Below, one piece after another: positions 1 through 64,000 of a DNA stretch of 64,000 nt; the stretch's first letter is position 1, and the number at the start of each line of letters is the position of its first letter. The notes beneath the pieces were generated by a model. The model was given only the letters and a program-made list of their open reading frames with translations. It was not told the DNA's origin and made no database searches. The stretch covers positions 9,418-73,417 of the forward strand of contig LNJC01000002.1 in NCBI GenBank assembly GCA_001587575.1. The letters run 5' to 3'. The position numbers and the translations under genes are program-made. Source of the DNA: Candidatus Methanofastidiosum methylothiophilum. Lineage in GTDB: Archaea > Methanobacteriota_B > Thermococci > Methanofastidiosales > Methanofastidiosaceae.

Positions 1-17
1 TCCGAAAAAGGATATGT

Positions 18-722
18 TTGGCACTTGACGTTGATTCACTTGACCTAGCTAGAGAAGTAGTTGAAGAGAGCCATGAATATGTTGGCTTGTATAAAATTGG
101 AAAGGAATTGTTTGTATCTGAGGGAATTTCTTCAATAAAAATTCCACAAAGCTTTGACAGGGATGTTTTCTTAGATCTTAAATTTCACGATATTCCAAAT
201 ACTGTTGAAGCTGCTTCAAAGGCTTTAGTTAAACATAACATCAAAATGTTCACGATTCATTCAATGGGCGGAAAGGATATGATTCAGGCAGCCGCCAGAG
301 GAGTCAATAATGGCTTTACTAAATATGGCAAAATCAAACCAATTATTTTGGGAGTAACTGTACTCACAAGCCACAATGAAAAATCTCTTAGAGATATCCT
401 TATTGATAAATCTCTTGACACTGCCTTAGTTAGCTATGCAAAAATAGCTTCAGAAAATGGATGCGATGGGTTAGTTTGCTCTCCTAACGATATTAGGAAT
501 ATTAGGCCGCATATTAGTAAAGAAATTCTCTATGTAACTCCAGGAGTTAGATTGAGATATGACATAGTTTCTGACCAAAAGAGAGTGTCCACTCCCGAAG
601 AAGCAATTATTAACGGCTCATCACTAATTGTCGTTGGTAGAAGCATATTGAAATCTCATGATAGACTTGAAATCTTAAAAAAGATATACAAAGAAGTTGA
701 AAAAGGATTGGAAAGAAAATAG
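18..722 (+). CDS. pyrF: Orotidine 5'-phosphate decarboxylase. The start may be the TTG at 18, or the gene may begin upstream of the window.
   Basis: Translation has the OMP decarboxylase signature (ALDV...DLKFHDIPNTV...; C-terminal GVR/VVGRSI motifs). Length is ~234 aa. Confidence 0.8.
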   Translation: MALDVDSLDLAREVVEESHEYVGLYKIGKELFVSEGISSIKIPQSFDRDVFLDLKFHDIPNTVEAASKALVKHNIKMFTIHSMGGKDMIQAAARGVNNGFTKYGKIKPIILGVTVLTSHNEKSLRDILIDKSLDTALVSYAKIASENGCDGLVCSPNDIRNIRPHISKEILYVTPGVRLRYDIVSDQKRVSTPEEAIINGSSLIVVGRSILKSHDRLEILKKIYKEVEKGLERK

Positions 723-797
723 CAAGTTACTTATCCATTATAGGAGAAATAATTATAAATTAATCGTAGTTTCATATAGTATAATACCTTTTATAAA

Positions 798-1166
798 GTG
801 ATTATGATGAAATTTAGATTAAGTAAGACCTTCAAATTTGATGCAGCACACAAATTAGTTGATTATGATGGCGCTTGTGCAAATCTCCATGGTCACACAT
901 ACAAGTTGATCGTTACTGTGGAAGGTACTCCAGATGAAACTGGAATGGTTATAGATCTTTTTGGTTTAAAGAAAATAGTTACAGATAAGATAGTAAGTAA
1001 GATGGATCATTGTTTCTTAAATGATTTGTACCCGCAACCAACAGTAGAAAACATGGCAAAGGATATTTTTTTGAAACTTGAAAATGAATTTAAAAAAACT
1101 AAAGTTAATTTGTTTTCTATAAGATTATATGAAGGTGAAGGCTCTTACGTAGAGGTCTTCGCATGA
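798..1166 (+). CDS. queD: 6-carboxy-5,6,7,8-tetrahydropterin synthase (QueD/PTPS family)
   Basis: 122 aa with the CxxxHGH-type zinc motif (ACANLHGHTYKL) typical of the PTPS/QueD family. It heads the queE-folE2-queC operon. Confidence 0.8.
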   Translation: MIMMKFRLSKTFKFDAAHKLVDYDGACANLHGHTYKLIVTVEGTPDETGMVIDLFGLKKIVTDKIVSKMDHCFLNDLYPQPTVENMAKDIFLKLENEFKKTKVNLFSIRLYEGEGSYVEVFA

Positions 1167-1810
1167 AAAATCTACAAGTATCAGAAATATTTTTCTCAAT
1201 CAACGGAGAAGGGCTAGAAATAGGAAAGCCAACTGTTTTTTTAAGACTCTCGGGATGCAATCTTGACTGCAGTTGGTGTGATACGAAATATGCCAGCTAT
1301 AATGCTGTTGAAAAAAGCATTGATGAGATACTAGAAGAAATTGAAAGAAATAACAATGGTATTAAGTCAGTTCTTATTACCGGAGGAGAACCTTTACTTC
1401 AGGATATAGAAGAAATAGTTGATGTTCTGCATGAAAAAGGTTACCATATCTCAATTGAAACAAATGGTTCGATATACAATGATGTTTTATTAAAAATTGA
1501 TTTCATTAGCGTTGATATTAAGACGCCAAGCAGCAAAAATGAAACTTGTGATTTAGATATTTTCAATAAAATTGTAAATGTAATAATGAAAAGAAATGGG
1601 CAGATGAAGGCTGTTATTTCAGATAAAAACGATTACATTTTCTTAAAGAAATTTATTAATGAAAACTCTTTTAATGTGCCTCTTATAATCCAACCATGTT
1701 GGGATACACTTACCTACAAGGAGCTATGTGAATTGTATACAAAAGATCCAATAAATCATAATAATGCTAGGATATTGCTCCAGATACATAAAGTGGGAGA
1801 AATTAAATGA
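1163..1810 (+). CDS. queE: 7-carboxy-7-deazaguanine synthase (radical SAM)
   Basis: Radical-SAM cysteine motif (CNLDCSWCDTKY) and ~215 aa length. The start overlaps the queD stop. Confidence 0.8.
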   Translation: MKNLQVSEIFFSINGEGLEIGKPTVFLRLSGCNLDCSWCDTKYASYNAVEKSIDEILEEIERNNNGIKSVLITGGEPLLQDIEEIVDVLHEKGYHISIETNGSIYNDVLLKIDFISVDIKTPSSKNETCDLDIFNKIVNVIMKRNGQMKAVISDKNDYIFLKKFINENSFNVPLIIQPCWDTLTYKELCELYTKDPINHNNARILLQIHKVGEIK

Positions 1811-2601
1811 TTAACACTCAAGATGAATCACCAAAACATCAATTGAAACTTGAAAGAGTTGGGATTAAAAATCTTAAAACTCTTATCAAAATTGAAAGAA
1901 ATAATAAAGAATATATGCATATCCCAAAGATCAATATTTTCATGGATTTAACTGAAGACAAAAAAGGAGTGCACATGAGTAGATTCATCGAGAGTATTAC
2001 GGAGATACTAGAAGACGAAGTTAGAGGAGAGCATAATTCCTTGGAACAAATAGGTAAACATATCCTTGAAAAATTAAAAGTTAAACACAGTTATATCAGT
2101 GCAGAGATTGAATTTGAATCTGAAATTCCTCTTTTTGAAATAACTCCGGTCAGTAAAAAAGATACAATTGAGATACACGACATAAAAGTAAGTCTCAGAA
2201 ACAATAACGGTTCATGGATAAAAATATTGGAAGTAAGCGTTATTGGAAATACTGCATGCCCGCACGCTTTGGCTGTTAACAAGAAGGGAACTCACATACA
2301 AAGGGCAATAGGGAACTTAAGAATTGAAACAGACTTTGATAATGATATTGACCTTGAAGAGATGATAAGGGTTGTAGATAATTCATTTTCTTCTAGAGTA
2401 TTTACTTTATTAAAAACTGAAGATGAATCTTTTGTTGTTGATAGAATGCATAATAATCCTTTTTTTGTTGAAGATGTTTGCAGAAATATGTTGTCCTTAT
2501 CATTCTCTAAATTTAAAAAATCAAAAATTCATGCAGAATGTTTAAGTCAGGAGTCTATACATAGGCATGATGTTTTTGCCGAGGGGGCAATTGAAACATG
2601 A
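1807..2601 (+). CDS. folE2: GTP cyclohydrolase of the FolE2/MptA (type IB) family
   Basis: 264 aa. N-terminal region resembles FolE2/MptA proteins (KHQLKLERVGIKNLK...GVHMSRF). Its position between queE and queC argues that it supplies H2NTP for preQ0. Confidence 0.65.
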   Translation: MINTQDESPKHQLKLERVGIKNLKTLIKIERNNKEYMHIPKINIFMDLTEDKKGVHMSRFIESITEILEDEVRGEHNSLEQIGKHILEKLKVKHSYISAEIEFESEIPLFEITPVSKKDTIEIHDIKVSLRNNNGSWIKILEVSVIGNTACPHALAVNKKGTHIQRAIGNLRIETDFDNDIDLEEMIRVVDNSFSSRVFTLLKTEDESFVVDRMHNNPFFVEDVCRNMLSLSFSKFKKSKIHAECLSQESIHRHDVFAEGAIET

Positions 2602-3257
2602 AATCTGCAGTTGTATTACTTAGTGGTGGCATGGACTCTGCAGTTTGTGCAGCAATAGCAAAAAATGAAGGATTTAATCTCTTTGTTTTGCATGTTAATT
2701 ATGGACAGAGAACAAAGATAAAAGAGTATAGCTGTGCAAAAGAGTTATCTTTATTTTATAACGCTCTTGATTTCAAAGTTATTAATCTTGATTTCTTAAA
2801 AGAAATAGGAGGAAGTGGCCTAACAGATAATTCTATCGAACTACCAAAAACTGAAACTGAAGGAATACCTCCAAGTTACGTTCCTTTTAGAAATTCCATT
2901 CTTTTATCTTTAGCCACTGCATGGGCTGAAGTAGTTGGTGCAGAAGCTATTTATTATGGTGCAAATTCAATAGATTTTTCAGGGTATCCAGATTGCAGAC
3001 CTCTTTTCTTTGAAGCATTTCAGAAATTAATTGACGCCGGAACAAAAGACGAAACAAAAATTAAACTTAAAACACCTCTTGCATATATGTCAAAATCTGA
3101 CATAGTAAAGAAGGGTGTAGATCTTAATGTTCCTTTTGAAAGAACTTGGAGTTGCTACACAGAGAATGATAAGGCATGTGGCTTATGTGATTCTTGTAGA
3201 TTAAGGCTAAAAGGATTTCAAGAAGCAGGAGAAAAAGATCCAATTAAATATTCGTGA
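2598..3257 (+). CDS. queC: 7-cyano-7-deazaguanine synthase
   Basis: PP-loop ATPase motif (LLSGGMDS) and C-terminal zinc cysteines (CGLCDSCRLR). 219 aa. Confidence 0.85.
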   Translation: MKSAVVLLSGGMDSAVCAAIAKNEGFNLFVLHVNYGQRTKIKEYSCAKELSLFYNALDFKVINLDFLKEIGGSGLTDNSIELPKTETEGIPPSYVPFRNSILLSLATAWAEVVGAEAIYYGANSIDFSGYPDCRPLFFEAFQKLIDAGTKDETKIKLKTPLAYMSKSDIVKKGVDLNVPFERTWSCYTENDKACGLCDSCRLRLKGFQEAGEKDPIKYS

Positions 3258-3949
3258 GGATTCTTATGGACACTCAAAATAATTTAAATATACTGGTGGC
3301 TGAAAAGGCCTTAGAACTTCTTAAGAAAACATTAGAGAGTACAAGATTTGAAGGGGTATGGAAAAAGAAAGATGCATTGCAAATAACGGACTCAATGAAA
3401 TCGGATATCATGGCTATAAAATTCTCATATGCTGAAAAAGAGAATATTGGTGAAATAACAGCTCCGATAAAAGAAAAAATATCAAAACTTCAATCTGCTC
3501 TTGGAGAAGGCTGGAGCTCTAATTTTCTTTCCAACGCAAAAAAAGAAAATAAGACATCTACAAAAATGGGAATTGCTAAAATAATTTTTTCAATGAACAC
3601 TTTGTATTTTTTAGATAGAAGGATCAAGCAAGATAATAGATTTGGAGTGGATACCTTAGTTGGTAAAATTTTATCTGTTTCAAAAGTTTCGGATTCTCTT
3701 CTAATTTGTAATGTTGACATAAAAAGAGCCATCACAGTGTTAACAAATGATATGTCTATCAAAGAGGGAGAGGCTGTTGCTGTTTCTATTCTACCTCCAA
3801 AAGAATTCTATGGACAAGTATCTGAAGGAATGTTTTGTGGTATCAATGGTGTACTAAGGATCCAAGGTGAAGTTGGAAATAGGGCAGAAATACCCCTTGA
3901 GGCATACAAAGAAACAGTTAATATGGTCCAAGATTTCTTAAAGCATTGA
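3254..3949 (+). CDS. tRNA-binding OB-fold (Myf/Trbp111/CsaA-like) domain protein with an N-terminal extension of unknown function. The real start could be the ATG at 3266.
   Basis: The C-terminal ~100 aa match the tRNA-binding domain pattern (VGKILSV...SEGMFCG), as in the MetRS C-terminus and Trbp111. It is translationally coupled to the queC stop. Confidence 0.5.
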   Translation: MRILMDTQNNLNILVAEKALELLKKTLESTRFEGVWKKKDALQITDSMKSDIMAIKFSYAEKENIGEITAPIKEKISKLQSALGEGWSSNFLSNAKKENKTSTKMGIAKIIFSMNTLYFLDRRIKQDNRFGVDTLVGKILSVSKVSDSLLICNVDIKRAITVLTNDMSIKEGEAVAVSILPPKEFYGQVSEGMFCGINGVLRIQGEVGNRAEIPLEAYKETVNMVQDFLKH

Positions 3950-4282
3950 AGGGATAATACAAATTAGTTTTAACTCTTCATTTCCACTGTTTATATAACA
4001 GTGTAATTCATTTGGAGGAATGTATATTACATCTCCTTCTTTAACAGGTATTTTTCCATCTTCAGTTTTTAAAAACCCTTCACCTTTTAGGATATAGTTT
4101 TCATGTTCCCAAGCATGTTTATGATATGGAGAATATCCTCCCTTTTCAATTTTCATAATTCGCATAAAAAAATTTTTTGCCCCTTGAGCTTCTCCAACTA
4201 AGCTAGTTATTGAAACACCTTTGGCATCATCAGCTTCAATCTTATTTTCTTTTATTTCAATTATGTTTTTATGATAAATCAT
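3938..4282 (-). CDS. Cupin-domain protein
   Basis: 114 aa with the cupin two-motif pattern (HKHAWEHENYILKGEG ... GDVIYIPPNELH). Its start overlaps the stop of the upstream histidine kinase. Confidence 0.55.
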   Translation of the reverse strand: MIYHKNIIEIKENKIEADDAKGVSITSLVGEAQGAKNFFMRIMKIEKGGYSPYHKHAWEHENYILKGEGFLKTEDGKIPVKEGDVIYIPPNELHCYINSGNEELKLICIIPSML

Positions 4283-6108
4283 AATACCACATGTCTTTTT
4301 GGTAAGTTTACCGTGAAAGTGCTACCTTTTCCATACTCAGATTGGACATTTATTATACCGTCGTGTTTTGTAACAATATCAAGTGATATTGGAAGCCCAA
4401 GGCCTATGCCCTGCTTTAATGCATCATCTACAGTTGCCCTATAATATTTCTCAAATATTTTTTTGATTTCATCTTTCTTGATTCCAATTCCATTATCTTT
4501 GATTCTTACTTCTATTTTATCTTCTTTGTCCTCTAGCGTTACTTCTATTTTTCCACCATCATTAGAAAAATTGATTGCATTTTCAATTAGATTAATAAAA
4601 ACTTTTGTAAGCTGTTTTTTGTCCCCTTCTAAATAAAAATCTTGGCCAATCGACTTAAGTGATAAATGAATATTTCTTTTATTTGCTAATATATGAAAAT
4701 CATTTGTAATATTAATTAATAATTCTTCAATATTAATATTTTCAATGTTAAGATCTTTATTTTGAATTCCTACAGCCGTAAACTCTTCAATTTCTTTAAC
4801 CAAAGAAATCAATCTTTGAATATTTCTTTGTATGGAGTTTATTCTATTTTTATTATCAGAGTCAATTCTATCCAAATCTATTAATTCACTACTTAGACTG
4901 ATAACGGCAAGCGGATTATATAGTTCATGTGCTATCGCATCAATAAAATCTTTCTTAGCTTTATCTGACTCTTTCATTTGAATATAAGCTTCTTGAAGTT
5001 TTTCAGTTTTATTTTGAACTTCAATTTGGAGTGCTTTATTGAAATTTTCTCTAATTGAAGATGTCTTTTTTAATTTCTCCGTCATTTCATCCATTTGTCT
5101 AGAAAGGATAGCTATCTCATCATCACCTTCAAACCCCAATTTTATATTAAAATTGCCTTTACCAACTTCTTCTGCTTGGCGAGATATTTTTTCTATAGGG
5201 CTAACAATTTTTTCATTAATATAATTTCCCAAAGAATAATTTATACAGTAATCTACCAAAACAATTAGTATTACTGTAATAACAATAGTTTCAACTACAA
5301 CAGAATCAAAAGGATAACCATAGCTGATAAAGATAATTGTTATAATGGTACCTAATCCAATTATAATAATATTTATGATATATAGTATTTTTATTCTTAA
5401 AGAATCAAGTTTTTCTTTTATACTAATATCTATTTTGAAAAAGTTATACCTCAAAACAGCAGACGCGAATAAACCCATCATAAGAGAATTTGTTATTGGA
5501 AGTATTACAGTATTTCCAATTAATTCATCAATACCAAAAATTACTTTTAGTTGCCCAAAAAATATAATTAAGTTTAATAATATACTTGTTGCTATCGGTA
5601 TTAAAGTTCCAATAAATGCAAACAGAAATCTGCGTTTTTCAATAAATGACTCATTTGAGCGATATCCTGAAATAAGGATATAAAGTCCATAAATAAAACA
5701 TATTATGTAATATAAAAAAAATACATTGAATAAAGGCCCATTTACTTGTTCAAGTTTCCCGTTAATTAAATAGGTGTTTCTTATCAATAAATTGGTGATA
5801 AGACTAAGAGAGAAAAAAATGCTAATTAATATCAATATTTCTTTCCTAATTCTTATTTTCATTTTTGTAAGGCCAGAACTCCACATCAAATAAAGAGTTG
5901 GAGTCCAAATAACAAAAAATAGATTTAATTTATTCCACAGCAGAGGATAAGATCTTTCAATAACAAATAAATTTGTTAAAATTATTCCTGCTATTATAAA
6001 AGCTAGAATAGCAAATATTACATTTATTCTTGATTTATAATTAGATTTAAGAGCGTATATGCCCAATGTTAAATTTAAAAAAAAAGTAATAAATATAATA
6101 GAATTCAT
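4279..6108 (-). CDS. Sensor histidine kinase with a multi-pass (~7-8 TM) N-terminal sensor domain
   Basis: Hydrophobic N-terminal ~300 aa, then a HAMP-like linker. HisKA H-box (IAHELYNPLAVI) and HATPase_c N/G boxes (IENAINFS, DNGIGI, GLGLGLPI) are present. Confidence 0.8.
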   Translation of the reverse strand: MNSIIFITFFLNLTLGIYALKSNYKSRINVIFAILAFIIAGIILTNLFVIERSYPLLWNKLNLFFVIWTPTLYLMWSSGLTKMKIRIRKEILILISIFFSLSLITNLLIRNTYLINGKLEQVNGPLFNVFFLYYIICFIYGLYILISGYRSNESFIEKRRFLFAFIGTLIPIATSILLNLIIFFGQLKVIFGIDELIGNTVILPITNSLMMGLFASAVLRYNFFKIDISIKEKLDSLRIKILYIINIIIIGLGTIITIIFISYGYPFDSVVVETIVITVILIVLVDYCINYSLGNYINEKIVSPIEKISRQAEEVGKGNFNIKLGFEGDDEIAILSRQMDEMTEKLKKTSSIRENFNKALQIEVQNKTEKLQEAYIQMKESDKAKKDFIDAIAHELYNPLAVISLSSELIDLDRIDSDNKNRINSIQRNIQRLISLVKEIEEFTAVGIQNKDLNIENINIEELLINITNDFHILANKRNIHLSLKSIGQDFYLEGDKKQLTKVFINLIENAINFSNDGGKIEVTLEDKEDKIEVRIKDNGIGIKKDEIKKIFEKYYRATVDDALKQGIGLGLPISLDIVTKHDGIINVQSEYGKGSTFTVNLPKRHVVL

Positions 6109-6157
6109 ACTACTCGAATCCTATTTTTAGAATTATAAGCTTTGCACTGGCTCTTCA

Positions 6158-6211
6158 AACCAAAAATTTGGTACTGGTCCCTTAAACCAAAAATTTGGTA
6201 CTGGTCCTTTA
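6158..6211. repeat. Perfect-but-one 27-bp tandem direct repeat (2 copies), aaccaaaaatttggtactggtcc(c/t)tta
   Basis: Read directly from the sequence. Copy 1 is 6158-6184, copy 2 is 6185-6211, with a single mismatch. It sits ~50-100 bp upstream of the histidine-kinase start (6108). Confidence 0.9.
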
Positions 6212-6341
6212 ACTTCATTTGTTATTCCATTTTTCATTAAATAGGCCTTTATTAATTCATGTGTAGTTATATCCATAAAATCACCCACAAAACTTTTTTT
6301 AGCAGAATATATAAATTTAACTAAACATACTTGCGATTTTC

Positions 6342-7295
6342 TCAATTAATAATATCTTTTAAGACATTTTCTCTCTTATCTTTAAATTTACTAATATTTA
6401 GTAATATTTTATTTGAAGCATCCGTGAAAAATTCATTTAAGTAATATAAATTATAAGATTTAATTGAATCAATCGCCATTAGTTGGTACTTTAATGATAA
6501 ATTTAGTGTATTTTCTAAAATATCCGTTTCAATAAATCCCGCAGCAATATCCATGATTTCAGCTTTCCCTTTATAAACTAAACTTTCTTTCTCAAGATAT
6601 TGGATAACTTTAACAAGAGGATATGTAATCTGACTAGAATTAAAATCATCTTTCCACCCTAGAACATCATTAAATAACTGCATGGATGTTGCCCAGTACT
6701 CCATCATTAAGAGGAAATCATTTCTTTTACGTTTGTTTGAACCCTCAAGGTATAAGTATGATAAAATTGGGATTCTGAGGTGAAAAGCTTTTCTAGCCAT
6801 AAGTTCATAATCAAAATTTGACATATCTTCTGTAATTTCACCTTTATAATTATATCTTTGTTTTTCATAAAGAACAGCGTTTGAAAATTGTATCAAAGTT
6901 TCTTCTAGATCTTTCATAAAATTCTCATTTCTACCAATAAGACTAAAACATATATCGTACATTTTGAATTCACATATATTAGATAAAAGAAGCAAGTTCC
7001 TATCTATTGTTTCTGGATTGTCAAGTATGTCATCAATAATTCTCAAATGCATTATGCCGTAAACGTCAAGATTTGAAAGCTTCCTTGAAATATCTTTTTT
7101 ATTTTCAATATCAAATCCCTCTGATAACCAATAAGGAAATAGAAGAAAAGTATTGAATCCTGCCATTGAAACTTTGAATCTATCAAGAAAGGAAATTCCT
7201 AGATCAGAAATTGGTTTGTCAAGACCGCCTATAAAAGAATAAACGTCACCAAGTACAAGATTAATTTCTTCACTAAAATCATCAAAAAAAATCAT
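6342..7295 (-). CDS. Hypothetical protein, possibly isoprenoid-synthase (class I terpenoid/prenyl synthase) fold
   Basis: 317 aa. An Asp-rich motif IIDDILD (DDxxD) is followed ~120 aa later by NDVLGWKDD (NSE/second Asp-rich-like). The start overlaps the ksgA stop. There is no other recognisable domain, so the fold assignment is weak. Confidence 0.3.
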   Translation of the reverse strand: MIFFDDFSEEINLVLGDVYSFIGGLDKPISDLGISFLDRFKVSMAGFNTFLLFPYWLSEGFDIENKKDISRKLSNLDVYGIMHLRIIDDILDNPETIDRNLLLLSNICEFKMYDICFSLIGRNENFMKDLEETLIQFSNAVLYEKQRYNYKGEITEDMSNFDYELMARKAFHLRIPILSYLYLEGSNKRKRNDFLLMMEYWATSMQLFNDVLGWKDDFNSSQITYPLVKVIQYLEKESLVYKGKAEIMDIAAGFIETDILENTLNLSLKYQLMAIDSIKSYNLYYLNEFFTDASNKILLNISKFKDKRENVLKDIIN

Positions 7296-8083
7296 AGTAT
7301 TCCTTCAAGCCAATCACTTATATATTTTATCTCAAATATATCTAGCGTGTATACCCGTCTATCTTTATATGGGATATCCTCCAGTGATTGCCTGAATTCT
7401 TTACCTTTTCCAAATATATCTCGTGAATGATATATTGCCTTATGGACAATTTTGTTTCTATGTGTAAAAAGCGCCCTGACAGTATCTTCAAACACTTCGT
7501 TGATTTCAAATTTTTTATCTAGTTTTATATGGGCAATCGATGACCATACCTTTGGTTCTGGGTAGAAAGCTGAAGGTGGGACATCTGTTAGAATTTCAAT
7601 TTCTGAATAGATATTAGACATTACTGACAACCTAGAATATTCATCTTCCCCAGGTTTTGAAATAAATCTCCTCGCAAATTCTTTCTGGTAAAGCAATGTT
7701 GCAGTTTCAAATTTCATTTCAAATAACTTGAATGTAATTTGTGAAGAAATCCCATATGGTATGCTTGAAACAACAGTATCAAAATTTTTATCTTCAAATT
7801 TTAGAAAATCTTCATTTACAATTTCCACGTTTTCAAAATTATACTCCTGTTTTAAGATATTGACAAGATTACTATCCATCTCAACAGCAACAACTTTATC
7901 ACAAACTTTAGACAGTTTCTCAGTCAGAAAACCTAATCCTGGCCCTATCTCAAGGACTTTACCCTTGCCATAAGAAGCCATGAATCTTAAAACTTCATCA
8001 GAAATAAGAAAATTTTGAGAAAATCTTTTGGACGGCCTTATATTATATTTATTCAAAAGATAAAAAAGTTTATTTGGTATCAT
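7292..8083 (-). CDS. rsmA: 16S rRNA (adenine1518/1519-N6)-dimethyltransferase (KsgA/Dim1)
   Basis: SAM-binding motif VLEIGPGLGFLT, FSQNFL N-terminal motif and the IPY catalytic motif. Confidence 0.85.
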   Translation of the reverse strand: MIPNKLFYLLNKYNIRPSKRFSQNFLISDEVLRFMASYGKGKVLEIGPGLGFLTEKLSKVCDKVVAVEMDSNLVNILKQEYNFENVEIVNEDFLKFEDKNFDTVVSSIPYGISSQITFKLFEMKFETATLLYQKEFARRFISKPGEDEYSRLSVMSNIYSEIEILTDVPPSAFYPEPKVWSSIAHIKLDKKFEINEVFEDTVRALFTHRNKIVHKAIYHSRDIFGKGKEFRQSLEDIPYKDRRVYTLDIFEIKYISDWLEGIL

Positions 8084-8667
8084 TCCATCTCTTTAGGCGG
8101 TCTGCTTACAAAAATAGAATATCTATCAACTTCTTGCATCTCGTTAATTATTCTATTTATAATCATCTTCTTTGGATCAGGTATAGATGGAACTCTATCT
8201 TTTATGTCATTAAATGAATTGAAGGGGCCCTTTTTTCTTTCCTCTAGGATTTCATTCATTAATTTTTTCCCAAGACCTGGCAATAGCTCAAGCTTGTGGT
8301 ATCTAATTGATATTGGCCCAGAGGTATTGAAAAATTCAACAAATTTTTGTTCATTTTCAGATACTATCTTTTCAACCATAAATTTTAATTCGCCTTTTGC
8401 AGTTGCACTAAGCTCATTGTAGCGAAGTCTTTTTTTAACTCGGGCTATTTTGTCCCTTTTCCCCTTTCCTATGAAAACTCTTTCATACATTGAGAGATCA
8501 GCTGATGGAACTACCTCTAACAAAGAAAAATAATTTTCACCCATTATATGTGCAATGGGTGTTCTCTTGTGAGGGGGGAGATTTTCACCTGGAAGTCCCT
8601 GTGGCAGGTAATCCAAAACTATTCCGTACTCCTCAAATACTCCAGTTCTCATCATCATAACTTTCAC
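8080..8667 (-). CDS. DUF655-family predicted RNA-binding protein (HhH)
   Basis: 195 aa. It holds the conserved archaeal position between rpoF and ksgA. A helix-hairpin-helix-like LPGLGKKLMNEI segment is present. Confidence 0.6.
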   Translation of the reverse strand: MKVMMMRTGVFEEYGIVLDYLPQGLPGENLPPHKRTPIAHIMGENYFSLLEVVPSADLSMYERVFIGKGKRDKIARVKKRLRYNELSATAKGELKFMVEKIVSENEQKFVEFFNTSGPISIRYHKLELLPGLGKKLMNEILEERKKGPFNSFNDIKDRVPSIPDPKKMIINRIINEMQEVDRYSIFVSRPPKEME

Positions 8668-9009
8668 TTATTTTTTGTATTTGGCCATAATTTCCAATAT
8701 AGAGTTTATTTCTTCATCATCCAATATTAGCCTTTCTTTTGAGAATAGAACCTCAATGTCTTTTTTGTCTTCCGGAACAATGTCTACTATCTTGACTATA
8801 TTTTCTTTTTTTAATCTTGGAACTTTTTCAGTAAGTTCTGCTGTGGCCTTTTCTATATCCTCAATTTCCATTTTACTAAACTTATTTGTATAATCTAGTG
8901 AGATACCTTGTTCGTATCCCAGTTCTATTTTTTCGGCTCTACTGGAAAGTATCTCTTTCACCTTTGCTATTGGAACAATGTCCTCAGAGATTATTTCCTT
9001 TCCTATCAT
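8668..9009 (-). CDS. rpoF: DNA-directed RNA polymerase subunit F (Rpo4)
   Basis: 113 aa, acidic. It holds the conserved position between L21e and DUF655 in the archaeal L21e-rpoF-DUF655-ksgA cluster. Confidence 0.65.
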   Translation of the reverse strand: MIGKEIISEDIVPIAKVKEILSSRAEKIELGYEQGISLDYTNKFSKMEIEDIEKATAELTEKVPRLKKENIVKIVDIVPEDKKDIEVLFSKERLILDDEEINSILEIMAKYKK

Positions 9010-9024
9010 GAAAGAACCTCTATC

Positions 9025-9321
9025 TTAAAAAACCTGTTTTTTCATATGTTCAGGTCTTGAAATAATGGTTTTTTCCTTATTTCCATCCATTATAGAAAGT
9101 AGATAAGCTGAACCTCTCTTTCCAACTACCTTTCCTGTTCTTCCGTGAAATCTTGGGAAGGGCATACCTTTGTGGACAGATGGTTCTAAAATAATGTGTA
9201 CTGAGTCTCCTACATCAAATTCCTGAAGGATTCTTGATACTGGAACTTTTCCTCTTGTTCTCACATCTTTTGTTAGTTTACCTCTTGTCTTGATCCTGAA
9301 ACCATGAGATTTTCTACCCAT
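9025..9321 (-). CDS. rpl21e: 50S ribosomal protein L21e
   Basis: 98 aa, basic, N-terminal [16 protein letters not shown] consistent with L21e. Confidence 0.85.
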
Positions 9322-9323
9322 TA

Positions 9324-10526
9324 TTACACCTTCTCTTCAATACTAATTACATTTAGCAATACGCACTTTACATTCTTACCCAATAATTCTGCAATACTGG
9401 GATTCGTTCTCGCCTCATCCCCTGAGATAAGTTCTTTAATATAAAGTCCACCATCACAGTATATCTCTAGCGATGAGCAATTTTCCTTAGAGGTAAGAAC
9501 TTTATAAACCTTTCTAATTCTAGTTTTATCGGCTCTTCTATGCACAACTCTGTTTGGAGTTTCTTGATATATGTCCCGATCAATAAAAAATTCTTCAATT
9601 TTATTCTTTTCTTCTTCATTTAGACATACATCTATCTCTGCCAAGTATGTTTTTCTTAAGTGGGTGTTCTTTATTTTTTCTACAACTTCTTTTTCAACAA
9701 AACAAAGTTCTGAAATTTTTACTTTTCCTTCGTTCATTTTGTTTATTTCTTGTTCGAGTCTTTGAAGGTCAATATTCCTAATTTTTGGAGATTTTATCTC
9801 TAAAACAAAAGGTCTGCCATTTCCAAGCATCAAAACGTCGATATCTTCTCTACCTGCTCCATGAAAAGAGGAATCACTGCCTTTTGTTTCCTTTAAGAAT
9901 AGTTCAGTTATTAATTCCTCAATGCTCTCATCATACATTTTTCCTGTATTCCCGCATTTTGAGCAACCCTTGCCTTTACATCTTCTGCATAGCCATTTAG
10001 TCTGAGGGAGGCCTCTAACTAGCTTATTATATCGGCCATAAATAAATAATGGATTAATAAAATAATCAATTTTTGATTCATATGGATGAAGAAGTATTGT
10101 AACATCTTCTTTTTCTCTCTTGAACTCTTTTCCAATAATTGATCCTATCTTCTTACCAAGTTCCCTATTAAGTTCTTGTTTAATACTCTCTTGGTATTGA
10201 AGACAATATTTCTCTTTAAGCATCTCCTCTTTTTTCATAATTTCGTCAGGAATTTTAGTACCCGCATGAAAGGTGGCAAATTCAAAATCTGGAGAAATAT
10301 TATTTACAACTTCATCTGTTCTTTCAAAAATGTTGTCGCAAAGAAAACAAGGATTTTGAAGATCTATATCAGAGACTAATTCAGGATTCAAAGAAATCAA
10401 TAGATTCCTTATTATCTTACCTCGCCTTTCATTAGTAGATGTCGAAATTTTGCCGAACTGTCTTCCAAGGCAATGATTACAAAGAATATGTTCTTCTAGA
10501 ATTTCCTTGGATGTTTTTAGTATCAT
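9324..10526 (-). CDS. pus10: tRNA pseudouridine(54/55) synthase Pus10
   Basis: 400 aa. N-terminal Zn-ribbon cysteines (CNHCLGRQ...CFLCDN), a second cluster ([17 protein letters not shown]), and Pus10-type domain order. Confidence 0.7.
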
Positions 10527-10541
10527 GTAATCTTTATCTCT

Positions 10542-13346
10542 TTAAAGACCCTTAAAGGATTTATCAATTAATCCGTAGCAGATCTGCAACTTCTTTACAA
10601 TTTCGTGCTCTGTAGCAGAATCTTTATGGAAGGGTATGCTTTCGAATTTCTGAAGTAGTGCATTGTATTTGTTCTGGGCTTCCCATATCTTTGAAAGAAG
10701 AACTTCTTTGTCTCTATACATCTTAATAAATTCTGTACATCCTTCTTTTATCTCAATGATATCTCTTTCATACTGTATTTCATAGTCTATTTGCTTTATT
10801 AAATTCTGACATTGCTGTATTCTTTCTTTAAGAAGCTCTTGAGATTTCATATCTAATTCATTTTCAAACTGCTTGTAATTAGCAACTATATCTTTGTATT
10901 CACCTATCATCCCCATGACAAGTTCCTTATCTGAAGGCTCAACGTAGGAGTACCTTGTAATAAATCCACCAATCTTGTTCACAATTTTATCTATCTTACT
11001 CTGTACTATTTCTTTTTCAGCGTCTTTTATTCTATTACTAAATTCTGACATCAATGCTTCTATTTCAAGCCTCAACTGTTCGTCGTATTCCATTAATAGG
11101 CCCTGCTTTTCTTTTATCAATGTCTGATACTCGTCTTTTGCTTCTGCAGGATTTCTTAAGACCTGTGCAAAACTATATCTTTCAAGCAATCCTTTAATTT
11201 TTCTAATAAAGTATTGAAGCTCTTCTTCTTTTACTATCTCTGCGTGTTCTACTCTCTTCTTTAATCTTGCAAGTATTTGATCAATATCGTCTCTCTTGTC
11301 TTCGGCTATTATCGATAGAATCTCGTTTCTTGTCTTCATTAGATCTCTGTAAAGGTCACGCACCTCAAATAAGTTAGAATTAATATATCCCTGGTCAAAT
11401 TTTATGTCAAAAGTCTGTGCTCTTCTTAGAAGAATATCTATCTTTTGGAGTTCGTCTTCCTGGACGTCTTTTAATTTAGCGCTTATTTTTTCTATCTTTC
11501 TTTCAATCTCTATTTCTTGTTCTGAATTTGCAAAGACTATTATGTCCTCTTTATCTTTTAGAAGTTTTTGGAATTCTTCCTTTGCTTTTATTATATTATC
11601 CAGTATTTTCTCTTCGGTGAACTCTCCAATTTTCTTATTTAGATATTCTATAAATTCGTCAACGTAGCCTTTCTTGCCATCTTCTATTTCTTTTATTCTA
11701 TTGTCAAAGGCATTAAGATTAATATTGATGGCCTTTTCAAGTTCATAATCAATTCCAACAGGTAGATTTTTTTGCTCTCTTCTAAGGCTGTTGTAAAGTA
11801 CTACCGCTTCTTTTATGTTTGCATCTATATGTTCTTTAGGATATTTTTCCAGTATGGAAATAGTTTTCTGGAGAAAATCCTCTAATATTTTGATCTTAGC
11901 CTCTTCAGTTTTGATTACTTTTTCTTGGATTTCAGATAAATTACTTTCAATTACAATTTCAAGATCTGCAGGTAATTTCTTTTTTTCTTCAAGAAGTTTG
12001 TGATACATCTGCCTTGCTGATTCCAAATCTGTATTAATTTTAGAATAGTCAAATTCTTCCAATGCCTTGTAAGAATTTTCTAAAAAGTTCTCAAGTTCTC
12101 TTTTTTTAATCGCTTCTACATTCTTAACTCTCAAGTAAAGATCGTTTAGATTTTTCTCTATTTTTTTGCTTAATTCATTGGAAAATCTTGGATATAGCCT
12201 TTGCATATCCCTTGACAAAGCAACATAAGTTCTCTCTGCTTCAGATAAATTACCAGCAATATACTCTTCAGTGTATTTTTCAAGAGCCCTTCCAGTTCTA
12301 TCATAAACAAAAGATAAATTTTCAATTTCCCTTTTTTCTACATCCTCTATTCTTGAAAGAAGAGTGTCAATTGAGTTTTTAACTTTCTCTTCAATTTTAG
12401 AGTCAATTGTACCTTTCAAAGAATTATTTATTTTGCTATATTTTTCATAAACTGTTCTAGAATCCAATGGATTTTCTAGGATATACTGTTCAGTAAAAAT
12501 AGGGAGAAGCTTTTCAACTTCATCAAGTATAGTCAAGAGATCCATTCTTTTCTTATCTTCTATTTCCTTTATTCTCTGACTTAAAATTTTAAGATTATTA
12601 TCAATAAGTGTTACCCTTCCACCTTTTAGTTGCTTCTTCTTCTCAATTAAAGAAGCATAAATCTGCCTAGTCTCATCAAAGTTTTCTGTAATGTACTGGT
12701 CATTCAAATACTTATTTTTCTCTTCGATTTCTTTTAAGAATAGTTCGTAATCTTGTTTCAAGACATTCTCAGCTTTTTCTATTTTATCTTCAATATTTAA
12801 CAAATATTTTTTTATCTCTCCTTCAATCTCGGGAGATATATTTTTTGGAAGTTTTTTATTTTCAACATCAAGAAGCGAAAAAATCTCAAGCACTTCAGTG
12901 TAATTGTTAAGTATATACTCTTCGGTAAAAACCTCATCCTTGTTTTTTACTTTTCTTAGGAAATTAAGAAGCGTTAGCTCTTGTTCTTTTTCTGTCTGGT
13001 CTATTCTGTACTTTAGCTCTAATAAGTTTGAGTCAATTTTTTTCTGGATATCCCAGACTATGACTTTTAATTCATCTATCTCGTCATAGATTTTTTGTTC
13101 TTCTATTTCTGTTGTTTCTTTGCCACTAACAGTCTCAACGTTTTCTCTAATCTTTTGGAGTTTCTCTTCAAAATTTTCAATTTCCCACTGTTTAATCGAT
13201 TCAATATTATGTGATTTTAATTTCTCTAGATATTCTTTGTATCCGTCAAGTAACTTTGTTATTTCAAGGATTCTCTCTTCATTAGATGTTTCAACTTGAG
13301 AAATCCTCTCAGCCAATTCATCTATTTTTTTGTTTTCAAATGGCAT
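10542..13346 (-). CDS. Large (934 aa) internal-repeat alpha-helical/coiled-coil protein of unknown function
   Basis: About 12 tandem ~65-aa modules share the pattern ...LEKYt-EEYI-xN--EAxxxYxxLxxEKKxLP...NLxxIxxRIKxIEdxK. The protein is highly charged (E/K-rich), with no TM segment or signal peptide. Confidence 0.6.
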   Translation of the reverse strand: MPFENKKIDELAERISQVETSNEERILEITKLLDGYKEYLEKLKSHNIESIKQWEIENFEEKLQKIRENVETVSGKETTEIEEQKIYDEIDELKVIVWDIQKKIDSNLLELKYRIDQTEKEQELTLLNFLRKVKNKDEVFTEEYILNNYTEVLEIFSLLDVENKKLPKNISPEIEGEIKKYLLNIEDKIEKAENVLKQDYELFLKEIEEKNKYLNDQYITENFDETRQIYASLIEKKKQLKGGRVTLIDNNLKILSQRIKEIEDKKRMDLLTILDEVEKLLPIFTEQYILENPLDSRTVYEKYSKINNSLKGTIDSKIEEKVKNSIDTLLSRIEDVEKREIENLSFVYDRTGRALEKYTEEYIAGNLSEAERTYVALSRDMQRLYPRFSNELSKKIEKNLNDLYLRVKNVEAIKKRELENFLENSYKALEEFDYSKINTDLESARQMYHKLLEEKKKLPADLEIVIESNLSEIQEKVIKTEEAKIKILEDFLQKTISILEKYPKEHIDANIKEAVVLYNSLRREQKNLPVGIDYELEKAININLNAFDNRIKEIEDGKKGYVDEFIEYLNKKIGEFTEEKILDNIIKAKEEFQKLLKDKEDIIVFANSEQEIEIERKIEKISAKLKDVQEDELQKIDILLRRAQTFDIKFDQGYINSNLFEVRDLYRDLMKTRNEILSIIAEDKRDDIDQILARLKKRVEHAEIVKEEELQYFIRKIKGLLERYSFAQVLRNPAEAKDEYQTLIKEKQGLLMEYDEQLRLEIEALMSEFSNRIKDAEKEIVQSKIDKIVNKIGGFITRYSYVEPSDKELVMGMIGEYKDIVANYKQFENELDMKSQELLKERIQQCQNLIKQIDYEIQYERDIIEIKEGCTEFIKMYRDKEVLLSKIWEAQNKYNALLQKFESIPFHKDSATEHEIVKKLQICYGLIDKSFKGL

Positions 13347-13385
13347 AATAATAACACCAAGGCTATTTTATTATAGTAATATTTT

Positions 13386-14153
13386 CTATTTATTTTTGCT
13401 GTTTTTATATATTTCTGCAAGAGTTAGGAGGTATTCCTCCTCTGCAAAGTGCAACTCTGCCGGTATAACTAATGTATGGGGAGGTGGACCATAAAACTCT
13501 TTTTCAAATTTTGCCAATTCTTCCATATCTCCATATATAATTCTTTGATTTTCATGACTAATTCTTGAGATTACCACTATATCTTTAATATTATTATTTT
13601 CATCAAGTCTTTTTAATATATCTATTGCTTCCTTAGGATTCATAAAAAGATTTTTCTCCTTTTTCACATCGAGCAAAAGCATTGTATGTAGATTTCTTTC
13701 TTTATTCTCAATTGTAACATCATAAAAACTCCTTGGAAAGAAGTTTTCTTCAGGGTACGGTATACTTGCAGTTTTCCCAAATCTATAAATGTGGAGGCCT
13801 GTTTCAGCAATGGCGGAATAAATGGAAGATGAATGAAGTACTTTTGTTTGAATTCCTTTTTTATTTGCTCTTAAGAGTATGTCTGTATGAGTTGTTGCAA
13901 CAAGGGGGTCTCCTGAAACTAGAAGTGCAACATCTTCCTTTTTTGCAGTCTCTAGAAATAAAGGATTTTTTTCTATATCTTCTCTTGAAAGAGGCGATAC
14001 TTTTTTGTTCAGCGAATTTTCTAACCACAGAAGATCAAAATCAAAATAATTGGTATAGGTATCCAAGTAAATATTATCGATTTTAGTTAAGAGTTCAAAG
14101 GCTTTAAGTGAAATCTCTTTTTCTGAAAGCCCTAAGCCTATAAGGTATAACAT
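13386..14153 (-). CDS. dphB: Diphthine synthase
   Basis: N-terminal MLYLIGLGL and tetrapyrrole-methylase-like fold pattern. 255 aa. Confidence 0.8.
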   Translation of the reverse strand: MLYLIGLGLSEKEISLKAFELLTKIDNIYLDTYTNYFDFDLLWLENSLNKKVSPLSREDIEKNPLFLETAKKEDVALLVSGDPLVATTHTDILLRANKKGIQTKVLHSSSIYSAIAETGLHIYRFGKTASIPYPEENFFPRSFYDVTIENKERNLHTMLLLDVKKEKNLFMNPKEAIDILKRLDENNNIKDIVVISRISHENQRIIYGDMEELAKFEKEFYGPPPHTLVIPAELHFAEEEYLLTLAEIYKNSKNK

Positions 14154-14279
14154 CTATAAGGTAATTGTGATTTAAATATAAAAGATTTTAGATATGGACC
14201 TAAAGTTTTTTCTAAAATAAATAGAAGTATTCTTGTAAATTTATTTTAAATTGGAAAATATAATAAAAAAAGAATTTAA

Positions 14280-15626
14280 TTAATATCTTAGATATTTCTG
14301 GAACTCCCAGTCGGTAACATACATTGAATATTCTTCCCAAACTTTTTTCTTGTGTTCAATGTATTTTGTGGATATGTGTTTACCTAATGAATCTCTTATC
14401 ACTTTGTCTTTTTCAAGTTCCTTTATAGCTTCACCTAGATTAGCGGGCAAAGTTTCTATTCCTCTTTCCTCTAGCTCTGCTAATGACAATTCGAATAAGT
14501 CATAGTCTACCGGCTCAGGTGGCTCGATTTGATTTTCAATTCCATCCATTCCTGCTTTTAACATTGCTGTAAATGCTAAGTAAGGATTACATGTTGGGTC
14601 AGGTGATCTAAATTCTATTCTCAATGCTTTTTCGTTAGTTGGATCGTATCCAGGTAATCTTACTAAAGCTGTTCTGTTTGCCCATCCCCATGCAATATAT
14701 ACTGGTGCTTCGTATCCTGGAACTAATCTCTTGTAAGAGTTTACGGATGGAGAACAAATAGCAGTAAGCGCTTTGGCATGTTTTAAAATTCCGCCTATGT
14801 ACCATCTACCTTTGTCAGATAAATTCTTTGTCTTTGGATCATAGAATAAGTTTCTTCCGTTTTGGAATACACTTTGGTGGCAGTGCATACCGTTCCCTGC
14901 TTGACCATAGAAGGGCTTCGGCATGTATGTAACTACAAGTCCTTCTTTAGCAGCTATGTTCTTTACGACCTGTTTGTATGTGATTACATCATCAGCTGCT
15001 TCAAGAGCGCTTTCTTTAAATCTGAAGTCAATTTCATGCTGCCCCGCTCCTACTTCGTGGTGAGTAATCTCACTTTTTACCCCCATCATTTGCATGTAGA
15101 GTCCAGCTTTGTTCCTTATTTCTTCTCCTAAGTCGAGAGGTGAGAAATCGGCATAACCTCCCGAATCATGTGGTACAAGTTTCCCATTTTCTTCTTTTAA
15201 TAAGTGGAATTCTATCTCTGGACCAACATAAAACTCCATTTTATCTTCTGCAAGCTTCTGTATTTCTTTTTTCAAAAGACTTCTTGGATCGCCCTCAAAA
15301 GGCTTTAATGTTGTTGGATAACATACATCACAAATTATTCTTGCTTCATCAAGCCAGGGAATTATTTTAAATGTATTAGGATCGGGCATCAATACACTAT
15401 CACTGTGGGATATGTCTGTAAATCCCTTAATAGAAGAACTGTCAAATCCCATTCCAGATTCAAATATAGAGTCTATTAGATCTACCGATGTTGAGAAGTT
15501 CTTGGGTATACCAAGCATGTCCACAAACTGCAATCTTATGTATTTTATGTTCTTTTCCTTAATTATTTTTTTTACCTGCTCTTTGTCCATTTTATTCCTC
15601 CAATAATATTTTTTATATTTACCCAT
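14280..15626 (-). CDS. glnA: Glutamine synthetase type I. The true start is possibly the internal Met (MDKEQV...) at ~15590.
   Basis: GS beta-grasp N-terminal domain and catalytic motifs (e.g. MPKPFYGQAGNGMHCHQS; NPYLAFTAMLKAGMDGI). Confidence 0.9.
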   Translation of the reverse strand: MGKYKKYYWRNKMDKEQVKKIIKEKNIKYIRLQFVDMLGIPKNFSTSVDLIDSIFESGMGFDSSSIKGFTDISHSDSVLMPDPNTFKIIPWLDEARIICDVCYPTTLKPFEGDPRSLLKKEIQKLAEDKMEFYVGPEIEFHLLKEENGKLVPHDSGGYADFSPLDLGEEIRNKAGLYMQMMGVKSEITHHEVGAGQHEIDFRFKESALEAADDVITYKQVVKNIAAKEGLVVTYMPKPFYGQAGNGMHCHQSVFQNGRNLFYDPKTKNLSDKGRWYIGGILKHAKALTAICSPSVNSYKRLVPGYEAPVYIAWGWANRTALVRLPGYDPTNEKALRIEFRSPDPTCNPYLAFTAMLKAGMDGIENQIEPPEPVDYDLFELSLAELEERGIETLPANLGEAIKELEKDKVIRDSLGKHISTKYIEHKKKVWEEYSMYVTDWEFQKYLRY

Positions 15627-15753
15627 TTGTCTAGGTATTTGATAGAAAAGAGAAGTATCATCTACTATTTAATACTTACTGTTTTATAATGGCTAATTTA
15701 GGTCTAATAAGGACTAAAAAAAAGAAAAAGTGGCCTAAAATAATCAAAAAAAA

Positions 15754-16356
15754 TTAGGTAATAAAGAGTAACTCGTCTCTCCAGTCATCCCGGATTCTTC
15801 CATTTTTAATGTTTAACATAGGCATGTAGTTGTGGAAGAATCTTATTGGATCTGAAAGTCTTATTGTTTGTACGTCTTCAATAGAGTCAGGTCCGTGGTT
15901 CTTCTTTAAAGAAGGAACGATGATTTTATTGAAGTTTTCGACGATGTCTTCGTCTCTTTCTCCTTCAAGAATCATTACAAGAGCAACCCTTCCATCAACT
16001 TCTGCAAGGAAAGATTGGTATATATGCTCTGTAAAGACGGTCCTTACGTTGTTTTCTTCATTGATTTCACGAATAAATTGAGTATAAGGTAGACCAAGTT
16101 TAAATTTTATTAGATAGAGATGTCTGGCATTTATTTTCCCAATACCCGATTTGTCTAGGTTAACATTTAGATAATAATGTATTATTCCCTCTTCTTCTAA
16201 TTTTTTCCTTTTCCTGTATACGGTTCTTACAGGAACTCTAGTTGCTTTGCTTATTTGATTATCGCTGCTTCTGGGGTTTCTTATTAAGGCTTTGATGATT
16301 AACTTTTCTTGTTCATCTATAGTTCTTCCCCTTAGAATACATATATCTTTTACCAT
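15754..16356 (-). CDS. Winged-HTH transcriptional regulator (Lrp/AsnC-like N-terminal domain)
   Basis: N-terminal EQEKLIIKALIRNPRSSDNQISKATRVPVRTVYRKRKKLEEEGII fits the AsnC-type HTH. It is divergent from glyA and sits next to glnA. Confidence 0.5.
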   Translation of the reverse strand: MVKDICILRGRTIDEQEKLIIKALIRNPRSSDNQISKATRVPVRTVYRKRKKLEEEGIIHYYLNVNLDKSGIGKINARHLYLIKFKLGLPYTQFIREINEENNVRTVFTEHIYQSFLAEVDGRVALVMILEGERDEDIVENFNKIIVPSLKKNHGPDSIEDVQTIRLSDPIRFFHNYMPMLNIKNGRIRDDWRDELLFIT

Positions 16357-16529
16357 AGTAATTCCTCTATTTCTTGCCAGATTATTATATTATTCTACCT
16401 AATAAGTATATAAAATTATCTATTATGAAATATTATTGCCATAAAAAAGAAATATGCGAATAGCTATAGATAGATTGACAGCAAAATATTTATAAGAGAT
16501 TTAGGATTTGTAGTCATAGTCGTGATTAT

Positions 16530-17762
16530 ATGAAATCTTTGGATCAAGTTGATATTGAAATTTTTAATGCTATTGAGGATGAAAAAACTCGTCAAAACGA
16601 AGGACTTGAACTTATAGCAAGTGAGAATTTTACAAGTAATGCGGTCCTTGAAGCACAAAGATCCGTTATGACAAATAAATATGCCGAAGGATATCCTGGA
16701 AAAAGATATTATGGCGGATGTAAATTTGTTGATGTTGCAGAAACTTTAGCCATTGAAAGAGCAAAAAAACTTTTCAAGGCAGACCATGCAAATGTGCAAG
16801 CACACTCAGGAACACAAGCTAATATGGCAGTTTATTTTGCATGTTTAGAAGTTGGAGACACAGTTCTCGGGATGGACCTTTCATGCGGAGGGCATTTGTC
16901 GCACGGGTCTCCAGTTAATTTTTCTGGTAAATTTTACAACTTTGAATTTTATGGCGTTAATAAGAATACATATAGAATTGATTTGAATGAAGTAAGGCAA
17001 AAGGCTCACGAATTAAAACCCAAACTAATTGTGACTGGAGCAAGCTCTTACCCTAGAGAGATTGATTTCAAAGGATTTAGAGAGATTGCAGACGAAGTAG
17101 GTGCCCTTTTGATGGCCGACATGGCACACATAGCAGGACTTGTAGCATGTGGATTACACAACTCTCCAATTCCTTACTGCGATTTTGTAACATCCACTAC
17201 TCACAAAACTCTAAGGGGACCAAGAGGAGGATTAATTCTTTGCAGAGAAGAGCACAAAAAAGCAGTCGATAAAGCCGTATTTCCATTTGCCCAAGGTGGC
17301 CCTATGATGCACACAATTGCTGCAAAAGCAGTATGTTTCAAAGAAGCTATGGGAGAAGACTTTATCAATTACCAGAGACAAATTGTTAAGAACTGTAAAG
17401 TTCTATCTGATGAACTATTATCTTTGGGATATGAACTTATCACAGGTGGAACTGATAATCATCTGCTATTACTGGATTTAAGAAAAAATAACATAACTGG
17501 TAAAGAAGCCCAGGAATTATTGGAAAGTGCCGGAATCACAGCAAATAGAAACGTAATCCCTTACGATCCAAAACCTCCAAACGTTACATCTGGCCTTAGA
17601 ATCGGAGTTCCCGCAATAACTTCTAGAGGGATGAAGGAACAAGAAATGAAACAGATAGCAGGAATGATTCATAGAGTTCTCCAGAAGAAGGACGATTGCG
17701 CACCGGAAAAAGTAAGGGCGGAGGTAAGGGATCTCTGCAAAAAATTCCCCATTAATCTATGA
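16530..17762 (+). CDS. glyA: Serine hydroxymethyltransferase
   Basis: PLP-lysine motif [14 protein letters not shown] and SHMT-wide conservation (ELIASENF). Confidence 0.9.
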
Positions 17763-18613
17763 CAGCAAAAATCCTCGATGGCAAGGCTTTAGCACTAAAA
17801 GTTACAAATGAACTTTCAGAAATAGTTGCAGACTATAAAAAAAGAGGCCTTTACCCTAAATTGGCAACTGTTTTAGTGGGCAGTGACCCTGCATCTAGAG
17901 TATATGTCAATCTAAAAAAGAAAGATTCAGAGAAGATAGGAATTGATTATGAAGAATTTTATTATGATGATATTTCTGAAGAAGATCTTCTTTTGTTAAT
18001 TGATAAATTAAATAATAGGGCAGACATCCATGGAATTCTTGTTCAGCTACCTTTACCTAAACATATTGATACCAACAAAATATTGGAAAAAATTGATCCA
18101 TTGAAAGATGTCGATGGATTTAATCCACTTAACGTTGGCAGAATTCTTCTAAATATTTCGGATTTATTTCCCTGTACCCCAAAAGGCGTAGTTAAGATAT
18201 TAGACGAATATAATATACCTATAGAAGGCGCTGATATTACTATAATTAACAGAAGTAACATCATTGGAAAACCTTTAGCGGCTATGATGATTAATCGTGG
18301 AGGAACAGTTACTGTAGTTCACACTAAAACAAAGAATTTGAAAGAAAAGGTAAGAAATGCAGACATAGTCATTGTGGGAGTTGGGAAAACAGATTTTTTA
18401 ACTTCTGATATGGTAAAAGAAGGAGCAGTAGTTGTTGACGTTGGCATAACTCGTGAAATAGATGGCATCAAGGGTGATGTAAAATATGACGAGGTCAGTA
18501 AAAAAACATCATATATTACTCCTGTCCCAGGTGGAGTAGGGCCTATGACAAGGGCGATGCTTCTGGAAAACCTTATAATCTGCTTCTTAAAACAGAACGA
18601 CTGTGCAAGATGA
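17759..18613 (+). CDS. folD: Bifunctional 5,10-methylene-THF dehydrogenase / methenyl-THF cyclohydrolase
   Basis: FolD motifs ([10 protein letters not shown]; DVDGF; PCTP; [10 protein letters not shown]). Confidence 0.9.
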
Positions 18614-19916
18614 TTTTTTAGAGTCGTTAAAACTTATTGGTTCTAAACCCGGACTTGAACGATTAAATTCTAAACTTGGCCTAGAAAGAATAAGATATCT
18701 TCTTGAGAAAAGCGGAACAGAATGGGAAGATATCCCGGTAGTTCATATAGCCGGAACCAATGGAAAAGGGTCAGTTGTTACTTTTATTTCAAATATATTG
18801 GCACAATCTAACTACAAAGTAGGATCTTATATTTCACCTCATCTAATTGATATATATGAAAGGATAAAAATCAATGACAATAATATTCCTTCAAAAGATT
18901 TTGATAAAATCCTTTCAGAATTAAAATATTACTGCCAAGAAGCAGAGAAATTAAAGGAAATTGGTAGCCCTACTTTTTTTGAAGTTCTAACAGCTATTTC
19001 AATAATATATTTTGTCCAAAAAAAAGTTGAGGTAATAGTATCTGAAGTCGGCCTTGGAGGTAGACTTGACGCGACTAATGTATTAAATGGCAAAGCAATC
19101 GCAATTACAAATATATCACTTGACCATCAAGAAATATTGGGGAACAGTAAAGAAGAAATATTAACTGAAAAAGCAGGAATAATCAAAAAAGGCTCAGTAG
19201 TTTCTTCTTGTATTGATTTGGATTTGGCAACTCTACTTCAAAATCTCTGCATTGAAAAAGAGGCTAGACTAAAACTATTTACCAAAGATTTTAGGGTAAT
19301 TGAGAAACAAATTAGTTTCGATGGGTCTGTTTTTGACTATTTTTCTGACCACAACAATTTCAAAGATATTAAACTAAAAATGATTGGAAGGCATCAAATA
19401 GCAAACGCTGCATGTGCAATCAGTCTCGCAGAATCTATGTCTTACTTTGGGCTCCATCAAATAACAGAGGAATCAATCAGAAAAGGGCTTGAAAAATCAA
19501 TATGGCCGGGAAGGTTTCAGGTATTGAAAAAAAGTCCAATGATTATGGTGGACGTTGCACATAATGTAGACGGTGCAAAATCTCTTTCAGAAACTTATAA
19601 TAGTTTATTTAAGGATTCAAATACACTTTTACTTGTTGGGATATCTCAAGACAAAGATATTGAAGGAATTCTTAAAGAATTGTCTAAGATATCGAAAAGA
19701 ATAGTATTGACAACTATACCCCCAAGATGTGCCAATATTGGCACTCTTGAAGAAAAAGCAAAGAAATATTTCAAAGATATAAGATCATTTGAAGACCCGC
19801 TTAAAGCTTATGACTATTGTAGGTCAAACCTTAAAAAACATGATAAATTAATCATCACGGGGTCCATATACGTGGCGGGGTATATATTGAAAGGAAGGAA
19901 ATTACTTGGCAGTTGA
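18603..19916 (+). CDS. folC: Folylpolyglutamate synthase / dihydrofolate synthase (Mur-ligase family)
   Basis: Mur-ligase P-loop HIAGTNGKGS, ~437 aa. Context is between folD and fhs. Confidence 0.75.
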   Translation: MQDDFLESLKLIGSKPGLERLNSKLGLERIRYLLEKSGTEWEDIPVVHIAGTNGKGSVVTFISNILAQSNYKVGSYISPHLIDIYERIKINDNNIPSKDFDKILSELKYYCQEAEKLKEIGSPTFFEVLTAISIIYFVQKKVEVIVSEVGLGGRLDATNVLNGKAIAITNISLDHQEILGNSKEEILTEKAGIIKKGSVVSSCIDLDLATLLQNLCIEKEARLKLFTKDFRVIEKQISFDGSVFDYFSDHNNFKDIKLKMIGRHQIANAACAISLAESMSYFGLHQITEESIRKGLEKSIWPGRFQVLKKSPMIMVDVAHNVDGAKSLSETYNSLFKDSNTLLLVGISQDKDIEGILKELSKISKRIVLTTIPPRCANIGTLEEKAKKYFKDIRSFEDPLKAYDYCRSNLKKHDKLIITGSIYVAGYILKGRKLLGS

Positions 19917-21027
19917 AACTAAAAGATTGTTCTTTGGCTCAATGTTGGGATTTTACAAATCATTTTTTCATGGATTCACAATGATCCTTTTTAGTATTTA
20001 TTTTACTAAACTAGGTATATCCCTTTTACCTTATGCTTTGTTATTTGTAATAGGCGATGGCGTTTCATTTTTCCTCAAACCAGTTGTAGGTGTTTTATCT
20101 GACCGGATTGGGGAGAGGTATTTATTGTTAGTTGCTTTGGTATTATCTTCTGTATCTGCTTTATTAATTTCATTTACAAATAATATTTTATATCTCGCAT
20201 TACTTCAAGTTTTAGTTGCAGTATCACTTGCAACTTTTCTCACAGTAGTCATAATATTTTCTCTCAGACCCATAACGCAAAAACCTGAAAAAAAAGTAAG
20301 TATTTTTGGCGGTGTTTCTGGGCTTGGGTGGGTTTTTGGGCTTTTACTTCCCGGAATATTCGTGGATATATTTGGATTGAAAGGTGCTTTTTACTCTCTA
20401 TTTATAATCGGCGCTTCAATTTCGGGCCTTTATATATTTTTCATGAAGGAATTCAAGTTTGAACTAAGAGAAAAGAGCTATCCCTCAATTGAAACACTGA
20501 AAAAAGTATTAGATCCTTTAGTATACAAGACGTTTGACATAGCTGTTTTTACAGCATTTCTAATATTTTTTGTGAGGTTTGCCATTGGAAAATTAGGTAT
20601 GTCAGGTTCGATAATTTCTTTGATAGTGGCGTTTGAGTCCCTAGTCTTTGGAGTTTCTGAGATTCTTATTGGGCGTTATGTTAAAGTTGAAACTAAAAGA
20701 ATGTGGATTAAGTTGGGCGCATTAATTCACATAACAGGGATCTTATTTTTAGTTTTCTCTAATAATATTGCTTTATTCTTTTTAGCATCAGGCCTAATCG
20801 GATTGGCCGGTGCTTTCATAGATGTTTGGTGTTATTCCTTTTTGTGCGAGTCTATAGAAGTTTCAAAAAGAGGAACAATATTTTCCACATTTTCTTTAAG
20901 TCAAGACCTTTCTACAATAACAGGATCTAGTCTTCCTGCAATTGCTTCATTCTTCGCAATTAATCCCTTTGCTTCAATGATTTTATTTCCCGCAATAATT
21001 CTTGCTTATTCAATTAAACGGGGCTAA
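19906..21027 (+). CDS. MFS-type transporter (12 TM), candidate folate/pterin (FBT-like) transporter
   Basis: 373 aa, highly hydrophobic, with two 6-TM halves. It is embedded in the folate one-carbon gene cluster. Substrate assignment is by context only. Confidence 0.5.
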   Translation: MAVETKRLFFGSMLGFYKSFFHGFTMILFSIYFTKLGISLLPYALLFVIGDGVSFFLKPVVGVLSDRIGERYLLLVALVLSSVSALLISFTNNILYLALLQVLVAVSLATFLTVVIIFSLRPITQKPEKKVSIFGGVSGLGWVFGLLLPGIFVDIFGLKGAFYSLFIIGASISGLYIFFMKEFKFELREKSYPSIETLKKVLDPLVYKTFDIAVFTAFLIFFVRFAIGKLGMSGSIISLIVAFESLVFGVSEILIGRYVKVETKRMWIKLGALIHITGILFLVFSNNIALFFLASGLIGLAGAFIDVWCYSFLCESIEVSKRGTIFSTFSLSQDLSTITGSSLPAIASFFAINPFASMILFPAIILAYSIKRG

Positions 21028-21577
21028 TTATTCCTGAATCGGTAATTATCAAGTCCATTTTTACATCGTGTTTTTGAACAGGCAACGATTCAAAAATCTG
21101 AAATTCATAAGCAAGACCAACTTTAAGGCCGGTAGATTCTAATAAGAATCTATCAAAATAACCTCCTCCTCTACCAAGTCTTTCAAATCCAGTTCCAAAT
21201 GCTAGTCCTGGAATGAATAGTATTTCAATTTCTTTAGGATTAATACTTTTGGTATGATCTTTTGGTTCTAGAATATTAAAATTACCAATTTTGAGATCCT
21301 CTAAACTAGTTATTTTTCTAACCTCAAGCGAATTATTCTCTTTTATTGTCAAAGGAACATATACTGATTTCCCAATTTCTATTGATTTATTGATTAAATC
21401 AATTGTATCGACTTCCTTTTCTTTTGATACATAGGAAAAAATATTCTTTGCCCTAGAATAGTCTGGAAGATTATAAATAAAATCTCTTATTTTTTGATCC
21501 ATGATGCCTTTTTTAGTAGAATCTAATCCTTCCATTTTTTCTTTAATTAGCATTCTTATATCAGACTTAGAAAGCAT
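21014..21577 (-). CDS. 5-formyltetrahydrofolate cyclo-ligase
   Basis: 187 aa with the MTHFS family pattern (MLSKSDIR...; C-terminal GxGGGYYDR-like RGGGYFDRF). Confidence 0.75.
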   Translation of the reverse strand: MLSKSDIRMLIKEKMEGLDSTKKGIMDQKIRDFIYNLPDYSRAKNIFSYVSKEKEVDTIDLINKSIEIGKSVYVPLTIKENNSLEVRKITSLEDLKIGNFNILEPKDHTKSINPKEIEILFIPGLAFGTGFERLGRGGGYFDRFLLESTGLKVGLAYEFQIFESLPVQKHDVKMDLIITDSGIISPV

Positions 21578-21640
21578 AAACTAAATAACGAAAACTTTTT
21601 AAAAAGATTTACAATTGAATCTGAAATCAAGATGGTTTAA

Positions 21641-23305
21641 ATGGAAAGTGACTTCGACATCGCAAAAAAAGCAGAAATTTGGCCAATAGAAAAAATAGCT
21701 GAAAAAGCAGGTTTTGGGCCAGAGTATCTTGAGCCTTATGGAAAGCATAAAGCGAAAATAGATCTAGCTATCCTTAAGAAAACAGAAAAAATGGACAATG
21801 GTCACTTAATTCTTGTAACTGCAATGAATCCAACCCCATATGGAGAAGGAAAAACTCTAACAACAATCGGGTTAGGTCAAGCGTTATCCATTCTTGGAAA
21901 GAAAGTCATGATTACTTTAAGGGAACCATCAATGGGCCCAGTATTTGGAGTAAAAGGGGGGGCAACAGGTGGAGGTCTCTCACAAATCCTCCCAATGGAA
22001 GATATTAACTTACATTTCACAGGCGATATTCATGCAGTACAAGCAGCGCATAATCTCTTAGCCGCCATGCTCGATACGCATATCTTGATGGGGAATGAAC
22101 TTGACATTGATATCAATAATATTGTATGGCCAAGAGCTATTGATATGAACGACAGGGCTTTAAGAAATATAGTTATTGGTCTCGGTGGATCGGGAAACGG
22201 GGTGCCGCGTGAATCAAAATTTATTATTACTGCCGCATCTGAAATAATGTCGATAGTATGCCTTTCCAAAGATATAATTGACCTTAAACAAAAACTCTCT
22301 AATATTACAGTTGCATTTGACAGAAAAGGTAATCCAATAAAAGCTGGCGATCTAAAAGTTGAAGGCGCTCTTGCATCAATATTAAAAGACGCACTTAAGC
22401 CAAATCTTGTTCAAACAATTGAGCACACTCCTGCAATTATTCATGGGGGACCATTTGCAAATATATCAATCGGTACAAACTCAATAATTGCTACCAATAT
22501 TGCACTTAAATTGGCCGATTTTGTAATAATTGAAGCAGGTTTCGGTGCAGATTTAGGGGCTGAAAAGTTTCTTAACATTGTTTCAAGAAAAGGTAATTTT
22601 TCTCCTTCTACAGTAGTATTGGTCGTTACATGTAAGGCAATAAAATACCATGGTGGATTAAAGGATATAATCACTTACCATGATGAAGAAGCCTTTTTAA
22701 AAGGGCTAAAAAATGTTGAGAAACATATTGATAATCTCAAACTTTTTGGGATACCCGTTGTTGTTTCAATTAATAAATTTAATTTTGATAGAGATGAAGA
22801 AATAGAAATGATAAAATCTCTTTGTTCAAAGAAGGAAGTGCCTGTAGCGCTATCCAAAATGCATTCTGAAGGAGGCAACGGCGGGATAGAACTTGCAAAT
22901 ATGGTATTAGAATTGTCCAATCAAAAGAACAATTTCAAACCACTTTATGAGCTCAATGATGACATTGAAAAAAAAGTAGAAATAATTGCCAAAAAGATAT
23001 ATGGAGCAAAAAGCGTAATCTTTGAAACAAAGCCCAAAAAGAAAATTGAATTATACAAAAAACTTGGATATGGTAATCTGCCCGTTTGTATAGCTAAAAC
23101 TCAAATGTCTTTATCTGATGATAAGAATTTGATTGGAGTCCCGCTGCCATTTGATCTTGAAGTCACCGATGTTGAGTTAGCAAGTGGTGCAGGGTATATA
23201 GTTATTATTTGTGGAAATATCAACTTGATGCCTGGGCTTTCTAGGTCCCCCGCAGCCGTAAAGATGGATATTGACGACAAGGGAAATATAAAAGGTCTGC
23301 TTTAA
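21641..23305 (+). CDS. fhs: Formate--tetrahydrofolate ligase
   Basis: 554 aa. P-loop-like TPYGEGKTLTTIGL and FTHFS-wide conservation. Confidence 0.9.
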   Translation: MESDFDIAKKAEIWPIEKIAEKAGFGPEYLEPYGKHKAKIDLAILKKTEKMDNGHLILVTAMNPTPYGEGKTLTTIGLGQALSILGKKVMITLREPSMGPVFGVKGGATGGGLSQILPMEDINLHFTGDIHAVQAAHNLLAAMLDTHILMGNELDIDINNIVWPRAIDMNDRALRNIVIGLGGSGNGVPRESKFIITAASEIMSIVCLSKDIIDLKQKLSNITVAFDRKGNPIKAGDLKVEGALASILKDALKPNLVQTIEHTPAIIHGGPFANISIGTNSIIATNIALKLADFVIIEAGFGADLGAEKFLNIVSRKGNFSPSTVVLVVTCKAIKYHGGLKDIITYHDEEAFLKGLKNVEKHIDNLKLFGIPVVVSINKFNFDRDEEIEMIKSLCSKKEVPVALSKMHSEGGNGGIELANMVLELSNQKNNFKPLYELNDDIEKKVEIIAKKIYGAKSVIFETKPKKKIELYKKLGYGNLPVCIAKTQMSLSDDKNLIGVPLPFDLEVTDVELASGAGYIVIICGNINLMPGLSRSPAAVKMDIDDKGNIKGLL

Positions 23306-23419
23306 TCAATTTTACTCTGTTGAATATGTCCTTAATGGGTATTATTATAATATAATTTGGCTCAAAATGGCCATATATTAATAGAAATTAATATATATAT
23401 TTTCTTTTAAGCTTTTATT

Positions 23420-24502
23420 ATGAACAAATTTCCTAGAGAAAAGGATATTTCAGGCTGCTCTATATTCGGATTAATTAACACTGACGGAGAAAAAGTTAGT
23501 GGCAGTGTTATCACAGACGCAATTTCTGTCATGCACGATAGGGCAAATGGCCTTGGTGGAGGATTTTCTGGTTATGGAATATATCCAGATTATCCAGATG
23601 ATTACGCTTTTCATTTATTCTTTGACTCTGTCAAGGCAAAAGAAGAAACTGAAGAGTTAATTAATAAACACTTTTTAATTGAATATGATGAAAAAATAAG
23701 AACTGATAATTCAGTTAATCTTCCTAATAAACCATTGTTATGGAGATATTTTGTCAAAAATAGGAATATTCTGTCCAAAGATTCTGAAAGAGAAGAAACA
23801 TTCAAAGCTGTTATGGACATCAATAACAACATTGAAGGCGCATATGTAATTTCAAGCGGAAAAAATATGGGCGTGTTTAAAGGCGTTGGATACCCTGAAG
23901 ATATCAGTAAATTCTATCGTCTTGAGGACTATAGCGGTTACATATGGACCGCCCATGGCAGATTCCCCACCAATACTCCTGGATGGTGGGGAGGAGCACA
24001 TCCTTTTGGATTGCTTGATTGGACTATAGTCCATAATGGCGAGATATCCTCTTATGATACTAACAGGAGATATCTCGAGATGTACGGTTACAGATGCAAT
24101 CTTGTAACAGATACCGAAGTAATAACTTATCTTTTTGATTTTTTAGTTAGAAAAAATAATCTTCCTCTTCCATTAGCCTCGAAAATACTTGCAAGCCCAA
24201 TGTGGGCCGACATCGATAGAATGGAAGAAAAAAAGAGAGAGCTTCTAAAAGCATTGAGAATGACCTATGCTGGTGCATTACTCACAGGACCGTTTTCTGT
24301 CATCTTAGGATTTGAAAATGGGCTAATGGGTCTTGGAGATAGATTAAAACTCAGGCCACTTCTTGTAGGTAAAAATGACAATACAGTATATATTTCAAGT
24401 GAAGAATGCGCAATAAGAAAAATTTGTCCTGATCTTGATTCTGTTTATAGGCCAAAAGGTGGAGAACCTGCATTATTTATGTTGGATGGTAAATATGTCT
24501 AA
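23420..24502 (+). CDS. Archaeal-type glutamate synthase, glutamine amidotransferase (class II) domain subunit
   Basis: N-terminal Cys nucleophile context (GCSIFGLIN) and GATase-2 fold. It is a separate gene, as in methanogen split GOGAT. Confidence 0.75.
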   Translation: MNKFPREKDISGCSIFGLINTDGEKVSGSVITDAISVMHDRANGLGGGFSGYGIYPDYPDDYAFHLFFDSVKAKEETEELINKHFLIEYDEKIRTDNSVNLPNKPLLWRYFVKNRNILSKDSEREETFKAVMDINNNIEGAYVISSGKNMGVFKGVGYPEDISKFYRLEDYSGYIWTAHGRFPTNTPGWWGGAHPFGLLDWTIVHNGEISSYDTNRRYLEMYGYRCNLVTDTEVITYLFDFLVRKNNLPLPLASKILASPMWADIDRMEEKKRELLKALRMTYAGALLTGPFSVILGFENGLMGLGDRLKLRPLLVGKNDNTVYISSEECAIRKICPDLDSVYRPKGGEPALFMLDGKYV

Positions 24503-26003
24503 TATTATTCCTGAATTCAATGTCGATAAAAATGAAGATAGATGCATAAAATGCAAAGTTTGCGTAAGGCAGTGCTCAGAAGGGGTCTTTAAATACTTTG
24601 ATGAATTTGATTTAATCCGCATTTATAACGATAAATGTATTGGGTGTCATCGGTGTGAAATGATGTGCCCAACAGATGCTTTAACAATTACTAAGAATAC
24701 AGCACTTTACAAAGAAAATTCTCACTGGAGTTCTTACACTATTAATAGTATAAAAAAACAGGCCGAAACTGGAGGAATGATTCTTACTGGCAGCGGCAAT
24801 GACAAGGCATATGTTTCTTACTGGGACAAAATGCTACTTGATGCTTCTCAGGTAACTAATCCACCAATAGATCCATTAAGAGAGCCTATGGAATTAAGGA
24901 CTTATTTGGGTAAAAAACCTGAAAAAGTAATCCTAAAGGAAGAAAATGGAGATATATCGCTTGAAACTAAACTCGCACCACAAATTAAACTTGAAACTCC
25001 AATCATGTTTTCAGCAATGTCATATGGATCTATAAGCCTTAATGCATGTGAATCTCTTGCATCTGCCGCTTCAAAACTTGGTACTTTTTATAATACTGGA
25101 GAAGGAGGCCTTCATAAAAAACTTTACAAATATGGAAAAAACACAATTGGACAAGTTGCTTCCGGCAGGTTTGGTGTCGATACAGAATATCTAGATACAT
25201 GTGCAGCAATTGAAATAAAAATAGGTCAAGGTGCAAAACCTGGTATTGGAGGGCATCTTCCTGGAGAAAAAGTTACAGTAGAAATATCTGAAACAAGAAT
25301 GATACCTTCAGGCACTGATGCTATATCGCCTGCGCCTCACCATGATATATATTCAATTGAAGATTTAAAACAATTAATATGTTTGATTAAGGAAGCCACT
25401 AATTATGAAAAGCCTGTTTTCGTTAAGATAGCTGCAGTACATAATTCTGCCGCAATAGCATCAGGAATTGTCAGGGCAGGTGCAGACGTTATAGTAATTG
25501 ATGGATTTAGAGGGGGTACAGGTGCAGCACCTTCAGTTATTCGTGACAACACAGGCATGCCAATTGAAATTGCTCTTGCAGTTATAGATCAAAGATTGAG
25601 AGATGAAAGTATCAGAAATGAAGTTTCAATAGTTGCCGCAGGCGGAATTAGATCAAGTGCAGATGCTGTTAAAGCAATGGCATTAGGGGCAGATGCCGTA
25701 TACATCGCCACTGCAGCATTAATCGCAATGGGATGCACATTATGTCAAAAATGTTACAAAGGAAAATGTAACTGGGGCCTTACAACTCAAGATCCAGTCT
25801 TAACAAGAAGATTGAATCCTGCAATTGGGTCTGAAAAATTGACAAATCTTGTCACAAGTTGGAATCTAGAAATAAAGGAGATTCTTGGAAGCATGGGAAT
25901 TAATGCGATAGAAGCTCTTAGAGGAAACAGACTCAGATTGAGAGGAATAGGACTTACAGAACTAGAATCTAAAATATTGGGCATAGAGCACGCGGGGATG
26001 TAA
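24495..26003 (+). CDS. Archaeal-type glutamate synthase, FMN-binding central domain subunit with N-terminal 2x[4Fe-4S] motif
   Basis: CIKCKVCVRQC and CIGCHRCEMMCP motifs, then a GltB FMN domain (GEGG...; GGTGAAP; AAGGIRS). I moved the start to the ATG at 24495, which overlaps the upstream stop. Confidence 0.75.
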   Translation: MSNIIPEFNVDKNEDRCIKCKVCVRQCSEGVFKYFDEFDLIRIYNDKCIGCHRCEMMCPTDALTITKNTALYKENSHWSSYTINSIKKQAETGGMILTGSGNDKAYVSYWDKMLLDASQVTNPPIDPLREPMELRTYLGKKPEKVILKEENGDISLETKLAPQIKLETPIMFSAMSYGSISLNACESLASAASKLGTFYNTGEGGLHKKLYKYGKNTIGQVASGRFGVDTEYLDTCAAIEIKIGQGAKPGIGGHLPGEKVTVEISETRMIPSGTDAISPAPHHDIYSIEDLKQLICLIKEATNYEKPVFVKIAAVHNSAAIASGIVRAGADVIVIDGFRGGTGAAPSVIRDNTGMPIEIALAVIDQRLRDESIRNEVSIVAAGGIRSSADAVKAMALGADAVYIATAALIAMGCTLCQKCYKGKCNWGLTTQDPVLTRRLNPAIGSEKLTNLVTSWNLEIKEILGSMGINAIEALRGNRLRLRGIGLTELESKILGIEHAGM

Positions 26004-26005
26004 TC

Positions 26006-26434
26006 ATGAAAAGAAGAATTTTTTGCGACGAGGATTTTTGTATTGGATGTAGACTTTGTGAAGTTCATTGTACTGTTAAACATTCTAAATCAGGAGACAT
26101 TATTCTGGCATATAAGTTTGAGAATGACAAAGAACCCTCAAGAATGACATTCGAACAAAAAGAGTATATATGCGGTTCAATTGTTTGCATGAATTGCAAG
26201 GATCCGCTTTGTATTAAAGCATGCTCTATGGGGGCAATAAAAATAGAGGATGGAACAGTTATACTTGACAATGAAAGATGCGTTGGATGTTGGATGTGCG
26301 TTATGGTCTGCCCATTTGGTGCGATAAAGAGAGGAGACAATAAGGCTTTCAAATGCGATCATTGTCACACTGATGAAATTCCGGTATGCGTTCTCAACTG
26401 TCCAAACAAAGCATTGAAGTATGAGGTAGATTAG
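26006..26434 (+). CDS. 4Fe-4S ferredoxin-domain protein (GOGAT-associated)
   Basis: 142 aa with several CxxCxxCxxxCP-type motifs (CIGCRLCEVHC; CVGCWMCVMVCP; CDHCH...CVLNCP). Confidence 0.7.
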   Translation: MKRRIFCDEDFCIGCRLCEVHCTVKHSKSGDIILAYKFENDKEPSRMTFEQKEYICGSIVCMNCKDPLCIKACSMGAIKIEDGTVILDNERCVGCWMCVMVCPFGAIKRGDNKAFKCDHCHTDEIPVCVLNCPNKALKYEVD

Positions 26435-27691
26435 ATGAGATACGTCATCATAGGTAACGGTGCAGCAGCAATCGGAGCTGTTGAGGGCATAAGAAGCAAT
26501 GATAATGAAAGTGAAATTATATTGATCTCTAAAGAAGATTATAATTCTTATTCCAAACCCCAATTGTATAAAATGCTAAACCAGGATAATATAGAGGGTA
26601 TACTCTATAGAAACAAGGAATTTTATAGCGACAATAATGTATCCACTATATTTGGAAAAAATTTAAAATCTGTTGACTTTAACAAAAAAATTTTGTCATT
26701 AGACGATGAGAATATTAAATACGATAAATTGCTTATTGCAACTGGAGCCAAAGCAAATGTTCCCCAAATAAAAGGATTTGATGGGCAAATTTATTCTTTT
26801 ACAAACATTGAGGAAGCTCTTTCATTAAAACAATCTCTTTCAAATAAAAATAAAATTGCAGTTCTTGGCGGAGGCCTAATTGGAGTCAAGTTGTCTGAAT
26901 ATCTTATTAAAATGGGTAAAGAAGTTTTTCTTATAGTTAGTTCTAAGGGAGTTCTAAGTTCTCTTGGTGATGAGAAGATTTCTGAGATACTGAATAATGA
27001 AATTATGGAGAATGGAATTAATTTGCTTCTCTCAAGTAAAGTTCTAAGCGCCAAGAAAGAAGGCTCAAAAATAGAACTTAAACTCGACAAAGATAAAATA
27101 ACTTGTGATGCAATAGTATCCTGCAAAGGAGTAAGTCCTGAAGTTTCTCCATTTGAGAAAACAGAACTCGAAATTAATAGGGGAATCAAAGTTGACGATC
27201 ATATGAGAACTAATATTGAAGATGTATTTGCTGCAGGAGATGTAACTGAAGTTTATAACTATCTTGAAGATAGTTATTGCAATATTCCAATTCTTCCAAA
27301 CGCATACAGTGGAGGGCATTGTGCAGGAATTAATATGTCTGGTGGTGAAAGCAAGATAGATACTGTTTATCCAATGAACTCTCTTCAAATCTTCAATGTA
27401 CAGATAATTACAATGGGATTGTTAAATTCAACTGAAAAAGATGAAGTTCTATCTTTTTTGGATTCAGAAAAGAAAGTTTATAGAAAACTTGTTATTAGAA
27501 ATGGGAAATTGATTGGTGCAGCACTTCTTGGAGATATTGATCGAGCAGGTATACTAAATAATATTATCCGAAATAACTTAGATATTTCTTCAGTTAAGGA
27601 AGAATTATTATATAATAAAATTAATTTTTACGTTCTCCCAAAAGATATGAGAGAAGACATAGTAAAATCATACACCGAGGTAATTAAATGA
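26435..27691 (+). CDS. FAD/NAD(P)-binding pyridine nucleotide-disulfide oxidoreductase family protein (probable electron-input subunit for GOGAT)
   Basis: Two Rossmann dinucleotide motifs (VIIGNGAAAIGA; AVLGGGLIGVKLSE) and a GD motif (AAGDV). Confidence 0.7.
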   Translation: MRYVIIGNGAAAIGAVEGIRSNDNESEIILISKEDYNSYSKPQLYKMLNQDNIEGILYRNKEFYSDNNVSTIFGKNLKSVDFNKKILSLDDENIKYDKLLIATGAKANVPQIKGFDGQIYSFTNIEEALSLKQSLSNKNKIAVLGGGLIGVKLSEYLIKMGKEVFLIVSSKGVLSSLGDEKISEILNNEIMENGINLLLSSKVLSAKKEGSKIELKLDKDKITCDAIVSCKGVSPEVSPFEKTELEINRGIKVDDHMRTNIEDVFAAGDVTEVYNYLEDSYCNIPILPNAYSGGHCAGINMSGGESKIDTVYPMNSLQIFNVQIITMGLLNSTEKDEVLSFLDSEKKVYRKLVIRNGKLIGAALLGDIDRAGILNNIIRNNLDISSVKEELLYNKINFYVLPKDMREDIVKSYTEVIK

Positions 27692-28410
27692 TTCTTAATT
27701 GTAAGGGACTAAACCACACTGAAATAAACAAGTCAATACGCAAAGCAATACAAAATGGTGAAAAAGAAATAGTGATGAACAATGTAAATGGGCAGGGATA
27801 TCTATTTGCAGGAGTTAAGAATGGGATAAAAGCAATAATAAATGGCGTGCCTGGAAATGATCTTGGTGGTATGATGGACGGCCCAAGTTTATTTGTAAAT
27901 GCAAATATTCAAGATTGTGTTGGTAATACAATGAACAATGGTAAGATCGTTGTTCATGGGGACGCAGGAGATATACTAGGTTACGCTATGAGGGGTGGAA
28001 AGATATTTGTCAAGGGAAAAGTTGGCTACAGATGTGGGATCCACATGAAGGCATTTGGGGAGAAGATACCTGTTATTGTCATAGGGGAAGACGCAGGTGA
28101 CTTTCTTGGGGAGTATATGGCCTCAGGCATAATAGTTGTTCTATGTAAGAATAAATCTACACTTGATAGCAATTACTTAGGCGTTGGAATGCACGGAGGT
28201 GCAATATATATTAGGGGAAATATTGAAGAAAATAATCTAGGTAAAGGTGTTGCAATTTCTTCACTTGATGATTGGGATAAAAATTTTCTAACAAATATCT
28301 TAGATGAATACTCAACAGATATGAACTCTAAGGAGAAGTACGATTTAAATTCATTTGTAAAACTTAGTCCTTTGAATTCAAGACCGTTCCAAAGGCTGTA
28401 TAGCTATTGA
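27688..28410 (+). CDS. Archaeal-type glutamate synthase, C-terminal GXGXG-domain subunit
   Basis: Repeated G-x-G-x-G beta-helix motifs (NGQGYLFAG; VHGDAGDILGYAMRGG; VIGEDAGDFLGEYMASG). Confidence 0.7.
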   Translation: MILNCKGLNHTEINKSIRKAIQNGEKEIVMNNVNGQGYLFAGVKNGIKAIINGVPGNDLGGMMDGPSLFVNANIQDCVGNTMNNGKIVVHGDAGDILGYAMRGGKIFVKGKVGYRCGIHMKAFGEKIPVIVIGEDAGDFLGEYMASGIIVVLCKNKSTLDSNYLGVGMHGGAIYIRGNIEENNLGKGVAISSLDDWDKNFLTNILDEYSTDMNSKEKYDLNSFVKLSPLNSRPFQRLYSY

Positions 28411-28444
28411 AATAGATAATTATTTAAATATTAAATTATCAGAA

Positions 28445-29311
28445 ATGACGATGAAAAAAATATTAATTATTTTTGGATTGATAGTCTTAATAGCATTAGC
28501 ACCTATGTGCTCAACCCCAGGTTCAAGTCAACAACAAACACAAACATCAACTACTACTCAGCAAACCAGTACAACTTCAGGATCAGAGACTTCAAGTAAG
28601 GAAGAAGTTCTAACAAATGAAAAAAATTCTTTAAATGCTAATTCCTATAGGTATTATGCTTTAACTTTGACAAAAGGGAGCAAAGTGAAATTTTCTTATG
28701 AAACCCTAGATAAGGACAATTTTGATGTATATATATTAACAAGCACACAACATAATTATCTGGTTATGAATAACATTAGTAACACTAAGAAGAATAATCA
28801 ATACTTGAGATTTTACTCTGGCCCTAAATCAGAATTCGAATATACTTTTCCGAACGATGGCTTATATTATTTTATAGTCCACAATACAAACAATTTCCAA
28901 GTGCAGTACTATTATTCCGCTATACTTTCTTCCGGCGAAAAATTACAGAAATATCAGTACATTATTTCCGAAGGAACCAATGTCTATTTTAGTAAAGATG
29001 GATGGAGATCTTATGGAACTTACCTTCAGAAAGGGGAAGTTGTAAATATTTACTATAAAGTTAGACAGAACGACTACCGCAATTTATATGCCAGAATGTA
29101 TGTGCTTGATAGTACTGGATACAAGAGTTTTACATTGTCTCCTGAAGATTATTCAGGCAAGATATACCTTAACTCAACTAATGAAAGAGATCGAGATTAC
29201 GAGCAATTAAAATGGACCGCTCCAGAAAAAGGATATTATTACTTTGTATTTAGAAATGTTGATTCGCCTGAAGGATTAAGACTCGACTACAAAATATACA
29301 AACAATATTAA
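28445..29311 (+). CDS. Secreted/lipoprotein with S/T/Q-rich linker and two ~100-aa internal repeat domains; function unknown
   Basis: Signal peptide MTMKKILIIFGLIVLIALAPMCS, with Cys after the h-region consistent with a lipobox. A low-complexity QQQTQTSTTTQQTSTTSGSETSS linker follows. Two repeated modules each end in a ...GLYYFIVHN / ...GYYYFVFRN motif. Confidence 0.5.
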   Translation: MTMKKILIIFGLIVLIALAPMCSTPGSSQQQTQTSTTTQQTSTTSGSETSSKEEVLTNEKNSLNANSYRYYALTLTKGSKVKFSYETLDKDNFDVYILTSTQHNYLVMNNISNTKKNNQYLRFYSGPKSEFEYTFPNDGLYYFIVHNTNNFQVQYYYSAILSSGEKLQKYQYIISEGTNVYFSKDGWRSYGTYLQKGEVVNIYYKVRQNDYRNLYARMYVLDSTGYKSFTLSPEDYSGKIYLNSTNERDRDYEQLKWTAPEKGYYYFVFRNVDSPEGLRLDYKIYKQY

Positions 29312-29335
29312 TTTTTATTTATTTTTTCTTTTTCT
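29312..29335 (+). terminator. Oligo-T tract (archaeal-type intrinsic terminator candidate) after the lipoprotein gene
   Basis: tttttatttattttttctttttcttt immediately follows the stop codon. Confidence 0.4.
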
Positions 29336-29377
29336 TTGCAATAATTTTTTATGCATATATTTATAAGATTATTGCAA
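29336..29377. promoter_or_regulatory. Inverted repeat TTGCAATAAT-N22-ATTATTGCAA upstream of the 29402 ORF; candidate operator
   Basis: Read directly from the sequence. Perfect 10-bp arms, with a spacer containing ATGCATATAT, 25 bp upstream of the ATG at 29402. Confidence 0.4.
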
Positions 29378-29401
29378 TTACTTTAAATCCCGGCGAAATA
29401 T

Positions 29402-30556
29402 ATGAGTCTGATATCAAGGATTTCTAGTTATCTTGATACGTTAAAGTATAGTGTAAATCCCAATAAATTAGAGGATAGTGGATACTTTCTTAGCACATAT
29501 CTAAAATTAAAGAAGGATTATGAAGAATTAATATCAATTAGGCGAAAAATAGAATTCTTAGGATATCAAAATCCATATTTTGTGATTAAGGGAATAAAAG
29601 ACGCTCAAGATCCATATTTTAGGAAAAGAGCAATGGAAAAGAAAATTTGCTTTGATAATATCCAGCATGCGATTGCAGCGCACAGAGTTGCCATAGGTCA
29701 GTTAATAGATGCCATGGGATTTGAAAAAGAAGGAGTAATATATACCGGGCACGAAGCAATAAAATTTATGGAAGAAGGTGGAGAGGGAAAATTCATTTTT
29801 AGTCCTGATGGCGTATATCGGTTAGAAATACTAAGATATCTTTCTTTTTCAGGAGAATATATGAAGACTCTTTTCTCTTTAAATAAAGAAGAGAGAGAAA
29901 ACTATAGAAAGATAATGGACATGCTCGGGGACAAATCAAAGAGCAAATCATCAACAAAAAAGAGAATTCCTCAAGAATATGGAATGATGGGACCAAAAGA
30001 ATACTCCCCATTCAAAAAAGATGCTTCTCAATATAAACGTGATTTTTATGATGAAACTATTGATCTGGGCAGACCTCCAATATATGATAAACACATACGA
30101 AAAGTTTTATCGATTGCATATGCTCCATTTGGAATTGATTCTATTCGTGAAGATATTGCCCTCTTCTACCTGAAAAAAACATATATGGAAAGAAAGATAT
30201 ACGGAGGACCTTTCCCAACAATTGATCCAGAACCAAACGAATCACTTTTAGGCAGATTCTATAAGACTGTCTTATTAAAAGAAGAAATGATGAATACTCT
30301 AAGAGACATGAATTTAAAAGAAAAGAATAGTTTAGTTGCAGCTATTTCTTATTATTTAGTTTCTGAAGATTATGATAAAACATTGCTATTTTTCTCAATA
30401 GATAATAATGAATTTGAATCGGCTTTGATAAGAGCAGGAAATTATGGAGTAATCCCCAAGGAGAGTAAGCATCTTCTTGAAAGAGTGGTGAAGAGTTCTG
30501 AGAAAAAAGACATAACAAAGAAATTTTTACAAGAACTAAAGGGGGCTCAAGATTGA
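29402..30556 (+). CDS. Hypothetical protein (384 aa), no recognisable domain
   Basis: Long ORF with protein-like composition. It is translationally coupled (4-nt overlap) to the downstream HTH-containing ORF. Confidence 0.4.
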   Translation: MSLISRISSYLDTLKYSVNPNKLEDSGYFLSTYLKLKKDYEELISIRRKIEFLGYQNPYFVIKGIKDAQDPYFRKRAMEKKICFDNIQHAIAAHRVAIGQLIDAMGFEKEGVIYTGHEAIKFMEEGGEGKFIFSPDGVYRLEILRYLSFSGEYMKTLFSLNKEERENYRKIMDMLGDKSKSKSSTKKRIPQEYGMMGPKEYSPFKKDASQYKRDFYDETIDLGRPPIYDKHIRKVLSIAYAPFGIDSIREDIALFYLKKTYMERKIYGGPFPTIDPEPNESLLGRFYKTVLLKEEMMNTLRDMNLKEKNSLVAAISYYLVSEDYDKTLLFFSIDNNEFESALIRAGNYGVIPKESKHLLERVVKSSEKKDITKKFLQELKGAQD

Positions 30557-30948
30557 AAAAGATAATTGCAAAGAATAAAAGAGATCTAATTAAAAAATTA
30601 AGGGCTGATCTCTCCAATAAAGATGAGAAAATTTATATTAATATGAGGCCATCAGTTGACATTATGGTTGAAGTTTTAGAACATGCGCCAAATGTGAAAT
30701 ATATTCTATGTCCAAAAAGTCTCTATTCTTTGACTTCTGTTAGAGTCAAAAAAGCATTGGAACGTGTTGGAGTACTCCTTGTTCCTTTTGGTGAGGGCGC
30801 AGGAAGGCCAAACAAATATGATGACGAAACTGTAAGTAAATTAAAAAAAATGTATGAATTGGGCGTTCCTGTAAAGGAGATTTCAAAAAGTTTAAAGATA
30901 CCTCTTAGGACAGTTTACTACATTGCAAATGAAGAAGAAATTAATTAG
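30553..30948 (+). CDS. Hypothetical protein with C-terminal helix-turn-helix-like segment
   Basis: 131 aa. The C-terminus (ETVSKLKKMYELGVPVKEISKSLKIPLRTVYYI) resembles small HTH DNA-binding domains. Confidence 0.4.
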   Translation: MKKIIAKNKRDLIKKLRADLSNKDEKIYINMRPSVDIMVEVLEHAPNVKYILCPKSLYSLTSVRVKKALERVGVLLVPFGEGAGRPNKYDDETVSKLKKMYELGVPVKEISKSLKIPLRTVYYIANEEEIN

Positions 30949-32007
30949 TTATTCTAAATATTTTGAGTAGACTGTATTCTCCTTTAAGAATACAAAATAT
31001 GTGTCATCGACTATATTTATTATTTTAAGTGGAATTTCATCTTTCTTGATTTCTTCTTTTTTTAGGATATCAAAGTAATAGTCAAGTTTTAGGGCATACT
31101 CTTTTCCAGTAAGGATATCCCATAAAATGGCATAATAATAGTTACCGTTTCTTTTAAACTGCTTAACCCAGTCACTCCCTTCTGAAAAATTTTTTCTTGT
31201 AAATGTACTTGCATTGCCTTCTGGAGAGTATATAAAAAAAACTGTGTCAAAGACGTACCAACCTTCATTTCCAGAATAACCAACTGCAATAACATCCTCA
31301 TTGATTAGTTCTAGACAAAGTCCACCATCTTCCCAGTTATCGTTGTCAAAATAATCCACCCAAATAAGTTCAAGATCCTTTGTTAATTTGCACACAAACA
31401 TATCAAAGTTTTTATCTTTTGACTCCCCAGCGATATAGAAATTACCTTCATAATCCTCTATGATTTGGTAAGGTCTTTCATAGGGGCCAATGTCTAGTAT
31501 TTTGCTTGAGATTATACTTCCATTACGGTCAATCTTTACAATAAAACTATCTGATTCTCTCTTGTATGTTGAGTACCCGACAACAGTAACTTCCTGATTA
31601 TCATTTACGGTAAAAGATGAAAAAGCATCCATATCGGAAAATTTAATTTTGACTTCCCATCTTTTACTGAGGCTTGATGTTAGTTTTATTAGATATTTAT
31701 CTCCATCTTTTGAAAGCCCTAATAAGTAAGTATTTGAAAAATTGTCATTTAATATATTTTGAATTTTGAAATCTTCAAGTATCTGCTCTCTTAAGAATTG
31801 GCCGTTATTAGATTTAATAACAAAAGAATTGTTGCTATCTTTAATATTACCTGCAAGATAAATACTGTTTATATGAGGATCAAAGGCTATATCTTTCAGA
31901 ATGTGATCTTCCTCTAAGCTATACAAAACAGCGTCTTCGGATGAAAGAGGGAAAAAATTTGAAAAGACTAGCATAAAAAAAATAAAAATAGAAATTATTT
32001 CTCTCAT
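30949..32007 (-). CDS. Secreted hypothetical protein (predicted N-terminal signal peptide; repetitive beta-rich composition)
   Basis: N-terminal MREIISIFIFFMLVFSNFFPLSSE. The protein is rich in Y/W/D/G/N, with repeated ...Y-x-G... segments suggesting a beta-propeller-like fold. Confidence 0.4.
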   Translation of the reverse strand: MREIISIFIFFMLVFSNFFPLSSEDAVLYSLEEDHILKDIAFDPHINSIYLAGNIKDSNNSFVIKSNNGQFLREQILEDFKIQNILNDNFSNTYLLGLSKDGDKYLIKLTSSLSKRWEVKIKFSDMDAFSSFTVNDNQEVTVVGYSTYKRESDSFIVKIDRNGSIISSKILDIGPYERPYQIIEDYEGNFYIAGESKDKNFDMFVCKLTKDLELIWVDYFDNDNWEDGGLCLELINEDVIAVGYSGNEGWYVFDTVFFIYSPEGNASTFTRKNFSEGSDWVKQFKRNGNYYYAILWDILTGKEYALKLDYYFDILKKEEIKKDEIPLKIINIVDDTYFVFLKENTVYSKYLE

Positions 32008-32045
32008 AGCAATATTTTAGTTTAAGACCTTAAAAATATGCGCTT

Positions 32046-32576
32046 TTAATTAGATTCTGTAGGATCAGTAACTTTGAAATCCTTATTTTTTAAATAATAA
32101 TCCATTAAATAACCAATTGCTATGAATAAAGGCACAGTAATAATGGCCCTTGCAAGGGTAAATTCTATCCCCAGATATCCAGTTTCAATTGTTAGCATCG
32201 GTATTTTGAGAGATGAAAAACATCCGAGAAATATGAATATATTTTTTACAGAAGCACCCTTTTTATAAAGTATGTAAACTATCGGGAAAGCTCCATAAAG
32301 AGGCCCCGCTTGAAACATTGAGAATATGACTGAGAGCAAAGTACCCTTTAAACCAGACTCGGGCCCCATATACTTTTCAAATTTCTTTTTAGGTATCCAT
32401 GCATCAAGTAAACCCACCAAAACAAAGACTATAGGTATAAACGAGATCATTTCAATAAACATATCTAAAAATGTCTTCGATGCCTTAATCCCAAATGCAA
32501 AGCTATAGATATATGAAAGAATTCCAAAAATAACGAAAAGTAAAATGAATCCATATTCTTTAATATATTTTTTCAC
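32046..32576 (-). CDS. Integral membrane protein, putative permease subunit (split COG0701/DUF318-like)
   Basis: 176 aa with ~5 predicted TM helices. It overlaps the upstream 160-aa membrane ORF by 4 nt. Confidence 0.35.
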   Translation of the reverse strand: MKKYIKEYGFILLFVIFGILSYIYSFAFGIKASKTFLDMFIEMISFIPIVFVLVGLLDAWIPKKKFEKYMGPESGLKGTLLSVIFSMFQAGPLYGAFPIVYILYKKGASVKNIFIFLGCFSSLKIPMLTIETGYLGIEFTLARAIITVPLFIAIGYLMDYYLKNKDFKVTDPTESN

Positions 32577-33055
32577 ATTATCGCCCCTATCAATAATCCT
32601 ATAATAATGGCAGCAAAGAAATTGAGTACATTTCTTATCAACGCAACCTTTTTTCCTAAATATTTACTTTCAAGAGGATAGGTCACAACGCCCACCATAA
32701 GTAAGGTTGTTATAAAAGTAGCAATCACCATATAAGAAGCCCCTCTCTTCAAGAGTTCTGAAGCTATAGGGTAAACTATAAATGCAGGTATCAATGTAAC
32801 TGAACCTATTATTGCCGAAAGACCCACACCAAAAAAACCAGAGTCCCCACCTAGGTATTGCTCAATCATTTCTGGCGGAACTAGAACTAAGATTATGCTT
32901 GCTATTATCATAATGTTAACAAAAGGAGAGGATAGGCCTTTGAATATTTTTATTCCTTTATTGACTCCCTGTTTTGTTTTTTCTTTATCAAAATAATAAG
33001 ATATGGAAACAATTGCAATACCTGCTATCCATAATAGAATTATATTTGGAAACAT
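32573..33055 (-). CDS. Integral membrane protein, putative permease subunit (partner of 32046..32576)
   Basis: 160 aa with ~5 TM helices. It is translationally coupled to the downstream membrane ORF. Confidence 0.35.
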   Translation of the reverse strand: MFPNIILLWIAGIAIVSISYYFDKEKTKQGVNKGIKIFKGLSSPFVNIMIIASIILVLVPPEMIEQYLGGDSGFFGVGLSAIIGSVTLIPAFIVYPIASELLKRGASYMVIATFITTLLMVGVVTYPLESKYLGKKVALIRNVLNFFAAIIIGLLIGAIM

Positions 33056-33139
33056 AAATGTAGGATGACAGTCTATTTCTTAAACTTATTGTTATGCTTA
33101 GAAATTTGATTAATGATTTTACTAAAATTATCAAAGAAA

Positions 33140-33440
33140 AAAATGCACAGTTTGTCGCTTCGAAGGAGTAGGTCTTTCATAGCCGGATGCCTCGACTTCT
33201 CGAAGCGGCTATTGTCTTTCGGTGTCCGATAGAGACATTTTTTCAATGTCAAGGACCGGGTACGTTCGAGCCTGACTCAAACACTTTCCGATAAGACTTA
33301 GCCATCCCGGAAATACCCTTGTCCAAGAGCCATGTATGCGGTGGAGCGTGATACTCAAATCCGCCTAAGCGGCTCAGATGCAAGGAATGAAAGACTTTGT
33401 TACCAGCGAAGTTTCGACCTGTGCAACATTATCTATTCAA
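33140..33440. ncRNA. Unidentified structured RNA (GC-rich island). Candidates are RNase P RNA, SRP 7S RNA or a long 5' leader; strand not determined.
   Basis: ~50% GC against a ~32% GC background, with no coding potential. A long-range closing helix joins 33171-33180 (GGTCTTTCAT) to 33387-33396 (ATGAAAGACT), with a local hairpin ATAGCCG...CGGCTAT (33179-33212) directly inside it. A CUUAUCGGAAAG-like segment reminiscent of RNase P P4 occurs on the minus strand, but the canonical GGAAAGUCCGG was not found. Confidence 0.45.
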
Positions 33441-33509
33441 TTTACTTTATTTAAAATTTTCTGTTATCAAATATTTAGAAAAAGATTTATTTTTTATAGA
33501 ATATATTTG

Positions 33510-34271
33510 TCATTTGAATCGTTCCCTGATACGGTAACCGGTGTTGTTAAACGATATGTTCTTTGCGAGTATCAATTCTTTTTCTTTCGTTATCTTTATA
33601 ATATCCTCAAGATCACGATATCTATGGGAGATATGAGTTAAGATAATTATAGTATTTTCTAATTCTTCTTTTAACTCAAGAACATCCTCAATATGAACAT
33701 GCATTCTTTCTTCAGCAATTTCTATTTCGTCTTCAAAGAAATATCTGCACTCAGTGATCAATACATTTGGCATCAATGAAATTATTTTTTGTCTATTTTT
33801 GTAATCTGAGCCTTCCCAGTCCCCCGTCACAAATATGCTTATTTCTGAATTTTTAATGTAATACCCAAAGTTTGGAACTGTATGTTTCAAAGGAACTGGA
33901 ACAACGGTAGTTCCATTAAAACGAAGCTCCTCTCCTTCTTTAATTGGAACTAATTTTCTCCTGGCCTTTGAATGGAAGTTAATCATCTTAGAATGAATAT
34001 CAAAAACATTTTCCACTTCGCCATACTCTTTTCTGTCATCATAGGGAGCATAGATTTTTATTGGATTCTCGGAAAGACTCAGAAAATCTGCTCCGCCTGC
34101 CATACATGACCTCACATGGTCAAAATGAAAATGAGTTAAAAGATATATTTTGTTCTCATTTTTTGCCCCGCAAGGACTATCAATTCTAAAATCTAACTTG
34201 TCAAGTTTAATGACTATAGAAGGGTGGTAAGGTGCATGTAACCTTACAGATCCTAAAAATTTTGAACTCAT
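33510..34271 (-). CDS. Metallo-beta-lactamase-fold hydrolase, RNase Z-like
   Basis: HxHxDH motif (LTHFHFDHV) and C-terminal ILTHISHRY resembling the RNase Z HxSxRY region. 253 aa. Confidence 0.5.
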   Translation of the reverse strand: MSSKFLGSVRLHAPYHPSIVIKLDKLDFRIDSPCGAKNENKIYLLTHFHFDHVRSCMAGGADFLSLSENPIKIYAPYDDRKEYGEVENVFDIHSKMINFHSKARRKLVPIKEGEELRFNGTTVVPVPLKHTVPNFGYYIKNSEISIFVTGDWEGSDYKNRQKIISLMPNVLITECRYFFEDEIEIAEERMHVHIEDVLELKEELENTIIILTHISHRYRDLEDIIKITKEKELILAKNISFNNTGYRIRERFK

Positions 34272-34281
34272 CTTATATCAT

Positions 34282-34653
34282 CTATGACAACTCTACAGGT
34301 ATTTTTGAGAATCTAATTCTCTGGTCTTCGTTCTTTAGCCATATGATAGGTTCGCCTTCTTTACTATCAATGTAGAATGTATATTTGTTATCTTTAATTT
34401 CGTCTGTTGTTATTTCAAGGCCTTCGTAAGCTTCCAAGGTTTTCTTGACTTCTTCACTTATGCTTTTTTCAACATAACAATCAAGAAATGAGATCTCATA
34501 AAAAACAGGATTGACCTTTTCCATGTATTCTTTTACTTCCCTGTTGTTGTTAAGATATCTTGTCAAAACTCTAACTTTTGTACTATTCTTAATAAAAGGC
34601 CTTATTCTCTTCATTAAATTAAAATCATTACATAAATTTATAAATCTTATCAC
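34282..34653 (-). CDS. Hypothetical protein (123 aa)
   Basis: ORF with no recognisable motif. Confidence 0.3.
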   Translation of the reverse strand: MIRFINLCNDFNLMKRIRPFIKNSTKVRVLTRYLNNNREVKEYMEKVNPVFYEISFLDCYVEKSISEEVKKTLEAYEGLEITTDEIKDNKYTFYIDSKEGEPIIWLKNEDQRIRFSKIPVELS

Positions 34654-34818
34654 TTGCCCTCAAAGGAATTTTTTACAGAAATCTTTTTAAGTATTTTAAA
34701 AATATGTAGGCTAATATTAAGTGATGAAAAATGGACGAAGACGATTTATTGGGTCATCGGTCAGAGCGTGGAAGATCTCTGGTCCATAAATTGGCATTTA
34801 AAAGGGGAGTGCATGTAA

Positions 34819-36078
34819 TTGAAAAAGAAAAAGACCTTTCCAATAAAGGTTTCCTCAAACAGGTTTGTAGCATGGCCCCCGAAAATAGACTTTTCTGATT
34901 TTTCTACCATAATTAAACAGAGTATGTTTGCTCTTATCATATGCGCTTTTGCTGATATTTTTGCAGGCATTTACCTTACAAAAATGATTGATATCTTGAT
35001 ATTGTTACCAGGTATATTGACTATGCTCCCGGCGGCGATTGATATGAGGGGGAATATCTATGCCTCAATGGGGTCAAGACTATCAACGGGCCTTCATACT
35101 GGTGAAATAACGCCGAGCCTCAGGGGTTCAAAATTAATTAAAGAAAACGTTTACTCTTCTCTTGTTCAGACTGTTATCATGGCTTCTGTAATAGCATTCT
35201 TTGCCATGATTGGGGGATTTATATTTGGGAATCAAACAATTGGATTTATACATCTTTTTTTTATTTCACTATTTGCCTCTCTTATTGCTGCAATAGGCCT
35301 CATCTTAACTACAATTTTTGTGGCCATAATATCTTTTAAAAAAGGACTTGATCCTGACAACGTATCTTCGCCATTGATTGCTTCCATAGGAGATATCTTA
35401 AATGTAGGGTCTCTTTTTGCAATTGGAATATTATCATTTTCTATAAGTAAAATTTTCATGTTATTTTCCAGCATTGGAATTAGTGCCCTCATAGTCTTTT
35501 TAGCTTTATTTTCTATAAGAAAGAGTTATTATGCAAGAAGAATACTAAAAGAGTCAATGGGATTTTTGGCTATTTGTGCTTTGTTGAGCACTCTTGCCGG
35601 TTCACTACTTGATAAGAATTTAGAGTTCATTGAGATATTTCCTTTACTGCTTGTGTTATCTCCCCTGTTTAATGCAGAGAATGGGAATATTGGCAGTATT
35701 CTCTCTGCAAGAATTTCTACTAGTTTCCATTTAGGACAATCAGAAATAACTTTCATACCTAAATTAAGAATGATTAAAGAATTTTCTTATACCTTTATCA
35801 TTACAATAATTCTATTCCCCCTACTTGCCATACTTGCATTTATTATGTCTGGCATTCTTAAAATACCCCAGATGGGGCTATTTACCCTTTTTGAAATAGC
35901 TATATTAGTAGCCATTATCTCATCAATTGCAGGAATGCTAACTTCATATTATCTAACATACTTTTCAATAAGAACTAACATTGACCCGGACAATGTGGTA
36001 ATACCTTTACTTACAAGTGTTATGGACATTGCAAGTGTAACTATATTGATATTTATTGCTTCAATTGTTCTTTTTTAA
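34819..36078 (+). CDS. Tandem MgtE-domain divalent-cation (Mg2+) transporter (SLC41-like architecture)
   Basis: Two homologous halves, each with MgtE-TM-like motifs (PGILTMLPAAIDMRGNIYASMGSRLST / FPLLLVLSPLFNAENGNIGSILSARIST; D-x-x-x-V...). It lacks the cytosolic MgtE N-domain and CBS domains. Confidence 0.55.
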   Translation: MKKKKTFPIKVSSNRFVAWPPKIDFSDFSTIIKQSMFALIICAFADIFAGIYLTKMIDILILLPGILTMLPAAIDMRGNIYASMGSRLSTGLHTGEITPSLRGSKLIKENVYSSLVQTVIMASVIAFFAMIGGFIFGNQTIGFIHLFFISLFASLIAAIGLILTTIFVAIISFKKGLDPDNVSSPLIASIGDILNVGSLFAIGILSFSISKIFMLFSSIGISALIVFLALFSIRKSYYARRILKESMGFLAICALLSTLAGSLLDKNLEFIEIFPLLLVLSPLFNAENGNIGSILSARISTSFHLGQSEITFIPKLRMIKEFSYTFIITIILFPLLAILAFIMSGILKIPQMGLFTLFEIAILVAIISSIAGMLTSYYLTYFSIRTNIDPDNVVIPLLTSVMDIASVTILIFIASIVLF

Positions 36079-36079
36079 T

Positions 36080-36685
36080 TCAAAAGATGTTCTTTATTCC
36101 AAGAATTATAAACTTGACTCCCCAAGAAAGCGTTACAAGTCCTAAAATTGTAGTTGCAACTTGAGTTGCAGTATCCCCTAATAATTTTTTTACTTTATTA
36201 GACATGAGAAATAATAATACTGTGATTAGAAGAACAATCCCTACTGCAATCCCCGTCAAAAATTTTCCATAGTCATTGCTTGCTATTATAATTGTAAAGA
36301 TTGTGGCAGGGCCTGTAATTAGAGGAGTTGCAATAATAGATGCTAAAGCTTTGGCAGAGTTATCTTTTTTGTCATGAGTATTTATTAGAGGCTCTCCTAG
36401 GACCATCTTTATCCCAAGAATTGTCAATATTATGCCTCCTGCAATCCTGAATTCATCCAAAGTTGTGCTAAATAGCTCTAACAATCGTTGACCCAAGAGG
36501 AGTACCATAAAACATAACAATACAGCAATTAGTATGGCCAGAATTCCAGTTTTTTGCCGCTCCTTTGGAACCATTGTAGAAGAAGTAGAGTAAAAAACGA
36601 GAAAACTTGCAAGAGGATCAATAACAACAAAAAATAGAATGATAAGCTGTAATAATGTTCCAAGCATAGACTTGCCTCTCGGCAT
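36080..36685 (-). CDS. MarC-family (UPF0056) integral membrane protein
   Basis: 201 aa, 6 TM, N-terminal LLQLIILFFVVIDPLASFLVF typical of the MarC family. Confidence 0.5.
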   Translation of the reverse strand: MPRGKSMLGTLLQLIILFFVVIDPLASFLVFYSTSSTMVPKERQKTGILAILIAVLLCFMVLLLGQRLLELFSTTLDEFRIAGGIILTILGIKMVLGEPLINTHDKKDNSAKALASIIATPLITGPATIFTIIIASNDYGKFLTGIAVGIVLLITVLLFLMSNKVKKLLGDTATQVATTILGLVTLSWGVKFIILGIKNIF

Positions 36686-36731
36686 GTCAATACCATACTA
36701 GTATAAATTGATTTCTATAGTTAAATTAAAA

Positions 36732-39563
36732 TTATTTAAAATAGATATGCATACCAGGTTTTCTTGGAATAGCCTTCTTTCTATCATTTCCCGGATCTTC
36801 TTTGGGGTCTATGTTTACTTCGGTTTTGAATTCTTCCATCAAGAATTTCTTTGCTTCGTTTAGTACTTCTTTTTCATCGAATCTTTCTGGGAAATATCTA
36901 TTCTTAAAACATCTTTGGATTATGAGATTTACATCTTTTCCATTTTTCCTGAACTCTTCATTTGACATCGCAGTTTTTATAGCTTCGCCCATATTCTCTT
37001 TTGTTTTAATAATTTCGATAAGATCCCATTTCCAATTCTCAGCAGTATATATTTCAATTTTCTCTAAGGATTTTTGTTCCCCTCTTGACAAAACACTGAT
37101 TATTTCTCTTATATCATTAACAACTTCTTCAATGTAGTACTCACTTTCTTCTGAAATTTTATCAATCATTTCTTCTCTATATTCAGGCCAAGAAGCATTT
37201 GAGATAAAAGGCTCAAATCCCAGTTTCTCCCAAATTTCTTCACAGATATGCGGTGTAAAAGGTGCCAAAATTAGTGTCTGTGTTTTTATAACTTCAGAAA
37301 TAACTTCTTTATTTGGGGAGTTAAGACATCTTTTCAGATACCACTTTAAATCTCTTTGAAGGTCAAAGAATCCTTTTGAGAGAGCAGTTCTGAAATTTGT
37401 ATCGTTCATGGCTTCAGTTGTTTCTTTTATTGCTTTATCTAAAACTGATAAAAACCACCTATCAATGTATAGTTTTTCGGTTCTACCTTTTCCGTAATTT
37501 TCTATACAAAAATCCTGCCAGTTCTTTAATTTATCAGTTATAGTTCTTGCAAATTCACTATCCCAGTTGGGGTCATCAAGGCCTTCTCCTCCGTTCATTA
37601 GAGTAATCCTTGCAGCATCAGCACCATACATCTTTACGATTTGCTTTATGGTGTAGAAATTACCTTTGGATTTGCTCATTTTTTCTCCATCTACTAAAAC
37701 CCATCCATTTACCCCAAACCCTTTAGGCCAGAGTTCTTCTGGGAATATTGCAGCATGATTGAAAATACAGAATGAAAGATGATTTTGTATTAAGTCCTTT
37801 CCACTGTTTCTGAATTCAAAAGGATACCAATACTCAAACTCCTTCTTCATATCTAAAATTAATTCTTTAGATAATCCACTTTTAGCTGAAACTTCTTCTA
37901 AATTACCAAGTTTCAAATAAACATAATCAAAGAAATAATCATCAAGTTTTTGTGGATCTATTTTATATGAAGGATCTTCAAAGAACTTGGCCAGGACATA
38001 ATAGGCCATATAGATTGTAGAGTCTGAAAGTGATTCAATTACCCATTTTTCATCCCATGGAAGTTTTGTTCCAAGACCAAACTCTCTAGTACAAGCCCAG
38101 TCTTTTAACCAGTCAAGAACATACTCAAACTGTTTTCTTGCTTTTTCAGGATAGATGTTCATCTGAGCTAGACATTTTTTTGCTAAACCTTTCCATTCTG
38201 GGCTTCCATAAGCCAAGAACCACTGGTCAGATACAATCTTGACTACACCTTGAGTAAGGCACCTACATACTACTTTTCCAGGTAGCTCGAAAAACAATGA
38301 AGCAACGCCACTATTGACAAAGTCAGTAACAATAATTTTTTTGACGTCTGAAACTTTTATACCCTTATATTTTCCAGTTCTCTCGTTTAGTATTCCTTGG
38401 TGGAACTCTTTCTTATATATAATATTTGTAGCTTCTTCAAGTTTATCTACATCTTCTTGCGACGAAATTCCCATCTTTTCGGAAATTTCTATTGCAGGAT
38501 TTTTTCCAAAGTCTTCAACAACTATCAAAGGGATAGGTGTTATGTTCCTGACAAGAGAATCAGGAACTCCGTATTTTGAAGGATTTGATTGGATATCTTT
38601 TAATGCAATATAATCATAAGGGGCATGTGAAGGAACAGACATTACAACTCCCGTACCTATTTCTGGAGATACAAATGTGGCAGGTAGTATAGGGACCCTA
38701 TCCCCTGTCAAAGGATTTTCACAAGATTTTCCAATCAGTTCTTTAGAATCTAATTCCTTAATAATATTAATCTTATGTTTTTGATTTATTAACTTCTCAG
38801 CGGCAACTGGAGAAATAATCCAGATTTCGCCGTCAACTTCTACTTCTAAGTATTTTGTACCCGGATTCATCCACATATTGGTTACACCAAAAACAGTTTC
38901 AACTCTATACGTAGCAGCTGGGAGTATCTTGTTTTCAAACTTAAATTTAAGTAGTATTATCTCTTCAGGTGTAATGCCCTCTCCTTCAAGTCTTGCATGA
39001 TCTCCTATCGGATTGTTACATTTTGGGCACCAGGTTACCGGATGTTCACCTTTAACTACAAAGTTCTTTTCTTTTAATTTGTTGAATTGCCATCTAATAA
39101 ATTTATCATAAAAGGGATTTAGTGAAGTTGTAATGAAGCTTCGTCTCCAATCTACACATAGGCCTAAGAGTTTTAGATCTTTAATAGACTCTTCGGGGAA
39201 ATATCTCACCCAAAATTCAGGATCTGAAAATTTAGGAATTAATTCTTTTGGAACTTCCATCTTTTCTAAAATATCAATTTGTGATTTTTCACCATCTCGA
39301 ACTCTTTCAGCAGCTGCAACAATTGGTGTGCCAGTTGCATGAAAACCAAAAGGAAACAATGTATTGTATCCACACATTCTTTTGTACCTTGCAAATACTT
39401 CTGCCCGCATAAGAGAAAACGAGTGCCCCAAATGCATGAATCCATTAACGTAAGGATAAGGGAAATTAACAAAAAATTTTTTCATGTCTTTAGGGTCAGA
39501 ATAAAAAATTCTAGCGTCTTCCCATTTTTTCTGCCACTTTTCTTCAATTTCCAAAAGAATCAT
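36732..39563 (-). CDS. leuS: Leucyl-tRNA synthetase (archaeal type)
   Basis: HIGH-type motif (FMHLGHSFS), KMSKS motif and CP1 editing domain. 943 aa. Confidence 0.9.
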   Translation of the reverse strand: MILLEIEEKWQKKWEDARIFYSDPKDMKKFFVNFPYPYVNGFMHLGHSFSLMRAEVFARYKRMCGYNTLFPFGFHATGTPIVAAAERVRDGEKSQIDILEKMEVPKELIPKFSDPEFWVRYFPEESIKDLKLLGLCVDWRRSFITTSLNPFYDKFIRWQFNKLKEKNFVVKGEHPVTWCPKCNNPIGDHARLEGEGITPEEIILLKFKFENKILPAATYRVETVFGVTNMWMNPGTKYLEVEVDGEIWIISPVAAEKLINQKHKINIIKELDSKELIGKSCENPLTGDRVPILPATFVSPEIGTGVVMSVPSHAPYDYIALKDIQSNPSKYGVPDSLVRNITPIPLIVVEDFGKNPAIEISEKMGISSQEDVDKLEEATNIIYKKEFHQGILNERTGKYKGIKVSDVKKIIVTDFVNSGVASLFFELPGKVVCRCLTQGVVKIVSDQWFLAYGSPEWKGLAKKCLAQMNIYPEKARKQFEYVLDWLKDWACTREFGLGTKLPWDEKWVIESLSDSTIYMAYYVLAKFFEDPSYKIDPQKLDDYFFDYVYLKLGNLEEVSAKSGLSKELILDMKKEFEYWYPFEFRNSGKDLIQNHLSFCIFNHAAIFPEELWPKGFGVNGWVLVDGEKMSKSKGNFYTIKQIVKMYGADAARITLMNGGEGLDDPNWDSEFARTITDKLKNWQDFCIENYGKGRTEKLYIDRWFLSVLDKAIKETTEAMNDTNFRTALSKGFFDLQRDLKWYLKRCLNSPNKEVISEVIKTQTLILAPFTPHICEEIWEKLGFEPFISNASWPEYREEMIDKISEESEYYIEEVVNDIREIISVLSRGEQKSLEKIEIYTAENWKWDLIEIIKTKENMGEAIKTAMSNEEFRKNGKDVNLIIQRCFKNRYFPERFDEKEVLNEAKKFLMEEFKTEVNIDPKEDPGNDRKKAIPRKPGMHIYFK

Positions 39564-39668
39564 CTGCCTTCATTTAAAACACGTTTTTTAAACTATATTT
39601 AAAGGTTTTTATTGTTCATATGTTTAATATTAAATATATTTTTTAGAATTATTATCGCTAATTAGCGA

Positions 39669-40046
39669 TTGACGAAACATTTATATACTATAAATAAACC
39701 TTTTACTCAAATTCCTGAAGGTGTAAAAATGAGCAAAGCTATGAGACCATTTTGGGGTATTGTCTACTTTATAGGGTTGGTATATTATATTATTGTTTCT
39801 GCAAGAGATGTTTTTATTCAATGTATCAACGGTAAAATCGATCCACAAGTCATGGAAATAGATACAATTCTTAACAGGCCTGTATCGATGACTATTCTTG
39901 CAAACAGTATCACTCTTACTCCTGGAACTCTTACTATTGACATATTCCCCGAAAAGCAGAAATTACTTGTAGCAGTTATTTCTCCAAGAAGTCAAAAAGA
40001 TGTTATTCCCTTTGAGGGGTGGATAAAAAAGATGGTGGAGGATTAA
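39669..40046 (+). CDS. Ehb/Mbh-type hydrogenase membrane subunit, MrpE/MnhE-like. The likely true start is the ATG at 39729 (MSKAMRPF).
   Basis: MrpE-family signature TLTPGTLTID. It is the first gene of the hydrogenase operon. Confidence 0.55.
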   Translation: MTKHLYTINKPFTQIPEGVKMSKAMRPFWGIVYFIGLVYYIIVSARDVFIQCINGKIDPQVMEIDTILNRPVSMTILANSITLTPGTLTIDIFPEKQKLLVAVISPRSQKDVIPFEGWIKKMVED

Positions 40047-40379
40047 ATGAATAAAAATAATATTTTATTAGTTATTATTTTAGCCGTTATATTGGTGGCT
40101 GGCCATTATCTAAATCTTAAAGAGTACTATGTTTACGTTATGTTAATAGGACTTGCTGTAGCTATTGTTTCTGGTCTTAGAGTTACTACTTTTAGGGGAG
40201 TATGTAATTCCTTAGCTGGTGCAAGTGCTGCTGAAATTGGAGTGGCCACAGGTTTCATGATAGTAGGAAAAATGTATGAAATTCCTTATTTTTCTGATAT
40301 CGCAATTTATTTGCTCTTACTTGGTCCAGTAGGAACATTGGTCATATCACGGTTCTTTAGAGGAGGGATTGCCGAATGA
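40047..40379 (+). CDS. Hydrogenase-associated small membrane subunit (Mrp-like)
   Basis: 110 aa, 3 TM, operon position. Confidence 0.45.
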   Translation: MNKNNILLVIILAVILVAGHYLNLKEYYVYVMLIGLAVAIVSGLRVTTFRGVCNSLAGASAAEIGVATGFMIVGKMYEIPYFSDIAIYLLLLGPVGTLVISRFFRGGIAE

Positions 40380-40663
40380 ACATATATTCTTTTATGGAGC
40401 TAATACTTCCTTATTTCTATCTAATCGCAGGAATAGGACTTATTGGAGTTGCTTTAGGACTTTTTAGATTTGGACAGAGAAAAAACATAGTATATGCAAG
40501 ACTTCATATCTTAGGTGTTATGGATGTCGTATGCATACTTGTCATCATTTTCCTTGGAAATCCAGTAGCTATTCTAGCTGCTTTAGCTCACTTTTTCCTG
40601 ATGCCCTTTGCAGTCCATTCTATATCTTGGGCAGATTTAACGGAGGCAGATGATTATGTTTGA
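40376..40663 (+). CDS. Hydrogenase-associated small membrane subunit (Mrp-like)
   Basis: 95 aa, 3 TM, overlapping start/stop. Confidence 0.45.
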   Translation: MNIYSFMELILPYFYLIAGIGLIGVALGLFRFGQRKNIVYARLHILGVMDVVCILVIIFLGNPVAILAALAHFFLMPFAVHSISWADLTEADDYV

Positions 40664-40892
40664 TTATATATTGTTATTTGCGGTGGCTTTGTCAGCCTTA
40701 ATGGCAATAATACAGGAAAATTTATACAAAAGTATTATTATCCTTACATTTGAAAGCTTTTCCTTAGCAGCAATATTCCATTTCTTACTCGCCACAGATG
40801 TAGCCGCTGTACAAGCAATTTTAGGTGCAGCACTACTACCCGGTCTATTCATAGTAGCGTTATACAAAACAACCCAGGGGAGGGATGAGTAA
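40650..40892 (+). CDS. Hydrogenase-associated small membrane subunit (Mrp/NuoK-like)
   Basis: 80 aa, 2-3 TM. Confidence 0.45.
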   Translation: MIMFDYILLFAVALSALMAIIQENLYKSIIILTFESFSLAAIFHFLLATDVAAVQAILGAALLPGLFIVALYKTTQGRDE

Positions 40893-41297
40893 ATGGAGCC
40901 ATTTCAAGTAGGTTCTTTCCTTACGGCAGGAGTACTAATAGTAACAGGTCTATGGGCCCTATTAATGATGGACAATATTCTAAAGAAAATAATCGGTGCA
41001 AACTTAATTGGTGACGGAGTTAATCTGGTCTTGATTACAATTGGGTACAGACCTGGAGGATTCATACCTGAAGTCATGCACCATTTCCATGCCACTGCAA
41101 CACCTTCTTCCTATTCACATCTATTAGAATTTGGTGAATTTGCAAGCAACGCTTCTTACTCTCTTCCTTTTGCGTTAGTTCTTACAAACATTGTAATCGG
41201 TGCATCTACACTTTCTGTAATGTTAGCACTTGCAGTTGTCTTGTATAATAAATACCATACACTTAGTGTTCATAAAATGTTTGAGGGGGAAGACTAA
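40893..41297 (+). CDS. Hydrogenase-associated membrane subunit
   Basis: 134 aa, 3-4 TM. Confidence 0.45.
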   Translation: MEPFQVGSFLTAGVLIVTGLWALLMMDNILKKIIGANLIGDGVNLVLITIGYRPGGFIPEVMHHFHATATPSSYSHLLEFGEFASNASYSLPFALVLTNIVIGASTLSVMLALAVVLYNKYHTLSVHKMFEGED

Positions 41298-42767
41298 ATG
41301 TTAAACAATAGCACTTTGATTCCATTAATGGTTGTGCTTCCACTAATAATGGCAATATTGGTGAACTTTCTTCATCAAAAAGACAAGTCAGTTAAATTTA
41401 TCTCAATAGTATCTTTGATTGTCTTTGTCTTTATTCCTGTAGTTACTCTTTATGGAGTACATTTATTTAGTGGCCATCTTAGAACTGGAAGCTTCCCTGA
41501 AGTGTCGAAAATACTAATTCCTGAAGTATATATGGGAATTGTATATTCTTACGGGGCTGTTCAGAAAATATTAATGGTAGTTCTTACAATACTAACAGGA
41601 TTTAGCGTTTTGGCTGTTATTAACAAGAAGATGATTTCGGGAGTCTACATGGCCATGATTTTCATAAGCTTAGCTGCATCTAGCGCCATAATTTTAGCCG
41701 ATGATATATTCAACTTCTTCGTTTTCACTGAAATTCTTGTAGTTGCTCAAGCAGCACTCGTGATTGCAGTTCAAGAAGCAAAAAGTTTCAAAGCTGCTTT
41801 CAAATACATGATATTTGGGACAATATCTGGAGCTTCAATTCTATTGGGAATAGCACTTCTTTTGGGATCATATGGACTTTTGAACATAACAGACTTATCT
41901 CACGCTATACAGGCTGGAGGAGCATTAACTCCAATAGGGCTAGTTGCTGTAGCATTATTGACTTTAGGATGGCTATACGAATCCGGTCTTTTCCCATTTC
42001 ACATAATTAAATCTAATATTTATGAAAATGCAAGGCCAGAAATATCTGCTTTGTTACAAGTGCAGTCAAAGTTTGTTCTAGTCGCAATGGCCCTAATCCT
42101 CTTCAGGGTTTTCTCAGGATATGCACTGTTAAAATCTGTGATTCTAGGATTTGCAATTTTTACAGTTGTCATAGGTTCAGTAATGGCCTTACAACAGGTA
42201 GAACTTAGAAAACTTTTGTCTTTTGTGGCCGTATCTCAAGCAGGTCTTGTAGCAGTAGGATTTGGATTGGGCACTCCTTTTGGTATTGCCGCAGGTATCT
42301 TCCATGCAATTAACGATGTTTTGAGTATGGCAATACTGTTCTTTATTGCAAGCTTTGTTTACGATAAATTCAAAACAACAAAACTTGACGAACTTGGAGA
42401 AGGATTGCAAGTTGTTCCTTTAGTTGGATTTGTAATGTTATTGGCAACTCTAGCTATCTCTGGAGTTCCACCATTTAACTCTTATCAGAGTGAATGGAGG
42501 TTAATACAAGCTTCCGCTCAAGCAGGAGTACCTGAACTTGGTATACTTGTGATATTATTGAGCGTAGCAACTTTTGTGGCAATAATAAAGGCATTCTATA
42601 TGATATTCATGAAGCCAGGTTCAAAAGTAGAAGTGAACAAAGAAGTCCGTGGAAACTTGACAAAAGCCATAATCGTAATTTTAATATTAGCGTGTCTTCT
42701 AATAGGATTATTCCCGAATATGGTATACGATCCAATATACAATTTTGTTGTTTCCTTGGGGGTGTGA
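41298..42767 (+). CDS. Proton/cation-translocating antiporter-like subunit (MrpD/NuoL/NuoN family; EhbF-like)
   Basis: 489 aa, ~14 TM. Conserved NuoN/MrpD core (LSFVAVSQAGLVAVGFGLGTP...AGIFHAINDVLSMAILFFIAS). Confidence 0.65.
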   Translation: MLNNSTLIPLMVVLPLIMAILVNFLHQKDKSVKFISIVSLIVFVFIPVVTLYGVHLFSGHLRTGSFPEVSKILIPEVYMGIVYSYGAVQKILMVVLTILTGFSVLAVINKKMISGVYMAMIFISLAASSAIILADDIFNFFVFTEILVVAQAALVIAVQEAKSFKAAFKYMIFGTISGASILLGIALLLGSYGLLNITDLSHAIQAGGALTPIGLVAVALLTLGWLYESGLFPFHIIKSNIYENARPEISALLQVQSKFVLVAMALILFRVFSGYALLKSVILGFAIFTVVIGSVMALQQVELRKLLSFVAVSQAGLVAVGFGLGTPFGIAAGIFHAINDVLSMAILFFIASFVYDKFKTTKLDELGEGLQVVPLVGFVMLLATLAISGVPPFNSYQSEWRLIQASAQAGVPELGILVILLSVATFVAIIKAFYMIFMKPGSKVEVNKEVRGNLTKAIIVILILACLLIGLFPNMVYDPIYNFVVSLGV

Positions 42768-42770
42768 TAA

Positions 42771-43082
42771 TTGTTAGATAGAGTATACGAAATATTTCAT
42801 GAAAAGATGAAAGATAAAGGACAAGGAATGGGTATTGGTAGTGCCCTTACATCAGAGTTCCTAATGTTGTCATTCCTTCTAATAGGAACAATATTGGTTC
42901 TAAGAACAGCAAATTCAACTATTTTAGGTTTTGGAGCGTTAATAATATTAGCAGGGGTACTATTTACAGTTCCAACAGTATTCAAAGTAGAAAAAGAAAA
43001 TACTGATTCCATAAACTTATCTTCGTTTTATGTCGCTCTTACACTTGCACTTCTACTTATTATATTCCTAGGGGGGATCTAA
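42771..43082 (+). CDS. Hydrogenase-associated small membrane subunit
   Basis: 103 aa, 2-3 TM. Confidence 0.4.
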   Translation: MLDRVYEIFHEKMKDKGQGMGIGSALTSEFLMLSFLLIGTILVLRTANSTILGFGALIILAGVLFTVPTVFKVEKENTDSINLSSFYVALTLALLLIIFLGGI

Positions 43083-43880
43083 GTGAAAACAAGTGATTAT
43101 CAACAGGGAAGAAACATCATTGCAGGCGTGTCATTAGTAATTGCTTCATTTGTAATACTTAGAACACTTTTCCAGTTTAGCGACTACTTGATACCAGGTA
43201 TGAGCTACCTTTACAATTTATACAGTGGTAATATCGCCCCTAATGTCATTACAGTAATCCTATTTGACTTTAGAGGTTACGATACTTTAGGAGAAACTTT
43301 TATCTTAATAACTGCAGTAATAACAACTACAATTGTATTTGGTTGGGGATCTCTAAAAGGATACAAGAAAAAAGAAACTCCAGAAATGACAGAAAAATCA
43401 ACAGTCATTCAGAGGTTGATGGCATTTCCTTTAGCAATATTTCTAGTAGCTTTTGGAGTTACAATAGTACTTGGTGGGCACATATCCCCTGGAGGAGGTT
43501 TCCCGGGGGGAGCAGTAATAGCTACAGGATACTTCTTGACAGTTGTTATCTACGGTCTTAAGAAAACACCTCTAAGATTCACCCACAGATATCTTGTTAA
43601 TCTCTCTACAATTGGAGCTTTAATATTCTTATTAACTGGGGTATTAGGACTTGTAGCCACTACATATTATTACGGAACAGGTTACTATCTTTACAATACA
43701 GGTGTTGATCCGTACGATATTATCCATGTTGGGGCATTTGGATGGGATAATTTACTTGATTACCCAGATCCAACTCATCCCGGAATTTTACCATATCTCA
43801 ACATTGGGGTTGGATTAAACGTTTTAGCGGGTCTTTCGCTAATAGCTATGTTCTTAATGGAGGCGAGAAAAGATGAGTAG
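43083..43880 (+). CDS. Hydrogenase-associated membrane subunit (MrpB/MbhG-like)
   Basis: 265 aa, multi-TM. Confidence 0.4.
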   Translation: MKTSDYQQGRNIIAGVSLVIASFVILRTLFQFSDYLIPGMSYLYNLYSGNIAPNVITVILFDFRGYDTLGETFILITAVITTTIVFGWGSLKGYKKKETPEMTEKSTVIQRLMAFPLAIFLVAFGVTIVLGGHISPGGGFPGGAVIATGYFLTVVIYGLKKTPLRFTHRYLVNLSTIGALIFLLTGVLGLVATTYYYGTGYYLYNTGVDPYDIIHVGAFGWDNLLDYPDPTHPGILPYLNIGVGLNVLAGLSLIAMFLMEARKDE

Positions 43881-44154
43881 CGAAGTTGCAGCTTTAGGAC
43901 TCGCAAATCAATGGGGTCCAATTTTATTTGGGCTTGTCTATGGAATTATCATTGGATACAAAGTAAACTCTGAAGAAATAAAGAGTAAAGCAAATTACAT
44001 TATAGTATTAGTTGTAGCTCTATTAATTGCATCAGCACTTGGTACGTATCCAGATTATCAATGGACCTTATTTGGCTATATAATTAGGTTCTCTGAAGCA
44101 TTCTTTTCAACTGTGATTGGAGTCTTCATTGCAATGATCATTAGGAGGCAATAA
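43873..44154 (+). CDS. Hydrogenase-associated small membrane subunit
   Basis: 93 aa, 3 TM. Confidence 0.4.
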   Translation: MSSEVAALGLANQWGPILFGLVYGIIIGYKVNSEEIKSKANYIIVLVVALLIASALGTYPDYQWTLFGYIIRFSEAFFSTVIGVFIAMIIRRQ

Positions 44155-44155
44155 G

Positions 44156-44545
44156 ATGTATATTACCAATGATAAATGTAACACTGCAAAGAAATGTGTT
44201 GAAGCATGCCCTACTAACAGTATTAGAATAATTAATGAAAAAGCTTTCAGCTGTGTCACGTGTGGCAAATGCATGGAAGTATGTCCAGTAGATGCTATCT
44301 TCAAAAACAGATATGGCGGCTATATTGTAGACAAGGAAAAATGCATTGGATGCGCTATATGTGAAAAGAACTGTCCCGTTAGTGTAATTAAGATGATTAA
44401 GTACAAGGACAAGAAAGTCCCAGAAGGCATATGTGCTATGTGCAATGTATGTAGGGATGTATGTCCAATGGGTGCAAGAGTTAATGTCGAAGGGAAGCTT
44501 AGGTTTAATCTTGAGTCAATGACAATAGAAGAGGTGAAGAGATAA
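44156..44545 (+). CDS. Ferredoxin with ~4 [4Fe-4S]-type Cys motifs (EhbK-like)
   Basis: CxxCxxCxxxCP repeats (CVEACP; CVTCGKCMEVCP; CIGCAICEKNCP; CAMCNVCRDVCP). Confidence 0.7.
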   Translation: MYITNDKCNTAKKCVEACPTNSIRIINEKAFSCVTCGKCMEVCPVDAIFKNRYGGYIVDKEKCIGCAICEKNCPVSVIKMIKYKDKKVPEGICAMCNVCRDVCPMGARVNVEGKLRFNLESMTIEEVKR

Positions 44546-45525
44546 TGCCAAAGCAGAAAGAAAGAGATGGCGGACCAATTCAATCTAAAGGAAAAGCTAA
44601 ACTCTTAAGCATAGCCATAGATGAAAAAAGATGTGATAAGGGTGGCAGATGTACCTACTATTGTCCTGCAAATGCAATAAAATATGAAGCAACACCTGGG
44701 ATATGCACACATTGTGATGTATGTATGGATGTATGTCCTGTTGGAGCAATAAAAAATTCCTTTATTGATTATGGAAAATGTGTTTCTTGTTATACATGTG
44801 TTAGAGAATGTATTAATAAAGCAATAGTAATTGAAAATCACAGACCCAAGATAAACAAGGGAGAATCAAAAAGAAAACTCTATTACTGTAATCAATGTGG
44901 ATTATGTGTTGAAGCATGCCCAACTGATGCTTTAAAGTGGGAAGGTGGAAGGATAAGATTTGATACAGTAACATGTATTAATTGCAATCTTTGTGTAAAA
45001 GCCTGCCCAACAAAAATCAAGGTAAACGAAAGAGAGAAGATGTTTACAGGACACTGTATCTTATGTGGTATTTGCACTACAGTTTGTAAAAAAGATGCAA
45101 TTAAACTAAATTACAGAGAATGGCAAGGAGAACACGAAGGATGTGTACAATGTGGCATCTGTAAAGAAGTCTGTCCAACTAAATGCATAGAGGTCGATTT
45201 GAACGGATTTAGGGTTAATCTTGAAAAGTGCGTAATGTGTGAAACATGTGGAGCATATTGCCCAATGAATTGCCTTCCAAGAAAGACTAGAGATCACAAA
45301 GAAATCAAAGGTGGTACCTTAACTTACAATGATGATTTATGTATAATGTGTGAGCAGTGTGTCAAAATATGCCCTGCAGATGCAATCTCTGTCAAGTCAA
45401 AGAAGCTTGTCTTTGACATGGATAAGTGTATCAGATGTGGTGCTTGTGATAACATTTGCCCAGCTTATGCAATAAATGTGCAGACAGATTTTGAAGACAG
45501 AACCATCAACGGGAGGTCAAAATAA
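44545..45525 (+). CDS. Polyferredoxin (~10 [4Fe-4S] motifs; EhbL-like)
   Basis: Ten CxxCxxCxxxC(P) motifs read directly from the translation. Confidence 0.75.
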   Translation: MPKQKERDGGPIQSKGKAKLLSIAIDEKRCDKGGRCTYYCPANAIKYEATPGICTHCDVCMDVCPVGAIKNSFIDYGKCVSCYTCVRECINKAIVIENHRPKINKGESKRKLYYCNQCGLCVEACPTDALKWEGGRIRFDTVTCINCNLCVKACPTKIKVNEREKMFTGHCILCGICTTVCKKDAIKLNYREWQGEHEGCVQCGICKEVCPTKCIEVDLNGFRVNLEKCVMCETCGAYCPMNCLPRKTRDHKEIKGGTLTYNDDLCIMCEQCVKICPADAISVKSKKLVFDMDKCIRCGACDNICPAYAINVQTDFEDRTINGRSK

Positions 45526-46010
45526 TGAAAAGTATTTTTTTAATATTTCTTAAGGGTATATATGTGAACATCCTTAGAATACTTTTTGCCGCTGATAGGG
45601 TAACAAGTAAGGATATTAGAAACTCAATACTTCAAGGAAAAGTAAAATACCCTCAAGCAATAAATGATGAATCTTGTATAGGATGCGGTGGATGTGCCAA
45701 TATCTGTCCAGTAGAAGCAATTGAAATGGTACCTATCGAAAAACCAATCGAGATAGTCAAAGGATACACAAAAACACAAACTCCTAAATATGATCCTTTA
45801 AAATGCCTTTACTGTTTTTGGTGTCATGATAACTGCCCAATTTATGCATTCTACGGAAAACCGGGTGCAATTCATCCAAGAGAAGTTGGAGAATTCAAGG
45901 CAGATCCTTCAAAACTATTAAAAGAACCAATTAAACTAAAAGAAGCTCAGATAAAAGAAATCATTGAGATAATGGCTAAGGATTCCTCAAAATATTTTGA
46001 AGAGGTGTAA
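45525..46010 (+). CDS. 2x[4Fe-4S] ferredoxin-like subunit (NuoI-like)
   Basis: CIGCGGCANICP and CLYCFWCHDNCP motifs. Confidence 0.6.
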   Translation: MKSIFLIFLKGIYVNILRILFAADRVTSKDIRNSILQGKVKYPQAINDESCIGCGGCANICPVEAIEMVPIEKPIEIVKGYTKTQTPKYDPLKCLYCFWCHDNCPIYAFYGKPGAIHPREVGEFKADPSKLLKEPIKLKEAQIKEIIEIMAKDSSKYFEEV

Positions 46011-46013
46011 AAA

Positions 46014-46457
46014 ATGTTAAAGAAAATATCTAGAAAAAATGCAATTCATGTCATGTTGTTTTACACAGGTGGATGTAATGGCTGCGATATCGAAGTTGCT
46101 AACGTTGCTTGGTCACCAAGATACGATCTTGAACAGTATAAAGTTATCTTAACATGGAATCCAAGAGAAGCTGATGTGCTAGCAGTAACTGGTCCTGTAT
46201 TAAGAAGGACTATTGAACCTTTAAAGAAACTTTATGAGGCAATCCCTGAACCAAAGATTGTTGCCGCTGTAGGATCTTGTGGAGTTAGATGCGGTATATT
46301 CAAAGATTTTGGCGGAGAACTTGGAGATAGTGACGAAGTTCTTTGCAGAGTGGACGAAGTAATACCAGTTGATGCTTATATTCCTGGGTGTCCGGCAAGG
46401 CCTGAAGACATTATTGCAGGTATTGCAGCAGGTATACCCTTATTATTGGAGAGGTGA
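46014..46457 (+). CDS. [NiFe] hydrogenase small subunit, NuoB-like (EhbM-like)
   Basis: 147 aa. Proximal-cluster cysteines GGCNGCDIE ... GSCGVRCG ... GCPARP. Confidence 0.75.
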   Translation: MLKKISRKNAIHVMLFYTGGCNGCDIEVANVAWSPRYDLEQYKVILTWNPREADVLAVTGPVLRRTIEPLKKLYEAIPEPKIVAAVGSCGVRCGIFKDFGGELGDSDEVLCRVDEVIPVDAYIPGCPARPEDIIAGIAAGIPLLLER

Positions 46458-47644
46458 TAAGAGTGGGGGAAAATGCTAGAAAAGATAAGGCAGAAGTAGA
46501 AGTTCCAGTTGGTCTTTTACATCCTGCAATGCTTGAGCCATATAGAGCAAGATTCTTTGTTGAAGATGAAGTAATTGTAGATTGTGAACTTACTCTTGAT
46601 CCTTACCATAAAGGTATTGAAAGAATCATGGAAGGAATGCCTGTTCACAAAGGACTTATAATCACTGAGAGAATTTGCGGTATATGTTCTCACATACATC
46701 TTTGGAACGGTACAAGAGCCGTTGAAAGAGGGCTAAAAATTAAAGTTCCAGAGAGAGCAGATTATATAAGAGTTATAATGGCTGAGCTTGAGAGGCTTCA
46801 CAGCCACTTGATTTACTTAGCTCATGCAACAGAAGTGTTGGGCCACGAAACAATGTGTATGAGGGCCTTTACTTTGAGGGAAGACATAATGGATCTTTTA
46901 TATATAATCTCAGGTAACAGAGTTCACTATGCAGTTCCTATATTGGGCGGTGTAAGACCTAGATGCGACATTGATGAATACAGATTATCAGAGCTAGAGA
47001 CAAGATTAGCAAAATTAAAAATAAAAATAGGGGATTACGCAAATAGGGTCGTTAATGATTCAATGATTATGTCAAGGATCAAAGGAAGTGGCGTATTAAC
47101 TAAAGAAGAAGCTATAAAATATGCAGCACCCGGGCCAACAGGAAGAGCAAGTGGATGGGGAGTTGACCTTAGAAAGAAAATGAAAGAATACAAGAATTTT
47201 GATTTCAATGTTATAGTTCTTGATGATGGGGATAATAAAGACAGAGTTGTAGCAAGAGCCCTAGAATCAATTGAAGCTATCAAGATTATTGAGCAAGCAC
47301 TCGAATCATTACCCGAGGGACCTATATCAAACAGAAGTTTTGAATTAAAAGAAATGAAATTTTCAACTTCTTACATTGAAGCTCCAAGAGGAGAAATATA
47401 CGATTCTCTTGCACTAGATGAAACTGGTAGAATACGAAACTACCAAAACAGAACTCCAACTTTAACTGCTTTAGCCGCAATGGAAGTCGCATGTATAGGG
47501 GATCAATTAACCGATGGCATGCTTACGATGGCAAGCTGTGATCCATGTCTTGCATGTACTAACAGGGCAATTGTAGTAGAAAATGGAAAGGAGAGGATCT
47601 TTACAGAGGAAGATGTGAAAAGTCTAATTAGGAGGGGTCTATAA
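46454..47644 (+). CDS. Group-4 energy-converting [NiFe] hydrogenase large subunit (EhbN-like)
   Basis: N-terminal Ni-binding motif RICGICSHIH and C-terminal DPCLACTNR (DPCxxCxx[H/R]). 396 aa. Confidence 0.8.
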   Translation: MIRVGENARKDKAEVEVPVGLLHPAMLEPYRARFFVEDEVIVDCELTLDPYHKGIERIMEGMPVHKGLIITERICGICSHIHLWNGTRAVERGLKIKVPERADYIRVIMAELERLHSHLIYLAHATEVLGHETMCMRAFTLREDIMDLLYIISGNRVHYAVPILGGVRPRCDIDEYRLSELETRLAKLKIKIGDYANRVVNDSMIMSRIKGSGVLTKEEAIKYAAPGPTGRASGWGVDLRKKMKEYKNFDFNVIVLDDGDNKDRVVARALESIEAIKIIEQALESLPEGPISNRSFELKEMKFSTSYIEAPRGEIYDSLALDETGRIRNYQNRTPTLTALAAMEVACIGDQLTDGMLTMASCDPCLACTNRAIVVENGKERIFTEEDVKSLIRRGL

Positions 47645-48696
47645 TGATTGAACTTATACTTGCTACTATAATTATACCCTTGGCAGCATTGATTACTGGA
47701 TTTCTCATTCCCGGAGTAGAAAGAAAAGTTCAGGCTAGAATACAACAGAGAATAGGCCCGCCTTTACTAACTCCAGGTTTTTGGGCAATTCTTAAGTTCT
47801 TCTATAAAGAAAAAATTAAACCAAATTCACCAATGCCAAGACTATTTCATAGCTTACCTATAATAGGCATATTTGTAATGTTCTTTGCAGTACTATTCAC
47901 TACTCCAGAATGGTGGAGTTTAAACGCATTAGGGACTGTTGTCGCTGTAGTAGGACTCCTTAAAGTGATAGAATTCTTGTTCATGGCAATTGGTAGCTTT
48001 TCAAGATCTATTCTTTCCGTTTCCATGCCATATGCAGATCAGATTAAAGGGGCCGTAATGAAAGGAGATTATAGGAGATTCTTTGAGCAGCAGAGTGTAC
48101 TTAGGGCATTTAAAATGATAACAGTAGGTTCATTCCCACTTTACCTTGCAATGTTTGTGCCAGTAGTTCTAGTAAAATCTATTAATTTTTCCGACATAGT
48201 TCAATTCCAAGGATTTGACGCATCATTTATCTATCCTGGCGGATTAATTGATTTAATGTATCTAGAAAAGATCTTAAGTCTTAAACCAATTTTATTCACA
48301 TTTCCTGGAATGTTAGCTGGATTTGTGTTCTTTGTCGGATATATAATGTTATTAAATGAATATCCGTTCAGCATTGAAAAAGCTAAGTCAGATGTAATCG
48401 AAGGGCCATCACTTGAATACGCAGCTTGGGCAAGAGGCGGTTACTACTTAATGAGAGAATCTATACTCTTTGCATTGTCTAGCGTATTTATAACAATGTT
48501 CATTGGGCTTCCACCAACTCTTAACTTACCCCTGCTCCTTGTACATTGCTTACTATGTTTGATAATGCCAATATTATTCTCAATAGTATCTGCATTTTCA
48601 CCCATATTCACATTTAAGCAGATTTATCCTGTTTCAATGGGATTCACAGCACTTGGATTCCTAGCAATGATAGTATCTTTATTGGCGGTGATGTAA
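47644..48696 (+). CDS. NuoH-like integral membrane subunit (EhbO/MbhM-like)
   Basis: 350 aa, ~8 TM. Operon position immediately after the large subunit. Confidence 0.6.
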   Translation: MIELILATIIIPLAALITGFLIPGVERKVQARIQQRIGPPLLTPGFWAILKFFYKEKIKPNSPMPRLFHSLPIIGIFVMFFAVLFTTPEWWSLNALGTVVAVVGLLKVIEFLFMAIGSFSRSILSVSMPYADQIKGAVMKGDYRRFFEQQSVLRAFKMITVGSFPLYLAMFVPVVLVKSINFSDIVQFQGFDASFIYPGGLIDLMYLEKILSLKPILFTFPGMLAGFVFFVGYIMLLNEYPFSIEKAKSDVIEGPSLEYAAWARGGYYLMRESILFALSSVFITMFIGLPPTLNLPLLLVHCLLCLIMPILFSIVSAFSPIFTFKQIYPVSMGFTALGFLAMIVSLLAVM

Positions 48697-48697
48697 A

Positions 48698-49009
48698 ATG
48701 GCTAAATTCATACTTTTTCCAAAAGATGTACAGAACATGGGCGGATATATCGTTGAAAATGTTGCAAAACTAGGATATAGAGACATAATCGTAGGAAATC
48801 CAACAGATGAACCAATTAAAATTGAAATTCCAGTTTACAATGAAGATATTGTTAAGAGCTACGAGCAGCTTGGAGTAATTGTTTACAGAATGAAATCTGA
48901 CGAATCATTAATCTCTGCCCTTGACAAAGTAAAGGCAATTGTAAAAACAGACACCCTAAAAGACTTGAGCTACGATATTCCAAAAAAGAAAAAAACAGCA
49001 AAGAAATAA
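48698..49009 (+). CDS. Small soluble protein of the hydrogenase operon (EhbP-like?)
   Basis: 103 aa hydrophilic ORF translationally coupled to the preceding gene. Confidence 0.35.
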   Translation: MAKFILFPKDVQNMGGYIVENVAKLGYRDIIVGNPTDEPIKIEIPVYNEDIVKSYEQLGVIVYRMKSDESLISALDKVKAIVKTDTLKDLSYDIPKKKKTAKK

Positions 49010-49023
49010 TATTTTATTTTTTA

Positions 49024-49587
49024 TTACATTTCTCTTAAATTTTCATTAAGAGTCTCAATCTTCTTTTTTATTCTATCAATTAGTTGATTTGCTATTTCTA
49101 CTAACATCATTACGTATTCTTCACTAGGATAGATTTTACCATCTTTAACAATCGGAACATCCATCTTCTCAGTTGACCGTATTTCAACAATAATTTTATC
49201 AGTAAAAGAAAAAATTGAAGAATATTTAAATCCTGACTCCTTAGAAATATTGATTAATCTCTTCGCGGATTCAAGATCCTTGCAAACAACGTGGATTATG
49301 GACGAATTTACTATTAAAAAGAGCATCTTATTTCCAGTATACTCATTAATAATTCTCCATATATTTTTATAATCTACTTTCTCATGACTCTTAAAAATAA
49401 AATTAGATTCCTTCTTACCGCCTATTTCTTCTAGCTCAATAAGGATTATCCGTCCTGCACAGCTTGAGGTAGTATAATAATTCTCTTTAGAGTTTAGAAT
49501 ATTTAAAGTATCAATTATCCTTAGGTCTACTTCCCCTTCTTGGATGACTCTTTTCAAATCTTCAAGGTATCTTGATTTATCTTTCAT
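49024..49587 (-). CDS. taw3: tRNA wybutosine/wyosine-synthesizing protein Taw3 (TYW3 family methyltransferase)
   Basis: Conserved TYW3 motif SSCAGRI. 187 aa. Confidence 0.65.
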   Translation of the reverse strand: MKDKSRYLEDLKRVIQEGEVDLRIIDTLNILNSKENYYTTSSCAGRIILIELEEIGGKKESNFIFKSHEKVDYKNIWRIINEYTGNKMLFLIVNSSIIHVVCKDLESAKRLINISKESGFKYSSIFSFTDKIIVEIRSTEKMDVPIVKDGKIYPSEEYVMMLVEIANQLIDRIKKKIETLNENLREM

Positions 49588-49589
49588 AC

Positions 49590-50120
49590 TTACCGATACA
49601 TTATTTTATCTAAACTTTTTTTAAGTCTTTCAGTTATAACAATTGCAATTATTCCACCGACTACAAACTGCAGTATATTGAATGGAACTTCTACAAGTGC
49701 AACTGGAGGAGGTATCAAAAATACCAATATTTCAACTATAAAATATCCAATAACCATTATACTACCGCCAACAAATATCCCCATTAATTTATTTGTTGTT
49801 TTTTGATTACTATAAGATATTTTACCTACTACCCATCCTTCAATACCTTTTATGATAAATGTAAAAGGAGCAAAGGCAGCATAAGGAGATGTTAAATCTG
49901 CAAGAGCCGGACCAATAGCACCAACAAGCCCTCCAACAAATGGCCCGAATAATATCGCTGCAATATAAATAATAGCTTCTCCAAAGTTAAGATACCCTCC
50001 TGTCTGAAGAATCGGTATCTGGATAAATCTAGTTGCAACAAATGCAAGTGCAGAGAATACGGCAACTATCCCTATGTTTTTAGGATCTTTTATTTTTGCC
50101 AAAATTATCACATCCAACAA
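49590..50120 (-). CDS. ECF-type substrate-capture (S) component, BioY-like membrane protein
   Basis: 176 aa, 5-6 TM, BioY-like GGYLNFGEAIIYIAAILFGP segment. Confidence 0.45.
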   Translation of the reverse strand: MLDVIILAKIKDPKNIGIVAVFSALAFVATRFIQIPILQTGGYLNFGEAIIYIAAILFGPFVGGLVGAIGPALADLTSPYAAFAPFTFIIKGIEGWVVGKISYSNQKTTNKLMGIFVGGSIMVIGYFIVEILVFLIPPPVALVEVPFNILQFVVGGIIAIVITERLKKSLDKIMYR

Positions 50121-51534
50121 GATAATCTAACAAGGCTTCAAGCATACCTAGAAGGGTATGATTGTCAGCTTCAATTGTGGGATAAATTCCATTTTTGATT
50201 AATCCATTACTTGTTTCAGGTCCGATTGAAACAATAATTTCTGCGTTCAATCCCATCTTTTTAAATGCGTCAGCATTTGAAGAGCTCGAAATAAATGCAA
50301 TGTCAAAATTCTTTTTGCCAGGAATATCTCTTCTCATATTAACTTTATATACGTCAACTCTTGTAACATCATGAAACTCTTTTAGTCTTTCTTCTAGATA
50401 TCCTGGTGCTTCCTGCGATCTTAAAGTCAAAATTCTTTTTCTCTCTTTAAATTCCGATATCATGAATTTTGCAAGTTCCTTTGAATTGTATTTTTCAGGC
50501 CTTCTTGAGTAAATTCCTTTTTCAATTAGTTTTTCTTCAGTTTTAGGCCCAATAGTATAGTATTCTATATCTTTAGGTAAATCAATATTTTCAAGCCTAT
50601 CAACACCTTTAGCACTTGTAAGGACTACCACATCATAATCAGACAAATTAGGAACTTTGAAATCGATATTTATTATCTCAATAAGCGAGTATGCATAGAC
50701 CTTTGCACCCATTTTTTTCATGATTTCTAGTTCTTCTCCGCTTTCTCTGGAAACAAATATTTCTTTTCCTTTAATCAAGGATAATTTTTTCTCGAAGAAG
50801 TCAAGTTTATCCCTAAATAAAACGTTTTTACCTACAAATATAACAGAAGGCGGTTCTGCAGGGGTCTTGCCTAGTGTACTTAAATCACAAATTGTTGTTT
50901 CTTGTAATAGAGAAGTTCCATTTTTGATTATGGCAACTGGCGTCTTTGGATCGAATCCTGCTTTTATAAGATTTTGAGCTATTGCTTCTCTATTTTTTAT
51001 CCCCATTACTATAACTAAAGTATCTGGAAGCTTATTCCAATTAATACTGAATGACTTATTTTCAGCTTCGTGGCCAGTTAGAAATGCAAAAACTGAGTTT
51101 GATTCTCTATAAGAAAGAGGAATTCCTGAATACATAGGGCACGAGACAGTGGACGAAATTCCTGGAATAACTTCAAAAGGTATACCCCTTTCATAAAGAT
51201 ACATTGCCTCCTCTGCACCCCTTCCAAAAATATATGGATCTCCTCCTTTTAGTCTAACGACTATCTTGTAATCTTTTCCATAGTCGTAAAGTTCTCTATT
51301 AATGTCCTCTTGAAATTGACTAGAGCCTTCTGACTTCTTTCCAACGTATACTTTAATACATTCTTTTTTAGAATATGAGAGTAGGTCCTTACTTACAAGT
51401 TTGTCGTATAGGATAACATCAGCTTTCTTAATCAATTCTAGGGCTTTAACCGTGATTAATTTTGGGTCACCCGGACCTGCCCCTACTATATAAACAACCA
51501 AAAGATCACTCTCTAATATTGACTCTCTTAGCAA
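50080..51534 (-). CDS. Uroporphyrinogen-III C-methyltransferase fused to uroporphyrinogen-III synthase (CobA/HemD)
   Basis: N-terminal SUMT motifs (VYIVGAGPGDPKLITVKA...ADVILYD) and a C-terminal HemD-like half. 484 aa. Confidence 0.75.
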   Translation of the reverse strand: MLRESILESDLLVVYIVGAGPGDPKLITVKALELIKKADVILYDKLVSKDLLSYSKKECIKVYVGKKSEGSSQFQEDINRELYDYGKDYKIVVRLKGGDPYIFGRGAEEAMYLYERGIPFEVIPGISSTVSCPMYSGIPLSYRESNSVFAFLTGHEAENKSFSINWNKLPDTLVIVMGIKNREAIAQNLIKAGFDPKTPVAIIKNGTSLLQETTICDLSTLGKTPAEPPSVIFVGKNVLFRDKLDFFEKKLSLIKGKEIFVSRESGEELEIMKKMGAKVYAYSLIEIINIDFKVPNLSDYDVVVLTSAKGVDRLENIDLPKDIEYYTIGPKTEEKLIEKGIYSRRPEKYNSKELAKFMISEFKERKRILTLRSQEAPGYLEERLKEFHDVTRVDVYKVNMRRDIPGKKNFDIAFISSSSNADAFKKMGLNAEIIVSIGPETSNGLIKNGIYPTIEADNHTLLGMLEALLDYLVGCDNFGKNKRS

Positions 51535-52402
51535 GGTCTTTTGCTAACTTTATATAATCTTCCTTATTTCCTTTTATTTCGCCTCTAACAGACTTAGTGC
51601 CCTCAAAATTACCCACAAATGCTTTGAGTTCTATTTCATCTCTATTAATAAAAGAAAGAGCACCTACCGGTAAGTTACATCCTCCGCCTACATCAATCAT
51701 GAATTGCCTCTCACACATTGTTTCAATTCTAGTTTTTCCATCATCGATATTTTTTAATATTTTTTTTATCTTAGAATCCTCTTTTCTACATACAATAGCC
51801 AAAGCTCCTTGTCCTGGAGCAGGAATAATAATCTCTGGGCTTATTCGAGAAAAATTATATCCTTCAATTTGATTTATCTCTCCATACAATCTTCTGAATC
51901 CAGATTCAGCAACTATTATTGCATCATACTGTCCTTCCTTTAGTTTTCTTATTCTTGTATCTAAATTTCCTCTAATGTCTTTTAGATCTAGATCTGGACG
52001 AATTCTTGATATTTCAGATTTTCTTCTTAAGGAGGATGTGCCAACCGAAGCCTGTTCTGGAAGTTCTTCTATAGATTCTTCAATACTTATTATGGCGTCG
52101 TATGGAGGCCTTCTTTTTGTAATAGCGCAAATTTCAAGTTCTGGTAAAATATCAGTTGGATAATCTTTAAGTGAATGAATGGCAAAATCAATTTGATTAT
52201 TAATAAGGGCATCATCTATTTCTTTTATAAATAGGCCTTTACTTCCTATCTTGTGTAATGGAAGATCAAGAATCTGGTCACCTTTAGTTTTTATTATCTT
52301 TTTTTCAACTTCTATTCCAGTTATACTAGATAACTCCACGATAGCTTCATCAGTTTGAGTCAAAGCTAACTTAGATCCTCTTGTACCGCAAATAAGTTTC
52401 AT
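51506..52402 (-). CDS. hemC: Porphobilinogen deaminase (hydroxymethylbilane synthase)
   Basis: N-terminal ICGTRGSKLALTQT and dipyrromethane cofactor Cys context (GGGCNLP). Confidence 0.85.
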   Translation of the reverse strand: MKLICGTRGSKLALTQTDEAIVELSSITGIEVEKKIIKTKGDQILDLPLHKIGSKGLFIKEIDDALINNQIDFAIHSLKDYPTDILPELEICAITKRRPPYDAIISIEESIEELPEQASVGTSSLRRKSEISRIRPDLDLKDIRGNLDTRIRKLKEGQYDAIIVAESGFRRLYGEINQIEGYNFSRISPEIIIPAPGQGALAIVCRKEDSKIKKILKNIDDGKTRIETMCERQFMIDVGGGCNLPVGALSFINRDEIELKAFVGNFEGTKSVRGEIKGNKEDYIKLAKDLAKRVNIRE

Positions 52403-52409
52403 TTTATCC

Positions 52410-53672
52410 TCATTTTTTAATTGTCTTTAGTGCAGCGCCCATATTCTCTAAAGTCTTATCAATGATATCCGCATCATGGCTTATAGATAAGAAATTACAT
52501 TCAAATTGAGAGGGGGGTAAAAATACTCCTCTTTTTAATAGCTCTTTATGAAATTTTTTAAACATTTCTGTATCAGATTTCTTAGCGTCTTCGTAATTTT
52601 TTACTTTATCTACGCCAAAATACAAGCAAAACATTCCTGGAGCTCCATATAGAGCAGTTTTCATTTTTGAAGTCATGTCAGATATTCCATCCATAATCTT
52701 ATCTGTCATCTCCTTTATGTTTGCATAAGTTTCTTTTCTCTCCAGGATGTCTAATGTTTTCAATCCCGCCGCAATAGAAATAGGATTTCCATTAAAGGTA
52801 CCCGCGTTATATACATGTCCCTCTGGGGATACTTCATTCATTATCTTCTTTTTTCCACCAAAAGCTGCAAGTGGAAATCCTCCACCTATTATTTTCCCCA
52901 TTGTGATAATGTCACCATTTACTTTGAAATATTCTTGAGCTCCACCCAAGCTAACTCTAAATCCAGTGATAACTTCATCCATAATTAATAATGTTCCGTT
53001 CTGTTTTGCTACCCTTTTTACTTCTTTTAGATAACCTTTTTCTGGCATAATACAGCCGGCATTTGCCACTATAGGCTCTATTATTACCCCAGCAACATCA
53101 CCCTTCTCTAGAACAGATGACAATGCTTCTATGTTATTAAATTGGACAGAAATAGTATTTTTTATTGAAGCCTCTGGAATTCCTTTTGATCCAGGAATTG
53201 CAGTAGTCATTACACCAGAACCTGCTTTTACTAAAACTGTGTCATGAGCCCCATGGAATCCACCATCAAATTTTACTATCTTTTGTCTTTCAGTTATCCC
53301 TCTTGCAAGCCTTATAGCATTCATAGTTGCTTCAGTACCTGTGCTAACACATCTTACCTTTTCTACATTAGGCACAACTTGGGCCAATCTTTTAGCAAAA
53401 ATAATCTCATTTTCGGTAGGGGTGCCATATGCAGTTCCTTTCTCAAGTTGATGTTTAATAGCATCAAGAATCTCTGGATTTTTATGGCCTAACATCATTG
53501 GGCCATAACATAAGCAGTAGTCTATGTAACTGTTCCCTTCGACATCTAATAACATTGCACCTTTTGCTCTTTCCGTAAAAAATGGATAAGGTTTCATTGC
53601 CCTAACAGGACTATTAACTCCACCACAAAGATATTTTTTAGATTCTTCAAAGAGATCTTTATTGTTTCTCAT
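52410..53672 (-). CDS. hemL: Glutamate-1-semialdehyde 2,1-aminomutase
   Basis: Class-III aminotransferase with PLP-lysine region (LIMDEVITGFR ... TMGKIIGGG). 420 aa. Confidence 0.85.
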   Translation of the reverse strand: MRNNKDLFEESKKYLCGGVNSPVRAMKPYPFFTERAKGAMLLDVEGNSYIDYCLCYGPMMLGHKNPEILDAIKHQLEKGTAYGTPTENEIIFAKRLAQVVPNVEKVRCVSTGTEATMNAIRLARGITERQKIVKFDGGFHGAHDTVLVKAGSGVMTTAIPGSKGIPEASIKNTISVQFNNIEALSSVLEKGDVAGVIIEPIVANAGCIMPEKGYLKEVKRVAKQNGTLLIMDEVITGFRVSLGGAQEYFKVNGDIITMGKIIGGGFPLAAFGGKKKIMNEVSPEGHVYNAGTFNGNPISIAAGLKTLDILERKETYANIKEMTDKIMDGISDMTSKMKTALYGAPGMFCLYFGVDKVKNYEDAKKSDTEMFKKFHKELLKRGVFLPPSQFECNFLSISHDADIIDKTLENMGAALKTIKK

Positions 53673-53700
53673 AAATATTCTTTAAAATAGAAACTTATAA

Positions 53701-54360
53701 CTATTTCGAATCTTCGTCTATTCTCTTTAGAAGAAGTATAGCATCTTCTCTCTTTATGTCGACTTTATTATCTTTGATGAACATAGTAAATTCAGAAAAA
53801 GATTTGTTCAATTTTCTTTCAGAATCATGAATTATTTTTTCCCATCTTCTTTCTGGGAAATAGATACTTTTTGCAGAGTTAAATATGGTTTCAGAATCTT
53901 GTTTAGTTATAATATTTTTATTAATAGCCTTATTTATTGTTTCCCTTATGTTTACAAGAGGTTCGGATATTGGAATAAATTCTTCACTGTCAAATGACAA
54001 TGCAACTTCATCATCAGAATTTAAAGTTCCATTCCTGTACCATTGATATATTTTTCCAACACCTATCATACCATACTTATCAAGTTCTGAAGCTCTCAAT
54101 GCACCCATACTCGATGCACCATATAGTTTTACATTTGTCTTAAGAATTTCCATTAACTCTCTTGGGGAGACAGCACTTTCTCTAAAGAAAATTCCATCAA
54201 TAATACCGATTATATTAAAGCCTTCAGAAACTGCTTTTGGGATATCGCCTCTTTTTATTGGAGGGGCATATCTAACTTCTCTATTCTCATTTGAGTCCAA
54301 TATTTTTTTTGCTTCATCTATGGGAAGGCTTGGGCCCAAATAGATAATAATTCTTATCAA
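53701..54360 (-). CDS. tfuA: TfuA-like protein (partner of YcaO in peptide thioamidation)
   Basis: 219 aa, TfuA-domain pattern (IIIYLGPSL...YAPPIKRGDI...IIGIIDGIF). It overlaps the ycaO stop. Confidence 0.65.
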   Translation of the reverse strand: MIRIIIYLGPSLPIDEAKKILDSNENREVRYAPPIKRGDIPKAVSEGFNIIGIIDGIFFRESAVSPRELMEILKTNVKLYGASSMGALRASELDKYGMIGVGKIYQWYRNGTLNSDDEVALSFDSEEFIPISEPLVNIRETINKAINKNIITKQDSETIFNSAKSIYFPERRWEKIIHDSERKLNKSFSEFTMFIKDNKVDIKREDAILLLKRIDEDSK

Positions 54361-55597
54361 CTTCTCTCATCCTTCCTCTCGACCCTATCCTTGAATTATC
54401 AATCCCATACTGTTCAAGTTGAGGAACAAGAACTCTTACTACCGGTATCCCTAATTCACTTCTTGTAAGATCAACAACTATGGCCCTATTAATTCCGTTT
54501 TTAATTAAACTATCAAGAACGGTATTAATATCTTCGAGTATATCATCTGAGGCTTTTTCTGTGAAATCAGAAGTTTTTGTTTCTACTCCAAACTGATTTA
54601 AATAATACCAATTCAATCTTCTGATACGGTCATAACCTATTCTTCTTTTAATGTCTGCTTTCTGTGTGTCTTCTCTAGCCCCATGAATTTGAGTCAATCT
54701 TGATTGTGCAGCTTCAGTTATTGCTCGGTACAAAGCAACCTTTGGATCGATATGTGTTCCCATCCCCATTACCATCAATGTAGGATCTTTTAATTTCAAA
54801 TCATCTATTGCAGCAAGAATTGTTGGGATTTTTATATCCGAAGTTATATCTTTAAATACGAGTTCTATTTGATTTTCTTTAAATCTATTAAGAAAATCTT
54901 CAAGCAGAGGATCTTTAATTTCAATTACTAGATCTTTTGGAAATGTTCTTTTCATTTCAACTAGGGACCAGGCATCTCTTTCAATAACCTCACACAATCC
55001 ATGAAATATTGCCTCTTCTAGAGTATTCCCAGAAGCCAAACCATTTGTATTTGTCCTGAAAAGTGGGTAGTCCCTTTTTAGAGGATATGGGTGAAATACA
55101 GAGTTTGCAGGTACGTAAATATCTTCTTTTCTGATAAGGTCATAACCCTTAACCCAACCAATTCTTATATATTCATTATACATTTCAGGAGCCGGTAATA
55201 TCAGTTCATAAGGAGACAAATAATTTACTTTTCCATCCAACTCTGCTTGAGAAGAATCAATAATTATTCTTTCATCTAATTCAGAAGAGTATCTTTCAAT
55301 ACCTTCCATTATGGCCGAAACTTCAGCCTCTGTTTTTGAAACGCCTTTACCATTATAGACAGAAACGGATCCTATAGATGCATCCGGTCTTACTGCCGAA
55401 AATACAGGAATCCCAAGTCTGTCTAGGTCAGTTATATCTGCAACTCTTGTTATTCCACATATCTCAAGTTTTTCTTTTACAATTTTCAAAGTTTCTTCTG
55501 GGGGAATAGCTCTGTGGGTATCCTTCATATATTGTTTTTTACAACTTCTTAATTCCATTTTATCTCCCGAATATTGAACTGTCCAAAAAGATGTCAA
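54314..55597 (-). CDS. ycaO: YcaO-domain protein (ATP-dependent amide-backbone activating enzyme; thioamidation-type)
   Basis: 427 aa, YcaO core (GKGVSKTEAEVSAIMEGIERYS...). The immediately downstream tfuA is diagnostic of the thioamide-forming subclass. Confidence 0.7.
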   Translation of the reverse strand: MTSFWTVQYSGDKMELRSCKKQYMKDTHRAIPPEETLKIVKEKLEICGITRVADITDLDRLGIPVFSAVRPDASIGSVSVYNGKGVSKTEAEVSAIMEGIERYSSELDERIIIDSSQAELDGKVNYLSPYELILPAPEMYNEYIRIGWVKGYDLIRKEDIYVPANSVFHPYPLKRDYPLFRTNTNGLASGNTLEEAIFHGLCEVIERDAWSLVEMKRTFPKDLVIEIKDPLLEDFLNRFKENQIELVFKDITSDIKIPTILAAIDDLKLKDPTLMVMGMGTHIDPKVALYRAITEAAQSRLTQIHGAREDTQKADIKRRIGYDRIRRLNWYYLNQFGVETKTSDFTEKASDDILEDINTVLDSLIKNGINRAIVVDLTRSELGIPVVRVLVPQLEQYGIDNSRIGSRGRMREVDKNYYLFGPKPSHR

Positions 55598-56048
55598 TCA
55601 TATAATCAAATGGGATAATGTTAAGCCATCCTGCCTTTTCAAATACGCTCATGAAACAAATCCCAATTACTTTTTTATCTTTATTTCCTATACCTTCTAT
55701 AAATTTTTTCATCGAATTAACTTCTGGCCCTCCTTTCATCGCAAGTCCACCCATTATTATCAATAAATCGGGGCTGTAAGGATCTCCTCCGCTGATAAAA
55801 TCACAATCAACACTTGATAAAATAACTTTATATGGATTATCAAGATTTATAGACGGGACATAAATAATCTCTTTATTCATCGATCTAATTACATAGGTTA
55901 AAAGTTCAATAAAAGGTGTACAAGTAAAATTATTTCCTGTAAATACTATCTTCTTAATTTCTTTTTCTTTGTTAAGGTCTTCCACGATCTGCTTAAAAGT
56001 TCTTAAAAATCCGGTAAGCCCTTTAGATTCAATTTCGATCTTTTTCAA
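55560..56048 (-). CDS. Hypothetical protein (162 aa) between the Nog1-like GTPase and ycaO
   Basis: ORF overlapping both neighbours (operonic), with no recognisable motif. Confidence 0.35.
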   Translation of the reverse strand: MKKIEIESKGLTGFLRTFKQIVEDLNKEKEIKKIVFTGNNFTCTPFIELLTYVIRSMNKEIIYVPSINLDNPYKVILSSVDCDFISGGDPYSPDLLIIMGGLAMKGGPEVNSMKKFIEGIGNKDKKVIGICFMSVFEKAGWLNIIPFDYMIDIFLDSSIFGR

Positions 56049-57036
56049 AATAATCTACCTCTTCTTCAAAATAATTGAATAAGATCTCTTGGATATTATT
56101 CTTCAAAGCGTCAATATTAGCGCCTTCTTGGGCGGATATTTCTATACCCTTAATATTTTCTTTAAAGCCCCACTCTTTTAAGTCTGCTTTATTTAAAACT
56201 TTTATAAAAGGAATACCTATAAACCTATCAGATATTTCATTGTACAAATTCATTTGGTCTTCCATACTATAACCACAGGATTCAGTTGGGTCAAAAACAA
56301 ATACTATTAATTTTGCTAGATACTTTAATGCAGATATAGCCTGTAGTTCAATAGGGTTTCTATAACTAAGCTCTCTGTCTAGAAGGCCAGGAGTATCTAC
56401 AATCTGTATCTTTCTTTTATTATACTCAAAAGAGGAAACATTTATCCCCTTTGTAGTAAATGGATAAGAATTGATTTCAGGCTCAGAATTTGTAAGAGCC
56501 TTTAGTAGTGAAGATTTTCCTACATTTGGAAATCCTGCAATTACAATCGTGTATAAATCAGGATTTATTGAAGGAAGATTTTTTAGCTTCTCCCTTGCGT
56601 TATTCAAGAATTTTATATTTTTTTCTACCTGTTTTAATATGGATATATATCTACCATAGCACTGTTTTCTTAGAAATGAAGCATCCTGGGGAGAACTTGC
56701 TCTCCTGATATTTTTTATATATTCTATCTTAACTGAGTTAATCGTATTTATTGCAAACGAAAGAGCGCCGAGATTATGTCTCAATTTATCTATGTCTGCA
56801 ATTATATCTATTAATTCTCTTGTGAAAGGGGGCAATCTATCAAAAGAGGGATATCTGTCTACAACCTTGAAAAGTGATTCTGCTAAAGTCTCTCCTGCAA
56901 CTGTAACTCTTATTGATTCTTTCTCTTTGACAATCTCATTAATATTTTTCTTACTGGAAAGGGCTTTTTTCTTAGCATTTCTAAAGGCCTTGTCCACTAT
57001 TTCATCTATGTCTATACGGGGTATTTCTTTGAACAT
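56029..57036 (-). CDS. Nog1-family GTP-binding protein
   Basis: G1 IAGFPNVGKSS, G3 DTPGLLD and G4 NKAD motifs, plus the Nog1-like N-terminal domain. Confidence 0.7.
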   Translation of the reverse strand: MFKEIPRIDIDEIVDKAFRNAKKKALSSKKNINEIVKEKESIRVTVAGETLAESLFKVVDRYPSFDRLPPFTRELIDIIADIDKLRHNLGALSFAINTINSVKIEYIKNIRRASSPQDASFLRKQCYGRYISILKQVEKNIKFLNNAREKLKNLPSINPDLYTIVIAGFPNVGKSSLLKALTNSEPEINSYPFTTKGINVSSFEYNKRKIQIVDTPGLLDRELSYRNPIELQAISALKYLAKLIVFVFDPTESCGYSMEDQMNLYNEISDRFIGIPFIKVLNKADLKEWGFKENIKGIEISAQEGANIDALKNNIQEILFNYFEEEVDYFEKDRN

Positions 57037-57051
57037 GTAAATGATCCTTGG

Positions 57052-57486
57052 TTATATTTTTGGGTCTCCCTTACCAGTATCTAATGTATACACTTTTAAA
57101 AATCTCTTCTTAAGTTCACTTGAACTATACGGTAATCTTTTATCGAGTCTCATTATCTTTGTATTAAGCCCACTTTTATTAATACGTTCTTCAATCCAGG
57201 AAGAATACTGGTCTGGCCCAAGAAAAATTATATCTGGATTTTCATTTATGACTGGGGCAAAAAAATCCTTTTGGTCTCCGAGTATAACCTTTTCAACCAT
57301 CTTAAGATTTTCAAGAATCAACTTACGTTCATTCTCATTAAATATTGGAGTTCGGCCTTTGAACTTTTTTATAGTTTCATCTCTTGCTACAACAACTATG
57401 ACTTTCCCTAACTTTGAAGCCTCTGTTAAAAAATAGATGTGTCCAGGATGAATAACATCAAAATTACCAGCAATAAGAACCTTCAA
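57052..57486 (-). CDS. ribL: Cytidylyl/adenylyltransferase-fold protein, probable archaeal FAD synthase RibL
   Basis: 144 aa. Nucleotidyltransferase (H/T)xGH motif LIAGNFDVIHPGHIYFL. The size and pattern resemble archaeal RibL. Confidence 0.55.
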   Translation of the reverse strand: MKVLIAGNFDVIHPGHIYFLTEASKLGKVIVVVARDETIKKFKGRTPIFNENERKLILENLKMVEKVILGDQKDFFAPVINENPDIIFLGPDQYSSWIEERINKSGLNTKIMRLDKRLPYSSSELKKRFLKVYTLDTGKGDPKI

Positions 57487-57529
57487 AGGAGCACCTTTAC
57501 TAATTTAAAAAGGTTATTTTATAAATATT

Positions 57530-59998
57530 GTGGAAAAGGGTTCTTTAATGCTTATAGCTGTCAGGAACAAAAAGAAAAAAGATGAAGTCGAGATTCTAGA
57601 AGTTCGTACTGGTAAGATAATTGTAAAATATATTCTTGTTTTAGCTCAAGACGGAGAAAGATTTGTTCCTAAAAAATTTAGAAAGATTGAAGATGAAAAA
57701 GAAATTACTTTGATGCCAAAAGAATCTCTTAAACTATTAAGAAGCGATACGATATATATTTCAAAAGATCACTTCGTGGAAGATATTTTGAATTTATTCA
57801 TTAACATGTTAAAATCTTATGGTGCCAAATTTGACTTTATTTCTTTATGCAAGTTCTGTCTGATTGATAATAGAATCAATACCAAAGGAACTCCCTACAC
57901 ATATCGATCTGAACCAATATGTGAAATATGTGCAAAATCTGAAATTACAAAAGATTTGACCTATAAAGGTATCAAAGATACAAAACTTGCCGAAAAACTA
58001 CTAAAAAGGTATTCCGATGTCGATAGAGTACTGATGGTTTTTGATCCAAAGTTTGACCCAACAAAAGATTCTTCAATCACAATGTATGACAGAATCGATT
58101 CATCTCCTCTTGACATTAAAATTTACAAAATATCTGATCTTGACATATTTGATGAATTCAAAGATAGATTTGCTTCACGAGGAATCAATGAACTCACTCC
58201 AGTTCAGTCTATTGCAATAGATAAGGGGCTATTCAAAGGTAACAATTTTCTTGTAATGAGTGAAACTGCTTCAGGTAAGACACTGATTGGGGAGCTATCT
58301 TTTTTTTCAAGGTACAAAAAGGGAGATAAATTGCTTTACTTGTCCCCCCTAGTTTCACTTTCTTTACAGAAGTATGAAGATTTCAGGGACAATTATCCAA
58401 ATAATAGTGTGTCTTTAAGAGTTGGATTATCAAGAATAGCTGAAAATCCTAAAGACATAAACAGGTCCTTAGATTCAGACATAATAATAGGAACATATGA
58501 GGGCATTGATCAGATTTTTAGATCTGGGGGGTCTATCAATGGTATTTCTACTATCGTAATAGATGAAATTCATATGCTTCAAGACAAAGAAAGAGGGCCA
58601 CTTTTAGATAGCTTAATATCAAGACTTTATGTTCTTTATCCAAATGCCCAGTTCATTGGGCTCTCTGCAACAGTTGGAAATCCAAAAGAGCTCTCGGATA
58701 TACTAAAAATGGAATTAGTCAGTTATGACAAGAGGCCAGTACCTTTAGAAAGACACGTTATTTTTTGTACTGGCCACGGTGGAAAACTTTATACTATCTC
58801 TAGATTAATAAGAAAAGAAAATTCAGAAATCTCTTCTAAAGGCCATAGAGGCCAAGTCATCGTTTTTTCTAATTCTCGGAAGAATTGCCATTCACTCGCT
58901 GAACATTTTAAGACAAGAGGGATAAATGCAGCGGCTTACCATTCAGGCCTTCCTTTTAAAGATAGACGGGAAATAGAAACTAAATTTTGGAAAGGAAAGC
59001 TTGATGCAGTAGTAACTACAGCAGCTCTTGCAGCAGGTGTTGATTTTCCAGCATCAGCAGTTACTTTTGAAACGCTTTCAATGGGAATCGAACCTCTTAA
59101 AATATTCGAATTTCAGCAGATGATAGGAAGGGCTGGAAGACCAACTTTTCATGACAAAGGCAAAGCTTATCTTTTGATAGATCCCCAAGAAAAGTATGGT
59201 GAAGTTTCTGAAGAAGAGCATTGTTTTTATCTTTTAGATAATAAATCTGAAAAGGTAGATATCCAGTACGATAGAGATATTTCATTAGAGAGAACACTAT
59301 CAATTATATCAACCTTTTCAAATTTATCAGTTGGAGACATTAAAAATAATTTTGAAATGGGATTTGCCCCAACTTTCGATACTGAATTTATTGATTTTTT
59401 AAGAAAAGAGGGATTAATTGAAATTAAATCAGATAAGGTAAATATTACTAAATTTGGTAGAATTGTCTCCTCAAATTTTCTTAATATACCCCACGCACTT
59501 TTCATGAAAAAATTCAATGGAGAAGATGTTAGAGAGATTATTTTCCAAACTTTACCTTTTCCAAATACGTACCTTACTAGTAAACTTCAAGCCATTCTAA
59601 AAATTGATTCCTCCTCTCTTTTTTCCGGTACAACCTTAGAAAAAATTTACTTCCAAAATAGAAAGCAAGCTTTATCGAAACATGGTGAAGAAGTTCTGAT
59701 TAACTTATTAACTGAATTTTTTGCTTGTGGATGTAAAGATGCACCATATTGTAATTGTCCAAAAATTGAGATTGGGAAAAGATTATTGGAGTTAAGAAAA
59801 GCAAAATTATCTCCAAATAGGATTAGTGAAGAGTTTAGAAAAGAATACGGATTAAAGATTTTTTCTGCCGATTTAATCAATTGGCTAGATTCTGCAATAA
59901 GAACCCTTGAAACAGCAGAGAAGATATTTGGACTTTATGGTAAAGATAAACAGAGAAGAGCTACGATAAAAGAAATAGAGTATATCGTAGGAAGATAA
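57530..59998 (+). CDS. Superfamily-2 DEAD/DEAH-box helicase (Ski2/Hel308-like core) with ~190-aa N-terminal extension and C-terminal Cys-rich region
   Basis: Motif I (SETASGKT), motif II (DEIHM), motif III (SAT) and motif VI (QMIGRAGR). C-terminal CGCKDAPYCNCP; N-terminal CKFC...CEIC cysteine pairs. Confidence 0.7.
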   Translation: MEKGSLMLIAVRNKKKKDEVEILEVRTGKIIVKYILVLAQDGERFVPKKFRKIEDEKEITLMPKESLKLLRSDTIYISKDHFVEDILNLFINMLKSYGAKFDFISLCKFCLIDNRINTKGTPYTYRSEPICEICAKSEITKDLTYKGIKDTKLAEKLLKRYSDVDRVLMVFDPKFDPTKDSSITMYDRIDSSPLDIKIYKISDLDIFDEFKDRFASRGINELTPVQSIAIDKGLFKGNNFLVMSETASGKTLIGELSFFSRYKKGDKLLYLSPLVSLSLQKYEDFRDNYPNNSVSLRVGLSRIAENPKDINRSLDSDIIIGTYEGIDQIFRSGGSINGISTIVIDEIHMLQDKERGPLLDSLISRLYVLYPNAQFIGLSATVGNPKELSDILKMELVSYDKRPVPLERHVIFCTGHGGKLYTISRLIRKENSEISSKGHRGQVIVFSNSRKNCHSLAEHFKTRGINAAAYHSGLPFKDRREIETKFWKGKLDAVVTTAALAAGVDFPASAVTFETLSMGIEPLKIFEFQQMIGRAGRPTFHDKGKAYLLIDPQEKYGEVSEEEHCFYLLDNKSEKVDIQYDRDISLERTLSIISTFSNLSVGDIKNNFEMGFAPTFDTEFIDFLRKEGLIEIKSDKVNITKFGRIVSSNFLNIPHALFMKKFNGEDVREIIFQTLPFPNTYLTSKLQAILKIDSSSLFSGTTLEKIYFQNRKQALSKHGEEVLINLLTEFFACGCKDAPYCNCPKIEIGKRLLELRKAKLSPNRISEEFRKEYGLKIFSADLINWLDSAIRTLETAEKIFGLYGKDKQRRATIKEIEYIVGR

Positions 59999-60139
59999 TT
60001 ATTAAGTAAGTCACTTATATACTACCTAAATAATAAATATATTATATATTTTTTATATTAATCTAATTTAACTTCAAACTATATTGAACCATATCGCTAT
60101 ATTTAAAAATCTAAATCATGTATTACATGCATCAAGAAG

Positions 60140-60547
60140 GTGATAGATATGGAAAAGAATATAAAAATATTGGCTGGAGGCATAATAATTCTCCTGCTAG
60201 CAATAGCCGGATATTTTGCTTTCTTTACTAGTGACGAAAAGATCTACAACGAGGATTCAACTGGAGTAATTGTAGTCAAAAAAGGGGATACATTTAAGAT
60301 TATCCTTAAATCTAACCCAACTACAGGTTATCAATGGAATGAAAGTTTTGATGAGAATCTAATCCAATTAATCAATAAAACATACAACGCAGATGAACCC
60401 CAGCTTATGGGAAGTGGCGGAATGGAAACATTTGAATTCAAAGTAATTGGGCATAATTCAAATACAACTATTAACTTTGCATATTCAAGAGTCTGGGAAA
60501 GCGTTCCACCAATCGAAGAAAAGTCTTTTCAAATTAAAATAAAATAA
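60140..60547 (+). CDS. Chagasin-family (MEROPS I42) cysteine-peptidase inhibitor with N-terminal membrane anchor/signal
   Basis: Chagasin signature NPTTGYQW plus downstream aromatic motifs. N-terminal hydrophobic segment ILAGGIIILLLAIAGYFAFF. Confidence 0.6.
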   Translation: MIDMEKNIKILAGGIIILLLAIAGYFAFFTSDEKIYNEDSTGVIVVKKGDTFKIILKSNPTTGYQWNESFDENLIQLINKTYNADEPQLMGSGGMETFEFKVIGHNSNTTINFAYSRVWESVPPIEEKSFQIKIK

Positions 60548-60552
60548 TTTTT

Positions 60553-61674
60553 TTATTTTATTAAATTTTCAGAAATATATTCTTCAAATTTCTTTAGTAC
60601 TTCTTTTGTATTTAGCTTCCCAAAGCCTATCCTAAAGTTCTTATTATAATCTCCAAATACGTATCCAGGCAATATTAAAACTCCCTTCTTTTCCAAAAGA
60701 TCATTTGAAAAATCTTTTATGTCCATATCAAATTTTATTTTGGGGAATCCTATTGCAGTAGCTTTAGGCCTAACCCATTCAAGTAGGTGATTGTATTTTT
60801 TAAAAAAATCATCTAGTAAATCAAGATTAGCTTTTATAATATGCATATTTCTTTTAATTATTTGATTTCTATTTCTTATTGCAAGGGCTGAAATCATTTC
60901 ACTTGTTGAACTACAGCAGATTGTGGTATAATCTTTAAATGAAATAACTTTTCTCATAACTTCTTTATCTTTAATTGATGCCCATCCTATTCTAAGACCA
61001 CCTAAACCAAATACTTTTGACATTGCACCCAATGAGATACCTTTATCATATATGTCTGAAATTGCGGAAGTTCTATTTTTTTCGTCGTACTCAGAAAACC
61101 TATACACCTCGTCAGAAAAAATCCAGATATTTTTTTCTTTGGCTATATTTACTAATTGAGTCACGAACTCAGTTGAAAAAAGATATCCAGTCGGATTGTG
61201 TGGATTATTAATAATTACCATTTTCGTATTATTTTTTATATTATCCCTGAAAAAATCTAGGTCTAATTCCCATTTTGAGTTTTCTTCCATTTCCCACTTT
61301 GTAACTTGACAACCTATAGCCGCGGGGATTTCGTATAGGGGCTGGTAACACGGCCACTGAACAATAACATGGTCTCCTTTTTCGAGAAGAGCATTCATTA
61401 TCACAAATATGCCTTCAGCCGCACCAGAAAGAATAACTATTTCCTCACTTGACACATTAGAATAAAGGCTAGAAATTTCTTCTCTAAGGTATTCGCTGCC
61501 TTGAGGATCAACATAGCTAAGTTTTAATTTTTTTAATTTTTCAGAATATTCTACATCCATCTCTAATAATTGATTTATTTCAAATGACTCTGAATCAGAG
61601 GTACAGAAAATATAAGGTGCTAGAAATTCATATTTGGCGAGGTATCTTTCAAGTTCTAACTCTCTTATTTTCAT
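60553..61674 (-). CDS. Class I/II pyridoxal-phosphate-dependent aminotransferase
   Basis: NNPHNPTGY and PLP-lysine SKVFGLGGLRIGW motifs. 373 aa. Confidence 0.75.
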   Translation of the reverse strand: MKIRELELERYLAKYEFLAPYIFCTSDSESFEINQLLEMDVEYSEKLKKLKLSYVDPQGSEYLREEISSLYSNVSSEEIVILSGAAEGIFVIMNALLEKGDHVIVQWPCYQPLYEIPAAIGCQVTKWEMEENSKWELDLDFFRDNIKNNTKMVIINNPHNPTGYLFSTEFVTQLVNIAKEKNIWIFSDEVYRFSEYDEKNRTSAISDIYDKGISLGAMSKVFGLGGLRIGWASIKDKEVMRKVISFKDYTTICCSSTSEMISALAIRNRNQIIKRNMHIIKANLDLLDDFFKKYNHLLEWVRPKATAIGFPKIKFDMDIKDFSNDLLEKKGVLILPGYVFGDYNKNFRIGFGKLNTKEVLKKFEEYISENLIK

Positions 61675-62025
61675 AAAACAACTATAGCTCCACTAGCTAT
61701 ATAATTTTCCATAAAGTCAAAAAACTATTATGCTAGTATACTAATTTAGCTTTCTTTAATAGAATACTCTAAATTTTATTTGTCATAATGTTATTACTTT
61801 TTTGATTTATAGAACAGTATCCAAATAAATAACATTAAATTAGAAAACCTTATAAATATCCTTTTTGTTTTTATTATGAGGGATTCAATGAGGGAGAATT
61901 TATTCAAACCTACTTATGTTCTTTTTGAGAACTCTCTCTCTACAGTTTATTGCTATTATTATGGCTATTGAATTCCCTCGTGAAAATTAATCCCTAAGTT
62001 AGGGAAATTTAAACGGGGTGTTTTT

Positions 62026-63327
62026 TTGGAGTTCAAATCCAGAGAGGAGATAATAGAATATCAGAATAAAAAACTAAGATCTTGCGTAGAGTACGCTTCG
62101 AAAAACTCTCGATTTTTTAAGGATACCTTAAAAAAATGCAATTTAAAGCCTGACGACATTAAAAATATCGATGATCTTCATAAACTTCCATTCACAACAA
62201 AAAATGACCTGAGAGATAACTACCCCTTTGGTCTAATGGCAGTTCCGATGGAGGAAATAGTAAGATTCCATGCTTCATCTGGAACTACGGGAAAATCTAC
62301 AGTAGTTTACTACACAAAAAATGATCTTGACACATGGTCTAATCTAATGGCGAGAGTTCTTGCAACGACAGGACTAACAAAAAAAGATTCTATGCAGATT
62401 ATCTACAACTATGGCTTTTTTACAGGAGGATTTGGTTTTCATTACGGTGCTGAGAGACTTGGCATTTCTGTTATTCCAACAGGGTCTGGCAATACCAAGA
62501 AACAGATAGAAATAATGCGTGATTTTGGTACAACCTCCTTTACAAGTACACCCTCATATGCAATATATCTTGGGGAAGCCATTGAAGAAATAGGAATCAA
62601 TCCCGAAAAAGATCTGAAACTAAAGATTGGAGTCTTTGGAGCAGAACCTTGGGGAGAAGGCATGAGGCAGAGAATTGAAGAGCTGTTTAATATTAATGCC
62701 TACGATAACTACGGAATATCAGAGCTGTGCGGTCCAGGGGTAGCTGTTGAATGCAAAGAAAAAGATGGGCTTCATGTATGGGAAGATCATTTCATAATGG
62801 AAGTAATCAATCCAAAAACTGGAGAAATTCTTGGAGAAGGTGAAAGGGGAGAGCTAGTTTTCACACCATTATGGAAGGAAGCAATGCCCCTGTTTAGATA
62901 TCGAACCAAGGATATTTCTGTAATCTATGAAGACAAATGTAATTGTGGCCTTCCTTTTAGAAAAATTGAAAGACTTCATGGAAGAAGTGACGATATGCTC
63001 ATCATAAGAGGCGTCAACGTTTTCCCAAGTCAGATTGAGGAGGTAATTCTGAAAAATTCAGCCTTTAAGGGACATTATGCCATAATTGTTGAAAGAAAAG
63101 GCCCTCTTGATCATTTAACAATTGAGATAGAGGTAACAAAAGATCTTTTCACAGGAAATCTAAAAGATTTGATTCAACTTAAAGATAAAGTCGAAGATGA
63201 TCTTAAGAGCGTTCTTTTAGTAAAAGCAAACGTTAAACTCGTTGAAGAAGGAACTATACCAAGATCTCAAGGTAAGGCTCAACGAGTAATAGATAAAAGA
63301 AATATAGACATAGGAGGAATTAAATGA
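62026..63327 (+). CDS. Phenylacetate-CoA ligase (PaaK) family adenylate-forming enzyme (coenzyme F390 synthetase-like)
   Basis: AMP-binding motif SSGTTGKSTVVYYT, ~430 aa PaaK-like size and motif order. Confidence 0.7.
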   Translation: MEFKSREEIIEYQNKKLRSCVEYASKNSRFFKDTLKKCNLKPDDIKNIDDLHKLPFTTKNDLRDNYPFGLMAVPMEEIVRFHASSGTTGKSTVVYYTKNDLDTWSNLMARVLATTGLTKKDSMQIIYNYGFFTGGFGFHYGAERLGISVIPTGSGNTKKQIEIMRDFGTTSFTSTPSYAIYLGEAIEEIGINPEKDLKLKIGVFGAEPWGEGMRQRIEELFNINAYDNYGISELCGPGVAVECKEKDGLHVWEDHFIMEVINPKTGEILGEGERGELVFTPLWKEAMPLFRYRTKDISVIYEDKCNCGLPFRKIERLHGRSDDMLIIRGVNVFPSQIEEVILKNSAFKGHYAIIVERKGPLDHLTIEIEVTKDLFTGNLKDLIQLKDKVEDDLKSVLLVKANVKLVEEGTIPRSQGKAQRVIDKRNIDIGGIK

Positions 63328-63437
63328 TATTTGGTCTACCGGAAACAACGTTTTATGTTGTTCTAATAGTTCCGATAGTAATAGCCCTTTTACTTTTGTT
63401 TTGGGGATTTAAATACAATCCGGAGGAGGAGGAATAA
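63324..63437 (+). CDS. Small (37 aa) membrane peptide translationally coupled to the downstream symporter (symporter-associated small subunit candidate)
   Basis: ATG overlaps the stop of the upstream gene, and its stop overlaps the symporter ATG (TAATG). One TM helix followed by an acidic EEEE tail. Confidence 0.3.
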   Translation: MIFGLPETTFYVVLIVPIVIALLLLFWGFKYNPEEEE

Positions 63438-64000
63438 TGGCATCAATAATGACGACATCTCTAGTTGTAATCTATTTTTTGATAATACTGATTATAGGTG
63501 CATGGGCATCTAAAAAAGTTAAGAGCAGTGCAGATTACATAATAGCAGGAAGGAGTCTTGGATTTTGGTTCTTTGTTATACTTATAGTCTCCTCTGCAAC
63601 TAGTGGTATGAGTATACTTGGTGTAGCAGGACTTGGATACACTGCTGGATGGCCCAGTATTTGGGAGCAGATATTTGTGCCCCTAACAACAGCAATATGT
63701 ATATTGTTCTACGGAACAAAATTACACAAAATCTCTGAAAAAATGGGGTACATGACAGTCCAAGACTACTTTGCCAACAGATTCTACAGTCCAAGGCTAA
63801 TGAGAGCGCTCTCAGGTTTAGCTGTAGTAGTTACAAGTAGCATATACCTTGTTGGTCAATACACAGCAATAAGTATAGTTCTTGTATGGCTTTTTGGAAT
63901 AACTCATACTGAAGCTCTCCTGATAGCAGGTATAATAGTTCTATTGTATGTGGTTTTAGGTGGGCTGTATGCAGTTGCATGGGTAAATCTAGTCCAAGGG
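63437..64000 (+). CDS. Solute:sodium symporter (SSS) family transporter, 5' part; continues beyond the window
   Basis: The open frame runs to the window end. The N-terminal TM pattern has SSS-family features (DYIIAGRSLG...). Confidence 0.6.
   Translation, partial: MASIMTTSLVVIYFLIILIIGAWASKKVKSSADYIIAGRSLGFWFFVILIVSSATSGMSILGVAGLGYTAGWPSIWEQIFVPLTTAICILFYGTKLHKISEKMGYMTVQDYFANRFYSPRLMRALSGLAVVVTSSIYLVGQYTAISIVLVWLFGITHTEALLIAGIIVLLYVVLGGLYAVAWVNLVQG

What the first reader, a model, noticed from the sequence alone, without database searches (positions are those of the whole stretch)
33140..33440. GC-rich, non-coding, highly structured ~250-nt RNA island of unknown identity
The only strongly GC-enriched non-coding stretch in the window, at ~50% GC against ~32%. 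It sits between a permease operon and an RNase Z-like gene. I can see a perfect 9-10-bp long-range closing helix (33171-33180 with 33387-33396) and a nested hairpin (ATAGCCG/CGGCTAT, 33179-33212) directly inside it. That architecture is typical of RNase P RNA or SRP RNA, both of which have paired 5'/3' ends. I could not find the canonical RNase P CR-I (GGAAAGUCCGG) or the SRP helix-8 GGAA/AGCA motifs on either strand, so it may be a divergent or novel RNA. A 5'-leader or riboswitch for the minus-strand permease operon that starts at 33055 is an alternative. The overlapping 87-aa ORF (33378..33641) is almost certainly spurious.
Basis: seen in the sequence. Interest (0 to 1): 0.65.

Follow-up and report, generated by a model that had tools for sequence, protein, structure and literature searches.

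The report
Novel archaeal RNA gene, probably circularised
The GC-rich island is a real, independently transcribed ~281-nt structured RNA gene on the minus strand of a Methanofastidiosum genome; it matches no known RNA family, and its closing stem has the exact shape that the archaeal tRNA-splicing enzyme cuts, so the mature product is probably a ~261-nt RNA circle.

Summary
Window 33144-33424 is the most GC-rich stretch of the window (0.50 against 0.33). It encodes a structured non-coding RNA on the MINUS strand. It has its own BRE/TATA box (33448-33462) and an oligo-T terminator (33137-33143).

The source is Candidatus Methanofastidiosum. I recovered 34 full copies (16 distinct), all just 3' of the same orphan-protein and RNase Z/PhnP-like MBL gene pair. 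The RNA is 94% identical between species, against 81% for the MBL coding sequence and 34% for the downstream flank. Single-base indels and G-U wobbles rule out coding and fix the strand.

It is not RNase P RNA, SRP RNA or any of the 4227 Rfam 15 families. It is not a leader of the permease, which is missing downstream in many species.

New point: the terminal stem is a canonical bulge-helix-bulge motif (6 bp, AAA bulge, 4 bp, AAA bulge, 5 bp) with the correct polarity, kept in all 16 variants. This predicts excision by EndA and ligation by RtcB into a 261-nt circle (33152-33412). The closest precedent is the BHB-processed circular SRP RNA of Thermoproteus.

Circularisation and function are inferred, not shown. 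Only the peripheral helices have covariation support; the core fold is unresolved.

The parts
33448..33462 (-). Archaeal promoter: purine-rich BRE (AGAAAAT, 33456-33462) followed by TATA box TTTAAATA (33455-33448). The TATA box is centred about 27 nt upstream of the first base of the RNA.
   Evidence: Read from the sequence. TTTAAATA lies within 40 nt upstream in 34 of 34 full copies.
33137..33424 (-). Predicted primary transcript: a 281-nt structured RNA (33424 down to 33144) plus an oligo-U tail.
   Evidence: Conservation starts at the promoter and stops at the T-run. Fold z-score -5.9. Six one-base indel columns show it is non-coding. G-U pairs fit only this strand.
33137..33143 (-). Oligo-T (T7) intrinsic archaeal terminator, one base after the terminal stem.
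   Evidence: Sequence. A run of four or more T lies within 15 nt downstream in 34 of 34 copies.
33419..33424 (-). BHB outer helix h, 5' strand (GCACAG). It pairs with 33145-33150. It is predicted to be part of a 12-nt 5' 'exon'.
   Evidence: 6 of 6 pairs kept in 16 of 16 variants, with one G-U.
33415..33418 (-). BHB central 4-bp helix H, 5' strand (GUCG). It pairs with 33154-33157.
   Evidence: 4 bp in all 16 variants, with one G-U in L009.
33412..33414 (-). BHB bulge 1 (AAA). The predicted EndA cut lies between 33413 and 33412.
   Evidence: Geometry. The cut position is taken from established knowledge of BHB cleavage and was not tested.
33407..33411 (-). BHB inner helix h', 5' strand (CUUCG). 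It pairs with 33158-33162.
   Evidence: the pair at alignment columns 18/267 shows G-C, G-U and A-U (one double compensatory change).
33158..33162 (-). BHB inner helix h', 3' strand (CGAAG).
33154..33157 (-). BHB central helix H, 3' strand (CGAC).
33151..33153 (-). BHB bulge 2 (AAA; AUA in three variants). The predicted EndA cut lies between 33152 and 33151.
33145..33150 (-). BHB outer helix h, 3' strand (CUGUGC).
33152..33412 (-). Predicted mature product: a 261-nt circular RNA (RNA nt 13-273). The junction ...CGAAGCGACAA|ACUUCG... caps the inner helix with a 7-nt loop.
   Evidence: Derived from the BHB geometry. Inference only; no junction reads were available.
33387..33395 (-). Helix P3, 5' strand (GUCUUUCAU). 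It pairs with 33172-33180.
   Evidence: Invariant 9 bp; mean pairing probability 0.91.
33172..33180 (-). Helix P3, 3' strand (AUGAAAGAC).
33327..33375 (-). Hairpin HA: a long irregular hairpin of three stacked helices with a 6x6 internal loop.
   Evidence: Double compensatory change at columns 71/79 and wobble changes at 50/99 and 51/98.
33264..33282 (-). Hairpin HB: 8 bp with a variable triloop.
   Evidence: Five of eight pairs vary on one side through G-U.
33234..33250 (-). Hairpin HC (GACAUU / AAUGUC).
   Evidence: Pairing probability 0.99 in all sequences.
33179..33212 (-). Hairpin HD: GCUUCGA-GAAG-UCGAAGC with a GNAR-type loop.
   Evidence: Double compensatory change at columns 224/239. 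The outer extension competes with an alternative long-range helix.
33510..34271 (-). Context: 253-aa MBL-fold RNase Z/PhnP-like phosphodiesterase gene, immediately upstream of the RNA gene in every copy found. This adjacency is an ascertainment caveat, because loci were retrieved through this gene or its neighbour.
34282..34653 (-). Context: orphan protein of 110-128 aa restricted to Methanofastidiosum, 87-95% identical, always placed as hyp123-MBL-RNA.

Best explanation
This is a stand-alone gene for a novel structured non-coding RNA of Candidatus Methanofastidiosum.

Proposed mechanism, step by step:
1. It is transcribed on the minus strand from its own BRE/TATA promoter, starting at about 33424, and terminated at the oligo-T run 33143-33137.
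2. The first 18 and last 18 paired-region nucleotides form a canonical hBHBh' motif. The order is a 6-bp outer helix, a 3-nt bulge on the 3' strand, a 4-bp central helix, a 3-nt bulge on the 5' strand, and a 5-bp inner helix.
3. The archaeal tRNA-splicing endonuclease EndA cuts in both bulges.
4. RtcB joins the ends.
5. The result is a stable 261-nt circular RNA (33412 to 33152) and a discarded mini-hairpin of about 20 nt.

The circle is a multi-branched RNA. It has a long closing arm (h', P2, P3), four well-supported hairpins (HA-HD) and a still unresolved core.

What is shown and what is inferred:
- Shown in silico: the gene, its strand, its boundaries, purifying selection, part of the structure, and the BHB geometry with its conservation.
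- Inferred: cleavage, circularisation and function.

The function is most likely that of a stable scaffold or partner RNA. It is possibly linked to the co-conserved orphan protein and the RNase Z/PhnP-like MBL enzyme encoded just upstream.
For: Gene and strand:
- Highest GC of the window; fold z -5.9.
- TTTAAATA lies 24-31 nt upstream and a T-run lies downstream in 34 of 34 copies.
- The RNA is 93.8% identical between species, against 81.4% for the MBL coding sequence and 33.9% for the downstream flank.
- One-base indels occur in six columns.
- 99% of cells are paired, with many G-U pairs that would be A-C on the other strand. There are three pairs with double compensatory changes, reached by 1 of 500 shuffles.

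BHB:
- The 6/3/4/3/5 geometry is read and is present in all 16 distinct variants.
- Each bulge lies 3' of its central-helix strand, as in tRNA introns and rRNA processing stems.
- All four pairs flanking the bulges are G-C.
- A mini-substrate folds into this shape at -21.9 kcal/mol.
- A strict scan finds this motif exactly at the ends of the conserved RNA.

Precedent: BHB-flanked rRNAs, tRNA introns, the HVO_1309 5' UTR (PMC7714728) and the TATA, short-leader, BHB-flanked, circularised SRP RNA gene of Thermoproteus (PMC4731332).

Not a known family.
Against: - No RNA-seq or junction read could be examined.
- A strict BHB geometry turns up 2-3 times per 64 kb by chance (3 observed, 2-3 in shuffles). 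The motif is significant only through its position at the RNA ends and its conservation, and everything in this RNA is conserved.
- Only one compensatory pair lies in the BHB region.
- L009 has a mismatch at the first pair of the inner helix.
- The family was found only in one genus, and no function can be assigned.
- The core fold is ambiguous. Two exclusive models are both about 99% compatible.
Confidence: 0.6

Rival explanations
1. It is a linear, independently transcribed structured small RNA of unknown function. Its terminal stem resembles a BHB by chance, and the mature RNA is the 281-nt primary transcript.
For: All evidence for a gene is equally compatible with this. Strict BHB geometries occur at chance level in the window. 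No experimental junction is available.
Against: The BHB sits exactly at the transcript ends. It has exact 3-4-3 spacing and the correct polarity, G-C pairs flank both bulges, and the flanking helices are full length. It is kept in 16 of 16 variants. Minimal 'exons' of 12 and about 8 nt placed directly between the TATA box and the T-run look designed for excision, as in Thermoproteus SRP RNA (PMC4731332).
Confidence: 0.27
2. It is a highly divergent, possibly circularly permuted, housekeeping RNA (RNase P RNA or SRP RNA) that covariance models cannot recognise.
For: The size of 260-280 nt, the strong promoter and the extreme conservation fit. The sequence AAAGUC, followed by a long-range helix, resembles CR-I/P4. 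A GNAR (GAAG) hairpin is present. Thermoproteus hid its SRP RNA in just this way (PMC4731332). Circular RNase P and SRP RNAs are reported in Thermococcales (bioRxiv 10.64898/2026.03.23.713588).
Against: - No RNaseP_arch, RNaseP-T or Archaea_SRP hit appears even at E<=10 with permissive filters and local alignment.
- The P4-like helix is nested with the terminal stem, with no P2/P3 pseudoknot topology and no bulged U. There is no ACAGAA...GGCUUA.
- There is no helix-8 GGAA/AGCA motif, only one GNAR loop, and a multi-branched rather than rod-like fold.
- It is seen only in one genus, together with a genus-restricted orphan protein.
Confidence: 0.05
3. It is a cis-acting 5' leader, riboswitch or BHB intron of the 5' UTR of the downstream gene, like the HVO_1309 intron of Haloferax.
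For: It has the same orientation as the downstream permease in the window, about 85 nt upstream. A BHB intron in a 5' UTR has a precedent (PMC7714728).
Against: A T-run (seven T in the window) follows the RNA in all copies. Downstream sequence is 34% identical. The downstream gene differs between species: the ArsP pair, a single ArsP, or the 352-aa protein. A TATA-like box lies in front of the permease ATG. No riboswitch family matches.
Confidence: 0.05
4. It is a protein-coding region or a chance GC fluctuation.
For: Short ORFs of 25-87 aa overlap it.
Against: One-base indels occur between species. There is no Pfam hit. A pseudo-protein made of open stretches from all six reading frames of the RNA region found no homologue. 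The substitution pattern preserves base pairs.
Confidence: 0.01

Closest known systems
Permuted, BHB-processed circular SRP RNA gene of Thermoproteus tenax / T. uzoniensis (Plagens et al. 2015, PMC4731332)
   Same: A stand-alone ncRNA gene with a TATA box about 26 nt upstream of the start. A short leader and trailer pair into a BHB at the ends of a highly structured RNA of about 300 nt. The predicted or shown product is a circle made by EndA and RtcB. It is invisible to standard covariance models.
   Different: The Thermoproteus RNA carries the SRP motifs (helix-8b SRP54 site, GNAR of helix 6) and is rod-like; the window RNA has neither. The host here is a euryarchaeon, where a strict 3-4-3 BHB is expected to be needed, and that is what is present. 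Circularisation is shown experimentally there and only inferred here.
Processing stems of archaeal 16S/23S pre-rRNA (circ-pre-rRNA intermediates)
   Same: Inverted repeats flanking the RNA form a BHB (a 4-bp helix with two 3-nt bulges). This is cut by EndA and ligated into a circle (PMC7714728; bioRxiv 10.64898/2026.03.23.713588).
   Different: No similarity to rRNA. The gene is monocistronic with its own promoter. The outer helix is only 6 bp. rRNA circles are mostly re-opened intermediates.
BHB introns of tRNAs and of the HVO_1309 5' UTR (Haloferax)
   Same: The same recognition motif and the same predicted chemistry. Excised pieces become circles, and some are functional (the C/D box RNA in the tRNA-Trp intron).
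   Different: Here the 'exons' are only about 12 and about 8 nt and encode nothing recognisable. The conserved, selected part is the excised piece itself.
Archaeal RNase P RNA (Rfam RNaseP_arch, RNaseP-T)
   Same: Similar size, paired 5'/3' ends, a long-range helix beginning with AAAGUC, and high GC in an AT-rich genome.
   Different: No model match. No CR-I/CR-V consensus. No P2/P3 and no P2-P4 pseudoknot order. No cruciform S-domain.
Archaeal SRP (7S) RNA (Rfam Archaea_SRP)
   Same: Similar size, paired ends, and one GNAR hairpin.
   Different: No model match. No helix-8 motif. No long helix 5. A multi-branched fold.

Membership tests
Substrate of the archaeal splicing endonuclease (hBHBh' motif) | A central helix of exactly 4 bp, flanked by two 3-nt bulges on opposite strands (definition as in PMC7714728 and PMC4731332). 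| tested here: met
   GUCG/CGAC between AAA (33412-33414) and AAA (33151-33153). Present in 16 of 16 distinct copies.
Substrate of the archaeal splicing endonuclease (hBHBh' motif) | Polarity: each bulge lies 3' of its strand of the central helix, so the excised piece carries the inner helix (established knowledge of tRNA-intron BHBs). | tested here: met
   The 5' strand reads h(1-6)-H(7-10)-bulge(11-13)-h'(14-18). The 3' strand reads h'-H-bulge-h.
Substrate of the archaeal splicing endonuclease (hBHBh' motif) | Stable flanking helices h and h' on both sides, as a strict (canonical) motif requires. | tested here: met
   6 bp and 5 bp, all Watson-Crick in the window copy. G-C pairs flank both bulges. 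The mini-substrate folds at -21.9 kcal/mol.
Substrate of the archaeal splicing endonuclease (hBHBh' motif) | More than chance. | tested here: inconclusive
   A strict scan gives 3 hits in the window against 2-3 in shuffles. The other two lie inside ORFs. Significance rests on coincidence with the RNA ends and on conservation.
Substrate of the archaeal splicing endonuclease (hBHBh' motif) | Cleavage in the bulges and a circular ligation junction in vivo. | not testable with these tools
   No transcriptome data. The junction 20-mer is absent from viral contigs.
Archaeal RNase P RNA | Match to the Rfam covariance models (RNaseP_arch, RNaseP-T). | tested here: not met
   No hit at gathering score or at E<=10.
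Archaeal RNase P RNA | CR-I (GGAAAGUCC) and CR-V (ACAGAA..GGCUUA) forming P4 with a bulged U, and the P1-P2-P3...P2'-P4'-P1' pseudoknot order. | tested here: not met
   Only AAAGUC is present. The helix GUCUUUCAU/AUGAAAGAC is fully paired and nested directly inside the terminal stem, with no P2/P3.
Archaeal SRP RNA (including the permuted Thermoproteus type) | Match to Archaea_SRP. A helix-8 SRP54 site with a GNAR loop, a helix-6 GNAR loop, and a long helix 5. | tested here: not met
   No Rfam hit. One GNAR loop only (GAAG in HD). The predicted junction loop is CGACAAA. The fold is multi-branched. A rotated sequence could not be scanned.
Riboswitch / cis-regulatory leader of the downstream permease | Constant linkage to the regulated gene and continuity of the transcript. 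| tested here: not met
   The downstream gene varies. A T-run is present in 34 of 34 copies. The flank is 34% identical. No riboswitch model matches.
Same family as the Theionarchaea RNA found 3' of the MBL orthologue | Detectable sequence or structure homology. | tested here: not met
   Covariance model R1 finds no match in the window or in Methanofastidiosum loci at E<=10. The Smith-Waterman score is no better than shuffles.

The most novel reading that the evidence does not exclude
A new class of archaeal gene whose only product is a BHB-excised, RtcB-ligated circular RNA. The RNA has a fold unrelated to rRNA, tRNA, SRP or RNase P. It acts together with the co-conserved, lineage-specific orphan protein and the RNase Z/PhnP-like metallo-hydrolase encoded just upstream, as a dedicated circular-RNA ribonucleoprotein or enzyme-substrate pair. 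The unrelated structured RNA at the same position next to the MBL orthologue in Theionarchaea would then be its functional counterpart.
Probability: 0.25. Interest if true: 0.8.

Novelty: new variant of a known kind. Interest (0 to 1): 0.62.

Why it matters
Besides rRNA precursors, tRNA introns and two mRNA cases, the only ncRNA gene known to rely on the tRNA-splicing machinery for its maturation is the permuted SRP RNA of Thermoproteus.

A second, unrelated, stand-alone BHB-flanked RNA in a euryarchaeal methanogen lineage would show that archaea use EndA and RtcB more generally to make stable circular non-coding RNAs. It would also add an uncharacterised, very strongly conserved RNA to a globally important but uncultured group of methyl-reducing methanogens.

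It is directly testable. A single junction sequence can be searched in digester metatranscriptomes, and a 288-nt transcript can be given to recombinant EndA.

It also shows that GC-island scans in AT-rich archaeal genomes still find RNA families absent from Rfam.

Tried and rejected
- Rfam 15 at gathering scores on the whole window and on six related loci, and at E<=10 on 33050-33520 and on the Theionarchaea RNA. Only noise was returned: SCARNA7, Intron_gpI, psRNA6, SNORA38.
- ARAGORN found no tRNA or tmRNA in the window.
- The sigma-70 promoter and hairpin-terminator scan is not informative for an archaeon.
- RNase P was rejected on motifs and topology. SRP was rejected on motifs and shape.
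- Homology to the Theionarchaea RNA was rejected. Covariance model R1 gave no hit, and local alignment was no better than shuffles.
- I built a 393-aa pseudo-protein from open stretches of all six reading frames of the RNA region and of the predicted circular junction, to fish for spuriously called ORFs in 5.8 billion proteins, including assemblies of sequencing runs. It gave no hit.
- The junction 20-mer and a conserved 21-mer were absent from viral contigs.
- blastn against phages and plasmids gave no match, so there is no sign of a mobile-element origin.
- PADLOC on the MBL and orphan proteins gave nothing.
- The orphan 123-aa protein has no Pfam hit, no significant PDB match and no homologues outside the genus.
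- I tried to resolve the core fold. Two mutually exclusive models, X (RNAalifold) and Y (single-sequence MFE), are both about 99% compatible. X is lower in energy on every sequence, but Y-type pairs dominate single-sequence ensembles. This is unresolved.
- Extra look-ups through the orphan protein added only two new RNA variants.

Full report
**Observation**

The stretch 33140-33440 is real and stands out.
- 150-nt windows between 33201 and 33400 reach GC 0.50, against 0.334 for the whole window. They are the top-ranked windows of all 64 kb.
33172-33180 pairs perfectly with 33387-33395 (9 bp). ATAGCCG/CGGCTAT closes 33179-33212.
- The region folds much better than dinucleotide shuffles on both strands, z -4.7 for + and -5.9 for -.
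- The neighbours are as described: a split ArsP_1-type permease (32046-33055, minus) and a 253-aa MBL-fold protein (33510-34271, minus). The MBL protein's best, far sub-threshold, matches are RNase Z and PhnP.

**Source and relatives**

- The MBL protein is encoded on NCBI contig LNGE01000002.1 of assembly GCA_001587655.1.
- Homologous proteins and GTDB loci are named Candidatus Methanofastidiosum.
- Using the MBL gene and its upstream neighbour as anchors, I collected 63 loci in all. They hold 34 full copies of the RNA, of which 16 are distinct.

**It is a gene, and it lies on the minus strand**

- In the alignments, conservation begins at a BRE/TATA element. This is AGAAAAT followed by TTTAAATA at window 33462-33448, centred about 27 nt upstream of G33424.
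- Conservation ends at an oligo-T run right after the terminal stem (33143-33137). Beyond it the sequences cannot be aligned.
- All 34 copies have the TATA box and a T-run.
- Mean pairwise identity is 93.8% for the RNA, 81.4% for the MBL coding sequence and 33.9% downstream. The RNA is therefore under stronger constraint than the protein gene next to it.
- Six alignment columns carry one-base indels, which no reading frame would tolerate.
- The substitutions are mostly C/U and A/G changes that turn G-C or A-U pairs into G-U pairs on the minus strand (for example columns 51/98, 125/221, 149/161, 220/247). On the plus strand these would be A-C mismatches.
- The 87-aa ORF and the other short ORFs are spurious.

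**What it is not**

- None of the 4227 Rfam 15 families matches. This holds at gathering scores in the whole window and in six related loci, and at E<=10 with permissive filters on the region itself.
- RNase P RNA. The RNA contains AAAGUC followed by a long-range helix, GUCUUUCAU with AUGAAAGAC. That helix is fully paired and nested directly inside the terminal stem. There is no P2/P3, no pseudoknot order, no ACAGAA...GGCUUA and no cruciform specificity domain.
- SRP RNA. There is no helix-8 motif, only one GNAR loop (GAAG), and the fold is multi-branched rather than rod-like.
- A leader of the permease.
  - The T-run terminator is universal among the copies.
  - The flank downstream is unconserved.
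  - The gene downstream differs between species: the ArsP pair, a single ArsP, or directly the 352-aa protein. The block of orphan protein, MBL and RNA is constant.
- No similarity to phage or plasmid DNA was found.

**The new point: the terminal stem is a bulge-helix-bulge motif**

The RNA is numbered from 33424.

| Element | RNA nt | Sequence |
|---|---|---|
| Outer helix | 1-6 with 275-280 | GCACAG / CUGUGC |
| Central helix | 7-10 with 268-271 | GUCG / CGAC |
| Inner helix | 14-18 with 263-267 | CUUCG / CGAAG |
| Bulge on the 5' strand | 11-13 | AAA |
| Bulge on the 3' strand | 272-274 | AAA |

- This is the 3-4-3 hBHBh' motif recognised by the archaeal splicing endonuclease: a four-base-pair helix flanked by two three-nucleotide bulges (PMC7714728, PMC4731332).
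- The polarity is that of tRNA introns and rRNA processing stems. Each bulge lies 3' of its central-helix strand.
- All four pairs next to the bulges are G-C.
- The geometry is kept in all 16 variants. One pair co-varies (G-C, G-U, A-U), there are two wobble changes, and one bulge base varies.
- A mini-substrate folds into this shape at -21.9 kcal/mol.
- A strict scan of both strands of the window finds three such geometries against 2-3 in shuffles, so the motif alone is not rare. The other two hits lie inside ORFs on the opposite strand. This one coincides to the base with the ends of an independently delimited RNA gene.

**Mechanism proposed (inferred)**

- EndA cuts between the second and third nucleotide of each bulge. 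This position comes from established knowledge of BHB cleavage.
- RtcB ligates the ends.
- The result is a 261-nt circle (33412 to 33152) whose junction ...CGAAGCGACAA|ACUUCG... caps the inner helix with a 7-nt loop.
- The 12-nt leader and the short trailer join into a small hairpin that is presumably discarded.
- The layout is a TATA box, a minimal leader, a BHB, a structured RNA of about 260-300 nt and a minimal trailer. This parallels the permuted SRP RNA gene of Thermoproteus tenax, where circularisation by the splicing machinery was shown experimentally (PMC4731332).
- Circular RNase P and SRP RNAs are also reported in Thermococcales, the cultured relatives (bioRxiv 10.64898/2026.03.23.713588).

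**Structure of the RNA**

- Well supported are the terminal arm, P2 (2 bp), P3 (9 bp, invariant), the long hairpin HA (double change at 71/79), HB (five pairs vary through wobbles), HC, and HD with a GAAG loop (double change at 224/239).
- The core (alignment columns 100-145 and 165-250) can be drawn in two mutually exclusive ways, both about 99% compatible with all sequences.
  - Model X has a 14-bp long-range helix, GGCUAAGUCUUAUCGG with CCGAAAGACAAUAGCC.
  - X is lower in energy on every sequence, but Y-type pairs dominate single-sequence ensembles.
  - The ambiguity arises because two helices share nearly the same sequence (AAGUCUU / AAGAC).
- With only 16 close variants this cannot be settled.

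**Context and function**

- The RNA is always preceded by an orphan protein of 110-128 aa (87-95% identical, found only in this genus) and by the RNase Z/PhnP-like MBL enzyme.
- This adjacency is partly an ascertainment effect, because loci were retrieved through these genes.
- In Theionarchaea, the MBL orthologue (38-39% identity) is also followed directly by a promoter-bearing structured RNA of about 115 nt. That RNA shows five doubly compensated pairs among three sequences.
- The Theionarchaea RNA shows no detectable homology to the window RNA and has no BHB.
- A third lineage (L027, 45% identity) has no RNA at that place.
- A functional link between the MBL enzyme and an adjacent RNA is therefore possible but unproven.
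- I can assign no function beyond a stable, probably circular, scaffold or partner RNA.

**Verdict**

- A genuine, novel ncRNA gene: confidence about 0.95.
- Very likely a splicing-endonuclease substrate that matures into a circle: about 0.6.
- Not RNase P RNA, not SRP RNA, not a riboswitch.
- The novelty lies in a new RNA family combined with a rare biogenesis route, so I rate it a new variant of a known kind.

Noticed in passing
L020:5896-6010, L024:5899-6013, L029:2375-2490, L030:618-732 (+ strand of each locus): In Theionarchaea, the orthologue of the MBL gene is also followed directly by a TATA-preceded structured RNA of about 115 nt. It has a closing stem and three hairpins, two of them with GAAA loops. 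It has no Rfam match and shows five doubly compensated pairs among only three sequences. It appears to be a second undescribed RNA family at the same genomic position, not detectably homologous to the window RNA and without a BHB.
   Followed up: partly
window 34282-34653 (-): This is an orphan protein of 110-128 aa found only in Methanofastidiosum. It is 87-95% identical, which is more conserved than the MBL enzyme next to it. It has no Pfam match and no significant PDB match, only a very weak LoaP/NusG-like hit (E 0.004). It is always arranged as orphan-MBL-RNA.
   Followed up: partly
window 32046-33055 (-) and loci L002, L007, L009, L010, L012, L039: The split ArsP_1-type permease pair downstream of the RNA is present in some Methanofastidiosum species, reduced to one gene in others, and absent in others. 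The 352-aa beta-propeller-like protein then follows the RNA directly.
   Followed up: yes
window 50053-51296 and 50579-52021 (+): Two further strict 5/4/5 bulge-helix-bulge geometries were found. Both lie inside minus-strand ORFs, and their number equals the shuffle expectation, so they are chance matches.
   Followed up: yes
window 33172-33395 (-), RNA nt 28-38, 127-137, 203-218, 245-254: Two helices of the RNA have nearly the same sequence: AAGUCUUUCAU/AUGAAAGAC and UAAGUCUUAUCGG/CCGAAAGACAAUA. Several mutually exclusive pairings are therefore equally conserved. This could reflect an internal duplication or a conformational switch.
   Followed up: partly
whole window 1-64000: There is no tRNA gene and no Rfam family at gathering score anywhere in the 64 kb. 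The RNA at 33144-33424 is the only RNA gene detected.
   Followed up: yes
L027:1501-2330: A high-GC lineage has an MBL homologue at 45% identity but no RNA gene after it. The next ORF starts about 70 nt downstream.
   Followed up: partly
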